Below, one piece after another: positions 1 to 64,000 of a DNA stretch of 64,000 nt. Below the pieces are notes generated by a model. The model had not been told where the DNA came from. It searched no databases and worked only from the letters and a program-made list of their open reading frames with translations. How positions within the stretch are numbered: the first letter of the stretch is position 1; each line of letters opens with the position of its first letter. Made by a program: the position numbers and the translations under genes. The stretch spans positions 165,585 to 229,584 of the forward strand of contig CAYMRP010000001.1 of the NCBI GenBank assembly GCA_964392925.1, read 5' to 3'. The DNA comes from an uncultured Gammaproteobacteria bacterium (GTDB taxonomy: Bacteria > Patescibacteriota > Microgenomatia > Daviesbacterales > UBA10151).

Positions 1-80
1 ACCACACTCTTATCTAACTTCTAAAACTATCTTTCATTAGATATAATCCATTAGTTGATAAAGGGAGTAAGCAGAGCTTT

Positions 81-107
81 CTCCCGCTCATTACATTCGC
101 GGGAGTA
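81..107 (+). repeat. acceptor-stem pseudo-copy of tRNA-Gly (3'-end copy tctcccgctca + 8 nt + 5'-start copy gcgggagta)
   Basis: 11-nt copy of the tRNA 3' end and 9-nt copy of the tRNA 5' end form a hairpin about 30 nt upstream of the tRNA. Confidence 0.5.
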
Positions 108-134
108 AATAAATTTGCTCACCGCAACTCCATT

Positions 135-206
135 GCGGGAGTAGTATAGTGGTAGTATGCTTCCTTCCCAAGGAAGAGGCCGCGGGTTCGAATCCCGTCT
201 CCCGCT
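135..206 (+). tRNA. tRNA-Gly (anticodon CCC)
   Basis: Cloverleaf read directly: acceptor gcgggag/ctcccgc, anticodon stem cttcc/ggaag with loop ttCCCaa, T-loop ttcgaat; resembles E. coli tRNA-Gly(CCC). Confidence 0.8.
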
Positions 207-384
207 CAGGTTATTTTATGATAATTCGTTGCCCTATATCTAATTCCTCCAGGATAAGCTATAGTGCATATACTTAACAGTTGTTTTAACTCAAAGACTT
301 TTCACCTCTTTTTGTACAGGCTTACTTTCACTCAATTTTTAGGCTTATTCAAATCTGGTCCAACCAGTTCTTTTCTTATTAATT

Positions 385-1371
385 ATGATTGCATATTTTA
401 TATTAGTTCACAGATACCCTCTTCAGTTCAAAAGACTATTTAAATCTATTTACGACCCAGAAAATCAATATTTAATTCATATTGATAAAAAAGCTGGACC
501 TGATTTATTAAAAGATATTAAGAAATTCCTTAAAGATTTCCCTAACACCAGCATTTTAAAAAGTCAGAGTGTTGTTTGGGGAGGCTATAGCATGGTAGAA
601 ACCGAACTAAGAGGAATTAAAAGGCTTCTAGAAATAAGTAAAGTTTGGACTCATTTTATAAATCTTAGCGGCCAAGACTTCCCTTTAAAAACTCAAAAAG
701 AAATTAAAGATTTACTTCGAGTTGGTAAAGGTAAAGACTATATGTTGGTATCAGATCAAACTAAAGATCGCCCCAATACTTTAAACCGGATAAAAAACTA
801 TTTTGTTGAATCAGATAGCGGCTTTACTGGAACTCCGGTTAAAAGACCTTTTATGGCAAATGTCATCCCCTACATAGGAGGACAATGGAAAATTCTAAGC
901 CGTAATGCCTGTGAATTTATTTGTTCTGACTCCAAAGTTACCAAAATTAAAAACTTTTACAAAAACACTCTCATCCCCGATGAAAGTTTCTTTCAAACAG
1001 CCTTAATGAATAGCGATTACCCAAACTCAATAATCAACGACGATAAAAGAGCTATTATTTGGATTCCTGATGTAGATGTCAGACTAAACCCAAAAACACT
1101 TACCGCAATCGATACTGAATCTTTAATCGCCAGTGGAAAAATAAAACTCCGACCTAAAACATTCACCCTCCAGGATCGAATATATTTAAGCGAAACTACA
1201 GCCTTCTTTGCCCGCAAATTTGATGAAACTGTTGATTCCGCGATTCTTGATTTTCTTGAGGCGAACCTTAAAATGCTAAATCAACCAAAAAAACTCAAAG
1301 TGAACTTAGGATTGGATAAAATTCTGCCTCTTCCAATTATTACCACTATTACTCCAGCAAGAATTATTTAA
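385..1371 (+). CDS. glycosyltransferase family 14 (core-2/I-branching enzyme-like)
   Basis: N-terminal IAYFILVH...YLIHIDKK motif typical of the Pfam Branch/GT14 family. Confidence 0.55.
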   Translation: MIAYFILVHRYPLQFKRLFKSIYDPENQYLIHIDKKAGPDLLKDIKKFLKDFPNTSILKSQSVVWGGYSMVETELRGIKRLLEISKVWTHFINLSGQDFPLKTQKEIKDLLRVGKGKDYMLVSDQTKDRPNTLNRIKNYFVESDSGFTGTPVKRPFMANVIPYIGGQWKILSRNACEFICSDSKVTKIKNFYKNTLIPDESFFQTALMNSDYPNSIINDDKRAIIWIPDVDVRLNPKTLTAIDTESLIASGKIKLRPKTFTLQDRIYLSETTAFFARKFDETVDSAILDFLEANLKMLNQPKKLKVNLGLDKILPLPIITTITPARII

Positions 1372-2206
1372 TTAAATTAGCAGCTATAAAATCAGCGATT
1401 TTCTTACTTATAAATAACACTCCACTTGGACTTGGGTGAATATAATCATCATTTCTAATTAAATATTGTTTAGCATTTCCAGACGAGTCAAGAGACGGCG
1501 TAAAAATATCAATCACCGGAATCCCCTGAGACCGCGCAAACTCCATATGGTTTTTTATATATGAATCGCGCTCCAAAGCCCATTGTTCTCTAACTTCTGC
1601 GCTTAAATCCTGAGTATTTTTAGCGTAGGTCTCTTTATTCGCGCCTATTGTTCCTACAAAAACTAATTTCTCTTTACCGGAAGTAGTTGCAACAAATTCA
1701 ACTAAATCTTCTAATATCTCAGTTTGCTTCTTTAATCCGCCTTCATTAAACTCCGACAACGGATTATGTCCAAACGATTCAACTAGTAAATAATCAAAAT
1801 CAATATCTTTTATTGGCGCGAAATCCCGTCCGGAATGATAAGTTGTAGAAACCATCCTTTCTTTAGCCGATATAATACTTGTCGCCCCATACCCATAATT
1901 TAACACCTCAAAAGTTTTATCCGGATAATACTCATTTAAATATCCTCTTAGTTCATCAGTATTACCTAATGTTTCAGTCATCGAATCGCCTAAAATCACG
2001 AAAGTGTAGTCATGCGGATATTTAATTTTGCCCGACTGCGTACTGGGTTGTGAATCTACTTCACTTAATTTTTTGAAAGGGGGAGGGGGTTTTAAAGAAT
2101 ATTTTTCTATTAGATCAGGCCCAAACTTAAACGCCACAGCGCTTCCAAACAAAATAACTAGACCAATACAAAATAAAAAAAATTTCGGCAGACGTTTAAT
2201 ATACAT
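1364..2206 (-). CDS. SGNH/GDSL-type hydrolase with N-terminal TM anchor
   Basis: FVILGDSMTE (GDS block) after N-terminal hydrophobic helix. Confidence 0.55.
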   Translation of the reverse strand: MYIKRLPKFFLFCIGLVILFGSAVAFKFGPDLIEKYSLKPPPPFKKLSEVDSQPSTQSGKIKYPHDYTFVILGDSMTETLGNTDELRGYLNEYYPDKTFEVLNYGYGATSIISAKERMVSTTYHSGRDFAPIKDIDFDYLLVESFGHNPLSEFNEGGLKKQTEILEDLVEFVATTSGKEKLVFVGTIGANKETYAKNTQDLSAEVREQWALERDSYIKNHMEFARSQGIPVIDIFTPSLDSSGNAKQYLIRNDDYIHPSPSGVLFISKKIADFIAANLIK

Positions 2207-2223
2207 TACAAACTTAGGAATTT

Positions 2224-3051
2224 CTAGTTTCTGGGGATCTTGATAACTACCCCAACCTCTATACTATCAGGATTGGAGATATTATTTGCTTTAGCAATTG
2301 CATCATATTTGCTGATATCGCCGTATGCTCTGCCTGCGATCTTAGACAACCAGTCATCAGCTTGAATAGTGTATGAATCACCAGTTATCGCTTCACCCCA
2401 TGTTGTTTGATTCATAGCTCCGCCTGTGCCTGCATCTTCCATTTTTGGAGCCTCACTTGCTTCAGCCATAGGTTCTTTGCTTGGCTCAGGAGATGCTTTT
2501 TCTGCAGCTTCCTCAGTAGCAACGGGTGATGCAGCTGGTGTAGCGCTAGCTTCAGTCATAGCTTCAAGTCCTTCAACTTTAGGTATATTTAATTCCTGAC
2601 CAACTTCTATATTTTCATTACTTAAATTATTATCTTTAACTATTTCGGAGTATTTAGAACCCTCTCCGTAGTATTTCTGAGCTATCAGGAATAATGTATC
2701 TCCTTCTTTTACTGTATATTTACCAGGAAGATTTTCCTTTTTAACATCTCCGTTTTCATCCATAGTTTGTTCAGCCATTGGCGTGACGTTGCCGGTCTCG
2801 TCTTCTGATTTATTGAAGTAATTAAAGATTAATACTCCCAGTACAACTACAATTAAAGCTCCTAAAATTAAATTTAAGTAGGATTGATTCTTCTCTAAGT
2901 CATTTTGGATTTTATCAAGAAAATTATTCTCTGATTTTTTAGGAGTGGATTTTGATTCTCCACGGTCAACAGTTACTTTGCTTTCAGAAGCTCTTGTTAC
3001 AGCTGCAGTTCTTTTTGCTGTTTTGGTTTTTTTGTTTGTTTTTGTTGCCAT
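2224..3051 (-). CDS. LysM-repeat peptidoglycan-binding membrane protein (2 LysM domains)
   Basis: Two LysM motifs (YTVKEGDTLFLIAQKYYG..., YTIQADDWLSKIAGRAYG...) after basic N-terminus plus TM helix and acidic/Pro-rich linker. Confidence 0.7.
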   Translation of the reverse strand: MATKTNKKTKTAKRTAAVTRASESKVTVDRGESKSTPKKSENNFLDKIQNDLEKNQSYLNLILGALIVVVLGVLIFNYFNKSEDETGNVTPMAEQTMDENGDVKKENLPGKYTVKEGDTLFLIAQKYYGEGSKYSEIVKDNNLSNENIEVGQELNIPKVEGLEAMTEASATPAASPVATEEAAEKASPEPSKEPMAEASEAPKMEDAGTGGAMNQTTWGEAITGDSYTIQADDWLSKIAGRAYGDISKYDAIAKANNISNPDSIEVGVVIKIPRN

Positions 3052-3189
3052 GTCTGTAACTCCCTATAACTATTTCATTCACATTTGTGAAAAATAACTA
3101 CAGGCAGTGTAGGTTGATTTTTACACTACGCACCACACATCTGTCAACTAGATCAAAATATAGCAATATCTTGACTATCTTTTCCTGTA

Positions 3190-4104
3190 ATGTATATTAC
3201 ACCTATGGCTGACAGAAAAACATTCCATCCTGAATTATATAGAGACGCTGCTATCCCTTTGTGGGAGAGGTCCAGAATTATAAAAGATCATATAGAGAAA
3301 TCCCTAATAACAGAGTCGAGTGAAAGATCTCTCCTTATGGGTTTTTCAGATCTTAGATTTACCTGGGGTCGTTATAACCGTAGCCAGGAGCGGGAGTTCG
3401 AGCTTCTCGAATGGGAAAGGCAAAGACAAGCAGTACTCATTGCAGGTATAGCCTCCGGTTTAGGAATTAAAGAGCAGGATTGCTTCGATTTACTTCCGGA
3501 CAAATTTCCTGAGCGGTTAGAATCTTATAATAGATTAGGACTGGACACCCCTCTACTCGTTCCCAGGTTTACGAGAGTATCATGGGCAAGCGCTGTTCAT
3601 GCAGCAAGCGAGACAACTTTTTATCCTGAGGCGGTAACATTAGATTATGATCTAGATCCTTCTAGGGTTGGGGAATGGCAGGATCCGAGAGGTGTTAAGA
3701 TCCCCCAGCAACCTTTCGCGACATGGATAAAGATCCCTCCTGTTGTTCAGTATGATATTTATCCTGATAAAGACTCTCTCCAGCGAATTCGCAATCCGGA
3801 AATAGACGAAGTTGCCGAAGCTCCGGCAATTGCAAGAGTTATATTAGATCCCGATGCTAGAGGTGCAACTCACTGGGATGGACTAGCCTTGGGCTCTTTG
3901 AGGAGGGAATCAGCCCCCATAAGATTCACAGCAATGAATCTTCATGATCTAATAGGGTCGCGAATAGGAGAATATGGTGTTTTATCCTTACGTAAACCCC
4001 TCTCGGATGGAGGACCTTCCTGGCTAAGCAGGACACACATAGATGATGATCCAGAACAAAGAACGCCGGTTATCTGTAGCAGAGAAGTAACTACGAGACA
4101 ATAA
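3190..4104 (+). CDS. hypothetical protein, G+C-richer orphan (likely real start at 3205 MADRK...)
   Basis: Long ORF with visibly higher G+C than neighbours; TTGACT-16-TATATT promoter-like element just upstream; stop codon fused to a 21-bp copy of the tRNA-Asp 3' end. Confidence 0.5.
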   Translation: MYITPMADRKTFHPELYRDAAIPLWERSRIIKDHIEKSLITESSERSLLMGFSDLRFTWGRYNRSQEREFELLEWERQRQAVLIAGIASGLGIKEQDCFDLLPDKFPERLESYNRLGLDTPLLVPRFTRVSWASAVHAASETTFYPEAVTLDYDLDPSRVGEWQDPRGVKIPQQPFATWIKIPPVVQYDIYPDKDSLQRIRNPEIDEVAEAPAIARVILDPDARGATHWDGLALGSLRRESAPIRFTAMNLHDLIGSRIGEYGVLSLRKPLSDGGPSWLSRTHIDDDPEQRTPVICSREVTTRQ

Positions 4105-4122
4105 ATGCGAGACCGACGGGAC
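4102..4122. repeat. 21-bp direct repeat copy of tRNA-Asp 3' end (taaatgcgagaccgacgggac); second copy 4231-4251
   Basis: Identical 21-mer at 4102-4122 and 4231-4251; the second copy is the genuine 3' end (T-stem/acceptor) of the minus-strand tRNA-Asp. Confidence 0.8.
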
Positions 4123-4201
4123 AACACGCACTTTTCCTGCGTAAAAGCCGAACTCCTCAAACTTTGTTTGATATTTCGACTCCCTTGCTGGTCTAATTTC
4201 C

Positions 4202-4230
4202 AAAAAAGCCCAGACAAGCTGGACTTTTTG
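4202..4230. terminator. bidirectional intrinsic terminator (A-run, short GC hairpin, T-run)
   Basis: aaaaaagcccagacaagctggactttttg lies between the convergent ORF 3190-4104 and tRNA-Asp. Confidence 0.45.
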
Positions 4231-4236
4231 TAAATG

Positions 4237-4508
4237 CGAGACCGACGGGACTCGAACCCGCGACCTCCTCCGTGCATGAAATCCAATACTTTCGTAATGG
4301 CATGGACTATATCTTCACCTTTCCTAAAAGGTTTAGGTGCTTCGGTATCTAGTCTCTACGGCGCTCCGCCAAATTCTGGCGGTTCCCACGGTGTTCACAT
4401 ATCTTTCGACTTAGTCTTCACCGTTATCCCGAAATTATTCATCCTAAAGTTTCCTTTAGAAGCTGCACGTCTACAGGGAGGCGCTCTAACCAACTGAGCT
4501 ACGGCCTC
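4237..4508 (-). tRNA. tRNA-Asp (anticodon GUC) interrupted by a 198-nt group I intron; exons 4473-4508 and 4237-4274
   Basis: Exon 1 gaggccgtagctcagttggttagagcgcctccctgt and exon 2 cacggaggaggtcgcgggttcgagtcccgtcggtctcg-g rejoin to a canonical tRNA with anticodon loop CUGUCAC. 3' half matches E. coli tRNA-Asp (GGUCGCGGGUUCGAGUCCCGUC); discriminator G73. Confidence 0.8.
4275..4472 (-). ncRNA. group I intron (small IC3-like, Azoarcus tRNA-Ile-intron-like) in anticodon loop between tRNA positions 35/36
   Basis: 5' exon ends in U; intron begins AGACGUGCAG with GCAG able to pair with exon CUGU (P1, U-G at splice site); intron ends in G. Contains GUAGAGACUAGA, the element found in the P7/J8-7 region of the Azoarcus intron; no ORF inside. 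Confidence 0.7.
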
Positions 4509-4528
4509 TCGCAACTATGCCATATCCC

Positions 4529-4556
4529 ACGCTCTGCGCGCTGAGCTACGGCCTTA
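4529..4556 (-). repeat. degenerate duplicate of tRNA-Asp 5' region (acceptor/D-arm: ggccgtagctcag..gagcg)
   Basis: ctgagctacggcc and gctct blocks repeated 43 nt upstream of the real tRNA 5' end; overlaps last codons of the LAGLIDADG ORF. Confidence 0.6.
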
Positions 4557-5244
4557 AAATACTTTTCAAACCTTTATCATACTTCAGCCTTTTTCTTTCT
4601 AGGTGAGGTAAAACTAAATTAGGGTATAAAAAGTCATACAATTCTACAACATCCTTTCCACTATAAGCAAGGCTATAGGCACCGCTATGGAAATATAATG
4701 ATCCCACACCTATCCCCAATAATGCTGCTATCTTGGATCGTATGGTTTCCAAAAAAATCCTATTGCCGCATCTAAGATTCAAAATAAAATAATTGATCAC
4801 TCCCGTCCTGTCTTTTCTTGCTGAACTATTAAAGTAAATTGAACCATCTCCATCAAAATATCCTCTGATAAAATGTCCGAGAAATGAGTCTGGGATAGGG
4901 GGGAATATTAACGTTTTACTTTTAGCTGGAGTAAAACCAATCTCACCAAATCTGTTAAATAGTTTCTTGCTTCCAATTTGGAGAGAATAACTAGTTTTAA
5001 AATTACCTGCTCGTTTATAGACCTCTATTTTATTAGTTAATTTTAATAATATTTGGATGGTTAATATAAGCTGATAATCAGTTGAAGTAAAAGCCACATA
5101 ACAAGATCCCCTCTTGTTCTTATACATGCACCCATCAGATGCAAAAAGACCTAAGACATATGCACACTCAGCTGACCAAGTATTAAAGAAGCTTTCCACA
5201 TATCTTGGATTTAGGATCATCCCTTTGCATATTTTACCACTCAA
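4546..5244 (-). CDS. LAGLIDADG homing endonuclease (double-motif, free-standing)
   Basis: Two dodecapeptide motifs: LGLFASDGCMY and IRGYFDGDGSIY; size 232 aa typical of monomeric two-domain LAGLIDADG enzymes. Confidence 0.8.
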   Translation of the reverse strand: MSGKICKGMILNPRYVESFFNTWSAECAYVLGLFASDGCMYKNKRGSCYVAFTSTDYQLILTIQILLKLTNKIEVYKRAGNFKTSYSLQIGSKKLFNRFGEIGFTPAKSKTLIFPPIPDSFLGHFIRGYFDGDGSIYFNSSARKDRTGVINYFILNLRCGNRIFLETIRSKIAALLGIGVGSLYFHSGAYSLAYSGKDVVELYDFLYPNLVLPHLERKRLKYDKGLKSILRP

Positions 5245-5267
5245 ATCTAAAGTGTTATATTGTCAGT

Positions 5268-7013
5268 ATGAAAGGCACATCTAACTCTCATATTTCTGAT
5301 CTTTTAAGAAATGTTGCCGCTTCAAAAACCCTTTCTAAAGATAATTTTTTTGAAATTAGAGCCTATACTAGTGCTGCAGATGCCATTGAACACTTAACTG
5401 CTGAAGTAAAAGATCTATGGCAGGACGGCAGACTAAGCGATATACCTGGTGTTGGCAAAAGTATTCAGGGCCATCTTGACGAATTTTTTAAAACCGGTAA
5501 AGTTGAAAACTTCGAAACTATTTTAAAAAGACATCCTGAAGTCATTTATGATCTGATAAAAATTCCAGGGATTGGTCCGGCCACTGCTCTTGATTTAGCC
5601 AAAAGAGGAGTTGATAGTCTCAAAGACCTAGAGAAAAAAATCAAAGACGGCAGTTTAGTGAAAGAGGGTTTAGGTCAAAAAACTGTTGATAAAATAAGCC
5701 GGGGATTAACTGAAGTTACCGGCCGCGAAAAACGCATGCTTCTGCCTTACGCTTTAGCTCAAGCTGAAAAAATTCTGGAATTTATTAAACAAGATAAAAA
5801 TGTTGTTCATGCTGATCCTTTAGGCAGCTTAAGAAGACAGGTCGCTACCATTGGTGACTTAGATTTCGCAGCTTCCTCAAAAGATCCAAAAGCTACAATC
5901 GAGCGATTCATCAACATGCCGGGAGTAGTAGAGGTTCAGGGGCAAGGTCAAAACAAGGCTATTGTTGTTTTACATTCCGGCATTCATGTTGATCTTCTAG
6001 TCGGAGCACCTGAAACATACGGCGCACTATTACAACACTTCACCGGCTCCAAACATCACAACGTTCATTTAAGAACTTTAGCTCAGGATAAAGGTCTTTC
6101 ATTAAGCGAACATGGAGTTAAAAATTTAAAAACTGGAGAGTTAATTAACTGTCAAACCGAAGATGATCTTTATAAAATGCTCGATATGCAAACTCCTCCT
6201 CCGGAGTTGCGCGAAGATGCGGGTGAAATCGAAGCTGCTATTAAACACACGTTACCAGAATTAGTTAAATTGTCCGACATCAAAGGCGATTTTCATCTTC
6301 ATTCCAATTTTCCAATTGATTCATCCCACGATTACGGAACCGGAAGTCTGGAAGAAATAATTGAAGCCGCAATTAAACTCGGATATAAATATGTCGGTCT
6401 CTCAGATCACTCACCCGGAGTCGGAACTCACACTAAAGAAGAAATTATTAAATTAGTAGAAAAGAGGACAAAATTTATTCATCAATTACAGTTGAAGTAT
6501 AAAAGTATTCGAGTACTAAATGGCCTCGAAATTGATATACTTGCCGACGGATCTTTAGCTGTACCCGAAGAAGGTTTAAAAATGCTGGACTATTCCGTAG
6601 TCGGAATCCACACTGGCCATAGGACTAATAGGGAATCGATAACTAAAAGAATTCTAGCCGCTTTAGAATCCCCATACTCTTCAATTCTCGCCCATCCTAC
6701 TGGCCGGCTCTTAAACGAAAGAGATTCTTATGATGCTGATTGGGAAGAGATCTTTAAAGTGGCCAGCAAAAACAACAAAGCCATGGAAATAAATTCTTTC
6801 CCTAACAGACTCGACCTAAGAGATGATCTAATCCGTCTGGCTCTAAAATACGGAGTTAAATTTAGTATCGATACCGATTCCCACAAAATAGATCAAATGA
6901 CTAATATGCCTTTTGGTGTTTCTGTTGCCCGGCGCGGTTGGGCTTCAAAAAAAGACATTATAAATACCTGGGACTGGAAAGATTTGGCCAAATGGTTTAA
7001 AATGGATAAGTAA
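5268..7013 (+). CDS. polX: DNA polymerase X family protein with C-terminal PHP domain (PolX)
   Basis: HhH motifs ([21 protein letters not shown]), pol-beta nucleotidyltransferase GDLDF, PHP domain [14 protein letters not shown]...; annotated 5205 start overlaps upstream gene so M at 5268 is preferred. Confidence 0.75.
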
Positions 7014-7567
7014 TGGATATGACAATGATTATTATTGGTGTTGTAGTTCTGGTCATCGCTGGCTGGCTTTTGATGAGCTATAACTCGCTGGTTACTTTAA
7101 GAAACAGAGTCCGTGAAGCCTGGAGTCAAATTGATATCCAACTCAAAAGACGTGCTTCTTTAATCCCTAATTTAGTTGAAACTGTTAAAGGCTACGCCAA
7201 ACACGAAAAAGAAGTTTTTGAGAATGTTACTAAAGCGCGTAGCGCCTTGATGGGGGCAGAAGATCCAGCTCATAAAGCCGCAGCGAACGATATGTTAACT
7301 GGAGCCTTAAAATCTCTTTTTGCTGTAGCCGAAGCCTATCCTAACTTAAGAGCTTCTGAGAACTTTAAAGCTCTCCAGGATGAAATTTCTGATACTGAAA
7401 CTAAAGTCGCTGCCAGCCGCCAATTTTACAATACGAATGTCTTAGATCTAAACAACACTATCGAAACCTTCCCAACCATGTTAATTGCCAACATGTTTGG
7501 CTTCAAGCAAGAAGAGTTCTTCAAAGCCACAGAAGAAGAGCGCAAAGACATTGCGGTTAAATTCTAG
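7013..7567 (+). CDS. lemA: LemA family membrane protein
   Basis: N-terminal TM followed by [23 protein letters not shown]... characteristic LemA sequence. Confidence 0.7.
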
Positions 7568-7573
7568 TCTTCA

Positions 7574-8179
7574 ATGAAACTTCTGAAAAAGCAATTGTCT
7601 CTTTTCATCCTAATTCCTTCACTGCTTATTTTTTTAATCGTGGTAACACTAATTTTTTTACCCTACAGCACATTCAATCCTGATGTCTATGAAGGTGATA
7701 AAATTATTAGAGGTGAAGGTATATATAAAGGTGCTGAATACTATTCTCTGGGTCAATATAAGGCCGCTTTGAGAAGTTGGCCGATACTAAAATTCAATTC
7801 AGACTTTAATAATAAACTCAAAAAAGCCGAAGCCCTAAAAGCAGAGCATGTTAAAAATACTCCTGGAATGATTCTGTACTTCAAGGCTATCCCCACGAAA
7901 GAGAGTATATCTCAGATTACAAAAAAGCTAGAAAGTTTTGCGGTGGTGAAAGAAGTTGAATATATCCCTAAGGAAGAAGCTCTCGAAAGATACAAGCAGC
8001 TTCACAAAAACGACCCTTCCATTCTTCAGCTAGTAACTCCGGAAATTCTACCTCCTAGTATGGAGGTCTTTATCAGTGATTGGAGTAAGCTGCAAGAAAT
8101 TAAAGACTCCTTACAAGATAACTCCGACATTCAAGACATTATTCTTTCAAGCGCCCCGAGTGAGGACCTTGTCTTTTAG
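7574..8179 (+). CDS. FtsX extracellular-domain-like protein lacking C-terminal permease helices
   Basis: Single N-terminal TM then VVKEVEYIPKEEALERYKQL...PPSMEVFI resembling FtsX ECD; no further TM segments. Confidence 0.4.
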   Translation: MKLLKKQLSLFILIPSLLIFLIVVTLIFLPYSTFNPDVYEGDKIIRGEGIYKGAEYYSLGQYKAALRSWPILKFNSDFNNKLKKAEALKAEHVKNTPGMILYFKAIPTKESISQITKKLESFAVVKEVEYIPKEEALERYKQLHKNDPSILQLVTPEILPPSMEVFISDWSKLQEIKDSLQDNSDIQDIILSSAPSEDLVF

Positions 8180-8186
8180 CTTTCAT

Positions 8187-8564
8187 ATGTTCTTTAATCA
8201 TAAAATTACAGTTAAAGATTCAGGTGATATGGGCCGTGGCGTTTTCGCCTCAGAAGACATTAAAAAAGGGGAGACCTTAGAAGTCGCGCCTATTCTCGTT
8301 CTCCAATTCGAAGACTTCGTCGAAACCCGCTGGAATCTTTTATTTGAATATTATTTCTGGCTTGATGATGAAGTTGTTCTGGCTCTGGGATATGGCTCAA
8401 TGTATAACCATGCAGTTGATTCAAATGCGGAATATAAAATCGATATCAAGAATAAATCCATAACTTTTAAGGCTATAAGAGACATTAAAGAAGGAGAAGA
8501 AATATTCTTCAACTACAAAGGCTCAACATCCGCTAAAGCCCCCCTTTGGTTCGAAAGAAAATAA
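8187..8564 (+). CDS. SET-domain protein (putative protein lysine methyltransferase)
   Basis: GRGVFA..., NHAVDSNAEY (NHS-like block) and C-terminal EIFFNY motifs of SET domains; upstream in-frame extension overlaps previous gene so ATG at 8187 chosen. Confidence 0.6.
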   Translation: MFFNHKITVKDSGDMGRGVFASEDIKKGETLEVAPILVLQFEDFVETRWNLLFEYYFWLDDEVVLALGYGSMYNHAVDSNAEYKIDIKNKSITFKAIRDIKEGEEIFFNYKGSTSAKAPLWFERK

Positions 8565-8609
8565 CCCCATAGTTTGAAAACAAAGCAATTTTGTACTACA
8601 ATATATACA

Positions 8610-9047
8610 ATGACAAGTGTTGTTGAAGCCAGAGCTGTTATTTTAGACCTCGGCATTGGCAAAGCCGGTTCGTATCTATCCCAGGATGAAGCAAGTGTAA
8701 TGAGAGTCGGTGGAGATATCAGAACTAAGGATCTATCCAGAGTTAGAAGGAAATATAATATCCCTGTTGTAAAGATGGATGCCTTTTTGGAACCATGGGC
8801 TGACCCAAAATCTAAAATCCCAATTCCAAGAGCTTTGCCCTTCAGAGATGCAGTTTTTGACGGTGTTGAAGTAAGGTTTCCTCATGATGAGTTGTTGCAG
8901 GCATTAACGACTAAAGCCTTATGGGCGGATTTAGAAAGGATCGTTAAAGAGGGATCGAGCATCTCAGTCATCTTTGATGTACCGCCTGATGGGTTTAGAC
9001 GATTGAGTATTAAGGGCGCAAATCTTGATATACAAACCAGAAAGTAG
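8610..9047 (+). CDS. hypothetical protein (orphan; own TTGAAA-17-TACAAT promoter)
   Basis: ORF with promoter-like element 8561-8600; no recognisable domain. Confidence 0.4.
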   Translation: MTSVVEARAVILDLGIGKAGSYLSQDEASVMRVGGDIRTKDLSRVRRKYNIPVVKMDAFLEPWADPKSKIPIPRALPFRDAVFDGVEVRFPHDELLQALTTKALWADLERIVKEGSSISVIFDVPPDGFRRLSIKGANLDIQTRK

Positions 9048-9240
9048 GATTTGGGAGACTGCATTAGAAGTTTGCTCACGAGTCCATATTGAAAGACTCA
9101 CGCCTGAAGAGGTTACTAATATTGGAACTCTAAATGCTCAGAGAATTGGCAAAACAATGTTAGCTATCCCCGACCATAAAACATATCGTCTAGAAGCACT
9201 CTCTTAAAAAGTCTTGTATATGTGCTAAAATTAGCTTCAT

Positions 9241-10161
9241 ATGGCAACTGTTAATACTGCTTGGGACCACGTTTCTTCTAACATTTTTAAAACTTATTTA
9301 ATTATGTTCCTTTTCTCTGTTTTCGCTTTCGGAGTGATATATCTATTTGCCGAAATTCTCGGGTTTGGTGACTTAGGATTCATGACAATTTTTGGTTTCT
9401 CCTTAATTTTCATCGGTATTTCCAATTTCATCTCCTGGTTCTTCTCAGATAAAATTGTTCTTTCAATTTCCGGCGCAAAACCCGTCAGCCTAGAATCAAA
9501 TCGTGATCTTTACCGCACAGTCGAAAATCTTTGTATCGCCGCTGGTTTGCCGCTTCCTAAAATCTATATTATGGAAGACACAGCTCCCAACGCTTTTGCA
9601 ACTGGCCGCGATCCAAAGCACGGTGTAATCTGCTTCACAACCGGCATACTTTCTAAACTAAATAAACTGGAACTTGAAGCCGTCACAGCCCACGAACTTT
9701 CGCACATTGGCAACAGAGATACTCTGATGATGAGTGTTGTCTCAGTCCTCGTAGGAACGATTGCTCTTCTAGCTGACTTTTTTATGCGCAGCATGTGGTT
9801 TGGTGGCAACGATCGTGATAACCGCTCTGGATTAATGCTGGCTATGGGAATTATCGCCGCTATCCTTGCACCAATCGTCGCCACGATGATTCAAATGGCA
9901 GTCTCCAGACGCAGAGAATACTTAGCTGATGCCTCAGGCGTACTTTTAACCCGTCACCCTGGAGCCTTAGCTGATGCCCTAAGAAAAATTTCCTCTGACA
10001 AAGAACCTCTAGAAGCCGCTAATCGCGGAACAGCTCACCTATATATCGTAAATCCTCTAAAGGGAAATTCCGCCCTGGAGGGTTTCTCTAGACTATTTTC
10101 GACTCATCCTCCAATAGCTGATCGTATTAAGGCCTTATCTGAAATGGAAGGCAATCGTTAA
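9241..10161 (+). CDS. htpX: zinc metalloprotease HtpX homologue
   Basis: Multi-TM protein with HELSHI (HExxH) motif and typical HtpX layout. Confidence 0.75.
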   Translation: MATVNTAWDHVSSNIFKTYLIMFLFSVFAFGVIYLFAEILGFGDLGFMTIFGFSLIFIGISNFISWFFSDKIVLSISGAKPVSLESNRDLYRTVENLCIAAGLPLPKIYIMEDTAPNAFATGRDPKHGVICFTTGILSKLNKLELEAVTAHELSHIGNRDTLMMSVVSVLVGTIALLADFFMRSMWFGGNDRDNRSGLMLAMGIIAAILAPIVATMIQMAVSRRREYLADASGVLLTRHPGALADALRKISSDKEPLEAANRGTAHLYIVNPLKGNSALEGFSRLFSTHPPIADRIKALSEMEGNR

Positions 10162-10164
10162 TTA

Positions 10165-10728
10165 GTGGATATCCATCTCTTAATAACTCATTCTCTGACA
10201 CTCATTTTTATTGGTTTATTTATCTTTTGGAAACTAACTGATCCTCGCCCCAGAGCCGAACGCCTAAAGCTTTACACTTCAAAAAAAGGTATTCTAATCG
10301 GTCTTTATGGTTTTTCGTTTTTAGTTTTAAATTATCTCTCGGCGTATTATTTTCCAATGGCAGGCTCAGGCTTCGATACCCAAATGGCTTATTTAGGCAT
10401 TATGATCTTTTTAATTGGTACCTCTTTCGCGATCTGGGCCAAGATCACCATGGGTAAGATTTGGGGGATGCCATCAGCCCACGATCATGTCCGTCAGAAT
10501 AAACTAATTAAACACGGACCCTTTAAATATTCCCGCAATCCGATTTATGTTGGGCTAATCATGGCCCTAATCGGTTACGGGTTAGCACTCCAAAGTTATT
10601 TTGCCTTCCTGGCCTTAATACCAATCTTATACTTTCACGAAGCAGCCAAAAAAGAAGAAATATTACTGGAAAAGTTTTTTAAAGAAGAGTTCCTAAAATA
10701 CAAAAAAGAAGTTCCGCGCTTTTTCTAA
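10165..10728 (+). CDS. isoprenylcysteine carboxyl methyltransferase (ICMT/PEMT) family membrane protein
   Basis: KHGPFKYSRNPIYVGLIMALIG motif of ICMT family, multiple TM helices. Confidence 0.65.
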   Translation: MDIHLLITHSLTLIFIGLFIFWKLTDPRPRAERLKLYTSKKGILIGLYGFSFLVLNYLSAYYFPMAGSGFDTQMAYLGIMIFLIGTSFAIWAKITMGKIWGMPSAHDHVRQNKLIKHGPFKYSRNPIYVGLIMALIGYGLALQSYFAFLALIPILYFHEAAKKEEILLEKFFKEEFLKYKKEVPRFF

Positions 10729-10732
10729 AGTT

Positions 10733-11002
10733 CTACTTGTTATTCATTCTAAAGAAAACGATCAAAGATCCAAATAACGCCAGCAAATTTAACATATTAG
10801 TGATAACTGTTCCTTTAAGTAGTCCGCCAATTAAAACCAAGACCACCCCTAACACATAAATCAAAACAAACTGTTTATTAAGTCGGGTATCTTTTTTCTT
10901 AACTTCCACCGCCTGAATTAACCAGGATGCGCCGATAAATAATAACCCGAGCTCAGTAAATCCAATCATCATTAACTCACTGTACCACCACCTTAACAAC
11001 AA
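10733..11002 (-). CDS. small hydrophobic membrane protein, hypothetical
   Basis: 89-aa ORF with 3 predicted TM helices. Confidence 0.35.
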   Translation of the reverse strand: MLLRWWYSELMMIGFTELGLLFIGASWLIQAVEVKKKDTRLNKQFVLIYVLGVVLVLIGGLLKGTVITNMLNLLALFGSLIVFFRMNNK

Positions 11003-11027
11003 GTGTCAAGTATGTTATATTCCGCAA

Positions 11028-11285
11028 ATGTTAGAGAAATTTAGAGGCTCAGTTGTTCGGGTTGTAAATAATGCACTTGAAAGAATGGTAAATAGTGTTC
11101 CTGCAGGTCATTCACAACAAGAAGTTGATGATTTTACGAGGGGTATAATCTCGCTCCCAGAAGCATATAAACGGGTCACAGTTTTAGAGCAAAGATTAAG
11201 TCGTGAGCCTGGAAGCCTGAGAGCAAGGTTTGACACAGCCGTGAAACGTGCTGCAGAAGAGATGGTTAGGCCCTCCCGTTTTTAA
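11028..11285 (+). CDS. hypothetical protein (orphan)
   Basis: 85-aa ORF upstream of gatC, no recognisable domain. Confidence 0.3.
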   Translation: MLEKFRGSVVRVVNNALERMVNSVPAGHSQQEVDDFTRGIISLPEAYKRVTVLEQRLSREPGSLRARFDTAVKRAAEEMVRPSRF

Positions 11286-11328
11286 CGAATCACTTAACAG
11301 AAGCTTCTGTTAAATGTATAATCCACCC

Positions 11329-11625
11329 ATGCGTTTAGATATTGCTCAAGTCCAAAAAGTCGCTAAACTAGCCAGTCTTCCTTTATCCAAAGAAGAGGAA
11401 GAAAAATTCTCTAAAGAGTTAAGCGAGACTTTGGATTATGTTAATCAATTAGAACAAGTTGATACCACCGGCATAGAAACTACCAGTCAAGTCACCGGAC
11501 TAGAGAATATAACCCGCGAAGATGTCATCGGAGAATCTTTATCCCAAGCCGAAGCCCTAAAGAACGCTCCCTCAACTTATAAAGGCTTTATGAAAGTTAA
11601 AGCTGTTTTAGGAGGAGTCGAATAA
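11329..11625 (+). CDS. gatC: Asp/Glu-tRNA amidotransferase subunit C
   Basis: MRLDIAQVQKVAKLASLPLSKEE... GatC-like; immediately precedes gatA (stop/start overlap). Confidence 0.75.
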   Translation: MRLDIAQVQKVAKLASLPLSKEEEEKFSKELSETLDYVNQLEQVDTTGIETTSQVTGLENITREDVIGESLSQAEALKNAPSTYKGFMKVKAVLGGVE

Positions 11626-13034
11626 TGGATTTAACCAATTTAACAATAACTTCGGCTAAAAAAGGTTTAAAAGAAAAAAAGTTTTCTTCGCTTGAATTAA
11701 CAGAAGCTTATTTAAAAAGAATTGCCGAAGTTGATGAAAAAGTTAATGCTTTTGTCACAGTTTCAAAAGACGAAGCTCTTAAAAACGCTAAAGCCGCCGA
11801 TGAGTTAATTTCTAAAGGCGAAGATTTGCCTCTACTCGGAATCCCTTTAAGTATTAAAGATAACTTTAATACCAAAGGCATAACTACTACCGCTTCCAGT
11901 AATGTTCTCAAAAATTTTGTCCCTCCTTACGATGCCACAGTCGTTAAAAAGCTCAAAGAAGCCGGAATGGTTCTTTTAGGAAAAACTAATTTAGATGCTT
12001 TTGCTCATGGCTCCTCAACTGAGACTTCAGATTTTGGTGCCAGCCGCAACCCCTGGAATACTGCTCATTTACCGGGAGGCTCTTCTGGAGGAGCGGCCGC
12101 CAGTATGGCAGCTGGTGAAACCTTAGTTGCTATTGGCTCAGAAACTGCCGGCTCTATCCGCCAGCCTGCAGCCTGGTGTGGAGTTGTCGGCCTTAAACCA
12201 ACATATGGAAGAGTTTCCCGTTACGGAGTTATTGCGATGGCCTCATCTCTTGATTGCCCAGGTCCGATAACCTCAACAGTGGAAGATAGTGCTTTAATTC
12301 TCCAGATTCTGGCTGGCCAAGATCCAAAAGATGCCACCACTTCACCAAAACAAGTACCAAATTATCTGGCAAATATTGATAAAGATCTCTCAGGTCTAAC
12401 TGTTGGAATTTCAGATGAATATTTTATCGAAGGCATCGACCCCGAAGTTGAAAAATCAGTTAAAGATGCAGTAAAAGTTTTTGAACAAATGGGTGCTAAA
12501 GTCAAAACAATTAAATTATTTGATCCCTCGCACTCAGTAGCCGTCTATACAATTCTCCAAAGATCCGAAGTCTCCTCAAACCTGGCCCGTTATGATGGCA
12601 TCCGTTACGGTAATACCCGCGATAACTTTGGCTCAGAAGCCAAACGCAGAATAATGCTTGGAACTTATGCGCTTTCTGCAGGTTATTATGATCAGTTTTA
12701 CAATAAAGCCCAAAGAGTTAGAACTTTGATTATTAATGATTTTAACGAAGCGTTTAAGCAAGTTGATTTAATTCTGGCTCCAACCTCGCCCTCACTAGCT
12801 ATGAAAATCGGTGCTTCTTCCTCAAGTCCTATGTTCGGAGAGCTGGCCGATATGTTAGTCGAACCTTCATCCATCGCCGGCCTTCCTGGTATTAGTGTTC
12901 CCGTTGGTCTCTCAAAATCCGGCCTGCCAATCGGCATGCAAATTATCGGTCCTCAATTCTCAGAAGAACTAATCATCAACGCCGCTCACAAATTCGAAAT
13001 GGAAATTTCATTTAAAGAAAGGCCAAAACTATGA
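11625..13034 (+). CDS. gatA: Asp/Glu-tRNA amidotransferase subunit A (amidase)
   Basis: Amidase signature GGSSGGAAA, length 469 aa, operon context. Confidence 0.9.
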   Translation: MDLTNLTITSAKKGLKEKKFSSLELTEAYLKRIAEVDEKVNAFVTVSKDEALKNAKAADELISKGEDLPLLGIPLSIKDNFNTKGITTTASSNVLKNFVPPYDATVVKKLKEAGMVLLGKTNLDAFAHGSSTETSDFGASRNPWNTAHLPGGSSGGAAASMAAGETLVAIGSETAGSIRQPAAWCGVVGLKPTYGRVSRYGVIAMASSLDCPGPITSTVEDSALILQILAGQDPKDATTSPKQVPNYLANIDKDLSGLTVGISDEYFIEGIDPEVEKSVKDAVKVFEQMGAKVKTIKLFDPSHSVAVYTILQRSEVSSNLARYDGIRYGNTRDNFGSEAKRRIMLGTYALSAGYYDQFYNKAQRVRTLIINDFNEAFKQVDLILAPTSPSLAMKIGASSSSPMFGELADMLVEPSSIAGLPGISVPVGLSKSGLPIGMQIIGPQFSEELIINAAHKFEMEISFKERPKL

Positions 13035-13579
13035 GCGAACGCAGTGGTTGGTTAAAGCGTATTCACACATTAATCAACAGAAAACCTGAAGCTCCTATGA
13101 GCCTAGAGGATCGTATTGGTGGAAGTTTTTTTGGCTGGGGTCAAATTGCTCAATTTGAGATGATAACTGGAGCACAATGGATCGATCTGGTGGGTCCTAA
13201 ATTTAATAGGGATATTGATCTGTCTGGAACCTTAGATCCTGGCGTTCAAAAGCGGATTGGTCTGGTCCTTGTGTCGAATGCTCTAGATCACATAAACGGC
13301 AAACCCAGCATTGCTGAGCCACAAGTATTAGATGATGGAAGAGTTGTTGCCTATCACAGATATGTACTAAGAGGCGGCCGATTCACCGAGGGTTATTATG
13401 CAATCGACCCTAAAAGCCCTGAAACCGAAGACAATTTAGGTGAGATAGGCTCAGCGAAAAAATTTACTGAGCATCTATTCCATGCTGATGAGACATCAGT
13501 GGGTGCGGGTCGAATAATTAGTAATATGCTGGATGTAATGGTAAACGTCTATAAACAAGGAACACCTGATGAAAAATAA
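13031..13579 (+). CDS. hypothetical protein embedded between gatA and gatB (translationally coupled at both ends)
   Basis: ATGA start/stop overlap with gatA at 13031-13034; its stop overlaps gatB start (13569-13579); no recognisable domain; G+C visibly higher than gatA/gatB. Confidence 0.55.
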   Translation: MSERSGWLKRIHTLINRKPEAPMSLEDRIGGSFFGWGQIAQFEMITGAQWIDLVGPKFNRDIDLSGTLDPGVQKRIGLVLVSNALDHINGKPSIAEPQVLDDGRVVAYHRYVLRGGRFTEGYYAIDPKSPETEDNLGEIGSAKKFTEHLFHADETSVGAGRIISNMLDVMVNVYKQGTPDEK

Positions 13580-14894
13580 ATACACTCCTGTCATCGGACT
13601 AGAAGTCCATGTTGAACTTAAAACAAATTCAAAAATGTTCTGCTCATGCAATGCCGATTATTTTGGCAAAGAGCCAAACACTCATACCTGTCCAGTTTGT
13701 CTAGGTCTTCCTGGAGCTTTGCCGGTTCCTAACAAAAAAGCCATTGAATGGTGCGTGCTTATCGGGATGGCCTTAAACTGCACTATTCCTAAAAAAAGTA
13801 AATTCGATCGGAAAAATTATTTTTATCCTGATTTACCAAAAGGTTATCAGATCTCCCAATACGACCAGCCATTCTGTGAAAAAGGCTGGATTGAGCTCTC
13901 AACTGGTAAAAAAATCGGTATTACCCGCGTTCATATGGAAGAAGACACTGCCAAATTAACTCACGCCGAAGTCGAGGGTGAAAATGTTTCATTGGTCGAT
14001 TTTAATCGCGGCGGAGTTCCTTTAGTAGAAATAGTCACAGATCCGGATTTTGAAACCGCCGAAGAAGTCATCGAGTACTTAAAAAAGCTCCAGCAAATTG
14101 TTAGATACTTAAATGTTTCAAACGCCGATATGGAAAAAGGCGATATGCGGCTTGAACCAAATATTTCTTTAAGAAAAGAAGGCCAAACTGATCTGCCTAA
14201 TTATAAAGTCGAAGTAAAGAATATTAACTCCTTCAGATTCGTCGGCAAAGCAATAGAGTTTGAAATTAAACGCCAATCAGAAATCTTAGATAAAGGTGAA
14301 ACCCCAAAACAGGAAACCCGCGGCTTTAATGAGCCGGGCAATAACACCGTTTCCCAAAGAAGCAAAGAAGAAGCTCAGGATTATAGATACTTCCCCGATC
14401 CTGATATTCCGCCAATAGTTTGGGACGACGCTGAGCTTGAGATATTAAAAAAAGTTCTCCCTGAACTTCCAGATACTAAAGTTGCCCGCTACGTTAAAGA
14501 TTATGAAATCTCAAAACAAATTGCCCAAACTTTGGTCGCAGACCAACTAGTTGCCGAACTTTTCGACGGAGCTGCAAAGCTTGGTAAAGAGGAGTCTGTT
14601 GAAGTCAGAGATATAGCAAACTACATAGCCAATCAAAAACCTGATCCTCTCAAAATTACTCCGGATCAAATAATTGAAGCAATCAAAGATAAAAAGTCAG
14701 GCAAAATTGAAGACGAATCTGAACTAACGAAATATGCCGAAGAAGTTATAAAAGAGAATGAAACCTCAGTTGCCGCTTTCAAATCCGGCAAAGAGAATGC
14801 CCTGCAAGCGTTAATCGGCGGCATGATGCGCAAAACCCAAGGCAAAGCCGATGCCGGTAAATCTCTGGAAGTCCTTAAAAAACTCCTTAGCTAA
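13569..14894 (+). CDS. gatB: Asp/Glu-tRNA amidotransferase subunit B
   Basis: N-terminal IGLEVHVEL...MFCSC motif, length 441 aa. Confidence 0.9.
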   Translation: MKNKYTPVIGLEVHVELKTNSKMFCSCNADYFGKEPNTHTCPVCLGLPGALPVPNKKAIEWCVLIGMALNCTIPKKSKFDRKNYFYPDLPKGYQISQYDQPFCEKGWIELSTGKKIGITRVHMEEDTAKLTHAEVEGENVSLVDFNRGGVPLVEIVTDPDFETAEEVIEYLKKLQQIVRYLNVSNADMEKGDMRLEPNISLRKEGQTDLPNYKVEVKNINSFRFVGKAIEFEIKRQSEILDKGETPKQETRGFNEPGNNTVSQRSKEEAQDYRYFPDPDIPPIVWDDAELEILKKVLPELPDTKVARYVKDYEISKQIAQTLVADQLVAELFDGAAKLGKEESVEVRDIANYIANQKPDPLKITPDQIIEAIKDKKSGKIEDESELTKYAEEVIKENETSVAAFKSGKENALQALIGGMMRKTQGKADAGKSLEVLKKLLS

Positions 14895-14989
14895 TTTCCC
14901 ACTTGAAATCCCTATCTCAAATGCTGTTAAAATGATTATCTAAAATTGTCGCGCGGATGAATATTGTTCCCGCAAGAAATTTTTAAGTT

Positions 14990-17900
14990 ATGTCCAAATT
15001 CGTTCATCTTCATACCCATACTGAATATTCTCTTCTTGATGGACTGTCAAAAATCCCTAAGTTAGTTAAAGCTGCCAAAGATTTAGAAATGGATGCTCTC
15101 GCCATTACCGATCACGGCTCGATGTTCGGCGCAATCGAATTCTATAAAGCCTGTCAGGAATCCAATATAAAACCTATTATCGGCTGCGAGCTTTACGTCG
15201 CTCCTCGTTCCCACACCAGCAAAGAAGGCAAAGTCGATGCTGATCCTTATCATTTAACCATGCTAGCTAAAGACTACGAGGGTTATCTTAATCTAATTAA
15301 ATTAGTCTCGATTGCTAATCTTGATGGTTTCTATTACAAACCCCGTGTTGATAGGGAATTACTAAAAAAATACAGTAAAGGTTTAATTTGTTTGTCCGGC
15401 TGTCCCGGAGGGGAGTTTATTAGAAACCTAAAAACCGGGGACTTTAGCAAAGGCGAGCAAGTGGCCAAAGATTATCTGGAAATATTCGGTGAAGGCAATT
15501 ATTACTTCGAACTCCAAAATCACTTCTACAAAGATATCGTCGCCCGTGGTGGATTAGAGCAATCTGTTAAAGCAGATTTAGAAAACATGGCCCAAATTCA
15601 GGATTTAACCTGGGCCGCTTCCAAAGAAATATCCAAAAAACTTGGTATTCCGCTTGTTGCCACCAACGATCTTCACTACATCAAAAAAGAAGATGCAGAA
15701 GCCCAGGATTGCTTAGTTTGTATTCAAACTGGCAAAACAATTATGGAATTTAATCGTTTAAGAATGGTTGATACCCCAGATCTCTACTTGAAATCAGCTT
15801 CGGAAATGATCGCTTCGTTTAAAGAAATCCCTGAAGCGATTGAAGCCTCCGTTAAGATTGCTGAAAAAGTAAATATCGAAATTCCTTTAGGCATTCCGAT
15901 GTTTCCCATTTTTGAAGTCCCAGGCAAAAAAGATCCGATGGAATATTTAAAAGAGCTGACTTACGAAAGAGGCGCGACCAGAATGGAAATGACTACTGAA
16001 CGCAAAGAACGCTTAGATTATGAGCTCTCCGTTATTGAGAAAAAACAATACGGCACGTATTTTCTGGTAGTCCAGGATTTCATCAATTGGGCGCACACTC
16101 AGGGCATTATTACTAATACCAGAGGTTCAGCCGCCGGCTCGCTCGTTCTTTACGCGCTCGGCGTTACCAATATCGATTCAATTCAGTACAACATTCCTTT
16201 TGAAAGATTCTTAAATCCTATGCGCCCCAGTTTACCGGATATTGACTCAGATATGGCAGACGACCGCCGTGATGAGGTTATCCGTTATGTTGCCGAAAAA
16301 TACGGCCAGGATAAAGTCGCTCATATTGTTACTTTTGGAACTATGATGGGTCGGGCTGCAATCCGTGATATTGGCCGGGTTATGGGTGTAGCTTATGGTG
16401 AGGTAGATAGAATCGCTAAACTTGTCCCGCCGCCGCATCAAGGCTTCCATAAGCCTTTACCCGACGCTATTAAAGAAGTTCCTGAACTCGCTGAATTATA
16501 TAGAACCGATGCCCGTTATAAAAAACTGCTTGATCTAGCCTGCAAGGTTGAATCAACAGTTCGCCACGCTTCAGTCCACGCCGCCGGTATTGTTGTTTCG
16601 CCAACCCCTCTGACAGATTTTACTCCGCTCCAAAAAGAGGCTAACGGTGACAGGGTAGTGGCTCAATATGATATGTTCTCCGTTGAAGCTGCCGGCCTGG
16701 TCAAACTCGACTTCTTAGGTATTAGAAATCTTTCAATTCTAGGCCGCGCTGTCGAATTCGTTAAGAAAAACCGTAATATCGAAGTTGACTTAGACAACAT
16801 TCCTCTCGATGACAAAAAAGCCTTTGAATTATTAGCTCTCGGCGAAACCATGGGATTATTCCAACTCGAAGGCTCAGGTATGACTAAATGGCTGGTTGAT
16901 CTAAAGCCCACCACAATTTATGACATCATGGCTATGATTGCTTTATACCGTCCTGGTCCAATGGGCTCAATTCCTGATTATATTCAAAGAAAACACGATC
17001 CTTCCAAAATCCGCTATTACGATCCCCGAATGGAAGATTACATGAAGCAATCCTTAGGAATTTTGGTTTATCAGGAAGATGTTTTGCTCTCAGCTATTAA
17101 TCTTGCCGGTTACACCTGGCTAGAAGCTGATAAATTCCGCAAAGCCATGGGTAAAAAAATTCCTGCCGAAATGGCCAAACAAAAAGATCAATTCCTTAAA
17201 GGGGCAGTCGAACACGGCATGACCAAAGAAAAAGCCGATGGTCTTTGGGCCCTAATCGAACCATTCGCTGCTTACGGTTTCCCTAAAGCCCACGCCGCCT
17301 CTTACGGCATGATCTCCTACCAAACTGCCTATATGAAAGCTAATTTTCCAGTTGAATTTATGGCTGCAGTTATGACCGCTGAGTATGGTAATACTGAAAA
17401 AATTGCTCACGCTATAGAAGAATGCAAAAGAATGGGCATTGTCGTTTTACCTCCGGATATCAATTTCTCAGGAGTTGGTTTTACAATTGAGGACTTAAAT
17501 ACTTTATCTGAAGAAGAATTAAAAAGAAATATTTCCCATTCAAAATCAGAGATAGCACAGACTCAGGGCATTAGATTCGGTTTATCTGCCATTAAAAACG
17601 TTGGTTTACTGGCTATTGAATCACTTATAGCCGGCCGCGGAGATAGGCCTTATAAATCACTAGCTGATCTTTGTTCGCGAGTAGATACTCGCTTAGCTAA
17701 TCGCAAAACCATGGAGAGTCTAACTAAAGCCGGAGCTATGGATTCATTTGGTACCAGGGCTTCGTTACTCGCCGGCCTTGATGATGCGTTGGGTAAAGCT
17801 CATAAAACTGCTAAGTTAATAGCCTCCGGACAAGTCTCAATGTTTGGAGATGATGAAGAAGCCACAGTTATCTCCAGCAAACTGCCGGATTTAGTTGAAC

Positions 17901-18631
17901 TTGAGCTGGATAAACTGCTTTTATTTGAAAAAGAACTTTTAGGTTTTTATCTTCACGAGCCTCCTTACTTAGAAAAACTTAAACAAATGGAAACTGCGCT
18001 TAAAATGCGGATTAGCGAAATCAAAGATCAATCTGTCGGAGGGCGGATTACTTTTGGTGGTGTTATTACCGAAATAAAAAAAGTTTTAACTAAGAAAAAC
18101 GCCTCTGAAATGGCCTTTGTGACTATATCTGATGGAATATCCAGCATCGATACTGTAGTTTTCCCTAAAACATACACCTTGAATAAGCACATTCTCAATA
18201 AAGAGGAAGTCGTTGTTGTTGGTGGAAAGCTCGATAAAAGAGAAGATGAATTCTCAGTCCTGGTTGATACATTTGAGATTTTTAATCCGGATGAATTCTT
18301 TGTTCTTGATATTGATGATTCCGGAAACCGGCCTGGCATGATAGAAGACAGAAATAGGCAGGAATCCTATGCTCCGCTTAATGAAACTCCGTCCGTCAAC
18401 TTTGAGACGAGCCAAACCCCAGGTGTCGAGATTAAAATTCCTCAAAATGCCGGCGGCGATCTCCTTAAACAACTAAACGCCGAACTTAAAAAATACCCCG
18501 GCCAAACCTCGATCTCCTTATTATTACCCTCAAACAAACGCCTAAACCTCCCTTTCACAATAGATCCGGCCGGCGAACTCTTGAATAGCCTGGAGACTCT
18601 CCTTGGCCCAAATGCAGTTAAAATAAACTAG
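14990..18631 (+). CDS. dnaE: DNA polymerase III alpha subunit
   Basis: PHP domain HLHTHTEYSLLDG, polymerase core and OB-fold regions; 1213 aa. Confidence 0.9.
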   Translation: MSKFVHLHTHTEYSLLDGLSKIPKLVKAAKDLEMDALAITDHGSMFGAIEFYKACQESNIKPIIGCELYVAPRSHTSKEGKVDADPYHLTMLAKDYEGYLNLIKLVSIANLDGFYYKPRVDRELLKKYSKGLICLSGCPGGEFIRNLKTGDFSKGEQVAKDYLEIFGEGNYYFELQNHFYKDIVARGGLEQSVKADLENMAQIQDLTWAASKEISKKLGIPLVATNDLHYIKKEDAEAQDCLVCIQTGKTIMEFNRLRMVDTPDLYLKSASEMIASFKEIPEAIEASVKIAEKVNIEIPLGIPMFPIFEVPGKKDPMEYLKELTYERGATRMEMTTERKERLDYELSVIEKKQYGTYFLVVQDFINWAHTQGIITNTRGSAAGSLVLYALGVTNIDSIQYNIPFERFLNPMRPSLPDIDSDMADDRRDEVIRYVAEKYGQDKVAHIVTFGTMMGRAAIRDIGRVMGVAYGEVDRIAKLVPPPHQGFHKPLPDAIKEVPELAELYRTDARYKKLLDLACKVESTVRHASVHAAGIVVSPTPLTDFTPLQKEANGDRVVAQYDMFSVEAAGLVKLDFLGIRNLSILGRAVEFVKKNRNIEVDLDNIPLDDKKAFELLALGETMGLFQLEGSGMTKWLVDLKPTTIYDIMAMIALYRPGPMGSIPDYIQRKHDPSKIRYYDPRMEDYMKQSLGILVYQEDVLLSAINLAGYTWLEADKFRKAMGKKIPAEMAKQKDQFLKGAVEHGMTKEKADGLWALIEPFAAYGFPKAHAASYGMISYQTAYMKANFPVEFMAAVMTAEYGNTEKIAHAIEECKRMGIVVLPPDINFSGVGFTIEDLNTLSEEELKRNISHSKSEIAQTQGIRFGLSAIKNVGLLAIESLIAGRGDRPYKSLADLCSRVDTRLANRKTMESLTKAGAMDSFGTRASLLAGLDDALGKAHKTAKLIASGQVSMFGDDEEATVISSKLPDLVELELDKLLLFEKELLGFYLHEPPYLEKLKQMETALKMRISEIKDQSVGGRITFGGVITEIKKVLTKKNASEMAFVTISDGISSIDTVVFPKTYTLNKHILNKEEVVVVGGKLDKREDEFSVLVDTFEIFNPDEFFVLDIDDSGNRPGMIEDRNRQESYAPLNETPSVNFETSQTPGVEIKIPQNAGGDLLKQLNAELKKYPGQTSISLLLPSNKRLNLPFTIDPAGELLNSLETLLGPNAVKIN

Positions 18632-18634
18632 TAT

Positions 18635-19000
18635 TGTCATACCGGACTTGATCCGGTATCCAGAAACTTTGCTTATGTCGTATAAGACATACTATGTTTA
18701 TATTTTGGCTAGTCAAAGAAACGGAACTCTCTATATTGGAGTCACTAATGATTTAAAGCGAAGAATTTGGGAGCATAAACATGATTTGGTTAAAGGTTTC
18801 ACAAAAGAGTATGGGGTGCATATACTGGTTTATTTTGAGCAGCATGAAGACGTTGAGCAAGCAATATTAAGAGAAAAGAAAATCAAAAGGTGGAGTAGAA
18901 AATGGAAATTAGCACTTATAGAAAAAGATAATCCAGAATGGAAAGATCTTTACTCCAACCTCTTTTAACTGGATCCCGCATCAAGTGCGGGATGACAAAT
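18635..19000. mobile_element. candidate miniature mobile element: inverted hairpin repeats flanking a GIY-YIG nuclease gene
   Basis: Left hairpin tGTCATaCCggacttgatccGGtATcc (18635-18661) and right hairpin GGATcCCgcatcaagtgcGGgATGACa (18972-19000) are reverse-complement family members; element begins 3 bp after the dnaE stop. Confidence 0.5.
18675..18968 (+). CDS. small GIY-YIG nuclease family protein (UPF0213-like)
   Basis: YYVYIL...GTLYIGVTNDLKRRIWEH...EKKIKRWSRKWK GIY-YIG core; ATG at 18675 preferred because the TTG-initiated 5' extension from 18648 is translated from the hairpin. Confidence 0.75.
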   Translation: MSYKTYYVYILASQRNGTLYIGVTNDLKRRIWEHKHDLVKGFTKEYGVHILVYFEQHEDVEQAILREKKIKRWSRKWKLALIEKDNPEWKDLYSNLF

Positions 19001-19035
19001 TTGAAATGGCGATTTTGATATAGTATGATATCTTC

Positions 19036-19392
19036 ATGACTAAGCTTGGTAAAGATAGAATTTGTGAATATATGTTGCCTGCCTGGAATATTCCTTCAGG
19101 AAATGACTCTCCAGCATACGCAATGTGCGGTAGGACTCTATACAATGAGGATTGTATCAATACTGCCCTTGACGAAACAAACTGTCCTAGGGCAGCTACA
19201 AAACCAAAGGGTCTTACTTACGATGGGTTTGAAGCTCGTAGGTCCCGGAGAATATTAGAGATACAGAAGGCTGCAGGTGGTCCATTCTTATATCCCGGTC
19301 TACCTACTAGAGGAGAAGCTGAAGCAAAACTTTCTGAAATTCACCAACGTTTCGAAAATGCATCTACGACTAATAAGAGTCTTGGTGAGTAG
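19036..19392 (+). CDS. hypothetical protein (orphan, Cys-containing)
   Basis: 118-aa ORF preceded by TTGAAA-17-TATGAT promoter-like element; no recognisable domain. Confidence 0.35.
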   Translation: MTKLGKDRICEYMLPAWNIPSGNDSPAYAMCGRTLYNEDCINTALDETNCPRAATKPKGLTYDGFEARRSRRILEIQKAAGGPFLYPGLPTRGEAEAKLSEIHQRFENASTTNKSLGE

Positions 19393-19433
19393 CTGTTGTA
19401 TTTACGCTCAATTTACTGTAAAATTCCAAAAGT

Positions 19434-19772
19434 ATGTTATCAATGCAATTCAAAGACACAAAAATAACTATCGGTGACACGATTAAAGTTAAATATAATA
19501 TAGTTGAAGGTGGTAAAACCCGTGTTCAGGCATTCGAAGGAATCCTGATTTCTGCGCAAGGTAAAACCGAAGATGATAAAACTTTCACAGTCCGTAAAAT
19601 CGGGGACAGGGGAGTTGGAGTCGAAAGAATCTGGCCTCTAACTGCTAACACTTTAGTTGATATTGAAGTTGTTAAAAATTCCAAAAAAGGTAAAAACGGT
19701 AAAGTCGGAGTCCGACGCGCTAAACTTTACTACCTCCGCGACGTTAAAGGTCGAATGGCCACCCGTGTTTAG
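19434..19772 (+). CDS. rplS: 50S ribosomal protein L19
   Basis: Conserved L19 core (KTRVQAFEGILISAQG...FTVRKIGDRGVGVERIWPL). Confidence 0.9.
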   Translation: MLSMQFKDTKITIGDTIKVKYNIVEGGKTRVQAFEGILISAQGKTEDDKTFTVRKIGDRGVGVERIWPLTANTLVDIEVVKNSKKGKNGKVGVRRAKLYYLRDVKGRMATRV

Positions 19773-19791
19773 GTTCAGGATGAACGATTAA

Positions 19792-19842
19792 GGATTAATG
19801 AATTCGAAAAATCTTTAATCTTGAATCTTTAATCATTAATCC
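19792..19842. repeat. imperfect palindrome/inverted repeat (GGATTAATGA ... TCATTAATCC) centred on GAATTC with internal direct repeat atctttaatc x2
   Basis: Read directly in the rplS-rnhB intergenic region; may act as terminator or operator. Confidence 0.4.
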
Positions 19843-19904
19843 TCTAGAATCTGTTTGTGGTATTCGCAGACTTCTCAGTAGAAACACCTCTTTGGTCCCA
19901 AGGC

Positions 19905-20468
19905 ATGAATTTAATTTGTGGTATTGATGAAGTCGGCCGCGGCTGCTTTGCTGGACCCGTTGTCGCTGGTGCTGTAATTTTCCCAAATGGCGCTAAATTA
20001 ATAGAAGGCATCGCTGATTCGAAGTTATTAACCCCAAAAAAACGGGTTGAACTTGCCAAAAGAATAAAAGACAAAGCCTCAGCTTGGGCTATTGGTGAAA
20101 TCTCAGTTCCCGATATTAATCAATTTGGAATTGGCAACGCCACTCAAATGGCCTTCTCTAAAGCCGTTGAAAACTTAGGCAAAGCTGCCGATTATTTTCT
20201 AATTGATGCATTCTACGTAAAAACTCTTGATAAGCTAAAACAACAGCCTATTCCCGGAGGTGACCGCATCTCGGCTTCAATAGCCGCAGCCTCAATTGTC
20301 GCCAAGGTCTATCGAGACGAGCTAATGCAAAAACTCCACTTAGATTTTCCAGACTATGGTTTTGATAAACATAAAGGCTACGGTACTAGCTTCCACCGCC
20401 AGATGATTAAAAAATTCGGCCTCTCAACTCTCCACCGCAAATCCTTCAAACTAGACAAATTTTTGTAG
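19905..20468 (+). CDS. rnhB: ribonuclease HII
   Basis: ICGIDEVGRGCFAGPVVAGAVIF and DSK motifs; start taken at MNLICGIDE. Confidence 0.85.
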   Translation: MNLICGIDEVGRGCFAGPVVAGAVIFPNGAKLIEGIADSKLLTPKKRVELAKRIKDKASAWAIGEISVPDINQFGIGNATQMAFSKAVENLGKAADYFLIDAFYVKTLDKLKQQPIPGGDRISASIAAASIVAKVYRDELMQKLHLDFPDYGFDKHKGYGTSFHRQMIKKFGLSTLHRKSFKLDKFL

Positions 20469-20470
20469 CC

Positions 20471-20569
20471 TGTCATCGTCGCAAATGCGGGAAAGTATCA
20501 TTCCAGCGAAGGCTGGAAGATTTTTAATTGGATCCCTGCCTGCGAAGGGATGACGATTGAGGATGACAA
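20471..20569. repeat. cluster of hairpin-repeat family members: degenerate unit 20471-20495, tATCATTCCAGCgaaGGCTGGAAga 20496-20520, GGATCCCTgcctgcgaAGGGATGACg 20530-20555, half-site gaggatgacaag 20558-20569
   Basis: Same GGATyCC...GGrATGAC-flanked hairpins as around the GIY-YIG gene, here with no gene between the inverted units. Confidence 0.65.
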
Positions 20570-20571
20570 GT

Positions 20572-20949
20572 ATGTCTACTTTTAATAAAGAACAAGGCAA
20601 ATACGGAGAAGACTTAGCCTGCAAATACCTTGCAGGTTTAGATTACGAAATTATCGAGCGCAACTACTTAATCAGGGGCGGAGAAATTGATATTGTAGCC
20701 AGAGAGGGGGACACCACTGTTATCATCGAAGTTAAACTTCGCCAAGGAGACCAATATGGCTCAGCGATTGAATCTATCACTCCCTCAAAAATTAAATTTC
20801 TAATAAGAACCACCAAGGTTTATGCGCTGGAGAAAAATATCAAAGGCGGTTTACGGATTGATTTAATAGCAATTGATTTTAAAAGCGGTAAACTCGAAAT
20901 AGAACATATCAAAGATATTACCGAAGGCTATAGTTCAACAAACTGGTGA
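20572..20949 (+). CDS. yraN: YraN/UPF0102 family endonuclease
   Basis: GEDLACKYL...EIDIVAREGDTTVIIEVKLRQ conserved UPF0102 core; conserved rplS-rnhB-yraN synteny; the annotated upstream start codons lie inside the hairpin repeat. Confidence 0.75.
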   Translation: MSTFNKEQGKYGEDLACKYLAGLDYEIIERNYLIRGGEIDIVAREGDTTVIIEVKLRQGDQYGSAIESITPSKIKFLIRTTKVYALEKNIKGGLRIDLIAIDFKSGKLEIEHIKDITEGYSSTNW

Positions 20950-21033
20950 CCTTTACTTTTCGAAATGAGCCTGCTCATGAGAAAATACATTAGGTATTTT
21001 CTCGCTCCGCTCGAAAAATATAAGGTGCAATTT

Positions 21034-21062
21034 TTGAAACTAGAGGCTAAATAGGGTATAAT
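21034..21062 (+). promoter_or_regulatory. sigma70-like promoter (TTGAAA-17-TATAAT), near-leaderless transcript for ORF 21074
   Basis: Canonical -35/-10 hexamers with 17-nt spacer ending about 11 nt before the ATG. Confidence 0.55.
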
Positions 21063-21073
21063 ATACAACTGCT

Positions 21074-21574
21074 ATGAGACCTGAAGCTGTTAAAGCTAAA
21101 ATTAACTCAGAAGTATATCCCAATAATCCGGGGCCCAATTTTAGTAATCCAAGAGACACATTTCTAAGAGAAAATGCACTAAATCTATCCGGATCTAAAC
21201 CTCTAATAATTAATCCTGAAGCTAAATCCTTTGCCTCAGCCGGAAAATATCCTTTTATTAGACCAATAAATGCTGAAGTTTTTACTCAGACTGCACCTGA
21301 AAAGTCTGTAATTGATCAGGTGAAAGATTCCGAAACCTACAATCCTTCTAAACGCTCAAGAGAGCTAACCAGAACCGAAAAAGGCAAACTAATTATCTTT
21401 AAACGCAAACGCCCCAGCCGCTGCGATAACTCCCACGATCCTGAAACTGATCCTTGCGGCAGCCCAAGATGCAAAACAAAAGGCCGAAGGAAGGTTCTAA
21501 AAGAAAACGCACCAGATAAAAGACGAAAAGCCCGAAGCAGAGTTGTATTTGGCTCCCCTAAGAAAATAAAGTAA
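21074..21574 (+). CDS. hypothetical basic protein (Lys/Arg-rich C-terminus)
   Basis: 166-aa ORF; C-terminal KRKRPSR...RRKARSR basic tract. Confidence 0.4.
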   Translation: MRPEAVKAKINSEVYPNNPGPNFSNPRDTFLRENALNLSGSKPLIINPEAKSFASAGKYPFIRPINAEVFTQTAPEKSVIDQVKDSETYNPSKRSRELTRTEKGKLIIFKRKRPSRCDNSHDPETDPCGSPRCKTKGRRKVLKENAPDKRRKARSRVVFGSPKKIK

Positions 21575-21629
21575 TATTACGCTCAGATTAGTTCTTGCTA
21601 ACAATCTTTAAAAGGTTCAATATGTTTCT

Positions 21630-22043
21630 ATGATAGTCAAAATTGAAGGCGCAGAACCCGGATATAAAGGCTTAAAAGAATTCACTACTGGTCAGAGGAT
21701 TATTGATATATCACTTCCAACTGACAGTTTACCCGATGATATAAAACTGAAAGGATTCTCTGTGGACAGGCATCGCTTCCCCGGAGGATTAAGCTTATTC
21801 ATAGCAGCTATGACTTTAGAGATAGGTGAGCGTAATTTGATAATGACAGGGTCGCCTCGCACAAAAAATGCAGATGCAGAGCCACAGGTAATTTTTGGCT
21901 CCCACTTTCAGGGAAAGTCTATACCGGCTGTTCTTAGACACGAAAATATGCCCTATAACGGCACAATTATTTTCCCCAAGAACACAGTTTCAACGGAGAG
22001 TGTGGATGTGAGGTTTGTGAAACAATTTAAGTGGCCTGTTTAA
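21630..22043 (+). CDS. hypothetical protein
   Basis: 137-aa ORF, no recognisable domain. Confidence 0.35.
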   Translation: MIVKIEGAEPGYKGLKEFTTGQRIIDISLPTDSLPDDIKLKGFSVDRHRFPGGLSLFIAAMTLEIGERNLIMTGSPRTKNADAEPQVIFGSHFQGKSIPAVLRHENMPYNGTIIFPKNTVSTESVDVRFVKQFKWPV

Positions 22044-22056
22044 GAGGTATTCAAAC

Positions 22057-22269
22057 TCAAGAAGTGCCGTATTTTTCATCGACTTCAGCTTTTTCCTGCT
22101 CAGCTGCAGCCTCAGCATCTGCTTGAACTGTATCAGCCTCAGCCTTTAAATTATCAGCCGTAGTCTGTAAATCAGCTGCCGCTCCGCTATCATCCAGCGT
22201 CGCTGCTGTTTGCTCAATCTGAGCCGCTTCATCTCTTTTATTATCTGCCTCTTCTACATTAGGTTCCAT
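22057..22269 (-). CDS. small acidic Ala/Glu/Asp-rich protein (paralogue of 22335-22565)
   Basis: Starts MEPNVEEADNK..., same N-terminal pattern as neighbour MDPNEQEADQK... Confidence 0.45.
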   Translation of the reverse strand: MEPNVEEADNKRDEAAQIEQTAATLDDSGAAADLQTTADNLKAEADTVQADAEAAAEQEKAEVDEKYGTS

Positions 22270-22334
22270 ATTTGTATATATTATTCCTTTCCTGAAAAAA
22301 TAAAGTTAATAAATAGTAAGAAAAAAGTAAGCTT

Positions 22335-22565
22335 TTAGCCTCCGTTTTGCATAGCTGCTTTATTGTGATCCGCAACATTAGCCTCATTAATTTGGGATTC
22401 AGTATCAATCTTTTGCTGTTCAGCAGTCTCCCTTAAATTATTAGCACTTTCATTTAACTCAGAAGCGGTCTTTTCATTGCCCTGATTCCTCATATTCTCT
22501 CCTGTAGCCTCCACCTCTTCGGCTTCCATAAGTTTTTGATCTGCTTCCTGTTCATTAGGGTCCAT
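22335..22565 (-). CDS. small acidic protein (tandem paralogue)
   Basis: See previous; similar upstream A-rich leaders. Confidence 0.45.
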   Translation of the reverse strand: MDPNEQEADQKLMEAEEVEATGENMRNQGNEKTASELNESANNLRETAEQQKIDTESQINEANVADHNKAAMQNGG

Positions 22566-22630
22566 AGTTGAATACTAAATGATAGGGATAAATAAATTGC
22601 AAAAAATAAGTAAGGGAAAAGTTAGAAATT

Positions 22631-23266
22631 TTACTCTACAACCTCTTCACCTTCAAAAATAACCTCTTCCCCCGAAGATGCCCCTGCAGCTGCGGTCTGA
22701 GTAGTCGTATTCTCAGGTGCCGCAAAAGCAAATTCTCCTGTTACCTTTTGATAAACTTCCATCCAAAACATCTCTTCAACCAGAGGCATTTCTACCGTAA
22801 ATAAAATCCCTTGATCCAAAGCGCCTAACATCAAACGATCTGTTGTTCTGACTTCAAAAGCCTTCAATTCTCCTAATTTCTTTTCAGCCGGAACTGTTCC
22901 TTCCGGCAATCCCTGATCCTTAATCCATTCCTGAATATTCTTAAATTTACTATCTACAATCCTCAAATTCAAACTGCCGCTTTTATCTTTGGAAAATAAC
23001 TGCAAATCCGCATACGCATCGGGATCAACAACTGTATCTACCTCCGAAGCCCTATTAGAAATAGAAACATTATCCGGATAACTAAAACTAAATCCCGCCG
23101 GATCGCTATAATCAATAAAAGTTTTGGAGGGCACAACTTCCTTAAGTGTCTCTAAAGATGCATCACTCAAAGGCTTTAAATTTTTAGGCTGAGTAAATAT
23201 ATATAATCCCGCCCCAGCAACTAAAACCACTACTACAACTACTAAACTAAGCGTTTTTGTATTCAC
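22631..23266 (-). CDS. hypothetical N-terminally anchored exported protein
   Basis: N-terminal TM/signal (LSLVVVVVVLVAGAGLYIF) then soluble domain. Confidence 0.45.
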   Translation of the reverse strand: MNTKTLSLVVVVVVLVAGAGLYIFTQPKNLKPLSDASLETLKEVVPSKTFIDYSDPAGFSFSYPDNVSISNRASEVDTVVDPDAYADLQLFSKDKSGSLNLRIVDSKFKNIQEWIKDQGLPEGTVPAEKKLGELKAFEVRTTDRLMLGALDQGILFTVEMPLVEEMFWMEVYQKVTGEFAFAAPENTTTQTAAAGASSGEEVIFEGEEVVE

Positions 23267-23281
23267 AAAAATTAGTATATC

Positions 23282-23740
23282 ATGGTATTCTTTACAAACA
23301 TGAAATTTCTGTCGATGCTTCTTCTAATTCTTTTTTCGCTATTTATATTACCTATCAATGTTGAAGCTAAAGTTCTACCTCAAGCTGGGAAATCAGGCAC
23401 TAAAGCAGTAGTCCGCTCCGGTGGAGGAACTACAATCGGTGTTTATCCGCGCCTCAGAGCCGACAAAAAAGCAGTCATCGTTAATTTCTCCAATCTCCAA
23501 AACGCCAAACTGGTAGCCTATTCACTAATTTATTCCCACGGCGCAGCTGGTCAACAGGAAGGTGCAGGCGGCGGACTTGTCTTAGGCGGCAAATCAAACG
23601 ACACAGCCGAACTTCTATTCGGTACATGCTCCAACAAAGTCTGTCGATATCACACCGGAATTAAAGACGCGAGACTCGAAGTTTCCTATACCTCAACAAA
23701 CGGCAAAAAATACCTCAAAAAATTCAAAATAAAAATCTAA
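23282..23740 (+). CDS. hypothetical secreted protein
   Basis: Signal-peptide-like N-terminus, 152 aa. Confidence 0.4.
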   Translation: MVFFTNMKFLSMLLLILFSLFILPINVEAKVLPQAGKSGTKAVVRSGGGTTIGVYPRLRADKKAVIVNFSNLQNAKLVAYSLIYSHGAAGQQEGAGGGLVLGGKSNDTAELLFGTCSNKVCRYHTGIKDARLEVSYTSTNGKKYLKKFKIKI

Positions 23741-23746
23741 TTAACC

Positions 23747-24229
23747 ATGTCCAAACTTAGCTACCATAAAAAAGACATCTCATTGACTGGGGTGATCTGG
23801 GCGGGAATCCTCACTTCTATTGGAATATTAATGTTCCAAAACCGCGCATACATCACACTTTTTAACATTGAAGAATCCCAATGGGGATTCTTATTCAGAA
23901 TCTTCATGATTAAGTATTATTATGTAGGATTTTCTTTCGGTCTGATATTTGCAGCAATCTTAATCCTCTACAACTCAATTAAATGGGGTCTTCCTAAGGG
24001 TTTAAGGGTACCAATTGATAGTGGAGTTGCCTCATTGGGAAAACAGCGTAGAGACATGCAGGAACGCCAGTATAAAGTAACTTTTAAATCACTAATGATA
24101 TTTATTATTCTAATTCTCTTCTTCATTTTCCTATTCAGCAGCCTGGAGATCTTGGGGATCGCTAGCATGGCGGATTTCGTTTACGATTCAGATACTTTTT
24201 TCAAGGGAGTAGAAACTAGAAATCGTTAG
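23747..24229 (+). CDS. hypothetical membrane protein (4 TM)
   Basis: Hydrophobic segments throughout 160-aa ORF. Confidence 0.4.
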   Translation: MSKLSYHKKDISLTGVIWAGILTSIGILMFQNRAYITLFNIEESQWGFLFRIFMIKYYYVGFSFGLIFAAILILYNSIKWGLPKGLRVPIDSGVASLGKQRRDMQERQYKVTFKSLMIFIILILFFIFLFSSLEILGIASMADFVYDSDTFFKGVETRNR

Positions 24230-24260
24230 GATTCTTCTGGATGAATGTTGTGATTGGGAT

Positions 24261-24288
24261 AAAAACCAGCCCTAGAGGCTGGTTTTTT
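24261..24288. terminator. bidirectional intrinsic terminator aaaaaccagcc-ctaga-ggctggtttttt
   Basis: Perfect GC-containing hairpin flanked by A-run and T-run between ORF 23747-24229 and tRNA-Lys. Confidence 0.7.
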
Positions 24289-24293
24289 AAATG

Positions 24294-24365
24294 TGATCCG
24301 ACTGGGATTCGAACCCAGGACCAAAAGCTTAAAAGGCTTCTGCTCTACCGCTGAGCTATCGGACC
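24294..24365 (-). tRNA. tRNA-Lys (anticodon UUU)
   Basis: Reverse complement folds as ggtccga/tcggatc acceptor, anticodon stem gaagc/gcttt with loop cuUUUaa, T-loop ttcgaat. Confidence 0.8.
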
Positions 24366-24533
24366 ATCGGAGCAAACTTCCTTATAAGTCGATGCTGAAA
24401 GCATCGCAATACAAATAGAGTTTGCGAGATCGCTTGCAAATTGCTTTAGCAATTTGACAAGGGGCGGAGAAGCTTCACTCACGCCAATGCCAATTATACT
24501 TGTTATGAGGCTGAAATATCAACCAAACACAGA

Positions 24534-24557
24534 AAAAGCCCCTCACGGGGCTTTTTC
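24534..24557. terminator. strong bidirectional intrinsic terminator aaaaagcccctcacggggcttttt
   Basis: 7-bp GC-rich stem flanked by A5 and T5 inside the 613-nt tRNA-Lys/tRNA-Glu spacer. Confidence 0.7.
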
Positions 24558-24835
24558 CCTTCTCGCCATACAAAGAATTATTGCTAAATCTTCGTACATA
24601 AACAAACTGAGACAGTCAGAATATGTTTTAGCGAGAAATCCAATTTACATTGGACTATTAAAATAGCGATTTTCACGAAAAACGTCAACTAATCGGCTTT
24701 ATATAAAACATGATCAAAGTGCAGCTAAACTAAACATTAGACTAATTCATTCATATTTGGTAAAATTTACAGGCTCAATCGCTCCGCGCTTTATCTAGGG
24801 TTGTCAGCCCTGATCTGAAAACAGATTTAAAAAAT

Positions 24836-24885
24836 AGAGCCGCGTCTAGTATGAAGTGCCAGACGACAATTACGAGCCGCGTTCG
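24836..24885 (+). repeat. two partial copies of the tRNA-Glu 5' end (agagccgcgtctagt; gagccgcgttcg) upstream of the real gene
   Basis: 12-15 nt matches to the tRNA-Glu 5' acceptor/D region at 24836-24850 and 24874-24885. Confidence 0.5.
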
Positions 24886-24978
24886 GCATTAGAGTGTGGA
24901 GTTGCTCTTTGACAACGATCTAAAGAGCAAACGAAACACTCGCAGACGAAAAGCGGCGAATGGAGCGAAGCGCAATGA

Positions 24979-25051
24979 GCCGCGTTCGTCTAGTGGTTAG
25001 GACGCTGGGTTTTCATCCCAGTAATCACGGGTTCGACTCCCGTACGCGGTA
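24979..25051 (+). tRNA. tRNA-Glu (anticodon UUC)
   Basis: gccgcgt acceptor, 3-bp D-stem GTC/GAC as in Glu tRNAs, anticodon stem ctggg/cccag with loop uuUUCau, T-loop ttcgact; G1-U72 wobble. Confidence 0.75.
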
Positions 25052-25107
25052 CAAGTTTAAAGTCCTATAGTTTGATAAATCCACTTTTGTTTGGTAAAAT
25101 TCATCAC

Positions 25108-25653
25108 ATGAGTGAGTTCTACATTCCAACAGCTAGTGAGCAATTAAGCCTCCCGAGGAGTGGCCTAATTAAGGTTACCCATTCATTTGCCAGAAGAGTT
25201 CGTTCTCTTGTGCAAAGGAAGGGGATAGAATTTTCCGACTCAAAATCCAGAACTAAATCAGAAAAAAGAATGGTAGCCAAAATTAATGCCAGAGGAGGCA
25301 GGCCGCTTGCTGATATTCATGGAATACTCTTTGTAATGGATGAGGATTCTTTCGATCCGGCCTTTGACTTATTAAGACAGGAATACCCCACACCTGATTT
25401 ATTCCCGTCAGGGATGGCGACCAAAAGGGATCGCCGTGATCCGGAAATTAGACGAAGTATAAATTCAGCCAGTGATGACAGGTTCCGTCCCGTGATCTTT
25501 AATCTTTTAATTCCTAATGGAGCCAGGATTGCTGAAGTTCAACTGATGACTCCTGAAACATACCAAATAGGCCGTGAAACCAGATCTCAATATGTGTGGA
25601 CTCAGCAATTTCTAAATCGTAATTTTCAGTACCCTACTAATAATTTAAGATAA
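25108..25653 (+). CDS. hypothetical protein (orphan, Arg/Asp/Pro-rich)
   Basis: TTGATA-17-TAAAAT promoter-like element then ATG at 25108 (MSEFYIPT...). Confidence 0.4.
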   Translation: MSEFYIPTASEQLSLPRSGLIKVTHSFARRVRSLVQRKGIEFSDSKSRTKSEKRMVAKINARGGRPLADIHGILFVMDEDSFDPAFDLLRQEYPTPDLFPSGMATKRDRRDPEIRRSINSASDDRFRPVIFNLLIPNGARIAEVQLMTPETYQIGRETRSQYVWTQQFLNRNFQYPTNNLR

Positions 25654-25726
25654 GACCTATATATTCTTTCTATATATTGACAGAGCGTTCCATTTTGTGG
25701 TTATCTGTTACTTGCATTTATAGGAT

Positions 25727-27655
25727 ATGATAATAAAAATTCTATTTTTTCTGGTCTTAACCATAATTTCCGGCTGTATCTTTTCTAATACTCTAAAAGT
25801 TGGTGCTACAGAAGATCCGCAGCCTTGGGATGGTGTTCCTGATTTGCCAATTAATTACACAGAAGATGCTCTGACTTGGTGGAGTAAACATCCTTTTAAT
25901 AAGGAGTCAGTAAATTTTAGGCCAGAAATTACCTCTCCTGCGAATCAAATCAATGTCTTAACTGAATATAATGGAGATATTCAAGCTGCGATCAACGCAC
26001 TTCCGCTTACCGGAGGCACGCTTATGCTTCCTGAGGCAAGTTACAGTGGTACTTTTAATCTGATAGATCGCGACAATATTCATTTTATTGGTGAAGGAAA
26101 TCCAGTATTAAATTTGACTGGAGAAATAATTATTGCCGGCTGTCAAATGTCGACTATTTATGCAGATATTAGTGCTCAAGTTGCAGCTAAAAATCCTACA
26201 GCTGTTGAATGTATAACTACTGGAAGAACTAAAAATATTTATTTTAAGAATCTAACTTTTGATGGAATGAATACCCAACTTCAGGCGATGTCGATTTCAG
26301 CTTCTAAAGATATTGTATTTGATACTGTTACATTTCAAAACTTTGTTGATCCAAAAACTCATCACCGTGGGCTCGTTTCTGGTAATGCTGTACTTGATAA
26401 TATTTGGTTTAGAAATGTTCGTTTTGCTGGAAAAGAAAGATATGCCCTGTATCTTGATGGATTGCATGGGGGAGGTGTGATTGATTCACAAATTGAGGGA
26501 CCTTTCGGTTCTGGTGGTTTACTATTTTTGACTAATGATGATTTGTCCCGGGACTATAACAATAATGGTTCATTAGAGATGGGAGAGCTTCGAACAGCAA
26601 ATCATGTTGCTGTAGCGTATAACACATTTAGCGGATATTTATATAACGGCATAGCTATTATGGGCCGTGATTCAATTGTTTATAAAAACACTATGCTTGC
26701 CACTATAGGTAATGCTTTTGTTTCAATCGAATCTAAGAGTTCTCATGTAGACCGTAATCTAATATATAAGTATGTCGGGAATATGGTTATTAACAACAAA
26801 GTAAAAAATGTAAAATACTTTACTCAAGTATTTGCCTCTCCAACATGTCCGTTAAGAACTAACTGTGCTGTTCAGGGTCAATATACAATTAAAGATAATC
26901 TAATAGAGAATGCTTCTAATTTTTTGCAGCTGGTTCGTGAAAGTAATACCTCATTCGGAACTGTAAGTGGTCCGAATGTTGTTTCAGGCAACTGCGTTAA
27001 TGATTTAAATTGTGTTATTAATGAAGCTTCAGCTTCGGCAACACCAGTTCCAACTTTTGAACCATCTCCAACTCCTTCAGTTATGCCTGAGCCGAACATT
27101 GAACCTACACCATTACCTACTCCTGAGCCGTCACCAACTCCTAACCCAACACCAGTACCAACTCCAACTCCTACTCCTATGCCTTCAAATTCTCCAGTTC
27201 CTTCTGCTAATAACTTGATCATTAATGGCTCATTCGAGTTGGGAGCCGGTGCGCCTTGGGGGTTGAATAAGACTGTTATAGATAGCAGCATAGCTCAAAG
27301 CGGAAGTAAAAGTTTGTTAATTAACGGACCCTCAGATCTCTACACAAGACAGGATTTAACATTAAAACCTAATACAACATACAGCATGTCTTATTGGGCT
27401 AAAACTGCAAACACCACTGCTAAGGGAATTACCATGAGAATGGTTCAATTGAAACCAACAACAAAGATTTTATCGTTAGGAACTTATATTAACGGCACTA
27501 CAGACTGGATGTATCAAACTCAATCCTTTATAACTCCAGCAAATTATATTGGAGGACGAGTTGATGTTCTATTTACTTTAAATGCTGGTGAGCGTGCTTG
27601 GATTGATAATATAAAATTGTGCGAAGGTCCGCTTAGCTGCTTGGATTCAATCTAA
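25727..27655 (+). CDS. secreted right-handed beta-helix (pectin-lyase-fold) protein with Pro/Thr linker and C-terminal carbohydrate-binding-module-like domain
   Basis: Signal peptide; repetitive beta-helix-like Asn/Gly-rich region; PT-rich linker [21 protein letters not shown]; C-terminal domain starting [10 protein letters not shown] typical of CBM4/9-like modules. Confidence 0.5.
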
Positions 27656-27897
27656 TTATTTAATACTCAATATATTGGTATAATTATCAGATAGACCCTA
27701 ATTTAATTCCTGGAAGCACAGCTCCTACCCAACAACCAAAAGATCTAAAAACCCAATTAACGGAAACCTCTAATGATTTCATAAAAGATAATTATGAAGG
27801 CTTTCTTCATAAACTAATTGGCATTATGTTTTCTATTCTAAAATTTATTAAAAACAGCCTTATAAGTATGATTAATATGGCAATGGGAAAAGGTTAA

Positions 27898-28497
27898 TTA
27901 GCAGGAAGCAGAAGGAATTTCAATTGAAACCTGATTAAATCCAAGCGCCATCAAAAAAGCCGTTAGTTGTTTTCTAGCATTATCACTAGCCTGCTGTAAA
28001 ATCCCTCCTTCGCACGCCGCATCTCTAATCGATTTCTCAGCCGCTTCCCGGGCTTTAGTCTCCAAATCCTTATCTCCTGGATTCAAAATGCCTTTTGAAC
28101 GGTCATATACTTTAGTTTGAGTATTATCAAGCGTCGCCACCAAAATCTGCGGCGCAGGCAAAGACAGCCTAATATTAGTGCCTTCGATCGTAACATCCTT
28201 CTCAGACAACTGTGATAAATCAAATCCGGCTATAACCTGACCGTGAGCAATTAATAATATTTTATCCCCAAAAAGAAATTGTTTAAAAACATTAGTTTCA
28301 GCAGTCCCGCCATCAATAATCTTCTCAATCGTAAATGAAGCTGTTTCCATCCGCTGCAAACTCCGCATTTCTTTGATTACCGCTGCACGATCTGTATTAA
28401 GTTTGATTCCTGAATCCCCAAACCAGTAATACCCCAAAGCTCCCACCACAACGAAAAGTATTATGAAGAATATTAAAGTAACCCTGTTGAAAAACAT
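27898..28497 (-). CDS. N-terminally anchored hypothetical protein (DUF4230-like)
   Basis: Single N-terminal TM, about 200 aa soluble region. Confidence 0.3.
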   Translation of the reverse strand: MFFNRVTLIFFIILFVVVGALGYYWFGDSGIKLNTDRAAVIKEMRSLQRMETASFTIEKIIDGGTAETNVFKQFLFGDKILLIAHGQVIAGFDLSQLSEKDVTIEGTNIRLSLPAPQILVATLDNTQTKVYDRSKGILNPGDKDLETKAREAAEKSIRDAACEGGILQQASDNARKQLTAFLMALGFNQVSIEIPSASC

Positions 28498-28615
28498 TAT
28501 CTATTTAGTCTAGCACAACCATCTTTATCGAAGTATTTTATCTAATTTTTACTATATCCTATAAGTATATCTTTATCTTTTTAGATGATGTATAATTACT
28601 CTTCGTGCGTACAGT

Positions 28616-30400
28616 ATGAATAACTTAAGAAATATCGCTATTATCGCCCACGTTGATCACGGAAAGACTACTCTTGTGGACTCTCTGTTAACCCAAACCC
28701 AGACTCACATGGATAAAGATCTGGTTGGAACAGATCTAATCATGGATTCTAATGAGCTTGAAAAAGAGCGCGGAATCACTATTTTCTCCAAAAATGCTTC
28801 AGTTAGCTGGAATGGAACCAAAATTAATATTATCGATACCCCAGGCCACGCTGATTTCGGAGGAGAAGTTGAGCGTGTTTTGAAAATGGCAGACGGCTGT
28901 CTTCTTTTAATCGACGCTAAAGAAGGTCCAATGCCTCAAACCAGATTCGTTCTCAAACAGGCTCTAAAGATGGGACTTAAAATCATCGTTGTTGTTAATA
29001 AAATCGACCGTCCTGATGCCCGGATCGACTATGTTTTAAATAAAACTTTTGATTTATTTATTGATTTAGGCGCAGACGAAGAATCTGCTTATTTTCCTGT
29101 CATCTACGCCTCCGGAAAACTTGGAAAAGCGGGTCTTGAGCCTGATATAAATACCATGACTGATATCACCCCGATATTCGAAGCAGTTATGAAAGAAATT
29201 CCGGCTCCCAGCGGTGATCCTGAAAAACCTCTTCAACTTTTAATCTCAAACATCAGCGGTGATAATTTTAAAGGCCGTATTGGTATGGGAAGAATTGAAA
29301 ACGGCCGAATTGCCGCTAACGCTGAAATCATGCACATCAATCGTGAAGGCATCCAAAAAAGATACCGCATCTCATCTTTAATGGGATTTGAAGGCTTAGG
29401 TAGGATAGATATTAAAGAAGCTGAAGCCGGAGATATCGTGGCTATATCCGGTATTGCTGACATAACAATCGGTGAAACAATTGCTGATATTAACAATCCA
29501 GTGGCATTACCTCTTCTGGATATCGAAGAACCAACCATCCGGATGTTAATCAGCGTTAATACCTCGCCATTTGCTGGCAGGGAAGGGGAGTATAAAACTA
29601 CTCGCCAAATCCAGGAAAGACTCTATAAAGAATTAGAAACAGATGTCGCTCTAAGGGTTGAAAATGGTCAAAACACTGATTGGATAGTCTCAGGCCGTGG
29701 AGAGCTTCATTTAGCCATTTTAATCGAAAGAATGCGCCGTGAAGGTTATGAATTCCAAGTTTCCCGCCCTCAGGTTATCACTAAAGTTGAAAATGGAGTT
29801 ACTTTGGCCCCTTATGAAAGACTGTTCATCGAAACTCCAGAAGAATTCTCAGGCACAGTTATCCAAAAATTAGGTTTAAGACACGGTCAATTAATCAACA
29901 TGAAAAACGAAGGTGGAATCGTTGATCTTGAATATATTATCCCTACCCGCGAATTATTTGGTTTCCGCTCACAATTCATAACCGACACCAAAGGTTTAGG
30001 CATAATAAATACAATATTCGAAGAATTCAGACCAGATACTGGAGCTAGCTTCAGCAGAGACAGCGGATCTTTAGTAGTCCACGAAACTGGAACTACTAAA
30101 CTTTTCGGACTAGTTGGAGTTCAAAGCCGAGGTACTCTTTTTATTGGTCCTGGAACTGCAGTTTATAAAGGCCAGGTAATCGGTTCAAGCGCCCGATCAG
30201 GAGACATGAGCGTAAACGTCTGTAAAGAAAAGCAGCAAACCAATCACCGCTCAAGCGGAGAGGGTGTTTCCGAACATTTTAATGCCCCCAAATTAATGGA
30301 TCTTGAAGATTCATTGGAATATATTGATGACACAGAATTAGTAGAAGTCACACCTAAAAATATCAGAATCCGCAAAATAAACTTAAACGGCACTCGTTAA
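28616..30400 (+). CDS. typA: translational GTPase TypA/BipA
   Basis: G1 [10 protein letters not shown]3 [11 protein letters not shown]-like domain order, 594 aa. Confidence 0.9.
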
Positions 30401-31732
30401 GAAAAAAGCTCCTAGACTTGAAGCCACAATAAATATTGTTGAAGCCCCAAACTTATAAGCAAAATTCTTCGCTCCGGAAGAATAAGCATAAAAAGTTTTA
30501 GCCGACAAATTTACCGCATTAGCAATTAATATTCCTAAAATCGCTAAGTTTGAATCTATAATCCGGCCGCTTAATTCAGATGCACTTATCACAACGGCAT
30601 CAATACCTGCAAGCGCCCCCAATCCCGAAGTAACTAAAAATCCATTATTGCCAAAAAACACCAGCGATAATTTAGACAAAATATTAATTACTAAAAATAG
30701 CCCCATGAATTTTAAAGCTGGAGTTAAATTAAACATTTTATGCGAACTCTTTTGCTTTTTTCCGGTCTCAGATTCGCTACTGACTTTTCTAAAAAAGAAA
30801 AAGCATCCCGCCAAAAGGGTAGAGATAGTTAATCCTAATATCACCGGCAAACCCTGAATAAAAAGTCCGCTGTTAACCGCTAAAATCAAAATCGAAATCT
30901 GAATAAAACTTGTCATATTAGAAAATAGCGCCGCCCCCACAAATTGATTATTTTGGGTTAATCCTTTGCTTTGTCCGGCCAAAGATTGGGTCGTTGCAGT
31001 TGAAGAAATAAATCCACCTGCCAAACTAGTGATAAGCAAACTTTTCCCTCGTCCTAAAGTTCTTTCTAAAACATATCCCAAAATATCAACTCCAGTCATC
31101 AAAACCACAATCGACCATAATTTATAAGGATTTATTAAACTGATGTCTTTAATTTGATTAAGAAACGGCACCGACGGCAAAATAGCCTCTATATTAGAAA
31201 TACTGCTCAAAGAGAATGAGAAATTAGGCAAAAAAGGCAAAATAACCAAAGCCAAAATAGCAAAACTCACAAACGAATTAACTTCTTTCCGGTCAATGCC
31301 AGCAATCATTCTGTGAATTTTCTGTTTTTTAGATAACAGTAAAACAACGATAACAGTAACCGCTAAAATAATTTGTATCGGTACAATTCCAGCGGCGATA
31401 AGTATTCCGGCAAAATATGTAAAGAACACCGCAATTTCAGTCGTAATCCCTAAATCTTTAGTGTAAATTACTCCTAAAATATAATTTGCCAAAATCATTA
31501 TCAAAACAGCCGATGTAATAATTGCCGATATTACAGCGCCGCCGGAAAGACTTAATCCGCTCAAAGCTCCTAAAATTCCGATCATTGAAAAAGTTCTAAG
31601 CCCCATATCAGTAAGAACCTGTCCTTTTCGAGGTTTATTATCAGGTGTTGGATCAACCTGGCGCTCCAAACCAATAATCGCCCCAATAGCCAGCGGTACC
31701 AGAATCTTAACGAATAAATCTCCAGTTTCCAT
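30383..31732 (-). CDS. MgtC/SapB-family N-terminal domain fused to DUF4010-like polytopic membrane protein
   Basis: N-terminal LAIGAIIGLERQ...GLRTF MgtC signature, then more than 10 TM helices. Confidence 0.55.
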   Translation of the reverse strand: METGDLFVKILVPLAIGAIIGLERQVDPTPDNKPRKGQVLTDMGLRTFSMIGILGALSGLSLSGGAVISAIITSAVLIMILANYILGVIYTKDLGITTEIAVFFTYFAGILIAAGIVPIQIILAVTVIVVLLLSKKQKIHRMIAGIDRKEVNSFVSFAILALVILPFLPNFSFSLSSISNIEAILPSVPFLNQIKDISLINPYKLWSIVVLMTGVDILGYVLERTLGRGKSLLITSLAGGFISSTATTQSLAGQSKGLTQNNQFVGAALFSNMTSFIQISILILAVNSGLFIQGLPVILGLTISTLLAGCFFFFRKVSSESETGKKQKSSHKMFNLTPALKFMGLFLVINILSKLSLVFFGNNGFLVTSGLGALAGIDAVVISASELSGRIIDSNLAILGILIANAVNLSAKTFYAYSSGAKNFAYKFGASTIFIVASSLGAFFLTSAV

Positions 31733-31782
31733 TCATCCTATTCTAAGCTTTTCTTCATAGAATTTGAAGTATAATATTTCCT

Positions 31783-32739
31783 ATGAATTGGGTTGATTTA
31801 GTAATTATTGCGCTTCTCGTATTCTTTATTTATGAATCTATCGGTCGCAACTTTCTTGGCGAAGTTTTAGATTCTTTATCTTTTATCGTTGCCTTTTTTG
31901 CCTCTCTGAGATTTTATAATGAATTCGCTCAATTCTTTTTAACTGCTTTTCAAATTCCTAATTCACTTTCAAAGATATTTGGCTTTCTCTCAGTCTGGTT
32001 TTTAGTAGAAACAGTCTTTTTCGGCATTATCCATTTTGTTCTGTTTCGTTACCTCGGCACAATACATCTCCCAAAGTGGCTTAATAAGCTTTCTGTTATT
32101 CCAGCGATTTTCAGAGGTTTAGTTTTTGTCTCAATAATTTTAGTTTTGCTTGGCACTTTCCCTATTCAGCCAATGATAAAAAAAGATATTCTTGATTCCC
32201 TAGTCGGTTCAGCTATTCTAAATGAAACTCATCGCTTGGAAGGACCTTTAAAAAATGTTTTTGGTGGTATCACGGAGGACACTTTTACTTTCTTAACAAT
32301 AAAACCTCGCTCTGATGAAACTGTTAATCTCGGATTTAAAACCGGCGAATTCTCACCTGACTCCGCTATGGAAGACCAGCTTATTACACTCGTGAATAAA
32401 GAACGTACTTCTAGAAATCTTCAGCCGCTTGAGAAAATCGATAGTTTGACCCGCATCGGCCGGAATCATTCAGCCGATATGTTCACCCGAGGTTATTTTG
32501 CTCATAATTCGCCAGAAGGAGAAAGTGTTGCCAACCGGGCAAATAAAGCCGGCTATCTATATTTAGTCATTGGTGAAAATCTGGCTTATGCTCCAACAGT
32601 TCAGCTTGCCCACAAAGGTTTAATGGACTCCAAAGGTCATCGTGAGAATATCCTGTCTCCTGAATTTAATAAAATAGGAATCGGTATTATGGATGGCGGA
32701 GTTTATGGCTTGATGGTTACTCAAGTCTTCTCAAATTAA
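31783..32739 (+). CDS. CvpA-family membrane domain fused to CAP (SCP/PR-1-like) domain
   Basis: N-terminal CvpA-like 4-TM region; C-terminal HSADMFTRGYFAHNSPEG...GENLAY...HRENIL CAP motifs. Confidence 0.55.
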   Translation: MNWVDLVIIALLVFFIYESIGRNFLGEVLDSLSFIVAFFASLRFYNEFAQFFLTAFQIPNSLSKIFGFLSVWFLVETVFFGIIHFVLFRYLGTIHLPKWLNKLSVIPAIFRGLVFVSIILVLLGTFPIQPMIKKDILDSLVGSAILNETHRLEGPLKNVFGGITEDTFTFLTIKPRSDETVNLGFKTGEFSPDSAMEDQLITLVNKERTSRNLQPLEKIDSLTRIGRNHSADMFTRGYFAHNSPEGESVANRANKAGYLYLVIGENLAYAPTVQLAHKGLMDSKGHRENILSPEFNKIGIGIMDGGVYGLMVTQVFSN

Positions 32740-33336
32740 ATGAATCTAAAAAAAACTTTACTCCTGACTGTTATTCTGCTTACCTCATTTATCGCAGGTT
32801 CTATCTTAATCTGGCAGGGCTTAAATCTTGATCGCAATGATCAAAACGCCCAAGTTCTAGGTAAGCGTACAAATACAGATTTAATTGGTGCTACAGCCTC
32901 AGCTAATTTGCCTACTGGTGATAGATTTTTAGTTACTAAGGTTATTGATGGCGATACTTTTTACGTCAAACTTGATGGCGATACAGTTAGTGTCCGGATG
33001 GTTGGTATCGATACTCCTGAGACTGTTGATCCTAGAAGACCAGTCGGCTGTTTTGGGAAAAAATCCAGTGATGAAACTAAGAGATTAATCGAAGGCAAGG
33101 AGGTCATTCTGACAAAAGATATTTCTGATACCGATAAATATAATCGCCTCCTCAGATATGTTTTCCTGCCTGTTTCAGGAGGGGAGACGCTTTTTATTAA
33201 TGATTATCTAATTCGTCAGGGGTTTGCCAAATCTCTAACTTATCCGCCAGATGTTAAATATAATGAACGTTTCGTAGGGGCTGAGCGCGATGCCCGAGAT
33301 AATCTACGAGGATTGTGGTCTGAATGCCAAAACTAA
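32740..33336 (+). CDS. thermonuclease (staphylococcal nuclease, SNase) family protein
   Basis: VIDGDTFYVKLDGDTVSVRMVGIDTPE SNase core with N-terminal TM. Confidence 0.75.
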   Translation: MNLKKTLLLTVILLTSFIAGSILIWQGLNLDRNDQNAQVLGKRTNTDLIGATASANLPTGDRFLVTKVIDGDTFYVKLDGDTVSVRMVGIDTPETVDPRRPVGCFGKKSSDETKRLIEGKEVILTKDISDTDKYNRLLRYVFLPVSGGETLFINDYLIRQGFAKSLTYPPDVKYNERFVGAERDARDNLRGLWSECQN

Positions 33337-33384
33337 GCCATCTACTATCTGCCTCAGTCGCGTGCCATGCGCTATAATTAATTA

Positions 33385-33921
33385 ATGAAGAAGTTCTGGT
33401 TTCAGCTTTTTGGGTTAGTTTTACTCACCAGTATTGCCATGTTTTTAGCTTTCAATCAAAGCTATCTTGCGCCCTTTGCCAGTATGTTCAAAAGAGCTCC
33501 GACACTTTCTGGCCAAATAGTTCAAAAAACTAATAAACTTGTAATTCTAGGCAGCGACGGCACCCAAAAAGCCCAAATCAATATTGAGCTTGCCAACACT
33601 AAAGAAGTCAGATCTAAAGGTTTAGGATATAGAGATAGTCTGGCAACTACCTCCGGAATGCTTTTTATCCACGAATCTCCACAAAAATATACTTACTGGA
33701 TGAAAGGTATGAGATTCCCAATTGATATTATGTGGATCTCGGGCGATACAATTGCGGACATAATACCAAATATCCCACCACCAATCGAGGGTCAGACAGA
33801 TGATACTCTTGAGCGTTACCAATCAACCGTTGAAGTAGATAAAGTGTTGGAGACTAATGCCGGTTTCGTCATGCAAAACAACATTCTTGAAGGCGATAAA
33901 ATCGTCGTTACCACCAGGTAG
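33385..33921 (+). CDS. DUF192 family exported protein
   Basis: MLFIHESPQKYTYWMKGMRFPIDIMWI conserved DUF192 core after signal peptide. Confidence 0.55.
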   Translation: MKKFWFQLFGLVLLTSIAMFLAFNQSYLAPFASMFKRAPTLSGQIVQKTNKLVILGSDGTQKAQINIELANTKEVRSKGLGYRDSLATTSGMLFIHESPQKYTYWMKGMRFPIDIMWISGDTIADIIPNIPPPIEGQTDDTLERYQSTVEVDKVLETNAGFVMQNNILEGDKIVVTTR

Positions 33922-33924
33922 TTT

Positions 33925-35352
33925 ATGTTAATACTTCCATTAAAATTTATTCGAGAAGAAGATAAAAAAATTATTGGTATAAACTTATTTAATCTGGCCA
34001 AACTTGGCCATCTCGGTCTGCCAGTTGTTGAGTCTGTTATCGCCATCCCGCCTCCTGAAATATTTGAAAGTACTGTTAATAGATATTTAAAAAATCATCC
34101 CAACCTTAAAGACCATATGCTGCACATAAAAGCTGAAATCCTAAAAATTCCTGTTCCCGAAAGCATTAAGACTTTAGAACTTGCAAATAATCACCTGGCT
34201 AAAAATTCTGTTTTGAATATAGAAAAACTTTGGGAAAATTTGCTTGAAAAATGGGCGCTTGAATTGATTTCTAAAATTGAAAGAAATGAAAAAGACCGTT
34301 TTAATTTAACTCCTCAATTAATTATTTTTTCCGCTAACTTTACAGTTTTTGGTAGAGGTTATTTTGACGAAGATCGGGATCACGCCATCATTAAAGTTGA
34401 ACAGGGAAAGCTTGATTTTCACACATCCTCAGCGATTGAAAATTTAATTATTGTAGGTAACAAAAAACTATTAATTCCTCAAATTTATTATTGGGGAATT
34501 GAAGATAATAAAATCAAGATTGTTAAAGTTCAGCCTTATACTCAAAGCTTAGATGAAGATAAAGATCCAACAATAGACAAAGCAGTTTCAACCAGCACCA
34601 CTGTAAAAGTTGTTAAAACTGCAACCAAAATTTTGCTTGATTATCATAATGATGTTCTAACGAATTATGATTCTGACGGAGTCCTTCTTAATATAAAAAA
34701 GCTCGATGCAGAGGAGATCAACGCCCAGCTTACTAAGATCCACATATTCGATACTAATGCAAAAATTATTTTTAACTCAGATAGTAATCTTACTCATCCA
34801 GAGATCTTAGAATTTGCCAAGATATTTATTTTTTTCAAAAACAAAAGAAAACTCGATGCTCAAATTATCTTACCTGAAACTTATTCCAAAGATGAATTCT
34901 TAAGTCTTAAAAGAGACCTCGCTTCGCTCGGAATTTATAGTAAAGGCGGTCTAAAACTTTGGAAACAATTTAATCACCCAGCAGACTTCCTAAATTTTAA
35001 TGATTATTTTGAAGCAGGTTTTGATGGAGCAATTATAGATATTGATAGACTTGCTAAATCAATCACCGGACTTGATTCCGAAATAGTTCTTCGCGATCTG
35101 AAACTTGATTGGATAAATACTATCGAAAAATTCTTTAAAGATTTTGGGTTGTCGAAAGTAATTAAAAGCGGTAAGCAGGTTTTAATAAAAGGCGATCTTT
35201 GCCAAAACGAAGAACTATTAAATTTTTTAATTAGATCCGGAGTTTGGGGCGTTGCTTTTAAGAATAATATCGCCTCCAAATTTAAAGAGCATATAAGCTA
35301 TCTGGAAAAACAAACTATCAAAAAATTATCCCAAAGAGAAGTTCAGCATTAA
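33925..35352 (+). CDS. hypothetical protein with N-terminal PEP-utilising/PPDK-N-like nucleotide-binding segment
   Basis: IGINLFNLAKLGHLGLPVVESVIAIPP resembles the ATP-grasp N-terminus of PEP synthase/PPDK; weak. Confidence 0.3.
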   Translation: MLILPLKFIREEDKKIIGINLFNLAKLGHLGLPVVESVIAIPPPEIFESTVNRYLKNHPNLKDHMLHIKAEILKIPVPESIKTLELANNHLAKNSVLNIEKLWENLLEKWALELISKIERNEKDRFNLTPQLIIFSANFTVFGRGYFDEDRDHAIIKVEQGKLDFHTSSAIENLIIVGNKKLLIPQIYYWGIEDNKIKIVKVQPYTQSLDEDKDPTIDKAVSTSTTVKVVKTATKILLDYHNDVLTNYDSDGVLLNIKKLDAEEINAQLTKIHIFDTNAKIIFNSDSNLTHPEILEFAKIFIFFKNKRKLDAQIILPETYSKDEFLSLKRDLASLGIYSKGGLKLWKQFNHPADFLNFNDYFEAGFDGAIIDIDRLAKSITGLDSEIVLRDLKLDWINTIEKFFKDFGLSKVIKSGKQVLIKGDLCQNEELLNFLIRSGVWGVAFKNNIASKFKEHISYLEKQTIKKLSQREVQH

Positions 35353-36006
35353 GATATACTCACCCTTAGGAATTCTTTTTTTATACTCCTCAATAAACTC
35401 TAAAGTCTTTTTTGATTTTACTTCCTGATGCATTTTGGTTAATTCTTTAGCCAGAACTATTCTTGGATTAATAAATAGTTGGTTAATCTCGTCTAACGTT
35501 TTCTTTAATTTATGAGGTGCCACAAAAATAATAAATGTTGTGGCGATTAAATCATTAATTTGCTTTAGATTCTCTAACTGAGTTTTTCTCCGGCCTTCTT
35601 TCTCTGGTAAATATCCTACAAACATGAATTTATCCGGCGGCATTCCAGATAGTGTTAATGCCGTAGTAACTGACGATGGGCCGGGTAAAGAATCAACTTC
35701 GAGTCCCTGTTCAATCATACTCCGAACAATTTTGTATCCAGGATCAGAAATCAAAGGTGTTCCTGCATCCGACACTAATGCCAAATTCAGACCTGATCTA
35801 AGTTTTGCGGCAATCAGATCTTCTGAGCGAAACTCATTAAAGTCATTAAGAATAATAAGTGGTTTTTTTATTTCGTAATGACTTAAAAGAACCGATGTTC
35901 TTCTTGAGTCCTCACAAATTATTTCATCAACGTCCTTTAAGACTTCAAGAGCTCTTAAAGTTATATCTTTCAAATTACCAATCGGTGTTGGAACAATAGT
36001 TAGCAT
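35326..36006 (-). CDS. rsmI: 16S rRNA (cytidine1402-2'-O)-methyltransferase
   Basis: Tetrapyrrole-methylase-family N-terminus LTIVPTPIGNLKDITLRALEVLK...EDSRRT. Confidence 0.8.
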   Translation of the reverse strand: MLTIVPTPIGNLKDITLRALEVLKDVDEIICEDSRRTSVLLSHYEIKKPLIILNDFNEFRSEDLIAAKLRSGLNLALVSDAGTPLISDPGYKIVRSMIEQGLEVDSLPGPSSVTTALTLSGMPPDKFMFVGYLPEKEGRRKTQLENLKQINDLIATTFIIFVAPHKLKKTLDEINQLFINPRIVLAKELTKMHQEVKSKKTLEFIEEYKKRIPKGEYILMLNFSLG

Positions 36007-36079
36007 GGAGAAATTTTACTCTGAACGAAGTGAATGGGCAAGCTGCGCTTAATAAGCTAGAGTCCCTGTGTGCAATCAA

Positions 36080-36778
36080 CTACTTATCTGCTTTTTTTAT
36101 AGTCTCTTCGAGATCTTTAAAATTGGCATGCTTCATGTCTGCTTTTGATAAACGAGGTCCGCGTTTATGCTGAATAAACTCAATAATCATCGGTAAAACA
36201 GAAATAATAATGATGAAATATACAATATACTCAAAGTTATCTTTAACCCAAGGCAAAGACCCAAAGAAATACCCGGCAAACAACAAACTAGTCACCCAAA
36301 TAAAAGCTCCAATAATATTATAAAGGAAAAATGTGTGGTAATGCATATTTCCCACCCCTGCTACGAATGGAGCAAAAGTCCGCACAATAGGAGCAAATCG
36401 AGCTAAAATAATGGTTTTCTTCCCATGTTTTTCATAGAATTCCCTAGTTTTCTCCAAATATGCTTTCTTGAAAATCATAGAGTTTTCATTTGCAAAAACT
36501 TTAGCTCCCATTTTATGTCCGATCCAATAATTAACTGTATCTCCAATAATGGCTGCCGCAAGTAGAGTAAAATAAGCAACCCAAATATTTAATAATCCGC
36601 TGCCTGACAACGTTCCTATTACAAATAGTAGTGAATCTCCTGGCAAGAAAGGGGTGACAACTAGTCCTGTTTCAGCAAAAATAATAAGGAACAAAATTAC
36701 ATAAGTCCAAGGACCAAACGCATGAACTAAGGTTATTAAGTATTCATCTAAATGAAGTAAAAACTCAAAAATTTCCAT
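36080..36778 (-). CDS. DedA family membrane protein
   Basis: VTPFLPGDSLLFVIG DedA signature, 232 aa. Confidence 0.75.
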   Translation of the reverse strand: MEIFEFLLHLDEYLITLVHAFGPWTYVILFLIIFAETGLVVTPFLPGDSLLFVIGTLSGSGLLNIWVAYFTLLAAAIIGDTVNYWIGHKMGAKVFANENSMIFKKAYLEKTREFYEKHGKKTIILARFAPIVRTFAPFVAGVGNMHYHTFFLYNIIGAFIWVTSLLFAGYFFGSLPWVKDNFEYIVYFIIIISVLPMIIEFIQHKRGPRLSKADMKHANFKDLEETIKKADK

Positions 36779-36850
36779 AAAAAATCAATTACCAATCCCA
36801 AAACCCATTACAGTATTTTAACTGAAAATATTAAATAATCAAAGTGAAGA

Positions 36851-37306
36851 TTAGTTTTCCACCATTCTCACTCTTCTTACCACCCTCGCTCCGACTAAGG
36901 CAGTAGCTTCTAATATACCTTCCTCGCTAAATTTTAGTTCCTGTGCAATTCCTGGAATCATCGGTAAGGCCAACCTCGCGTTAATATTCTGATGTTTATT
37001 TGACGGCAACTCAATTTCTATCTGTGGTAGTGAATTAGCTATAACAGCAAGAGGCACCTCTCTCTCAAGTCGTTTAGCTAGTTTGTCATAACTCTCAACA
37101 TCAAACATAATGCCCTTGCGCGGCCTTATTTGTCTTATTCTGTCTGCAGCTAAATACGCTGCCTCTGCTGTAGCAGTCTTTTCGCTTACGTCTTGCGGTT
37201 CCGGTAGCTCAACTATGACCGTTCTATCTGCTGACTTCCTTTTTCTAAATCTTGGATGTAATTCACTCATCTGGCGAAATATATAACTTCTAACACTATA
37301 AGTCAA
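36851..37306 (-). CDS. hypothetical protein
   Basis: 151-aa ORF between lysA and dedA; no recognisable domain. Confidence 0.35.
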   Translation of the reverse strand: MTYSVRSYIFRQMSELHPRFRKRKSADRTVIVELPEPQDVSEKTATAEAAYLAADRIRQIRPRKGIMFDVESYDKLAKRLEREVPLAVIANSLPQIEIELPSNKHQNINARLALPMIPGIAQELKFSEEGILEATALVGARVVRRVRMVEN

Positions 37307-37307
37307 T

Positions 37308-38561
37308 CTAGAGATTGGAGAAATCGAGCGTACCGAAATAATCTTCTAATGTCTCGGCTCTTCTAATTTGCTCCACTGATCCATCTGATTTAAGTAACAG
37401 CTCGGCACTTCTAAGTTTCCCATTGTAATTAAACCCCATCGAAAACCCATGTGCTCCTGTATCATGAATCACGATTAAATCACCATTTTCAATTTTTGGT
37501 AATGTTCTATCAATCGCGAACTTGTCATTATTCTCGCAAAGTGACCCTACAACATCATAAGTTTCAGTCAATGGCGCATCTTCTTTCCCTAAAACAGTTT
37601 CATGATGATAAGCCCCGTACATTCCAGGCCTCATCAAATTCGCCATACAAGCATCAACCCCAATATAATTTTTATATATTTTTTTCTCATGTATTGCAGT
37701 GGTAATCAAATATCCAAACGGGCCGGTAATCATCCTTCCGCATTCAAAAACAACTTTGAGAGGCTCTAATTTATTTCCGACAATCATCTCTTCATAAAGC
37801 TTTTTAATTCCATCAGAAACCTTAGTTAAATCCATTGCTTCCTGCTCAGGCTTATAAGGAATCCCAATTCCTCCACCCATATTTATAAATTCTAAAGCAA
37901 CTCCTGTCTGTTCCTTAATTTCAGAAACCAACTCAAACAACATTCTTGCAGTCTCCACAATATAATCACCATTCAGCTCATTTGAAGCCACCATTGTATG
38001 AAGTCCAAATCTTTTAACCCCCCGGTTCGATGCAATTTTGTATGCATCCATTAACTGTTCTTTTGTCAGTCCGTATTTTGCTTCTTTCGGATCTCCAATT
38101 AAAACATTTCCAGTTCTGGTAGGTCCTGGATTATATCTAAAACACAAAAGCTCAGGTAACCTTCCTAAAGATTTTTCAAGATATTCTAAATGTGTTATAT
38201 CATCAAGATTAATAATCGCCCCTAATTCAAAAGCTTTTTTATAATCTTTCTCCGGAGTCTCGTTCGATGTAAACATAATTTCCTCTCCCTTAAATCCAAC
38301 TTTCTCAGATAGAATAAGTTCAGCCAAAGATGAACAATCAACACCCATCCCCTCGTTTTTTAGTATTTTAAGAATATATGGATTTGGCAAAGCTTTGACT
38401 GCAAAATAATTCTTAAATCCAGGTGCCCACTCAAAAGCTTTGTAAAATTCTTTGGCATTCTCCCTTATGCCAGCTTCATCATAAATATGAAATGGAGTCG
38501 GGAAGTCACTAACAATTTCACTCATTCGATCTTTTGTAAATGGTAACTTAAGAATCTTCAT
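37308..38561 (-). CDS. lysA: diaminopimelate decarboxylase
   Basis: PLP fold-III decarboxylase (FYAVKALPNPYIL..., GGGIGIPY), terminal gene of the lysine operon. Confidence 0.85.
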   Translation of the reverse strand: MKILKLPFTKDRMSEIVSDFPTPFHIYDEAGIRENAKEFYKAFEWAPGFKNYFAVKALPNPYILKILKNEGMGVDCSSLAELILSEKVGFKGEEIMFTSNETPEKDYKKAFELGAIINLDDITHLEYLEKSLGRLPELLCFRYNPGPTRTGNVLIGDPKEAKYGLTKEQLMDAYKIASNRGVKRFGLHTMVASNELNGDYIVETARMLFELVSEIKEQTGVALEFINMGGGIGIPYKPEQEAMDLTKVSDGIKKLYEEMIVGNKLEPLKVVFECGRMITGPFGYLITTAIHEKKIYKNYIGVDACMANLMRPGMYGAYHHETVLGKEDAPLTETYDVVGSLCENNDKFAIDRTLPKIENGDLIVIHDTGAHGFSMGFNYNGKLRSAELLLKSDGSVEQIRRAETLEDYFGTLDFSNL

Positions 38562-38563
38562 AA

Positions 38564-39757
38564 TTAGATTTTTAAATTTTCTTTTATTGATATAACTGCT
38601 TTATTAATATTTTCTGTTTGTCCAAACGCCGATAATCGAATGTAGCCCTCACCACCAGATCCAAATCCAGATCCTGGTGTTGAGATAACATGGCATTCCT
38701 CAAGCAGCTTATCAAAAAATTCCCAACTAGATAATCCGTTAGGGCATTTAACCCAAATATATGGTGCATTCTCTCCACCAAAACTTATGAGACCCAAGTC
38801 CTCAACAGTTTCTTTGATAATTTTTGCATTGGCCATGTAATAAGAAATCAATTGGCTGCATTCTTGCTGACCCTTTGGAGATAACGCGGCTATTGCACCT
38901 TCCTGAACAATATTTGATGCGCCGTTAAACATTGTTGTTTGTCTTCTGTTCCATAATGAATTAATTTCTCCCTCAGTCGTATCTTCAATAACTAATTCTT
39001 TTGGCACGACCGACCATCCAAGTCTAACTCCGGTAAATCCGGCCGATTTTGAAAGTGATTGAATTTCTATTGCACATTTTTTTGCCCCCTCTATTTCATA
39101 AATGCTTTTTGGTAATGAGTCATCCGAAATATATTCAGAATAAGCAGCATCGAAAATAATGACTGATTTATTCTGCATTGCATAATCGACAAACTCCTTA
39201 AGTTGAGATTTTGTTGCCACAGCCCCAGTAGGATTATTTGGCGAACATAAAAATATCACATCTGCTTTTTCGCTTGGGATTTTTGGAATAAAACCATTCT
39301 CAGCGCTGCAGTCCATTAAAATAATTTTCTTACCGGCGATTATATTTGAATCGTTATATACAGGATAAACTGGATTAGAGACAGCGACTACAGTTTCATC
39401 AGAAAATATCGAAGTTATATTTGCCGAATCAGATTTCGCTCCGTCTGAAATAAAAATTTCCGAAGCATCAAAATTAATTCCCCGATTTTGATACCAGACA
39501 GCAATTGATTCCCTTAGTCTAGCGCTGCCTTGCTCATCTCCGTATCCGCTATAAGTTTTAACATCTCCTAATTTTCCTACACCATCCAACAGCCCTTTTA
39601 AAATTGAATCAGTTAAAGGCAAAGTAGTGTTTCCAATTCCTAACTTTAGTAATTCGACTCCAGGATTCTTTTCAGAAAAAGTTTTAGACCTCCTGGCAAT
39701 CTCAGAGAAAAGATAAGTTTTAGGTAATTTATTATAATTTTGATTAATCTTAGCCAT
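38564..39757 (-). CDS. dapL: LL-diaminopimelate aminotransferase
   Basis: Class I aminotransferase with DapL-like N-terminus (NYNKLPKTYLFSEIARR...LGIGNTT), PLP Lys region SLSKSAGFTGVR. Confidence 0.75.
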   Translation of the reverse strand: MAKINQNYNKLPKTYLFSEIARRSKTFSEKNPGVELLKLGIGNTTLPLTDSILKGLLDGVGKLGDVKTYSGYGDEQGSARLRESIAVWYQNRGINFDASEIFISDGAKSDSANITSIFSDETVVAVSNPVYPVYNDSNIIAGKKIILMDCSAENGFIPKIPSEKADVIFLCSPNNPTGAVATKSQLKEFVDYAMQNKSVIIFDAAYSEYISDDSLPKSIYEIEGAKKCAIEIQSLSKSAGFTGVRLGWSVVPKELVIEDTTEGEINSLWNRRQTTMFNGASNIVQEGAIAALSPKGQQECSQLISYYMANAKIIKETVEDLGLISFGGENAPYIWVKCPNGLSSWEFFDKLLEECHVISTPGSGFGSGGEGYIRLSAFGQTENINKAVISIKENLKI

Positions 39758-39762
39758 ATACT

Positions 39763-39818
39763 TTTAACCATTTAACCATTTAACCATTTAACACTTTAAC
39801 CATTTAACAATTTACACA
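39763..39818. repeat. tandem 9-bp repeat (TAACCATTT/AACCATTTA, about 6 units, 3 perfect) in the asd-dapL intergenic spacer
   Basis: ttaaccatttaaccatttaaccatttaacactttaaccatttaacaattt read directly; in mRNA sense gives repeated AAAUGGUUA immediately upstream of the dapL AUG. Confidence 0.8.
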
Positions 39819-40891
39819 TACCCCTTCTTCACTAAAAGTTCCGCTGTCAAAATAGCACCACCGGCAGCTCCCCGAATCGTGTTATGCGACAGTCCGACAA
39901 ACTTGTAATCTAAAATATTATCATCTCTTAATCTTCCGGCAGCAATGCCCATTCCATTTCCGATATTTCTATCAAGCCTCGTTTGAGGTCTATCATCTGC
40001 ATCAATATAAGTGATAAATGGTAAAGGTGTCGAAGGCAATTCTAAACCAGAAAGTGGATTAAAATTATTCCAGGCCTCGATTATCTGAGCCTTCGTTGGT
40101 TTATCTTCAAATTTAACCGACACACTACCCATATGTCCATCTGAAACCGGCACCCTAATACAAGTTGCTGAAATATTTATACCTTCCCGATTCTGAATGT
40201 TATTATTCTTAACCTCTCCCCAAATCTTCAAAGGCTCTTTCTCAGACTTTTCTTCCTCTCCATTTATATAAGGATTTGCATTATCCTGCATTTCCGCCCA
40301 TCCCTCCAAAGTTTTACCAGCACCTGAAACTGCCTGGAGCATAGTCACAATAATCTTAGTTGGCTTAAATTTTAAAAGGGGAGTAATAAGCGGCACATAT
40401 GACTGAATAGAGCAGTTGGGTTTAACAACAATTAGACCGCTATCCCAGCCGCGATTTTTTCTCTGTGTATCAATTAGACTTAAATGTTCAGCATTAACTT
40501 CAGGTAAAATCATCGGAACATCTGGTGTCCATCTGTGTGCTGAGTTATTAGACACCACTGCAACACCAGCAGCTGCATATTCTTCTTCAATCTGTTTTAT
40601 GGCTTGCTTATCCAAATCCACAGCCGAAAAAACAATTTTTACTTGAGAAGCAATTTCTTCCAAATCATCTTCGACTTTTAAAACATTAATCTCAGAAACT
40701 GCTGCCGGAATTTGAGTTTCCATAACCCATCTTCCCTTAACTACTTTAGAATACTTCTTACCCGCAGAGCGGGGGGAAGCAGCTAAAACCTTTATTTCAA
40801 ACATTGGATGCGCAGACAGCAAAGTTACAAATCTTTGTCCGACCATCCCTGTCGCACCCAATATTCCCACTGGTATTTTATTTGTATTCAT
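39812..40891 (-). CDS. asd: aspartate-semialdehyde dehydrogenase
   Basis: IPVGILGATGMVGQRF Rossmann N-terminus and catalytic-Cys region, 359 aa. Confidence 0.85.
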   Translation of the reverse strand: MNTNKIPVGILGATGMVGQRFVTLLSAHPMFEIKVLAASPRSAGKKYSKVVKGRWVMETQIPAAVSEINVLKVEDDLEEIASQVKIVFSAVDLDKQAIKQIEEEYAAAGVAVVSNNSAHRWTPDVPMILPEVNAEHLSLIDTQRKNRGWDSGLIVVKPNCSIQSYVPLITPLLKFKPTKIIVTMLQAVSGAGKTLEGWAEMQDNANPYINGEEEKSEKEPLKIWGEVKNNNIQNREGINISATCIRVPVSDGHMGSVSVKFEDKPTKAQIIEAWNNFNPLSGLELPSTPLPFITYIDADDRPQTRLDRNIGNGMGIAAGRLRDDNILDYKFVGLSHNTIRGAAGGAILTAELLVKKGYV

Positions 40892-40893
40892 AA

Positions 40894-41796
40894 TTATTTT
40901 ATTAGTTTTAATGCTCTTAAAACTTTTTCTAAAGCTTCCTGATTTATCTCTTCCATTGGCACCAGCGGCAATCGAAAATTCAGTTCAATCTTTCCCATCA
41001 GAAATAGAGCTGTTTTAACCGGAATTGGATTTGATTCAATAAAATTAATATTCATTAAATCCCACATTCTATAGTGCAAACTTCTCGCCTTCGTAAAATT
41101 CCCATCGAGAGCTAAGTGAACCATCTCCGAAAACTCTTTTGGAATTTCATTGCAAACGACTGAAATAACTCCGTGTCCTCCAGCTGCAATCAAAGGTAAG
41201 GTCAACGCGTCGTCTCCCGATAAAACAGAAAAATCCTTGGGTCCTTCCGTAGCCGCCAGTTTAATAATCTCCATCATCTGAGCAATAGATCCTGAAGCCT
41301 CTTTTACGGCTTTTATCGCTGGAACTTCTCTGGCAATCCGGATGATATTAACAGGAGGCACATTAGAGCCAGTTCTTCCAGGTACATTATAAATAATGAT
41401 CGGCAGACCAACTTTCGCCACTTCTTTATAATGAGCAATCAACCCATTAATAGTCGGCTTATTATAAAAAGGAGTAACGTGTAGTAGCGCATCAGCCCCA
41501 GCTCTCTTGGCTATTTTAGACAACTGAACCGCCCGTAATGTATCGTTTGATCCAGCCCCGGCGATGACCGGAATTCTTCCATTAACTGCCTCAACTACAG
41601 TTTTAATAACTGTCTCGTATTCCTCATCACTAAGAGTCGCCGCTTCACCAGTTGAACCGCAGGCAACAATTGCATCAATCCCTCCTTCAATCTGAAATTC
41701 AACAAATTCTTTTAAAGCAGGTAAATCCAGTTCACCATCACTGGTAAACGGCGTAATAATAGCCGGGATAGATCCAAAAAATTTTATCTTCTTCAT
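40894..41796 (-). CDS. dapA: 4-hydroxy-tetrahydrodipicolinate synthase
   Basis: DapA/NAL family TIM barrel, 300 aa, operon context. Confidence 0.85.
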   Translation of the reverse strand: MKKIKFFGSIPAIITPFTSDGELDLPALKEFVEFQIEGGIDAIVACGSTGEAATLSDEEYETVIKTVVEAVNGRIPVIAGAGSNDTLRAVQLSKIAKRAGADALLHVTPFYNKPTINGLIAHYKEVAKVGLPIIIYNVPGRTGSNVPPVNIIRIAREVPAIKAVKEASGSIAQMMEIIKLAATEGPKDFSVLSGDDALTLPLIAAGGHGVISVVCNEIPKEFSEMVHLALDGNFTKARSLHYRMWDLMNINFIESNPIPVKTALFLMGKIELNFRLPLVPMEEINQEALEKVLRALKLIK

Positions 41797-42515
41797 TATT
41801 CAAATAAGCTGTCAAAAGCATAAACTCCTTTCTTTCCCTGTATAAATTCTGCTGCCATAACCGAGCCTTCTGCATATCCGCGCCGCGAATGATTTTGAAC
41901 CTGAATCTTAATTGAATCTGCCTCAGAATCAAAAGTTACCTCATGCATTCCAGGATTTCTTCCGCCTCTGATAGATGCAAAATGCAGTTCATTATTTTCT
42001 ATTTTCCGGTCTAGTCTTCCGGTCTGAAGCGTAGTTTTAGACGGGAAATTCTTCATTATTGCTTCTGCCGTTTTAAAAGCCGTTCCGGAAGGACTATCTT
42101 GTTTCCCAGAGTGATGCGCTTCTACGCCATAAACATCATAATTTCCATACTTTGACATCAACCGCGAAGCCTCTGATACCAGCTTAAAAAATATATTAGT
42201 CCCAATTGCAAAATTTTGACCGTATATTAAGCCTGTTCCTGTCTTCAAAGCAATCTTTTCAACCTCAGAAATTTTGTCATACCAGCCTGATGTTCCCACA
42301 ACCATATTTTTGCCCATCCCAAGCACTGAGCTTATATTTTCCATCACCACTTCAGGACCGGAGAAATCTATCACCACATCAGCACCTTTTATTCCGGCTT
42401 CATCAAATCCTCGTTCCTTCGAGCTAATAGAAACAATCTGATGCTTTTTCCCTTCACGGATAACCTGTTCTATTTCCTTGCCCATATTTCCATAACCAAG
42501 TAATGCGATTTTCAT
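41796..42515 (-). CDS. dapB: 4-hydroxy-tetrahydrodipicolinate reductase
   Basis: MKIALLGYGNMGKEI N-terminus, 239 aa. Confidence 0.8.
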   Translation of the reverse strand: MKIALLGYGNMGKEIEQVIREGKKHQIVSISSKERGFDEAGIKGADVVIDFSGPEVVMENISSVLGMGKNMVVGTSGWYDKISEVEKIALKTGTGLIYGQNFAIGTNIFFKLVSEASRLMSKYGNYDVYGVEAHHSGKQDSPSGTAFKTAEAIMKNFPSKTTLQTGRLDRKIENNELHFASIRGGRNPGMHEVTFDSEADSIKIQVQNHSRRGYAEGSVMAAEFIQGKKGVYAFDSLFE

Positions 42516-42516
42516 A

Positions 42517-43377
42517 TTAATTCTGTACCTCCTGATCAGTAATAACTAAAGTTCCTGCTGATGATAAATTAAAAGTGTTCCTGACTACAACTGGAATACC
42601 TGAATTCATAACCGGAGTCAGACAATCAGGATGTAAAACCTTAGCTCCATTCCTAGCCATCTCTATCATATGATCAATCATAATTCTCTCAACTGTCCGA
42701 GCTTCTTTGTGAAACTTAGGATCATGAGTCATAACCCCATCAACATCTGTCCAGTTCTCATAACTTTCAGCCTGAATTCCTCGGGCTATTACAGCCCCGC
42801 TTATATCAGATCCTCCGCGAGGAAAGGTCTTCACTTGCCGGTCTTCTCCAAGTCCATAAAACCCAGGAATTACTACTCTTCCTTCATAACCGCCTAAAGC
42901 CTCATTAATTAAATCATACGAAATCTCATTAACTGTTCCGTCCTGATTAATTCTTATCACTTCTGCAGCATCCAAAAATCTGGCATCAATTAAATCCGCC
43001 AGCATCCGGGCCGCTAACCATTCTCCCCGCGAAGCTCTAAAATCGCGGTTATGATAATTAAATGTAAAATCCTCAAAAGCCTGTCTTACGATTTCGCCTG
43101 CATTCTTCCAGCCTAAATTCATCCCTTCCTCGAGGAACCGTCGCTCGACATTACCCCAATTCCCATCAATCAATTGGTCGGTAATCTTATTAGGATACTT
43201 TTCATTCTTCCCGGGTGCTGAAACCACCACAATCCGTCGTGAAGCATCCTGATTAATAATCTGTATAACCTGCTTAACGGACGCTGCATCGGCCATCGAT
43301 GATCCGCCAAACTTCGCAACAATTGGTTTTATCTTATTCATTTCAAGAATCATAAAGGCAGTGTAGTGGAGAAGCAA
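42517..43377 (-). CDS. lysC: aspartate kinase, catalytic domain only (no ACT domains); probable start at 43338 (MNKIKPIVAKFGGSS)
   Basis: Amino-acid-kinase family IVAKFGGSSMADAASV..VVVVSAPG; length 286 aa. Confidence 0.75.
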   Translation of the reverse strand: MLLHYTAFMILEMNKIKPIVAKFGGSSMADAASVKQVIQIINQDASRRIVVVSAPGKNEKYPNKITDQLIDGNWGNVERRFLEEGMNLGWKNAGEIVRQAFEDFTFNYHNRDFRASRGEWLAARMLADLIDARFLDAAEVIRINQDGTVNEISYDLINEALGGYEGRVVIPGFYGLGEDRQVKTFPRGGSDISGAVIARGIQAESYENWTDVDGVMTHDPKFHKEARTVERIMIDHMIEMARNGAKVLHPDCLTPVMNSGIPVVVRNTFNLSSAGTLVITDQEVQN

Positions 43378-43760
43378 TTTTTACCGGTAATATGACAACA
43401 TATCTATAATTTGTTAAATATTTAACAAATAAAACATAAAATTTGCCAAAAAAAAGAGCCATGTGTTTGTAATAACATATGGCTCTTCTATCTATTTTGT
43501 TCCAATTACCCACATCTTCTTAAAAGGTACGTTACTCTTTTAATCTGAAACCGCTATTACACACGGCTTTAAGGTAAGTTCTGCAATCCTTCGATAGACC
43601 CAGGATGCTCCGTTTGCTTCCCCAATCAGCATCGTCTGACACACTTGCCTACTGATCTATGGTACTTACTAACATTGAAACTGAAATTGGGATTTAACTG
43701 TCTCCTTCCTTCCAACTTCTAAAAACATCGGAGCTATTTCATCTTACTATTGTGTGAGGG
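43378..43760 (-). promoter_or_regulatory. long structured 5' leader of the lysine operon; candidate riboswitch/attenuator of unknown class
   Basis: About 400-480 nt non-coding between lysC and the next gene, ending in an intrinsic terminator; no L-box or T-box consensus recognisable. Confidence 0.4.
43446..43488 (-). terminator. intrinsic terminator within the lysC leader (agagccat...atggctct followed by U8 on the minus strand)
   Basis: 8-bp stem plus loop followed by uuuuuuuu in the mRNA sense, about 70-110 nt upstream of the lysC start. Confidence 0.65.
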
Positions 43761-43865
43761 TAGTGTGTCAATATACAGGATCTTGGGGGTCACAAATGAT
43801 TGGCACACTAGATCAACAGAATCCATGAGCTTGCTTACAATTAGCAATTTATATATAAGAGTGAA

Positions 43866-44294
43866 ATGCCAAAACCTGAATTCACAAATAGTTCTTACCA
43901 GGCTCAAAGCAGAGAGATGCCAGAGGTTATTTCTCAAGCATTGGATTTTATATCAGATCCACTTGCCCAAGCAAGAACCTCAGAAATAATAATAAAGAGT
44001 GCTCAAGAAGATGCTGTCTTAACTATAGAGGCTTTTAAACTTCCTCCTATATCTCAAAACTATGCCGAGCTTGGGCGCGCAAAGTTAGCAATTGATAAAG
44101 CTCAACAAGAATGGAATAGAGCTCATCCCGAGAGTAAAATTCATGTGAAGAGTAGTGTTGGTAGCAGTCCTGATTTAGTCACCGGAGATAGTTACCAAGT
44201 ACTTCCCTCAGGAGCACTCATAAAAACTACACCCGCTACAGTACATCACCAAACGGCATTTAGAGGCATAAGGAATGTTAATAAGAGGAGTTAG
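43866..44294 (+). CDS. hypothetical protein (orphan)
   Basis: 142-aa ORF, no recognisable domain. Confidence 0.35.
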   Translation: MPKPEFTNSSYQAQSREMPEVISQALDFISDPLAQARTSEIIIKSAQEDAVLTIEAFKLPPISQNYAELGRAKLAIDKAQQEWNRAHPESKIHVKSSVGSSPDLVTGDSYQVLPSGALIKTTPATVHHQTAFRGIRNVNKRS

Positions 44295-44305
44295 TCAGAA
44301 AATAG

Positions 44306-44944
44306 TTATTCAAATCTGCGTATAACCCCGGTACATTTTCCTTGAATTTGAACTTCACCAATATTGACATAAATTGGGTCCATAGCTGAATTCGCTGGCT
44401 CGAGCCTAATCCTACCAGGTTCTTTGAAATACTTCTTCAAAGTTGCGAGCCCTGAATCAAGAAGTGCTACCACAATATCACCATCATTTGCATGATTCTG
44501 CTGCTCAATAATTACATAATCTCCATCTAATATTCCGGATTCAATCATCGAATCTCCTTTAACCTGCAAAACATAAGAATGTTTTTTATCTTTAATCATA
44601 TGTGGAGAAACTGAAACAGTAGCAGAAGGATCTGTATAAGGCATTATTGGTTGTCCGGCTGCAATAAACCCGAGTAGGGGAATCTCGATAGTCCGGGGTT
44701 TAGCATCAAATTCTTCTAATAACTCAATACCGCGGACTGTACCTTCAAATTTTCTGATAGCGCCTTTTTTAACGAGAGCCATCAAATGCTCATGTACAGT
44801 AGCCAAAGATGAAAGTCCCATTGCGTCGGCAATTTCACCTAAAGTCGGGGAGTAACCATACTTATCTATATAGTCACGAACGAAATTTAAAATATCTTTT
44901 TGTCTTTTATATAATACTGCTGGCACTTGATAATCTCCTTTCAA
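44306..44944 (-). CDS. lexA: LexA repressor (wHTH plus S24 peptidase), TTG start
   Basis: N-terminal wHTH (SPTLGEIADAMGLSSLATVHEHL), cleavage-site region and S24 motifs (VKGDSMIESGILDGDYVII). Confidence 0.85.
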   Translation of the reverse strand: MKGDYQVPAVLYKRQKDILNFVRDYIDKYGYSPTLGEIADAMGLSSLATVHEHLMALVKKGAIRKFEGTVRGIELLEEFDAKPRTIEIPLLGFIAAGQPIMPYTDPSATVSVSPHMIKDKKHSYVLQVKGDSMIESGILDGDYVIIEQQNHANDGDIVVALLDSGLATLKKYFKEPGRIRLEPANSAMDPIYVNIGEVQIQGKCTGVIRRFE

Positions 44945-44947
44945 AAG

Positions 44948-44966
44948 CTGTAAACTAATTTACAAC
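44948..44966. promoter_or_regulatory. candidate LexA operator: palindrome cTGTAAAcTAAtTTTACAac
   Basis: Perfect 6-bp inverted repeat TGTAAA/TTTACA separated by 4 bp, 4 nt upstream of the lexA start codon; related GTTTACAA motif near the divergent gene at about 45125. Confidence 0.4.
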
Positions 44967-45146
44967 TCACTGCTCTTACTGAAATCTACTTTACCAAACA
45001 AAACCCAAACCCGTCAAGCCATACAATCTATATCAAACAATACAAAACCGAAGAATAGGCATATTTTTCAAATAAAGCGGCTATTCCCTGAGACATAATT
45101 ATGCATATAGAAAATAAGACCTATAGTTTACAATATAGCCAAAAAG

Positions 45147-46190
45147 TTGTATAATTATAGGATGTTGAGAGAAAAATCAGGCATTTTTATCCCGGAAAAC
45201 CCCCAAATTCTGAATCTGCAGACTGCTGGTAATTCTGATGCTTTTTTAGATAAATGGCTTCGTCAGTCCAGAGGAGAAATCATACCAAATACAAAATTAG
45301 TTTTAGTTCTTACTGCCGGAATGCGCAGAGGTGGAATTACTACGGGAATTTTATCAGGACTTAGGACTCACGGCTTTTCACCAGATGGATTACAGGCAAT
45401 TGTCGGATCTTCTGTTGGAGGTACAGTAGCGAGGGAGTATGCGGGCAATAACCTCGATGCCTTAGAAGGATTGTTTGCCGACGACCGCCGTCCAAATAAA
45501 ACCACCGGAGAGCTTGAAAGGGTCATTTTTATGCCACCAACGAAGCCAAAATTCATAAATTTCGTAAACACTGAAGACTTATTCCGTAAAGAAGGAGCAC
45601 CTGAGGAAGTTGTTAAAGCTGCAAAACCTGAAATTTATGTCGGTCTTCGGGATAAGGGCGAAAAACGATTTATTAACTTAAAAGAAGTGGAGGATTCTGT
45701 TGATTTGGTTATTTCCTCAATGACAATTCAAAAAATTACTGAAAGAAGAAATAGGCGGGTAATTCTAAATACAACTAAAGAAGAAATAATGGGAGCAGAT
45801 CCTTTGCACAAAGATAGTGAATTAATTAAATTTGCCATTAATGAATTGGGTGCAACAGATATAGGAGTTTTATTTACTTCTAATCCATTTGAAAGAAATC
45901 TTGCTGATATAGCCTTTGATTATGGAGTAGCAATCCTTGAGCACATGCATAACAGAGAACACATGTTCAGAGCGCTTTACGATTTAAGACATACTGATAA
46001 AAGTCCGGAACACTTTGAAAAACTATTTTCTGGCTCAGGCAAAGTTGAGATGGCAGGTTTCTATCCGCAGGATATGCCAATTAATCCGAGTGAACTTGAT
46101 TTAGCGCTCATGTCCCGTGTGATTAAAGAATCTAAAGCCTTTGGTGATCAGCAGGGGATGGCAAGTGCCCAAAGACTCTATTCTAGGTAA
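45147..46190 (+). CDS. patatin-like phospholipase family protein
   Basis: Oxyanion-hole-like GMRRGG and nucleophile elbow GSSVG (GxSxG) in patatin spacing; divergent from lexA. Confidence 0.5.
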   Translation: MYNYRMLREKSGIFIPENPQILNLQTAGNSDAFLDKWLRQSRGEIIPNTKLVLVLTAGMRRGGITTGILSGLRTHGFSPDGLQAIVGSSVGGTVAREYAGNNLDALEGLFADDRRPNKTTGELERVIFMPPTKPKFINFVNTEDLFRKEGAPEEVVKAAKPEIYVGLRDKGEKRFINLKEVEDSVDLVISSMTIQKITERRNRRVILNTTKEEIMGADPLHKDSELIKFAINELGATDIGVLFTSNPFERNLADIAFDYGVAILEHMHNREHMFRALYDLRHTDKSPEHFEKLFSGSGKVEMAGFYPQDMPINPSELDLALMSRVIKESKAFGDQQGMASAQRLYSR

Positions 46191-46318
46191 AATGCTGTCC
46201 GAGCTTCCTAGCTCTTCAATTCTTGATTTAACCAAAAAGAAATTCGCTAATTCTCACTTTTATGTTAGCTACTACCCACTATTTGCCAACAGAACAATTT
46301 CTGTTATTATAGTTTCGA

Positions 46319-47152
46319 ATGAATTATCAACTCGGTATCATAGGTTATGGAATTGTTGGTCAGGCTGTTGAATACGGCTTTAAAAGCGAAGATATCCATA
46401 TCTACGATAAATTCAAAAATTACCTTTCCCTCGAAGAAGTTTGTGAAAAATCAGAATTTATCTTCCTGGCTGTCCCAACTCCGATGACAGAAGACTATAC
46501 TAAGATCGATTTAAGTATAGTTAACGAAACTGTCGCCGAAATTGCCGCTCAAATCAAAGGCACTGATAAAGTACTAGTTATAAAATCCACAGTCACTCCC
46601 GGAACAACAGCCAGATTATCCAAAGAACATCCTGATGTTCAATTCGCCTTCAACCCTGAATTCTTAACCGAAGCTAACTTCCTTGAAGATTTTGTAAATG
46701 CTGATCGGACAGTAATAGGCGCTGATAATGATTTAGTCTCCAGGCGTTTAGTCTCGCTCTACAAAAAACATTTCCCTAAAACTCCAGTTCTTCAAACCGA
46801 CCCAACTTCTGCAGAAATGGTCAAATACATGGCCAATTGCTATCTAGCTTCAAAAGTCATCTTTGCAAATGAAATGTTTGATCTTTGCGAGAAGCTCGGC
46901 GTTAAATACGAAGAAGTGAAAAAAATGGTAGTTGCCGATCACCGAATTTACGATTCTCATTTAGATATAACTACCCTTCGCGGCTTTGGTGGTAAATGTT
47001 TCCCTAAAGACATCGTCGCTTTGATTGGTTTATTTAAAGAGAAAGGTGTTGATGCATCTTTTCTCGAAACTGTTTGGAAGAAAAATCTGGAACTTCGCCA
47101 CGCCCGCGATTGGGAGGAAATCCCTGGTGCTGTCGCCAAAAAGAAACCTTAG
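46319..47152 (+). CDS. UDP-glucose/GDP-mannose dehydrogenase family protein, short form lacking the C-terminal domain
   Basis: N-terminal Rossmann IIGYGIVGQAV and central-domain motifs; only 277 aa. Confidence 0.55.
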   Translation: MNYQLGIIGYGIVGQAVEYGFKSEDIHIYDKFKNYLSLEEVCEKSEFIFLAVPTPMTEDYTKIDLSIVNETVAEIAAQIKGTDKVLVIKSTVTPGTTARLSKEHPDVQFAFNPEFLTEANFLEDFVNADRTVIGADNDLVSRRLVSLYKKHFPKTPVLQTDPTSAEMVKYMANCYLASKVIFANEMFDLCEKLGVKYEEVKKMVVADHRIYDSHLDITTLRGFGGKCFPKDIVALIGLFKEKGVDASFLETVWKKNLELRHARDWEEIPGAVAKKKP

Positions 47153-47220
47153 TCTCACGCTCTCTATAAAAACCCCTGTATTAAAATCATTATCAAAAGA
47201 AATTTAACTGTAAAAAGTTA

Positions 47221-47742
47221 TTAGTTAGAGGAATTTATAGGATCAGGTGTCACTGTATCAAGTGAAGCGGCCGTTGTTGTCACATCAGTGGCCGATGGAG
47301 GCACGGGTGAGGTAGTAGTAGTATCTGTCTGAGGAGCAGCTCCTACAGGAGCTTGAGGCTGCGCTTGATTTTGAGCCTGTTTCTTTTGCATGATATTTTT
47401 AACTTCCTGAACAATTTGGTCTGGTGTATAAGCGGCTTTTACTAAATATCCATCAGCCCCCAACTCAAAACCCTGTTTTATGACAGCATCTTGTCCTAAG
47501 TTAGTTAATAAAACTACTGCTACTGATTTAGTATTGGGGTTTTGTCTTATACTTTGAAGAATCTGCAGACCATTAATATCTGGAAGCATTATATCTAAAA
47601 GTACTAAATCGTAGGCATTTTTAGAAATTGCATTGAGTCCATCTTGCCCTGTTCCAAAAGCATCAGTCGTAAAACCGGAAAGATCCAGCTGTCTTTTAAA
47701 CAAATCCCTAATAAATTCTTCATCCTCAACTAAAAGAACCTT
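47221..47742 (-). CDS. receiver-only response regulator with Pro/Thr/Gln-rich C-terminal tail
   Basis: MKVLLVEDEEFIRDL...DLVLLDIMLPDINGL CheY-like REC; tail QAQPQAPVGAAPQTDTTTTSPVPP. Confidence 0.7.
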   Translation of the reverse strand, partial: KVLLVEDEEFIRDLFKRQLDLSGFTTDAFGTGQDGLNAISKNAYDLVLLDIMLPDINGLQILQSIRQNPNTKSVAVVLLTNLGQDAVIKQGFELGADGYLVKAAYTPDQIVQEVKNIMQKKQAQNQAQPQAPVGAAPQTDTTTTSPVPPSATDVTTTAASLDTVTPDPINSSN

Positions 47743-47797
47743 CATAACATCCCTAATATACTCACCAAAGGTCAAAATAGTCAACACTCTGAACTTT

Positions 47798-49306
47798 TTA
47801 CATTCTCTTTGTTAAGACATCAATATCTATATTATTAGCAACAGCCGGCAGACTGAAGCTAAATGTCGATCCTTGGCCTGCTCCTGGAGACTCAGCCCAA
47901 ATCACTCCTTTATGCAGTTCAACGATTGCTTTAGATAAATATAATCCAAGTCCATTGCCTTTTGAAGCTTGCTCAGCCGATCCTCCTTGTACCCTAAAGA
48001 ACTTACCAAACAATTTTGGCAAAGCCTCAGGCGGTATTCCTTTTCCTGTATCTTTAATATGCGTTGACACCATTTCGTCTTTTAAATCAACCCAAACTTC
48101 TATTTTACCCATTGGCTCCGTGTAATTAATGGCATTTGAAATCATGTTATTTAAAACCTCATTAATTCTGACTAAATCTACTTGGACTTGAGGAATTGGA
48201 TCTTTGGGTTCAATAAATTTCAAACTAATCCGCTTTTCATCAGCCCTATGCTCAAATGTATCAACCTGCGATTTCACATTAGTTGCCCAGTCTATTATTT
48301 GGGTATGCAAAGTCATCGCTCCTCTTTCTACCCTCGAAACGCTCAACAAATTTTCAACCAAACCTGCCAGTTGTTGGGTTGAAGTATTTATCCGGGTAAT
48401 AAACATCATTTGATCCGGAGTAAGTTTATCTTTGTTCTCGTTCATAAAAACCGAAATATAGCCTTTAATGGAAGTTAAAGGAGTCCTCAGTTCGTGCGCT
48501 GCCATAGATACAAAATCCAGCTTCATAGCCTCCAGCTGTTTCTCCTTAGTCTTATCCTGCAAAAGAATTACACAAGCAATATTTATCGCATCACCCATCT
48601 CCGGCAAATAAACATTTAAATCCGCAAAACTTTGCTTGTTTATATTGCTAATAATTTTAGTCTCCGGCATAATGAAAATTCCTGAGTCGGTCGGTGCCTT
48701 CTTCTTAGGTATGTACTGGGAACTTAAAATTTCCTGATTCTGCTTATCATAAAATCTGACGACTCTATCAACACTTTTGCCAACCGAATCAACTCTTTTT
48801 ATTCCCGTCACATTCTGCGCTGCATTATTAATAAACACTACCTCCATCTTCTTATTAAGCAAAATTATCGGATCACTAATATTCATCACCGAAGTCTCAA
48901 ATAATTTATTTTGTGCCGCACTAAATTCCGATAAATTAGCTGAGTACCCTTGGTTCTGAGTCATATAGTTTTGAACCTGAGTCAGCATAATATACAGCTG
49001 TTTATAATCTCCCAAATTAGTACTCTCAGGGACTGGTTTAAAAGTCCGGCTCAAAACACTTTGCATTGATGATGTAATAAGCTCAAGTGGTTCCAAATAC
49101 CTCTTACTAATAAATTTTAAGATCAGCTGGCCGCTCAGAATTAACAATGGAACAATAAATATAAATGTCAGTAGGATCTGGCCCAATGATTTAAAATAAG
49201 GGGTATAAATGCTGGCTATCCAGGCTCCGGTTGTTAAGATAACCGCTGGCAAAGCCAGAAAACCAAATAATAAAAGCAGCTTAAAACGGGCAGGTTTTTC
49301 GTTCAC
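47798..49306 (-). CDS. sensor histidine kinase (2 TM, PAS-like, HisKA, HATPase_c)
   Basis: H-box MAAHELRTPLTSIKGY, N/G1/G2 boxes (NAINYTEP, DTGKGIP, GNGLGLYLSK). Confidence 0.85.
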   Translation of the reverse strand: MNEKPARFKLLLLFGFLALPAVILTTGAWIASIYTPYFKSLGQILLTFIFIVPLLILSGQLILKFISKRYLEPLELITSSMQSVLSRTFKPVPESTNLGDYKQLYIMLTQVQNYMTQNQGYSANLSEFSAAQNKLFETSVMNISDPIILLNKKMEVVFINNAAQNVTGIKRVDSVGKSVDRVVRFYDKQNQEILSSQYIPKKKAPTDSGIFIMPETKIISNINKQSFADLNVYLPEMGDAINIACVILLQDKTKEKQLEAMKLDFVSMAAHELRTPLTSIKGYISVFMNENKDKLTPDQMMFITRINTSTQQLAGLVENLLSVSRVERGAMTLHTQIIDWATNVKSQVDTFEHRADEKRISLKFIEPKDPIPQVQVDLVRINEVLNNMISNAINYTEPMGKIEVWVDLKDEMVSTHIKDTGKGIPPEALPKLFGKFFRVQGGSAEQASKGNGLGLYLSKAIVELHKGVIWAESPGAGQGSTFSFSLPAVANNIDIDVLTKRM

Positions 49307-49383
49307 TTCATTTATTATACAAGTTAAAGAGGGCGTTTTACTGGATTAAAAACTTCGGGTTTTATGTGGTAAAATGAAAAACT

Positions 49384-51438
49384 ATGGATTTTAAGATTTC
49401 AAGTCAATTCAAACCCACCGGCGACCAGCCTCAGGCAATTGATAAACTAGTTTCCGGTCTAAATAAAGGTGAAAAAAACCAGGTTCTGCTTGGGGTAACT
49501 GGTTCTGGAAAAACTTTTACTATGGCCAACGTCATCGAAAAAGTTCAAAAACCTACTCTAATAATTTCTCACAACAAAACTCTGGCCGGTCAACTGGCTC
49601 AGGAATTTAAATCCCTTTTCCCCGAAAATGCGGTTGAATATTTTGTTTCATACTACGACTATTATCAGCCCGAAGCTTACATCGCAGCCTCAGACACTTA
49701 CATCGAAAAAGAAACCCAAATTAATGAAGAAATCGAAAAACTTCGACTCTCAACCACAACATCACTCTCAACCCGCCGTGATGTAGTTGTTGTCGCCTCA
49801 GTCTCATGTATCTATAACTTAGGCTCGCCTAAAGAATATATCGGAGCTACCATGGAAATAAAAGCCGGAATGAGTCTGGCAATCGATTCAATAATTAAAA
49901 TGTTAACTAAAATGTTTTATTCAAGAAACGAAATCGACTTTAAACGCTCAACTTTTAGAGTTAAAGGCGACACAATCGATATTTTCCCTTCCTACACTGA
50001 TCACGCTCTTCGTCTGGAACTCCTGGGTAATAAAGTCGAAAGAGTCTCTATTCTCGATCCATTAACAGGTGATATCACTCCAACTTCTCATACCATTACC
50101 TTATATCCGGCCAAACATTACATCACCCCAGAGCAAAGATTAATGCCTGGAATTGCCCAAATTGAAAAAGATTTAGCCAAACGTCTTAAAGAACTAAAAG
50201 ATCAAAATAAATTAATCGAAGCCCAGCGTTTAGAACAACGAACCAATTATGATATCGAAATGATCAGAGAATTTGGTTATTGCAACGGCATTGAAAACTA
50301 CTCCCGTTATTTCGAAGGCCGTGCCCCGGGTGAGCCTCCTTATTCGTTAATGGAATATTTTGCTAAAGATTTCCTGGTGATTATCGACGAGTCGCATATT
50401 ACTATCCCTCAAATAAGAGGCATGTATAACGGTGACCGCGCCCGTAAAACTAATTTAGTTGATTTCGGTTTCCGTCTGCCTTCAGCCCTAGATAACCGCC
50501 CTTTAAAGTTTGATGAATTTTTAAGACGAATCAATCAAACAATTTTTGTTTCAGCCACTCCTGATGAATATGAACTATCACTAGCAGCCGCAGGAGCAGA
50601 TCCTATAAAACCTGAAACTCCTTTTGAAGAAAAGCCAGTTATTAAAATTGGAGATGCTGACTGGTATGCTCAGCCTAATGTTGCCCAGCAATTAATCCGT
50701 CCAACCGGAATCATTGATCCAGAAATCGAAGTCAGAAAAACTGAAGGCCAAATTCCAGATGTTATGAAAGAAGTTGAAGCTCGCGTTGCTAAGGGTGAAC
50801 GTGTTTTAATCACCACTTTAACTAAAAGAATGGCCGAGGATCTCTCCGAATATCTAGCCGAACGCAAAGTTAAAGTCACTTATCTTCATTCCGATATCGA
50901 AACTTTAAAACGGGCCGATATCCTTCAATCATTAAGAATGGGGGAATACGATGTAATTGTGGGAATCAATCTATTAAGAGAAGGTCTCGATTTACCAGAA
51001 GTTTCCCTCGTCATTATTCTTGATGCCGATAAAGAAGGTTTTCTTCGTTCCCGAACCTCACTCATTCAAACCATGGGCCGTGCTGCCCGTCATATTGAAG
51101 GAAAAGTTATTATGTATGCCGACAGGACTACTAAATCTATGGAAGCCGCCATCGAAGAAGTCGCCCGAAGACGCGAATATCAGTTGGCATACAATAAAGA
51201 ACATGGCATCACTCCTAAATCGATCAGCAAAGCTCTAAGAGATAGATTAATCGAAAAAGTTGAAGAGTTAGAAGAGCAGTCAGGTAAAAAGAAAGCTCTT
51301 ACTGTTGATGACATTCCGGAAAAAGATAAAAAAGAAATGATTAAGCTTCTGGAAGAACAAATGCAGGAAGCCGCTTCGCTACTCGATTTCGAACAAGCAG
51401 CCAAAATTAGGGATCAAATAAAAGAATTGGGATCTTAA
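49384..51438 (+). CDS. uvrB: excinuclease ABC subunit B
   Basis: Helicase motifs GVTGSGKTF, beta-hairpin region, C-terminal UVR domain; 684 aa. Confidence 0.9.
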   Translation: MDFKISSQFKPTGDQPQAIDKLVSGLNKGEKNQVLLGVTGSGKTFTMANVIEKVQKPTLIISHNKTLAGQLAQEFKSLFPENAVEYFVSYYDYYQPEAYIAASDTYIEKETQINEEIEKLRLSTTTSLSTRRDVVVVASVSCIYNLGSPKEYIGATMEIKAGMSLAIDSIIKMLTKMFYSRNEIDFKRSTFRVKGDTIDIFPSYTDHALRLELLGNKVERVSILDPLTGDITPTSHTITLYPAKHYITPEQRLMPGIAQIEKDLAKRLKELKDQNKLIEAQRLEQRTNYDIEMIREFGYCNGIENYSRYFEGRAPGEPPYSLMEYFAKDFLVIIDESHITIPQIRGMYNGDRARKTNLVDFGFRLPSALDNRPLKFDEFLRRINQTIFVSATPDEYELSLAAAGADPIKPETPFEEKPVIKIGDADWYAQPNVAQQLIRPTGIIDPEIEVRKTEGQIPDVMKEVEARVAKGERVLITTLTKRMAEDLSEYLAERKVKVTYLHSDIETLKRADILQSLRMGEYDVIVGINLLREGLDLPEVSLVIILDADKEGFLRSRTSLIQTMGRAARHIEGKVIMYADRTTKSMEAAIEEVARRREYQLAYNKEHGITPKSISKALRDRLIEKVEELEEQSGKKKALTVDDIPEKDKKEMIKLLEEQMQEAASLLDFEQAAKIRDQIKELGS

Positions 51439-51743
51439 AAAAGTGGAGGAACTTCCATGCCTCGTTTTCTATAGTATCTAGCTTCAGCTTGAGATACTGG
51501 TAGTTCGCTATCTCCTTTGAGTAAGTTATATTCTCTGTTCCTAGCTCTATCTAATATTCTTCGGAAGTTAACAGGGTCTTTTAAAGCTTCTCTGTATACA
51601 GTCCTGATGCTTGTTTGCTTACTCCCAAACATCCAACTCTCCTGAGCAAATGTATTCAGTTCTTGGTAAACGTTCCATTTTGCGGCTTTATCATTGCACC
51701 TATCAAGCGTTTTTCTTATTCGTCCAGAAATTTCTCTTAACAT
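51435..51743 (-). CDS. hypothetical protein on the opposite strand between uvrB and uvrA
   Basis: 102-aa ORF in a 470-nt gap; Arg-rich; no recognisable domain. Confidence 0.3.
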   Translation of the reverse strand: MLREISGRIRKTLDRCNDKAAKWNVYQELNTFAQESWMFGSKQTSIRTVYREALKDPVNFRRILDRARNREYNLLKGDSELPVSQAEARYYRKRGMEVPPLF

Positions 51744-51908
51744 AATTAAATTATAACCTATAGATGTTTGGCTGTAAATATATGTTCTTACATAATCACT
51801 TATTAATCATATTCCCGCTAACGTTAGGCCTTTCAAAAGTTCCCAAAATCTGTTAGAATTTTCAAATTCTCTTTCGGCTAAAATTCGCATCTCAGCAATA
51901 AATTTACT

Positions 51909-54812
51909 ATGACAAACGACAAAATTATTATCAAAGGAGCCAGGCAGCACAACTTAAAAAATGTTGATTTGGAAATCCCCAAGAACAAATTAGTGGTCTT
52001 TACCGGAATCTCAGGTTCAGGTAAATCTTCTTTGGCTTTTGACACTCTTTATGCCGAAGGCCAACGCCGCTATGTCGAATCTCTTTCCTCATACGCCCGT
52101 CAATTCTTAGGCGTTATGGATAAGCCGGATGTCGATTATATCGAAGGTCTTTCACCAGCCATCTCAATTGATCAAAAAGCCGCATCTCATAATCCTCGCT
52201 CAACAGTCGGCACAACTACTGAAATTTATGATTACATGAGGCTGTTATACGCCCGAATTGGTCATCCTCATTGTCCTGTTTGCGGCCGCGAAGTTTCCAG
52301 AATGAGCGTTCAGCAAATAGCTGAAGCCGCTATTAATAAAATTAAAGCCTCATCAAAAAAACAATATCGCTTTTTCGTTATGGCTCCAGTTGTTAATGAC
52401 CGCAAAGGCGAATTCACCTCGCTTTTTGAAGATTTACGCAAAAAGGGTTTCTCCAGAGTTAGAATCGATGGCCATCTCCGGGAACTATCTGAAGACTTCA
52501 TGCTCCTTAAAAATAATAAACACACTATTGATGTCGTAGTCGATCGTTTAGCTTTGGATAATAAATCTGTTCAGGAACAAAGTAATTACTCAAGACTTTC
52601 TCAATCAATAGAAACAGCGGCTAAAATGGGGGAAGGCTCCGTTATAATCTCTGAAGTATTAGATCCGTCTCTCGATTTCCCTCAAAATCCAAAAAAACTT
52701 GAAGATCATTTATACTCAGAAAGATTTGCTTGTCCCGTCGATAATATTGCTTTATCTGAAGTTGAACCTAGATTATTCTCCTTTAATTCCCCCCACGGAG
52801 CCTGTCCGGAATGTACAGGACTCGGCTCCTTACTCGAAATCGATCCAGAATCAATCTTAAACCCAATTCTCTCAATTCTTGAAGGCGGAATTCTGCCTTG
52901 GAGTAAGCTCGGAACCAGTGAAACTTGGTTCACTAGATTAATCCAGGCTGTTGGGGAAGAATATGGTTTTGCTATGAATACCAGGCTTGGAGAGTTAACT
53001 GAAGAGGCCAGAAAAGTTCTTCTTTATGGTGCCGGCAAAAAAGAATTCACAGTTTCCGGCAAAAACCGTCAGGGCAGAATGACTTCCTTTCATTCAACAT
53101 TCAAAGGCTTAGTTGAAAACCTTAAGGAAAGATACCGTGAAACTGAATCAGAATGGGTCAAAGCTGAAATTGAAAAATACATGGTCCGGGAGATTTGTCC
53201 AAAATGCAAAGGCTCAAGATTAAAAGATGAAGCTCTCTCCGTCACAATTGATCAACTTAATGTCGCCGAAGTCACGACAATGGCTATTAAAGAAGCTTTA
53301 GAGTGGAGTCAGAAACTGGAAATAGGAGTTGTTTTAAATGACCGTGAGCAGCAAATTGCCAAAGCCATCCTTAAAGAAATCATCGCCCGTCTTCAATTCC
53401 TAGTCGATGTCGGACTTGATTATTTAACTCTGGACCGCGCAGCCATGACTTTAGCCGGCGGCGAATCTCAAAGAATTAGACTGGCATCTCAAATAGGCTC
53501 AGGTTTATCCGGCGTTCTCTACGTTTTAGATGAGCCTTCAATCGGCCTGCATCAAAGAGATAACACTCGATTAATAACCACCCTCAAAAAACTCCGGGAG
53601 CTGGGTAACACTGTCATAGTTAATGAACATGATGCCGAAACTATGCTTGAAGCCGACTACATGTTTGAAATTGGACCAGGAGCAGGGGAACATGGCGGAA
53701 ATATTGTCGCCCACGGCACACCTCAGCAAATTTTAGATAACCCGGCTTCTTTGACCGGTAAGTATCTTTCCGGAAAAAAGAAAATCGAAATATTCCCTGA
53801 AACCAAAAGAAACGAAAATGCCGGGGAGTTGGAAGTAGTTGGCGCATCTGAACACAATCTTAAAAATGTTTCAGTCAAATTCCCTCTCGGCAAACTGATC
53901 TCAGTCACTGGTGTTTCAGGATCAGGTAAATCAACTATGGTTCACGATATTCTTTACAAATCTCTGGCGCAAAAGTTTTACCGCTCGAAAGAACGCCCTG
54001 GAAAACACGAGCAAATCCTTGGTTTAGAAAATATTGATAAGGTCGTCATGGTTGATCAATCACCAATCGGTCGAACTCCGCGCTCCAATCCAGCAACCTA
54101 TACTGGAGCTTTCACTTTTATTAGGGAATTATTCGCTAATTCTCCGGAAGCAAAAATCCGCGGTTATGGGCCAGGCCGTTTCAGTTTCAATGTTAAAGGC
54201 GGCAGGTGTGAAGTTTGCGAAGGTGATGGTCAAATTAAAATAGAAATGCAGTTCTTACCTGACGTTTTCGTATTGTGCGAAGGCTGCGGCGGTAAGCGTT
54301 ATAACCGTGAAGCCCTCGAAATCCACTTTAAGGATAAGGATATCTCTCAGGTCCTTGATCTAACTGTTGAGGATGCGCTGGACTTCTTTGCCAAAATCCC
54401 TCAAATTAAGAATAAATTTACAGTCTTAAACGAAGTAGGTTTAGGTTATATTAGGCTCGGCCAGGCAGCCACCACTCTTTCTGGTGGAGAAGCTCAAAGA
54501 ATTAAACTAGCCTCAGAATTATCCAAACGCCAAACAGGCCGGACTGTATATATTCTCGACGAACCCACCACAGGTCTTCACTTTGCAGATATTGAGCGCT
54601 TATTAAAAATCCTGAGAAGATTAGTTGATCTTGGAAACACCGTTATTATCATTGAACATAACCTAGATGTTATTAAAAATGCCGATTGGATCATCGATCT
54701 CGGTCCTGAAGGCGGGGTGGGCGGTGGAACTTTAATTGGCGAAGGCACTCCAAGGCAAATTGCCGATAATCCAAAATCTCACACCGGCACATATTTGGCC
54801 AAGATGCTCTAG
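51909..54812 (+). CDS. uvrA: excinuclease ABC subunit A
   Basis: Two ABC ATPase modules with zinc-finger CxxC pairs; 967 aa. Confidence 0.9.
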   Translation: MTNDKIIIKGARQHNLKNVDLEIPKNKLVVFTGISGSGKSSLAFDTLYAEGQRRYVESLSSYARQFLGVMDKPDVDYIEGLSPAISIDQKAASHNPRSTVGTTTEIYDYMRLLYARIGHPHCPVCGREVSRMSVQQIAEAAINKIKASSKKQYRFFVMAPVVNDRKGEFTSLFEDLRKKGFSRVRIDGHLRELSEDFMLLKNNKHTIDVVVDRLALDNKSVQEQSNYSRLSQSIETAAKMGEGSVIISEVLDPSLDFPQNPKKLEDHLYSERFACPVDNIALSEVEPRLFSFNSPHGACPECTGLGSLLEIDPESILNPILSILEGGILPWSKLGTSETWFTRLIQAVGEEYGFAMNTRLGELTEEARKVLLYGAGKKEFTVSGKNRQGRMTSFHSTFKGLVENLKERYRETESEWVKAEIEKYMVREICPKCKGSRLKDEALSVTIDQLNVAEVTTMAIKEALEWSQKLEIGVVLNDREQQIAKAILKEIIARLQFLVDVGLDYLTLDRAAMTLAGGESQRIRLASQIGSGLSGVLYVLDEPSIGLHQRDNTRLITTLKKLRELGNTVIVNEHDAETMLEADYMFEIGPGAGEHGGNIVAHGTPQQILDNPASLTGKYLSGKKKIEIFPETKRNENAGELEVVGASEHNLKNVSVKFPLGKLISVTGVSGSGKSTMVHDILYKSLAQKFYRSKERPGKHEQILGLENIDKVVMVDQSPIGRTPRSNPATYTGAFTFIRELFANSPEAKIRGYGPGRFSFNVKGGRCEVCEGDGQIKIEMQFLPDVFVLCEGCGGKRYNREALEIHFKDKDISQVLDLTVEDALDFFAKIPQIKNKFTVLNEVGLGYIRLGQAATTLSGGEAQRIKLASELSKRQTGRTVYILDEPTTGLHFADIERLLKILRRLVDLGNTVIIIEHNLDVIKNADWIIDLGPEGGVGGGTLIGEGTPRQIADNPKSHTGTYLAKML

Positions 54813-54815
54813 TGC

Positions 54816-55151
54816 CTATTTTTGCCCACCTAGAACATCTGGATATTGTTTCCTTAAATCAAATGCAGCCCACCAGCTTTCTCCTGAAGTACCTCTCGAA
54901 GACTGTAGCAGTTGGGTTTCTCGGACCTCAAATATTCTTCCTAAGGCTGCAGCGTAATCTTTCTGTGGCGTATCTTTAAAAGTTTTTTTGTTTTTGGATC
55001 TTCTGTCTAGTAAAAAAGCTATATCTGCAAAATCACCATATTTCTCACGAAAGTATAGTCCGATATGTTTTTGCCCAGTGAGGACTTCCTCTGCGTGTTT
55101 TAACCTAATCTGAACAATTTCTTCTCTTCGAACAAGAATATCAGGTGTCAT
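54816..55151 (-). CDS. hypothetical protein on the opposite strand downstream of uvrA
   Basis: 111-aa ORF; no recognisable domain. Confidence 0.3.
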   Translation of the reverse strand: MTPDILVRREEIVQIRLKHAEEVLTGQKHIGLYFREKYGDFADIAFLLDRRSKNKKTFKDTPQKDYAAALGRIFEVRETQLLQSSRGTSGESWWAAFDLRKQYPDVLGGQK

Positions 55152-55224
55152 CTTCCTGAGTATAAAACAAAATAATAATTTAGCAATATTTGATGCTGCA
55201 GCTCTAATTGCTGTACAATTAATT

Positions 55225-55339
55225 TGTCATTCCAGCGAAGGCTGGAATCCAATTTTCAATGATTCTTTGGAATTCAGATTATCCGCATAAAACCATTTCG
55301 CTCGTTTCTAAATGGATCCCTGCCTTCGCAGGGATGACG
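55225..55339. repeat. inverted pair of hairpin-family repeats (tGTCATTCCAGCgaaGGCTGGAATcc 55225-55250; GGATCCCTGCcttcGCAGGGATGACg 55314-55339) with 63-bp spacer and no gene between
   Basis: Same family as 18635-19000 and 20471-20569; the second unit is translated as IPAFAGMTA in the annotated N-terminal extension of ORF 55259. Confidence 0.7.
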
Positions 55340-57178
55340 GCTACGATTCTTGTTCTATTATTCATATTTTCAAAAACTGTTTCCGCTGCCGGTGAATTCT
55401 CCACAACTTATGACATCAATTATTTAGTCCAACCAGATGGTTCGACTGATGTTGTTGAAAAGATAAAACTCAAAAACCTAACTGATCGCTTTTTCCCTTC
55501 CAGTTTTTCAGTTATTCTTCCCGGAACTGAAATCACCGATATCTCAGCCTCTGATAAGCAAGGGCCTCTTCAGGTTGTTTCTGAGCCTGATAGTTCCAGC
55601 ACAAAAGTCACTGTCACTTTTACTAATCAGCAAATAATCGGCCTCAACAAGGAATATGATTGGGAACTGCGCTTTAAAGATAAAGGAGTCACCCGTAATT
55701 TAGGCTCAGTTTGGAATATAAATTTGCCTAAAATAAGTCAGCAGGCTCAGGTAGATGGTCTTAGTTTAACTTTATCAGTCCCAACAAGTTTCGGTGATCC
55801 GGATTATATTTCTCCTCAGCCTTCACGAACTACTGAATCAGGCGGCCGGATTAATCTTAATTTTACCAACAACGAACTCCTAACCACAGGTATTTCTGCT
55901 ATTTTCGGCAACACTCTCAACTTTGAGTTCGAAACCTCCTATATTTTAAAGAACAGCTCGATTCTTCCTAAATACGAAAATATCGTCATTCCCAGCGGCA
56001 GCGCCTATCAAAAAACTTATATCACTAGTATTGAACCCCGTCCGGAAAACACCGAAAGTGATGCCCTCGGCAATTCAATTGCCATTTTTAAAATAGATCC
56101 TAACCGGGAAATAGAAGTTAAAGTCAGGGGCCATATCTCTACTTTTCTTAATCAGCAGTATAAAGATGTTCTTTCTTCAAAAGAAACGGAAATGTACACT
56201 AGTGAAACTGAATTCTGGGATAAAAACAATCCTAATATTCGTAATAAACTTCAGGAAATTATATCCCAAAATAATCCTGAAACCAGTTTTGAAAAAGCTC
56301 GTGTAATTGATAAGTACGTTGCGAACTTCCTAAGATTCGACCGGACCCGTATCGAAAAAAATGACTTCGTCAGATTCGGCTCAGTCACAGCTTTAAATAA
56401 TCCGGAACGCGCTTTAAGTGCAGAATTCCTTGATCTGGAAACTTCACTTTTGCGGGCAGCTGGAATACCTACCAGGCAAGTTATTGGCTTTGCCTTAAAA
56501 AACGGCAGTGTTAAACCATTTTCCTACTCCAATCAAAACCTCCACACCTGGCTCGAATTCTTTGATCCTTCCAAAGGTTGGGTCATTTCTGATCCGGCCT
56601 GGGAAAACACCACCAGCGGTGCCGACTTCTTTGCTTTTAATGATTTGAACCATTTAGCATTAGCCTTCTCTAATGGCGAAAAAGAGGATTATATTTTACC
56701 CACCAATATAAATGTCCAGGTTTATGAAGGCGAACTAAGTGAAAAAAAAGGCGCAGCCTTGGATATTCAGGTTGAAAAACAAATCCTCTCCGGTTTTCCC
56801 TCCAAAGCCAAAATTAAAATTAATAATCTCGGAAACTCTGCTTTTCCAGCCTCAACTTTAGAAATCTCCACCTCAAAAATTCTCCTTGAATTCCCAAACT
56901 CACAACCCGAAACAATTAAGTTAATTGAAACTCCGGAAATTCCGCCTTTCGGAAACTTAGAATATTCATTTAACCTAAAAACCGGCGCTATTTGGCATTC
57001 GTATCAGGATGCTTTTCAAGTCAGATTTACCGGAACTGATGACACCAGAATTATCGATGTCGTCCCGATCCTCTCCTATAAAATCTTTGCGGTGGAAATC
57101 TTCGGCGGCCTTATCATCATCGCCCTCTTCTATATCGTTATTCTTCTAATGCATCATAAATCATCCAAAAAAGAATAA
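55334..57178 (+). CDS. membrane-anchored transglutaminase-like domain protein (catalytic Cys apparently replaced), start at MTATILVLL
   Basis: Signal/TM N-terminus, central region resembling transglutaminase core (RAAGIPTRQVIGFA ... HTWLEFFDPSKGWVISDP), C-terminal TM; upstream extension is repeat-derived. Confidence 0.45.
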   Translation: MTATILVLLFIFSKTVSAAGEFSTTYDINYLVQPDGSTDVVEKIKLKNLTDRFFPSSFSVILPGTEITDISASDKQGPLQVVSEPDSSSTKVTVTFTNQQIIGLNKEYDWELRFKDKGVTRNLGSVWNINLPKISQQAQVDGLSLTLSVPTSFGDPDYISPQPSRTTESGGRINLNFTNNELLTTGISAIFGNTLNFEFETSYILKNSSILPKYENIVIPSGSAYQKTYITSIEPRPENTESDALGNSIAIFKIDPNREIEVKVRGHISTFLNQQYKDVLSSKETEMYTSETEFWDKNNPNIRNKLQEIISQNNPETSFEKARVIDKYVANFLRFDRTRIEKNDFVRFGSVTALNNPERALSAEFLDLETSLLRAAGIPTRQVIGFALKNGSVKPFSYSNQNLHTWLEFFDPSKGWVISDPAWENTTSGADFFAFNDLNHLALAFSNGEKEDYILPTNINVQVYEGELSEKKGAALDIQVEKQILSGFPSKAKIKINNLGNSAFPASTLEISTSKILLEFPNSQPETIKLIETPEIPPFGNLEYSFNLKTGAIWHSYQDAFQVRFTGTDDTRIIDVVPILSYKIFAVEIFGGLIIIALFYIVILLMHHKSSKKE

Positions 57179-57208
57179 ATTTACTAGTAATTCTGATAAA
57201 ATACCCTC

Positions 57209-58534
57209 ATGGTTCCTTCTTTTATAACCCCAGAACTAATTCCTCATAAACCAGGAATTTACATCTATAAAAATAGCCAGGGTAAAGTCATTTATGTTGG
57301 CAAAGCCATAGATCTTTTTAGCCGTGTATCTTCTTACTTTAGTAAATCCTGGCACGATGTTAAAACTACAAAACTTGTAGAGAATATCGCCTCTGCCGAA
57401 ACAATAATCGTTGAATCAGAAATTGAGGCATTAATTCTTGAGGCCAACTTGATTAAAAAATTCATGCCTCTTTATAACATCAAGTTAACCGACGATAAGG
57501 ATTATCTTTACATAGTTGTTACAGATGAAGAGTTCCCTAAAATAGTGACTGCCCGCAAAAAAGATTTAATAAAAGTTAAGAAATGGTTCGGTCCATACCC
57601 ATCTGCAACTACCGTTAAAACCACTTTAAAAAAGCTTAGAAGAGTTTTTCCTTGGTGCTCCAGTAAATATTATGTCTCAAGCAATCAATATCAAGGGAAA
57701 GTTAGACCAAAGCCTTGTTTCTACTACCATATTGGTTTATGTCCTGGGCCCTGTGCTGGAACAATCTCCAAAGAAGACTATTTAAAAATCATTAATAGAT
57801 TCTCCAAATTTCTTGATGGTAAAAAAGCTGAACTTCTAGACGATCTAACTAAAGAAATGACAGTCCTATCAAAAGACCAACATTACGAAGAAGCTTCTAA
57901 AATAAAAAAAATTATGGAAGGAATCAACTACATAACTGCTCCAACAAAAATCTCCAACTATCTAGTAAATCCTAATTTCCTTGAGGATTTAAACCAGAAC
58001 TCTTTAGAAGAACTCCAAAAAGCCCTAAATCTTCCCGAGCTTCCCGCTCGTATCGAAGCCTATGATATTTCTAATTTCCAAGGCCAAGAAGCAACTGGTT
58101 CAATGGTTGTTTTAACTAATGGGGAGATAGATAAGTCTCAGTATCGAAGATTTAAAATTAAAATCACCGGCAAACCCAACGACTTTGCTATGCACGCTGA
58201 AATGATGGGGCGAAGACTAAATCATCCTGAGTGGGGAATCCCGCAGCTGTTTCTAATCGATGGAGGTCGGGGACAAGTGACCTCAGTAGTTGCAGCTATA
58301 AACCAAACTCTAAAAACAAACAGCAATTTAGCCATTAAACCATTTAACAATATCCCAATTTACGGTCTGGCAAAAAGAGAAGAGTGGTTATATCCGGCTG
58401 AAGGCGATCCAATAAAACTTTCTAAAAGAAATCTTGGCTTAAGACTTCTCCAAAAAATAAGAGACGAGTCCCACCGCTTCGCCATAACCTATCACAAAAA
58501 ACTTCGAGCCAAAGCCTTTTTGCCAAAAGAATAA
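57209..58534 (+). CDS. uvrC: excinuclease ABC subunit C, short form without C-terminal HhH region
   Basis: GIY-YIG domain GIYIYKNSQGKVIYVGKAIDL, UvrB-interaction and RNaseH-like endonuclease regions; 441 aa. Confidence 0.8.
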   Translation: MVPSFITPELIPHKPGIYIYKNSQGKVIYVGKAIDLFSRVSSYFSKSWHDVKTTKLVENIASAETIIVESEIEALILEANLIKKFMPLYNIKLTDDKDYLYIVVTDEEFPKIVTARKKDLIKVKKWFGPYPSATTVKTTLKKLRRVFPWCSSKYYVSSNQYQGKVRPKPCFYYHIGLCPGPCAGTISKEDYLKIINRFSKFLDGKKAELLDDLTKEMTVLSKDQHYEEASKIKKIMEGINYITAPTKISNYLVNPNFLEDLNQNSLEELQKALNLPELPARIEAYDISNFQGQEATGSMVVLTNGEIDKSQYRRFKIKITGKPNDFAMHAEMMGRRLNHPEWGIPQLFLIDGGRGQVTSVVAAINQTLKTNSNLAIKPFNNIPIYGLAKREEWLYPAEGDPIKLSKRNLGLRLLQKIRDESHRFAITYHKKLRAKAFLPKE

Positions 58535-58583
58535 TTTAGTCTGATAGGGATTTGACACCTTCGTTCTTACAATTTAGAATTCA

Positions 58584-58910
58584 TTGATGATAGATAACAT
58601 AGAAATTAATAGATCAGAAATCGCGTCTCATCATTCAACCCAAAAAGCCCACAATGCTGAGCTGAAAGATATGATCCCTGGGACTCAATTCCAAAGAACT
58701 AATCTTGTTGGACGAGTTGAAAGATGGAAAGTCATAACAGGTCCATATTCAGAACTTCCAACGAAGGTCATAAAAGTAGAAGTAATGGGTGTAAATGATT
58801 CAAAAATGCATTGTTATCATGCCCTTGATCTCGGTCTGGTTCCTTATGAAAAAAGCGGCTTATGGAATCGCTTAAAAGTGGAAATTATACCCCCAAAACC
58901 TAACACATAA
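58584..58910 (+). CDS. hypothetical protein
   Basis: 108-aa ORF with upstream TTGACA/TAGAAT promoter-like element. Confidence 0.3.
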   Translation: MMIDNIEINRSEIASHHSTQKAHNAELKDMIPGTQFQRTNLVGRVERWKVITGPYSELPTKVIKVEVMGVNDSKMHCYHALDLGLVPYEKSGLWNRLKVEIIPPKPNT

Positions 58911-58949
58911 TTCTTAAAACACCATCACTTCTCATGTATAATATATGCT

Positions 58950-59360
58950 GTGATTAAAACTGCCTTATTAAATTATCTGATTAATCTAATTATTCTTTGG
59001 GGGGTGACCGAAATCTTCCCCGGACTTTACTATACCGGCGGCTTCAAAACTTTAGCAATTGGCGCTCTCGGACTTATGGGTATGAATATAATAATAATTC
59101 CTCTCCTTAAAATTGTTTTTCTCCCTTTAAATATTTTAACTTTAGGGATTTTTACTTGGGTTATTAATGTTATTGCGCTTTACTTGCTAACAACAATTAT
59201 TCCTAACTTTAAATTAGTTCCTTATGATTTCCCTGGTGGTCCTTTTTTGGGAGGAGTGATCCCCGCTACCCATTTAACCGTTCTTTGGGTAGCAATTATC
59301 GCCTCTTTTATGATAGGATTTGCAAGTCACTTTTTTCACTGGCTTACCAGTAAACACTAA
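58950..59360 (+). CDS. Phage_holin_4_2 (YvlD/DUF360) family membrane protein
   Basis: LPLNILTLGIFTWVINVIALYLLTTIIPNF closely matches the family core (cf. B. subtilis YvlD LPLNILTLGLFSLVINGLMLWL). Confidence 0.55.
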   Translation: MIKTALLNYLINLIILWGVTEIFPGLYYTGGFKTLAIGALGLMGMNIIIIPLLKIVFLPLNILTLGIFTWVINVIALYLLTTIIPNFKLVPYDFPGGPFLGGVIPATHLTVLWVAIIASFMIGFASHFFHWLTSKH

Positions 59361-59365
59361 AATAT

Positions 59366-59584
59366 ATGCACAACGCTATACTTGTTATTGAAATAATTCT
59401 TGGGATTGCGCTCGTTGCGCTCGTCGTCATGCAATCCAAAGGAACTGGTCTAGGCTCCACATTCGGAGGAGACATGGGCTTCTACGGCACCAAAAGAGGA
59501 GCTGAGAAAATTCTTTTCGTTCTAACCATTATTGTCTCAGCGCTTTTTCTTTTAACAGCTCTTGTGGGAGTAATAGTTAATTAA
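59366..59584 (+). CDS. secG: preprotein translocase subunit SecG
   Basis: 72 aa, two TM helices flanking a Gly-rich GTGLGSTFGG loop typical of SecG. Confidence 0.6.
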   Translation: MHNAILVIEIILGIALVALVVMQSKGTGLGSTFGGDMGFYGTKRGAEKILFVLTIIVSALFLLTALVGVIVN

Positions 59585-59640
59585 TTTTTCGTATGCCTTT
59601 TACTGCAAAGCAGCAAACCTTCTTTATTATTAACTTTGTT

Positions 59641-60999
59641 ATGACCTTTTTCAGGCGTAAAAAGTGGTTTTTGATCTCTTTAATTGCCGCCATTCTAATA
59701 ATCTTTTCGCTGTTTTATTATTTTCTGGCAGTTAACCACCATGCTCAGGTTTCAGAAGGCATAGTTGGCACTCACGAAGAACGCGACTTACCTGATGTTG
59801 TCTTAAATTTACTCTCCGAACCACTAATAAGAGTCGATAAAACTGGTTCGCCTTCAGCGAAGTTAGCTGAAAGTTGGGAAGTAAATTCTGAAGCAACCTT
59901 GTATCGAGTCAAGTTAAAGCCGGATTTAAAATGGATCGATGGACAGCCGGTTAAAGCCTCTGAGATTTATATCTCTATACCTGATGTCCAAATTAACCCA
60001 ATTGATGATCAAACTCTTGAATTTAAACTAGCTGAATCATTTAGCCCCTTTCCGACATTGCTGACCAAGCCCATTCTTAGAAAAGCTGACAACCAATTTG
60101 GCTTTGAACTAATTGGGGTCGGCCCTTACCAGGTAGATACTATAAAAAAAGATGGCCCGTTTGTAAAAAAATTGAGCTTAGAATCAGCAGACCCAACATT
60201 ACCCTTAGTCGGAATTACTTTTTATCCCAACGAAAAAATTGCTAAAACAGCTTTTAAGTTAGGAGAGGTTCAGGCTTTACTGGGAATCAACGAAACTCGT
60301 GATTTAAATTTTAATAATTTGAGTCAAAAAAGTTTTACCAATTTCCACCAGCTAGTGACAATTTTTCTAAATACCGAAGATCCTAATCTCTCAGATGAAA
60401 ATTTCCGTCTCGGGCTCGCATTCTCAGCTCCGGAAATTGCCAATACCGAAATCGCCAAAACCTCGATAGCTCCTTCTTCTTGGGCATTTAATCCAGAGGT
60501 AAAAGATTTTTTAAATAATCCGGAAAAAGCCAAAGAAGCTTTAGCTAAAGTCCAAAAAGGCAAAGATGAAACTATAACATTAACTTCTACCAGCTCTCTG
60601 GAAGGTGTTGGAGAAAAAGTTGTTGAAGCTTGGAATAATGCCGGTCTGAAAGCCGTTTTAAGAGCAGAATCAGGTATTCCTCAAAACTTCCAAGCCCTTT
60701 TAATCACTCAGAATATTCCTTCAGATCCAGATCAATATTCTTTATGGCACTCAACACAAAGAGCCGGAACTAATATCTCCAAAATTAATAAAGCCAGAAT
60801 TGATAAAGACTTGGAAGACGGCCGTAAGATGACAGATTTAAATACCAGAAAACAAAAATATCAAGACTTTCAAAGAATATTAGCCGATCAATCACCAGCC
60901 ATATTTTTATATTTCCCTAAATACGAAGTAGTCTATATGAAGAAAGTTGAATCAAGTCTCGATAAAGCGCTCACTCTTCAATTGTCTAATCTAAATTAA
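59641..60999 (+). CDS. extracellular solute-binding protein family 5 (peptide/nickel ABC-type SBP-like), N-terminally anchored
   Basis: TM anchor then KLAESWEVNSEATLYRVKLKPDLKWIDGQPVKASEI resembling the SBP_bac_5 N-lobe; no adjacent permease genes. Confidence 0.45.
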   Translation: MTFFRRKKWFLISLIAAILIIFSLFYYFLAVNHHAQVSEGIVGTHEERDLPDVVLNLLSEPLIRVDKTGSPSAKLAESWEVNSEATLYRVKLKPDLKWIDGQPVKASEIYISIPDVQINPIDDQTLEFKLAESFSPFPTLLTKPILRKADNQFGFELIGVGPYQVDTIKKDGPFVKKLSLESADPTLPLVGITFYPNEKIAKTAFKLGEVQALLGINETRDLNFNNLSQKSFTNFHQLVTIFLNTEDPNLSDENFRLGLAFSAPEIANTEIAKTSIAPSSWAFNPEVKDFLNNPEKAKEALAKVQKGKDETITLTSTSSLEGVGEKVVEAWNNAGLKAVLRAESGIPQNFQALLITQNIPSDPDQYSLWHSTQRAGTNISKINKARIDKDLEDGRKMTDLNTRKQKYQDFQRILADQSPAIFLYFPKYEVVYMKKVESSLDKALTLQLSNLN

Positions 61000-61667
61000 T
61001 CTTGATCTAAACCTTGCTTTATTTTAGTTTTATAATTTCGTATAAACTTAGTAAAATCTCGTAAATTTAACTCGTTTACAAAGCCTGCTGCCTCATTATT
61101 AAATAAAGCGTACTCGAAATCTACGACTAGCAATTTCCATGAACCGTCCTCTCTCATTAAAAGGCTTAGCGATTCACTATCTATAGGTAATACTATCTTT
61201 GCCTGTGTCGCCCTGTCCATAATCACACCTGCAGATTCTATAATTTCATCAGTTTCTGTTGCCAGGAACCTTCTATCAGACTCAGAAATGGGGCTGCGCC
61301 TTGGATGATAGTTTCTATAACTGACTTTATCGAATAGTCGGGAACCATCAGCTTCTAAATCTGTCATTAATACAAGACTGTCAGTAGCTATTCTTAATGT
61401 TGGGACAGTAGGGATACGAGCTTCTTTTAGAGCTAACCATATCTCACCATAGGTTTGTGCATAATCATCAAACTGTACTGGAGTTCCGTCTGGTTTCTGC
61501 TGCATGTAATCGGGGCTTTTATGAATTAAGCTTACAGTTTTTGCGCCCGAACCTTCTCCCACAATCGCTTGAACACGACCAACTCTTTCTGTCGAACGTA
61601 TCCGCTTAGCTATATTAACTGCAGTATATTCCGGTCGATTAACTTTATAGAGATTTAATGTCTCCAT
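60996..61667 (-). CDS. hypothetical protein, possible small kinase-like fold
   Basis: LLVVDFEYA resembles the IDxE/DFE metal-binding block of APH/Kdo-kinase-like proteins; weak. Confidence 0.3.
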   Translation of the reverse strand: METLNLYKVNRPEYTAVNIAKRIRSTERVGRVQAIVGEGSGAKTVSLIHKSPDYMQQKPDGTPVQFDDYAQTYGEIWLALKEARIPTVPTLRIATDSLVLMTDLEADGSRLFDKVSYRNYHPRRSPISESDRRFLATETDEIIESAGVIMDRATQAKIVLPIDSESLSLLMREDGSWKLLVVDFEYALFNNEAAGFVNELNLRDFTKFIRNYKTKIKQGLDQD

Positions 61668-61832
61668 ATGGTAATTATATCACTATAGGACTAGATAATA
61701 CCAAAAATCTATAGTTTTAAAAATCCAAACAACTCAAACCCTGCTTTGGATTTAGCCGGTTCTTTTTCTGAAAGTTCTATTAATTTCTCCAAACCTCTTA
61801 CAGTGTTAAAGTCTTCAATTATCTAACCTAAA

Positions 61833-62984
61833 CTAAAACTTCATCCCTAGAATTTGCAAAGCCGCCTTTGACCGTCCAGGTTGTGTTTTTGAAGTAATAA
61901 TAATTCTTTTTAAAGAGAGTTCTGTATTAAAATCCTTTTCTAAATCTATCAATAATTCCTCGACACCAGTATCATCCGTTTCCACAGCCTTAAATGTTCG
62001 TTCCAGCCCCTCCATTATTCTTTTTGCTTCTTCCATATCTGCCTCTTTGTATTCCCAGGTTTTTCTATAATGGTTTAGCAAAAGCATTAAGCGTATTGAA
62101 TTAGCAGAATAAGTTGTTAATAGATCGCCAACTAAAATTAAATTCCCTAAAGACTTACTCATCTTCTGGCCTTGATATGAAACCATTGCTACATGCATCC
62201 AACTTTTAACAAACGGGCGGCGAGTGGTAAAACTCTCTGATTGTGCAATCTCCGATTCGTGATGCGGATAAATTAAATCAAAACCGCCGCCATGAATATC
62301 AATTTGCTCACCCAAAGTTTTCTTTATCATTGCCGAACACTCTATATGCCAACCTGGTCGGCCGCAGCCCCAAGGTGATTCCCAAAAAGGTTCATCATCC
62401 TTCGATTTCTGCCACAATAAAAAATCTAAAGGCGCTTTCTTCTGTGGATCTGCAGGGTCTCCGCCGCGCTCTTTTAAAAGCTTTAACATCTCCTTCTCCG
62501 AATATTTTGATAATTTTCCGTATTCTGAAAACCTACTAACCTGGAAATACACATTTCCGTCAATCTCATATGCAAACCCTTTATCAATTAACTCTTTAAC
62601 CATTTCGACTATCTCATCCATCGCCTCTGTAGCCTTTATGTAGTGATCAGGCATCAAAACATTCAAATCCCTTAGATCCTTCAAAAACTTCTTAGTCCAT
62701 GAATCCCCAAGTTGAACCCAATCTTTTCCATCTCTTTTAGCTCTTTTCAAAATATCATCATCAATATCAGTTACATTTTGCGTATAAGTAACCTTGTATC
62801 CCTTAAATTCAAGAAATCTTTTTAAAACATCAAATTGCACGTAAACAAAGGCATGTCCTAAATGGGTTGTATCATAAGGAGTAATTCCGCAAACATACAT
62901 TTTTACGGCTTTCTCTTTTAAAGTCTGGAATTTTTCTGTTTGGCCTGATAGTGAATTAAATAGCATCATTTGAGGTAAGTGCAT
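61833..62984 (-). CDS. cysS: cysteinyl-tRNA synthetase, short form
   Basis: Class I HIGH (TTHLGHAF) and KMSKS (KMSKSLGN) motifs, MYVCGITPYD N-terminus; only about 380 aa. Confidence 0.8.
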   Translation of the reverse strand: MHLPQMMLFNSLSGQTEKFQTLKEKAVKMYVCGITPYDTTHLGHAFVYVQFDVLKRFLEFKGYKVTYTQNVTDIDDDILKRAKRDGKDWVQLGDSWTKKFLKDLRDLNVLMPDHYIKATEAMDEIVEMVKELIDKGFAYEIDGNVYFQVSRFSEYGKLSKYSEKEMLKLLKERGGDPADPQKKAPLDFLLWQKSKDDEPFWESPWGCGRPGWHIECSAMIKKTLGEQIDIHGGGFDLIYPHHESEIAQSESFTTRRPFVKSWMHVAMVSYQGQKMSKSLGNLILVGDLLTTYSANSIRLMLLLNHYRKTWEYKEADMEEAKRIMEGLERTFKAVETDDTGVEELLIDLEKDFNTELSLKRIIITSKTQPGRSKAALQILGMKF

Positions 62985-63022
62985 AATACCAAAAGCCAGG
63001 AGAATGTATAATACTAACTAAT

Positions 63023-63727
63023 ATGAAAGCGCTGTTTATCTTTGCCCATCCTGACGACGAAACATTTGCCACAGGCGGCACAATTGCTAAATTAACCCGG
63101 GCTGGGAATGAAGTCCAAATAATTTCTGCAACCACCGGTCAGGCCGGAATGACAGGCGAGTATGGTGACATTACCCCAGAAGAGCTCGGTAAAGTAAGAG
63201 AATTGGAGCACGGCAAAGCCGGCTTTATTCTCGGAGTTTCACAAATCCGCTATTTGGATTTAATGGATGGGGAAGTTGATAAAACCAGTGTCGAAGATTT
63301 GGTAAATAAACTACTACCCTTAATCAAAGAAATAAATCCCGACATTGTTATAACTTTTGAAAAAAATGGTATCTCCAATCACCCTGATCATAAACAAATC
63401 TCCAAAGCGGCCACTAAGGCCTTTAAAGACTGGGTGAAAGATATTGAAAAACACGTCCGCCTTTATCATATCGGTGTTCCTCAAAGTTATATGGATGCTT
63501 ACGAAAAGAATGGCCTATCAAATAAGGCCTTTGGCCAAACCCCGGGAGTTCCAGACGAAAACTTCACCACAATTATAGACATCTCAGATGTCTTCGACAT
63601 AAAAGATAAAGCCGCCAAAATGCACATTTCTCAAAAATCAGATTGGGACAGAATAAGTAAGAGAATGGAACACGTTGACCTAAAAAAAGAATTCTTGGAA
63701 CTAATTAGCGAAAACAATCTGGTTTAA
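63023..63727 (+). CDS. PIG-L/LmbE family deacetylase
   Basis: MKALFIFAHPDDETFATGGT and HPDH motifs. Confidence 0.75.
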   Translation: MKALFIFAHPDDETFATGGTIAKLTRAGNEVQIISATTGQAGMTGEYGDITPEELGKVRELEHGKAGFILGVSQIRYLDLMDGEVDKTSVEDLVNKLLPLIKEINPDIVITFEKNGISNHPDHKQISKAATKAFKDWVKDIEKHVRLYHIGVPQSYMDAYEKNGLSNKAFGQTPGVPDENFTTIIDISDVFDIKDKAAKMHISQKSDWDRISKRMEHVDLKKEFLELISENNLV

Positions 63728-64000
63728 GAGATAGTGGTAAGAGATTCAAGAAGCCCCGCTTCTTCCTGAGCCTGCAGTTCCTGTAGTAGTGCAGCTAAAT
63801 CATATTGAGTATTACGGAACTTTTTCCAGCTTCCAGGTTGTACATTTTCCAAATTACTTCCTAAACAAACCCTTAGTCCAGCTTCTAATCTTTCATTAGG
63901 AGTCCAAACTCTTGGCTCATCTTCCCTAGGAGCTCGAATTGCTTCACGACTTGGTATCTCGCTCGCATTATTAACAACTAATCCTCTTAGTTCTAAACTT

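Follow-up and report, generated by a model that had tools for sequence, protein, structure and literature searches.

The 182-aa open reading frame (ORF182) that separates gatA from gatB in the 64,000-nt stretch of DNA analysed here (the window), from a Microgenomates (candidate phyla radiation) bacterium, is a real gene of narrow distribution. It is probably a fast-evolving, dispensable member of an orphan family, carried as a passenger in a hypervariable slot of the operon that encodes the essential tRNA-amidating enzyme GatCAB, and not a part of that enzyme. This reading is preferred because close relatives carry, at the same gatA/gatB slot, either unrelated genes or nothing. The biochemical function of ORF182 would then be unconnected to transamidation. 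Its fast divergence and the turnover of the slot may hint at a niche- or conflict-related role, but this is speculation.

The earlier note on this DNA described an ORF whose ATG overlaps the gatA stop codon and whose own stop overlaps the gatB start. The ORF is real (Table 1) and the first overlap is exactly as claimed, the ATG (13031-13033) and the gatA TGA (13032-13034) together forming ATGA. At the other end, the two codons do not overlap (ATG at 13569, TAA at 13577-13579), but the genes themselves do, by 11 nt. In relatives devoid of any insert, the gatA product ends in ..KPKL* over cTATGAaa and the gatB product then starts with MKYTPVIG; the ORF182 ATG sits exactly on this ancestral gatA/gatB ATGA junction, and the insert has an ATGA at either end. 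The N-terminus of GatB reads MKNKY in the window versus MKY in the insert-free relatives, the ORF182 TAA overlapping the two extra codons. By comparison with the C-termini of relatives, that of GatA is canonical (...SFKERPKL) and was left unchanged by the insertion.

Table 1. Features of the gatC-gatA-gatB region (positions in the window)
Feature	Position	Strand	Remarks
orf85	11028..11285	+	Second lineage-restricted small ORF, just 5' of gatC; present in L001, not in L085
gatC	11314..11625	+	First gene of the amidotransferase block; PF02686 1.2e-20; TIGR00135 84.5 bits
gatA	11625..13034	+	469 aa; TIGR00132 520 bits (cutoff 481)
GAAAGG, Shine-Dalgarno-like	13017..13022	+	In gatA 3' end, 8 nt 5' of ORF182 ATG
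ATGA overlap	13031..13034	+	ORF182 start and gatA stop; corresponds to gatB start ATG in insert-free relatives
ORF182	13031..13579	+	182 aa, ATG to TAA; between gatA and gatB
AAGGAA, Shine-Dalgarno-like	13557..13562	+	In ORF182 3' end, 6 nt 5' of gatB ATG
ORF182 3' end/gatB 5' end overlap	13569..13579	+	11 nt; TAA at 13577-13579
gatB	13569..14894	+	441 aa; NF004012 548 bits; PF02934 and PF02637 (GatB_N and GatB_Yqey)

These overlaps make a translational coupling of ORF182 to gatA and gatB plausible. The GAAAGG motif, which occupies the position of the gatB ribosome-binding site of relatives, is probably used for the ORF182 start, and AAGGAA probably serves the gatB start. Since its ATG coincides in position with the gatB start of relatives, ORF182 would take over both the ribosome-binding site within the gatA 3' end and the ATGA restart signal coupled to gatA. 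At its own 3' end, AAGGAA and the 11-nt overlap with the rebuilt gatB start would allow ribosomes to restart on gatB, so that this essential gene would stay expressed. Wedged between two coupled essential genes, ORF182 would gain constitutive expression without a promoter of its own as well as some protection from deletion. Within the ORF182 region, no convincing internal promoter or terminator was found, promoter-like matches not exceeding the shuffled expectation, and RNA structure at the two ORF182 junctions was not significant (z = -0.9 and -1.8).

The coding status of ORF182 is best seen by comparison with its 90%-identical copy in lineage L001. The two differ by 53 substitutions without any indel, distributed as 9/9/35 over the three codon positions, and dN/dS is 0.166 (95% bootstrap interval 0.08-0.30; Fisher p = 1e-9), as compared with 0.048 for gatA, while the dS values match (0.32 for ORF182 and 0.29 for gatA). 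Stop codons fill all other frames at ORF182. The absence of indels, the 9/9/35 split and the dN/dS of 0.17 thus indicate a selected coding gene, under the purifying selection for which the earlier note had proposed to look. A more distant homologue (L084; 186 aa, 42% identical) lies immediately 3' of a gatA whose product shares 89.7% identity with the GatA of the window; it shows the same ATGA overlap with gatA and appears to share the 11-nt overlap with gatB, where its contig ends. Between the window and L084, gatA synonymous sites are saturated (dS about 2) and dN reaches 0.60 for ORF182 versus 0.084 for gatA; overall, the ORF182 protein evolves about 4-7 times faster than GatA. Despite the 42% overall identity, at least 70 residues are invariant, including W, G, F and Y motifs.

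The product (~20.2 kDa, pI 5.7, devoid of cysteine and hydrophobic segments) is most probably a soluble, acidic, cytoplasmic protein. Among the three known variants, the conserved core spans approximately residues 31-145 and includes the motifs GSFFxW, TGxQWID, DLxGT, PxVQK and DGRVVxYxRxVLxGGxFxEGxYxIDPxS. A helix, beta-hairpin, helix layout is predicted with low confidence; AlphaFold2 pLDDT values are unusably low (34.8 from the single sequence, 38.8 from the three-sequence alignment). On visual inspection, a helix, 'GRV' hairpin, helix layout like that of ORF182 seemed to recur in the slot ORFs of L037, L087 and L088.

As the earlier note had stated, ORF182 contains no recognisable domain: it matches nothing in Pfam, NCBIfam, PHROGs, PADLOC or PDB sequences. 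Even when queried with the three-sequence profile, Pfam, NCBIfam and PDB did not link it to GatC, GatF, Gta3, the GatB tail, YqeY or tRNA-binding domains. The only homologues to emerge were P0001 and P0002, whether ORF182 alone or the profile was run through a word index of 5.8 billion clusters or 1.84 billion representatives were scanned in full by HMMER; in total, libraries drawn from ~15 billion proteins yielded only three sequence variants. JGI metagenome contigs, viral collections, phages and plasmids (the latter two searched by tblastn) gave no further matches, and PADLOC defence models matched neither ORF182, nor P0002, nor the other slot orphans. ORF182 therefore seems, from these searches, to found a new, tiny and fast-evolving orphan family with three known variants. 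Wherever the neighbours of a member are visible (L001-L003, L084), it lies directly 3' of gatA. There is no second copy or paralogue in the window or in the 95 loci compared, and ORF182 is absent from 80 of 80 species-level relatives. Absence from all relatives, combined with a degraded state, had been named as the mark of a pseudogene; this reading does not apply because ORF182 is intact and under purifying selection. The earlier description of a lineage-specific gene inserted in the operon is borne out by this absence and by the position of the gene on the ancestral ATGA junction.

By contrast, the claim that ORF182 is more G+C-rich than its neighbours does not hold: its G+C content is 42.6%, versus 41.6% for gatA, 40.3% for gatB and 41.9% for dnaE. 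Its GC3 (0.328) falls between those of gatA (0.311) and gatB (0.357), and its codon-usage score (0.062) is within 1 SD of the mean of the 52 long ORFs of the window (0.100, SD 0.041). A recent foreign origin was thus rejected on account of native G+C, GC3 and codon usage, together with the lack of copies found elsewhere. The functional ATGA aside, a repeat search of positions 12900-13700 revealed nothing repeated at the ORF182 boundaries, whether inverted or direct, and neither Pfam nor NCBIfam detected a nuclease, integrase, recombinase, transposase or PF05635 domain in ORF182. The distribution of the family follows the GatA tree.

The comparison with related genomes gave a mixed answer, the ORF182 family being confined to a few close lineages and other lineages carrying unrelated genes or none. 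Among close relatives, defined as lineages whose GatA is at least 85% identical to that of the window, the gatA/gatB junction harbours the ORF182 family in 3 lineages, five different and mutually unrelated orphan ORFs in 5 others (L087, 178 aa; L088/L089, 129 aa; L091, 122 aa; L092, 130 aa; L094, 115 aa), an inverted-repeat-flanked 23S-rRNA-IVP gene (PF05635) in 2 (L090, L093), an ORF-less remnant of an IVP element in 1 (L085/L086) and nothing but a 55-nt spacer in 1 (L095). The slot therefore shows presence/absence polymorphism while gatA and gatB stay intact. None of the five orphans significantly resembles ORF182 or another orphan; the closest pair, L091/L092, reaches only E = 0.014. That the slot ORFs (L037, L087, L088 and ORF182) might form one diverged family was examined with blastp, with unfiltered phmmer and hmmsearch, and with hhalign against shuffled controls; nothing rose above chance, and the idea was rejected as unsupported. 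The orphans could in principle still be one family diverged beyond recognition, which would make the slot less of a swap site. The GatA of L085/L086 is 95% identical to that of the window over its full length and 93.6% when restricted to the 420 columns that L084 also covers. In a neighbour-joining tree of GatA alone, L085/L086 group with the window and L001 with 100% bootstrap, L084 branching outside at a node, joining it to the window clade, that has 47% support. This tree suggests that L085 lost the ORF182 gene. Since the slot contains no gene in this nearest lineage and unrelated ones in other close lineages, ORF182 is not needed for GatCAB.

Contiguity of gatCAB, assumed to be the rule in the earlier note, is indeed the ancestral state of the clade, with gatA and gatB overlapping by ATGA, but it is often broken in related loci. 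Among the 76 more distant species-level Microgenomates loci, a gene lies between gatA and gatB in 13 (DUF5680, PF05635, an asparaginase or orphans) and between gatC and gatA in 22. PF05635 elements occupy the identical gatA/gatB slot in L090, L093, L040, L047, L063 and L031, and the site therefore accepts foreign single-gene inserts. One slot IVP gene shows 80% identity across lineages that share only 45% identity in GatA. The IVP inserts rewrite the GatA C-terminus and those of L090 and L040 possess inverted-repeat arms of 29-32 nt. Folding of the L085 remnant as one long stem was rejected, its minimum-energy fold leaving the arms unpaired (z = -1.6); an RNase-III-type stem there is unproven. 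No literature on gatCAB in Microgenomates or in candidate phyla radiation bacteria was found.

Several known systems resemble this arrangement in part. In Moraxella catarrhalis and M. bovoculi, the bro-1/bro-2 beta-lactamase gene lies between gatA and gatB (PMC8406222; PMC4073114), an insertion credited in PMC8406222 to Akochy, Lapointe and Roy 2012. Like ORF182, bro is a single amidation-unrelated gene in the gatA-gatB junction, present in some close relatives and absent from others, and the cell is viable; it thus offers a precedent for a passenger at this junction. However, bro encodes a known enzyme, is evidently foreign, spreads by transformation and alters the GatA C-terminus, whereas ORF182 has native composition, leaves a canonical GatA C-terminus and overlaps both neighbours; it thus displays the location and the polymorphism of a bro-type passenger but not the signs of recent foreign origin. 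The PF05635 '23S rRNA intervening sequence protein' is a four-helix bundle whose gene resides in rRNA insertion sequences, among them those of candidate phyla radiation bacteria (PMC11270868). Its elements share the slot with ORF182, which differs in having no PF05635 match, a predicted beta-hairpin and no flanking inverted repeats. GatC, GatF and Gta3 are, like ORF182, small proteins encoded in an amidotransferase gene cluster, but ORF182 shares no sequence similarity with them, the corresponding Pfam models pick out gatC itself (11314-11625) and not ORF182, and close relatives can dispense with ORF182.

An integron gene cassette is a single ORF, usually an orphan, that lacks a promoter and depends on an upstream signal for its expression. 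The slot is similar in holding one promoterless orphan ORF served by site-supplied signals, with different ORFs in different strains. Unlike an integron, it leaves no room for attC, holds one gene instead of an array and, in the loci examined, is not accompanied by attI or an integrase, the gene tables of related loci listing none of the latter. An attC site 3' of ORF182 is impossible because the stop codon lies 11 nt inside gatB, without any intergenic space; ORF182, judged from its surroundings, is not a member of the integron cassettes. That the ATGA junction is nevertheless a dedicated, one-cassette, integron-like slot for capture and expression, in which unrelated promoterless ORFs, ORF182 included, are swapped site-specifically, perhaps in connection with the repeat-flanked PF05635 element that invades this junction, is a tentative idea and not a likely one. 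If true, it would be a diversity locus inside an essential operon of a reduced genome, where captured ORFs would be translated automatically via the ancestral gatB start.

The earlier note left the choice between an accessory factor of tRNA-dependent amidation and a selfish insertion. A lineage-specific subunit or modulator of GatCAB or of the transamidosome, made in fixed proportion through translational coupling, would agree with the location inside the operon, the overlaps on both sides, the purifying selection and the position kept in the 42%-identical homologue; a non-essential modulator would also fit this retention across saturated synonymous divergence and a stoichiometric coupling to GatA and GatB. 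Furthermore, GatB is short in this clade (441 aa, with the YqeY tail model matched only in part), which makes a helper conceivable, but relatives without ORF182 have the same short GatB. Against such a role, ORF182 does not co-occur with gatCAB across the lineage: it is missing from L095, where no gene takes its place, and from L085/L086, whose slot holds no gene despite the 100% bootstrap grouping with the window, and it is replaced by unrelated genes in seven other close lineages (L087, L088, L090-L094). Its sequence does not resemble GatC, GatF, Gta3 or any tRNA-binding domain, its acidic pI of 5.7 does not suggest RNA binding and it evolves about seven times faster than GatA. The accessory-factor reading is thus unsupported and we regard it as improbable; position alone is no basis for annotating ORF182 as a GatCAB subunit.

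The selfish reading, in which ORF182 is cargo or remains of a mobile element targeting the gatA/gatB junction, either PF05635-like or a free-standing homing gene, draws some weak support from the rapid turnover of the slot, the ATGA at both insert ends and the invasion of the same junction by a repeat-flanked IVP gene that remains 80% identical across GatA proteins only 45% identical. It is difficult to reconcile with an ORF that, the functional ATGA aside, is not bounded by terminal repeats, encodes neither a nuclease nor an integrase or transposase domain, is not duplicated in the window or the 95 loci, goes unmatched in phage, plasmid, viral and JGI metagenome contigs, and is native in G+C and codon usage. 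Moreover, ORF182 and gatA have equal dS and the distribution of ORF182 agrees with the GatA tree, and we consider a selfish origin improbable too. ORF182 could also be non-functional, its frame staying open solely because gatB coupling requires ribosomes to pass through any inserted DNA: it has no homologues beyond the three variants and no confident structure prediction, and ribosome flow to gatB could alone select against stop codons. Such stop-codon avoidance would, however, yield neither a dN/dS of 0.17 with a 9/9/35 split nor at least 70 invariant residues, with their W, G, F and Y motifs, at 42% identity, which makes this reading hardly credible.

For ORF182 as a passenger gene, the interest lies in the junction itself. 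With at least seven different contents at one coupled junction of an essential operon among bacteria whose GatA is at least 85% identical, the gatA/gatB junction is a compact natural system in which to see how reduced candidate-phyla-radiation genomes acquire, express and discard promoterless orphan genes, and how PF05635 elements of the rRNA-IVS type come to spread beyond rRNA genes. The ORF182 results do not bear on the mechanism of tRNA-dependent amidation itself.

In the remainder of the gatC-gatA-gatB-dnaE block, gatC may truly begin with the ATG at 11329; its product would then have 98 aa, like the GatC of relatives. Immediately upstream, orf85 is a candidate operon member. Pairwise comparison identified a weak homologue of orf85 in an 87-aa ORF of L091 (27% identity, E = 2e-5).

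Sequence comparisons indicate that ORF182, the reading frame located between gatA and gatB, is a real gene under selection. A 90% identical copy (P0001) occurs in the same orf85-gatC-gatA-ORF-gatB context in L001 and L002, two loci carrying this family. The gene differs from the L001 copy by 53 substitutions, distributed as 9, 9 and 35 over the three codon positions, and by no indel; its dN/dS of 0.166 (bootstrap 95% interval 0.08-0.30; Fisher p = 1e-9 for synonymous versus non-synonymous changes) reveals purifying selection, the corresponding value for gatA being 0.048 and the dS values being similar (0.32 for ORF182, 0.29 for gatA). HMMER, run in full over 1.84 billion representatives, added a single relative, P0002 (186 aa, 42% identity, E = 7e-31), encoded in L084 directly 3' of a gatA gene whose product is 89.7% identical to that of the window. 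Like the L001 and L002 copies, it lies at the same gatA junction as ORF182, again with an ATGA overlap, and it apparently overlaps the next start by 11 nt. Between the window and L084, where synonymous sites of gatA are saturated (dS about 2), dN reaches 0.60 for the ORF182 family and 0.084 for gatA. Since the position is also kept, the protein is conserved in place, yet its evolution runs at about 7 times the rate of GatA.

Some 70 residues do not vary among the three variants; they include glycine-rich and aromatic motifs in a core that spans roughly residues 31-145. The proteins are acidic (pI 5.4-5.8) and possess neither cysteine nor hydrophobic segment. As the earlier note had stated, no domain is recognisable: single sequences and profile match nothing in Pfam, NCBIfam, PHROGs, PADLOC or PDB sequences. 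No further homologue was found in a 5.8-billion-cluster database (single sequence and profile), no match in JGI metagenome contigs, IMG/VR, phage genomes or plasmids, and no paralogue within the window or any fetched locus. AlphaFold2 models have pLDDT of 35 and 39, too low for use. On sequence grounds, ORF182 founds a new orphan protein family.

Features of the window and contents of the gatA/gatB slot in related loci (GatA identity: full-length, versus the window)
Locus	Feature	Position	Strand	GatA identity	Evidence or remark
window	tRNA genes	135-206; 24294-24365; 24979-25051	second: -		
window	orf85	11028-11285			directly upstream of gatC
window	gatC	11314-11625	+		Pfam and NCBIfam
window	gatA	11625-13034	+		TIGR00132, 520 bits
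window	ORF182	13031-13579	+		ORF listing; ATG to TAA, 182 aa
window	gatB	13569-14894	+		GatB_N plus GatB_Yqey (Pfam, NCBIfam)
window	dnaE	from 14990			Pfam/NCBIfam; downstream of gatB
L085/L086	75-nt spacer, no ORF	L085:5390-5463		95%	93.6% over 420 columns shared with L084
L087	178-aa orphan			88%	
L088/L089	129-aa orphan			86%	
L090	127-aa PF05635 gene	4395-4808		88%	
L091	122-aa orphan			86%	
L092	130-aa orphan			86%	
L093	134-aa PF05635 gene	4441-4845		87%	
L094	115-aa orphan			87%	
L095	55-nt spacer only			85%	
L040	PF05635 gene	4773-5189			
L031, L047, L063	PF05635 gene				
L020	DUF5680 gene, 149 aa	5547-5996			E = 4e-22
L083	L-asparaginase gene, 328 aa	5007-5993			PF00710 plus PF17763

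The ATGA at 13031-13034 combines the ORF182 start with the gatA stop, exactly as the earlier note had read it. Its statement that the ORF182 stop overlaps the gatB start holds only approximately: the two genes do overlap by 11 nt, but the TAA (13577-13579) lies inside gatB, downstream of its ATG. GAAAGG and AAGGAA motifs precede the ORF182 and gatB ATGs by 8 and 6 nt, respectively, and no prominent internal promoter or terminator was detected, consensus matches being no commoner than in shuffled sequence. The supposed G+C enrichment of ORF182 was mistaken, as the gene is native in G+C content (42.6%, versus 41.6% in gatA, 40.3% in gatB and 41.9% in dnaE), in GC3 (0.328, versus 0.311 in gatA and 0.357 in gatB) and in codon usage (within 1 SD of 52 window genes).

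Judged by GatB, the window belongs to the Microgenomates group of Patescibacteria; GatB identity is 57-69% in its best species-level relatives, which carry labels such as Levyibacteriota and Curtissbacteria. The order gatC-gatA-gatB-dnaE is kept across 80 species-level loci wherever the contig is long enough, and none of the 80 encodes an ORF182 relative. Where insert-free junctions were read, the two genes share an ATGA, the commonest form, or lie within a few bases of each other (for example, ..KPKL and its stop over cTATGAaa, then gatB MKYTPVIG). As the ATG of this overlap is the gatB start, ORF182 begins on the same ATG that serves gatB elsewhere. The gatB start of the window is rebuilt as MKNKY, its two extra codons overlapping the ORF182 TAA.

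The gat operon is a frequent insertion site in these relatives: in 13 of 76 loci, a gene separates gatA from gatB (among them DUF5680, several orphans, one asparaginase and PF05635 four-helix-bundle proteins), and in 22 of 76, gatC is separated from gatA by up to three genes, mostly for His_Phos_1 phosphatases or for ORFs that are NUDIX-like by eye. The DUF5680 gene overlaps the gatA stop. The asparaginase, from a Gottesmanbacteria genome, could be an alternative amide-donor module, by analogy with archaeal GatD, which is asparaginase-like. In many Microgenomates, the gatC/gatA junction contains one or two genes for His_Phos_1 (phosphoglycerate-mutase-like) phosphatases (L006, where Pfam confirmed the copy, L008, L014, L017, L020, L024, L027, L033, L036, L041, L045, L052, L066, L072, L073 and L075), a recurrence that suggests a possible functional link; some of these junctions also hold an ORF of ~150 aa, NUDIX-like by eye.

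Close relatives, retrieved through GatA homologues of 85-95% identity, display at least seven alternative contents at this one coupled junction (GatA at least 85% identical), of which a limited literature search found no description. Their orphans do not resemble ORF182, nor clearly one another (best pair L091/L092, E = 0.014), and hhalign scores do not exceed those of shuffled controls. A neighbour-joining GatA tree unites the window with L001 and L085 in one clade (100% bootstrap) and leaves L084 outside, the node uniting L084 with this clade having 47% support. As both L084 and the window/L001 pair carry the family, the simplest history would be that ORF182 was present in their common ancestor and was lost or replaced in the L085 lineage. 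GatCAB evidently works without it. In L085-L095, the ICMT/gatC and gatB/dnaE junctions are also variable, with small orphan ORFs (52-197 aa) on either strand. The clade as a whole seems prone to turnover of orphans between genes; the 95-nt gatB-dnaE spacer of the window has no ORF of at least 50 aa.

Imperfect inverted repeats flank the PF05635 inserts of L090 (29 nt) and L040 (32 nt), the left arm encoding a new GatA C-terminus (..ERGGFTRMADGG). Their proteins are 80% identical between L090 and L040, versus 44% for GatC, 45% for GatA and 61% for GatB, which points to horizontal spread of the gene to one target site. The L085 spacer retains both arms (18 nt, 72% complementary) and an altered GatA C-terminus (..ERGELPRIADSR) around ~21 nt; judging from these traces, the L085/L086 spacer is an ORF-less remnant of the element. 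PF05635 proteins occur in the intervening sequences of rRNA, also in candidate phyla radiation bacteria (PMC11270868). Such an element within a protein-coding operon may be undescribed.

ORF182 is thus probably a real, selected, fast-evolving and dispensable passenger of a hypervariable slot, whose role is not tied to amidation. It would take over the ancestral gatA-coupled start of gatB and, through its 3' overlap, pass ribosomes on to gatB. The lineage-specific insertion within the operon proposed by the earlier note is borne out by the 80 loci devoid of a relative and by the position on the ancestral ATGA junction; neither of its two explanations fares as well. An accessory factor modulating GatCAB is unlikely, the closest lineages lacking ORF182 or carrying another gene instead. 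The selfish insertion, with ORF182 as cargo of a mobile element, draws on the fact that other elements clearly invade this site, but is equally doubtful: unlike the PF05635 inserts with their 29-32-nt arms, ORF182 has no flanking inverted repeats, it shows none of the hallmarks of mobility, and it seems to be inherited vertically. That it is a non-functional read-through ORF is very improbable, since both dN/dS and the conserved motifs contradict this.

For such a passenger gene, comparable cases exist. In Mycobacterium tuberculosis, pfkA lies between gatA and gatB. The closest documented case is that of Moraxella catarrhalis and M. bovoculi, where the bro beta-lactamase gene is inserted at this junction (PMC8406222, citing Akochy et al. 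2012; PMC4073114). ORF182 is a further example of this type of insertion, encoding a new orphan family; the main interest lies in the hypervariable slot and the PF05635 element rather than in ORF182.

At gathering threshold, Rfam finds nothing in the 64-kb window beyond three tRNA genes. The small, lineage-restricted orf85 has a 99% identical counterpart in L001 and none in L085; L091 has an 87-aa ORF in the corresponding position that resembles it weakly (27% identity, pairwise E = 2e-5). Only 6 nt separate the orf85 ATG from the end of a promoter-like TTAACA-17-TATATT, so the orf85 transcript could be leaderless. Within window:11294-11329, the best promoter-like site of the region (TTAACA-17-TATAAT, 11/12 matches) reaches to 11322 and so into the start region annotated for gatC; the true start may be the ATG at 11329, which would give the 98 aa seen in relatives and an mRNA with little or no leader. 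GatB is short across the Microgenomates clade (about 433-445 aa in most loci, the window and L004-L095), and its match to the GatB_Yqey tail model is confined to the last half of that model (profile positions 75-148).

Follow-up and report, generated by a model that had tools for sequence, protein, structure and literature searches.

A probable Ssn-SRM module, a GIY-YIG nuclease gene between outward-facing hairpins, behind dnaE of a probable CPR bacterium

Between dnaE and rplS in the window, by which we mean the whole 64-kb stretch of DNA that was analysed, there is a small nuclease gene with a hairpin on either side. The question raised by this locus is whether the gene and the hairpins belong together as one unit and, if so, what kind of unit that is. 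A sequence-only reading had placed a 97-aa GIY-YIG gene between inverted hairpins and put the insertion 3 bp past the dnaE stop codon, and both placements are correct. The dnaE gene (14990-18631), with five Pol III alpha Pfam domains, ends in TAG at 18629-18631, and the TGTCAT of the left hairpin begins at 18635. The left hairpin is of the kind that we call type I (18634-18663, + strand, TTGTCATACCGGACTTGATCCGGTATCCAG) and divides as TTGTCAT-ACCGGA-CTTGA-TCCGGT-ATCCAG. The right hairpin (18969-18998, - strand, CTGGATCCCGCATCAAGTGCGGGATGACAA) divides on the - strand as TTGTCAT-CCCGCA-CTTGA-TGCGGG-ATCCAG, and both have their heads directed outward. The ORF between these two 30-nt arms (18675-18968, + strand, with ATG at 18675 and TAA at 18966-18968) encodes a 97-aa single-domain GIY-YIG nuclease of the Ssn family, and the right arm directly abuts its stop codon. 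The open frame can be extended upstream to a TTG at 18648, but this extension is the hairpin in translation, as had been supposed; the homologues begin at the ATG. This is the only copy of the ssn gene within the window.

The two arms make up the longest inverted repeat of the region, 30 nt with 87% complementarity in an inverted-repeat search. They differ at four positions, which amount to two compensated stem pairs (ACCGGA/TCCGGT versus CCCGCA/TGCGGG). When folded as ssDNA, each gives an 8-bp hairpin with a 5-nt loop, at -7.3 kcal/mol (z -3.6) for the left arm and -9.0 kcal/mol (z -4.0) for the right, and the full 30-mer had no chance match in 100 shuffles. The general anatomy of an arm is a head YGTCAT, an 8-bp stem opening with AT, a loop of 4-5 nt and a CCAG tail.

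Hairpins of this build have been described twice. Di Nocera 2013 (PMC3733652) defined CGTC-tagged REPs with a head CGTC that is 'changed to TGTC' in many repeats, stems of 8-9 bp 'almost invariably' opening with AT, loops of 4-5 nt and a CCA tail, mostly arranged as inverted dimers and often as heterodimers. They include dRS3 of Neisseria and RPE-4/RPE-6 of Rickettsia, and five phyla are listed, the CPR phyla not among them. All five well-formed hairpins of the window fit that description in head, stem, loop, tail and arrangement as inverted dimers. The CGTC REPs of that survey 'apparently lack a dedicated transposase', and no associated gene was found (PMC3733652), whereas here and in Chenal 2025 there is a gene, and it is ssn. 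In the latter work (Nat Commun 16:2388, PMC11893778), the motif CGTCATTCCCGCGMAVGCGGGAATCYRG, named NTS and generalised as SRM, is spatially tied across bacteria to one gene, ssnA, encoding a 94-aa single-domain GIY-YIG protein (cd10448); at least one SRM is close to 71% of the homologues, and 42% are flanked by SRMs on both sides. Binding and cleavage by the purified enzyme are both confined to ssDNA and to the motif-forward strand, with the cut a few nt upstream of the motif. Four homologues in all were assayed, three from Neisseria and one from Wolbachia; the three besides SsnA act alike, each with its own specificity (PMC11893778). The sequence-only reading, which had offered the gene and hairpins as a mobile-element candidate, was right about the architecture, but the pairing was already published as Ssn/SRM (PMC11893778). 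A search of the literature collection used here found no paper on Ssn or SRM later than Chenal 2025.

The protein itself was placed by several searches. A Pfam search finds PF01541 as the sole domain (E 1.7e-16, residues 6-78) and gives no match to Y1_Tnp, the HUH Y1 transposase. Our Neisseria reference is an ssnA-orthologous ORF of N. gonorrhoeae taken from a mislabelled chromosome (L117), standing in for SsnA of N. meningitidis. It has 94 codons, has NTS copies all around it, and carries Tyr 6, Tyr 17 and Glu 64, the residues mutated in Chenal 2025. The window protein aligns to it free of gaps over 90 residues with 56% identity and 79% positives (BLASTP E 2e-38; tblastn E 2e-27), well inside the E < 1e-10 used for Ssn homology in Chenal 2025, and Y9, Y20 and E67 of the window protein align with Y6, Y17 and E64 of Neisseria SsnA. 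Every residue that is invariant in the alignment of homologues is present. In the homologue search, 7994 of 8000 scored candidates pass E 1e-5, and members 60-72% identical to the window protein occur in CPR phyla, Proteobacteria, Planctomycetota, Cyanobacteria, Chloroflexota, Nitrospirota, Omnitrophota and others. The earlier label 'UPF0213-like' names the right superfamily but probably a different family. The solved UPF0213 proteins are similarly small, stand-alone GIY-YIG domains (BH0048, PDB 1zg2, and EF2693, PDB 1ywl, of the YhbQ/YazA type), but they lack the conserved C-terminal WKxxLIExxNPxWxDLY of the Ssn family, and the BH0048 and EF2693 chains match at only E 6e-5 and 9e-4; given this marginal similarity, the label was loose. 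An NCBIfam search of the window protein gave nothing above cut-off (TIGR01453 at 24.5 versus 56 bits), and PADLOC and PHROGs searches gave weak homing-endonuclease matches only. Homing endonucleases of the I-TevI type share the GIY-YIG core and something of the selfish-element flavour, but they bind DNA through separate domains and cleave dsDNA at alleles lacking the intron or the gene, and the window protein scores below cut-off.

The hairpins agree with the published motif as well. Their anatomy is that of the NTS consensus; the right arm fits the published SRM pattern HGTCWYN(0-2)YYVSBRHN(0-5)WNVSBRGN(0-2)RNCYNB exactly, and the left arm departs from this degenerate pattern at one stem position. 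Taken with the size of about 94-97 aa, the same catalytic positions, the same flanking hairpin and the orphan copies elsewhere in the genome, these features point very strongly to an Ssn-SRM module, that is, a gene for an Ssn-family GIY-YIG endonuclease with its cognate SRM hairpins, and the gene-hairpin pairing is a new example of the system described in 2025. There are differences from the Neisseria case. The stems and loops diverge (ACCGGA/CCCGCA, loop CTTGA), and activity on them is predicted from sequence; the gene lies inside a heads-out pair here and between pairs in Neisseria; and the Neisseria genome has hundreds of hairpin copies, while the window, from a small low-GC genome probably of CPR type, has six in 64 kb. 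Neisseria SsnA lost its activity when the stem was altered in sequence but not in structure (PMC11893778), so for these divergent stems the cognate specificity of enzyme and hairpin is an assumption.

How general is the link between gene and hairpin? We ran a strict hairpin scanner over the flanks of 80 homologous loci in reference genomes of many phyla. At least one hairpin was present at 69 of the 80 loci and outward-facing hairpins on both sides of the gene at 51; the nearest hairpins were arranged heads-out at 44. In the typical case, the upstream flank reads (T/C)GTCAT-stem-loop-stem-ATCCAG, 1-30 nt ahead of the start codon, and the downstream flank is its reverse complement. A census of 187 distinct hairpins gave 45 stem variants, with CC/GG, the closing AT pairs and the CCA(G) tail near-invariant; the GTCAT head and a paired stem were selection criteria for this census, so the invariance of GTCAT and the pairing were imposed. 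A general REP family had been named in the sequence-only reading as what would speak against an element, and in other organisms the hairpins are in part just that, their copy numbers running into the hundreds in Neisseria, Wolbachia and Rickettsia (PMC3733652, PMC11893778). The link of the Ssn gene to the hairpins persists nevertheless.

These counts bear on the view that we are dealing with generic REP or terminator elements of intergenic DNA, which lie at the gene by coincidence. The high copy numbers in some genomes would suit that view, as would the location of the hairpins just past stop codons. A terminator scan of 18300-19500, however, found no terminator-like site and no T-run, so the hairpins are not intrinsic terminators, and Rfam at gathering thresholds over the window matched three tRNAs only and nothing at the hairpins. 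Within the window, the hairpins are found in three intergenic regions only; the flanking arrangement in 51-69 of 80 loci across phyla contradicts coincidence; and biochemical recognition of the hairpin by the enzyme is published (PMC11893778). We regard a coincidental placement as extremely improbable.

When the 64-kb window is scanned for structures with a GTCWY head, a stem of 7 pairs or more and a C-Y tail, six hairpins come up; dinucleotide shuffles give 0.78 on average and never more than 3. The looser hairpin pattern of the sequence-only reading is not significant when taken alone, with 2 matches versus 0.78 expected, but that reading had pointed to two more pairs of this family without a gene, and both are there. 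The first, site A (20497-20555), lies between rnhB and a yraN-family gene. Its left SRM (20497-20519, + strand) is of type II and decayed, with the head ATCAT instead of CGTCAT and the tail lost; its right SRM, also type II (20530-20555, - strand, GGATCCCTGCCTGCGAAGGGATGACG), is preceded by the trailer ATTTTTAATT. The second, site B (55225-55339), consists of two type II SRMs, the left at 55225-55251 (+ strand, TGTCATTCCAGCGAAGGCTGGAATCCA) and the right at 55314-55339 (- strand, GGATCCCTGCCTTCGCAGGGATGACG), separated by a spacer of 62 nt that is unrelated to ssn. These orphan pairs are of another subtype than the hairpins at the resident gene, having a 4-nt loop and TCCAGC/CCCTGC stems, and the resident enzyme may fail to act on them.

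The history of the module can be followed at two sites and in several other contexts. At dnaE/rplS, three relatives with dnaE about 75% identical in nucleotides (L097, L105 and L110) have the module in the same position. In L097, the start codon has been lost through a 21-nt deletion while both hairpins are kept, and in L105 and L110 a further left hairpin stands in tandem with the first. In the more distant relatives L098 and L099, dnaE adjoins rplS across a spacer of 45-65 nt without a hairpin. The module has thus been retained vertically for a long time at this position, with decay of the gene in one branch.

The 363-bp stretch 18635-18997 also recurs elsewhere at 82-85% nucleotide identity. 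The type I module is found in three contexts, the window included, and the copies share a hairpin heterodimer with ACCGGA on the left and CCCGCA on the right. Of the other two copies, one is flanked by a TIG-domain gene and a PMT_2 gene (L005) and one by rplT and pheS, on the strand opposite to that operon (L106-L109); the left arms of L005 and L106 are identical to that of the window. Type II modules are found in two gene-bearing contexts, and the two modules are 90.5% identical to each other; one of them, on a different contig from the same metagenome, has dsbA on one side and a phosphatase gene on the other. The ends of both types are at YGTCAT and ATGACR. Homology of the window's unit to copies in other contexts begins and ends exactly at TGTCAT and ATGACA, and the gene and two inverted hairpins form one discrete unit, as had been claimed for them. 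On these comparisons, the gene and its two hairpins are inherited, lost and relocated as one 363-bp unit, and mobility of the unit on an evolutionary timescale is supported. A protein named Candidatus Daviesbacteria shares 90% identity with the L20 of L106, so at least the L106 host is a CPR bacterium; the host of the window is probably one also, an assignment resting on named relatives.

The clearest comparison is with a sister genome (L118/L119) whose dnaE is 89.8% identical in nucleotides to that of the window. The sister is without the module at dnaE/rplS and has a 281-aa reverse ORF there instead; the final 37 nt of dnaE and the ORFan at 19036-19392 have given way to this ORF too. L096, like L118, has a different cassette in the dnaE slot. 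At the rnhB/yraN site, which is site A of the window, L118 has an intact type II module, CGTCATTCCAGCGAAGGCTGGAATCCA - ssn (P0039) - GGATCCCTGCCTGCGCAGGGATGACA, in which P0039 is 94 aa and 76% identical to the window protein. The presence/absence polymorphism that the sequence-only reading had said to look for is thus found between the sister genomes, and it is reciprocal: one has the full module at site A and none after dnaE. Site A of the window aligns to the L118 module on both sides, its decayed left SRM being orthologous to the module's left SRM and its right SRM being preceded by the same trailer, with a single 308-nt gap that covers the ssn ORF. Since the intact sister module stands exactly at this position, the site A pair is the same module without its gene. 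The site B hairpins are those of the L118 module as well, at 29/29 identity for the left and 91% for the right. In L097, the rnhB/yraN site holds one perfect double-headed palindrome, TGTCATCCCAGCGAAGGCTGGGATGACA.

This series of full module, gene-less pair and single double-headed hairpin would fit deletion. Each hairpin being a palindrome, the two arms share direct repeats, and recombination of the palindromic arms through these repeats could delete the gene between them; the double-headed hairpin of L097 is what such recombination of the arms would be expected to produce. The same alleles may be read in the opposite direction, as homing-like spread, in which Ssn nicks SRM pairs and a gene-bearing template repairs an empty pair into a full module, so that the empty pairs are landing pads. 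Empty pairs and full modules do share the heterodimer, the leader ATCCAATT... and the trailer ...ATTTTTAATTGGATCC, other GIY-YIG enzymes are homing endonucleases, to which the weak profile matches above would correspond, and which allele came first at site A cannot be said with certainty. The degenerate left hairpin of site A, with its ATCAT head and missing tail, looks more like decay after loss, however, and the collapsed single hairpin of L097 at the same site also speaks against homing. Moreover, the enzyme is ssDNA-specific, and the recognised flanks would offer only about 28 nt of homology. We think homing-like spread improbable and read site A as a module that has lost its gene.

As to what the enzyme does at these hairpins, a mechanism can be proposed by analogy to the characterised homologues. 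Ssn would bind the hairpin as ssDNA on the strand reading YGTCAT-stem-loop-stem-CCAG and nick it a few nt 5' of the head. With the heads directed outward, the cuts are expected just outside the unit. Taking a cut offset of about 3 nt before the motif, which we infer from the oligonucleotide lengths in Chenal 2025 (PMC11893778), the predicted cut on the + strand would fall at about 18631/18632, right past the dnaE stop, and its counterpart on the - strand some 3 nt outside 18998. There would thus be one nick on each strand, in both cases located at the unit's 5' boundary. To complete any move of the unit, a GIY-YIG enzyme that hydrolyses DNA would have to rely on host replication or repair.

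Could the unit then be an autonomous mobile element, in which SRM-ssn-SRM transposes by its own nuclease and the gene-less pairs are MITE- or REPIN-like derivatives, comparable to RAYT/REPIN? The resemblance to RAYT/REPIN and IS200/IS605 extends to a small gene flanked by inverted REP hairpins, dispersed gene-less doublets and hairpin recognition in ssDNA. The finding of the same unit in several contexts with sharp TGTCAT/ATGACA ends would be explained, and so would its location inside the conserved gene rows dnaE-rplS and rplT-pheS (in the latter on the opposite strand), the 60-72% protein identity across unrelated phyla, the reciprocal presence and absence in sister genomes, and the occurrence at site B of the SRM heterodimer of type II modules. 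The authors of Chenal 2025 likened NTS-ssnA-NTS to an insertion sequence, raised the same hypothesis and proposed a domesticated mobile element (PMC11893778), and the CGTC REPs are without a known transposase (PMC3733652).

Several observations go the other way. The target-site duplications that the sequence-only reading had suggested checking are absent: no direct repeats flank any of 55 modules, the only feature just outside the head being a pyrimidine-rich stretch. No clean empty site was found at dnaE/rplS by a scan of dnaE C-termini or at rplT/pheS by a search of L20 homologues; the alternative alleles hold other DNA, which in the rplT/pheS relatives consists of unrelated ORFans of 77-152 aa without hairpins. 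The neighbouring 118-aa ORF, used as a probe for an empty site, had no metagenome match and no homologue but itself in 5.8 billion sequences. Four contigs from one population do not differ over the module, so the population-level polymorphism also proposed is not seen there, and 50,697 phage records contain no ssn homologue. The long vertical retention at dnaE/rplS with gene decay in L097 is not what an active element would suggest, and the gene-less pair at site A is most simply a module minus its gene. Finally, the predicted cuts lie on opposite strands and outside the unit, unlike those of IS200/IS605.

The chemistry is a further difference. The enzymes of RAYT/REPIN and IS200/IS605 are HUH tyrosine transposases, while the window enzyme is a GIY-YIG hydrolase for which a covalent intermediate is not expected. 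GIY-YIG enzymes hydrolyse DNA; they are not known to join it or to carry out strand transfer. Ssn-catalysed transposition of the unit is not shown by these comparisons. From the earlier idea of an autonomous element with empty derivatives, we keep the multi-context unit, the reciprocal gain and loss and the relation at site A, but not the nuclease as the mobiliser or the empty pairs as transposed copies. Self-transposition by way of the nuclease seems to us unlikely, if well short of negligible, and we are similarly doubtful of the more specific form of the idea, in which a hairpin-guided GIY-YIG ssDNA nickase would copy or relocate its own 363-bp unit and the gene-less SRM pairs and would be the missing mobiliser of the CGTC REPs.

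A looser comparison is to the 'minimal mobile elements' of Neisseria, reportedly described by Saunders and Snyder as variable cassettes between conserved genes, often with dRS3. The dnaE/rplS and rplT/pheS slots are alike in that they hold the ssn module, ORFans or the 281-aa ORF in close relatives. In its footprint, the module resembles a selfish or domesticated element. As to its role, processing or restricting SRM-bearing ssDNA, for example incoming DNA as in Neisseria, is the most likely by analogy. SsnA in N. meningitidis lowers transformation by SRM-containing DNA, and this control of SRM-bearing ssDNA in Neisseria is the only demonstrated precedent for a role (PMC11893778).

What is new here is, first, the occurrence of Ssn members in what are probably CPR bacteria and, second, a 363-bp unit in three contexts with exact ends, together with a sister genome that has the full module at the window's empty pair. 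With the Ssn enzymes, site-specific nucleases confined to ssDNA have become known for the first time, and any one enzyme together with its hairpin may serve as a tool. The present locus contributes two more such pairs, both divergent and from probable CPR bacteria: type I, whose loops have 5 nt, and type II, whose loops have 4 nt. The natural series of filled, emptied and collapsed alleles bears on the question, posed in 2013 and again in 2025, of how CGTC-type REPs originate and spread. Were the unit actively mobile through its own nickase, the sister genomes, each having a module where the other has none, would testify to recent events, and Ssn would be the missing mobilising enzyme of the CGTC-tagged REP superfamily.

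The slot between dnaE and rplS is a variable cassette site (18594-19395 in the window versus 3794-4717 in the sister genome L118; the relative L096 is a further case). Homology between the window and L118 stops 37 nt ahead of the dnaE stop, and in L118 the slot holds a reverse ORF of 281 aa, without a Pfam match, which overlaps a dnaE 3' end differing from that of the window. The right border falls just ahead of TTGTATTTAAGCTC, upstream of rplS, in every variant. In the window, the ssn module is adjoined by an ORF of 118 aa (19036-19392), and a promoter-like site, TTGAAA-17-TATGAT (19001-19029), lies immediately past the right hairpin of the module. Among 5.8 billion proteins the 118-aa ORF matched only itself, searches of Pfam, NCBIfam, PADLOC and PHROG gave no match, and it is missing in L118 and in the three relatives with a module at dnaE/rplS (L097, L105 and L110), where other DNA or nothing is in its place.

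Within a conserved operon, the rplT/pheS slot is a second variable cassette site. Daviesbacteria-like relatives carry there either unrelated ORFans or an ssn module (L106, 2400-2900, versus L111, L112 and L116). The ORFans, of 77, 140 or 152 aa, are on the operon strand, and the ssn module is on the opposite strand.

The module itself varies among relatives. In L097, ssn has a 21-nt deletion (3266-3290) that leaves it without its start codon and first residues; the hairpin on each side is intact, and therefore this is probably a decaying gene. In L105 (2428-2490) and L110 (2418-2536), two left hairpins stand in tandem, in the same orientation, ahead of ssn. The second of these in L110 has a 57-nt insertion in its loop, and several loci from other phyla (L034, L037, L041, L045 and L058) likewise have long insertions in hairpin loops. 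In the N. gonorrhoeae locus (L117, 1490-1773; NZ_CP119142.1, a chromosome of 2.17 Mb listed as a plasmid, with no annotation in the ssnA region), the sole ATG in the vicinity does not share the frame of the rest of ssnA, suggesting that this strain has a frameshift around codon 3-4.

At rnhB/yraN, the gene-less hairpin pair of the window (site A) lies between two further motifs: TGTCAT (20471-20476), 2 nt past the rnhB stop, and ATGACA (20563-20568), just ahead of the yraN start. When the region is folded as ssDNA, these two motifs base-pair. They may be left over from an older pair that lay outside the present one, or from tandem hairpins of the kind present in L105 and L110. In L118, the stretch from the rnhB stop to the left-hairpin head of the type II module holds 5.5 copies of a 26-nt unit, TTTATAAGCAAAGCTTTCAAACTATG (5823-5964), the first copy beginning inside the end of rnhB; this repeat is absent from the window.

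At site B, the second gene-less pair, the head of the right hairpin, GGGATGACG, contains an ATG (55334-55336) that shares the reading frame of the transglutaminase-like gene downstream. The listed ORF start of that gene, 55259, is in the spacer between the hairpins. A start at the ATG would give the N-terminus MTATILVLLFIFSKTVSAAG, which resembles a signal peptide, and thus the hairpin may supply the start codon of the gene.

Often 0-6 nt separate the hairpin head from the stop codon of the adjacent gene (window 18635; L121 2968; L106 2823; L097 3236), and over 109 flanks the 10 nt on the outer side of the head are rich in pyrimidines and poor in G. This may reflect a preference in insertion or a constraint on the cleavage site.
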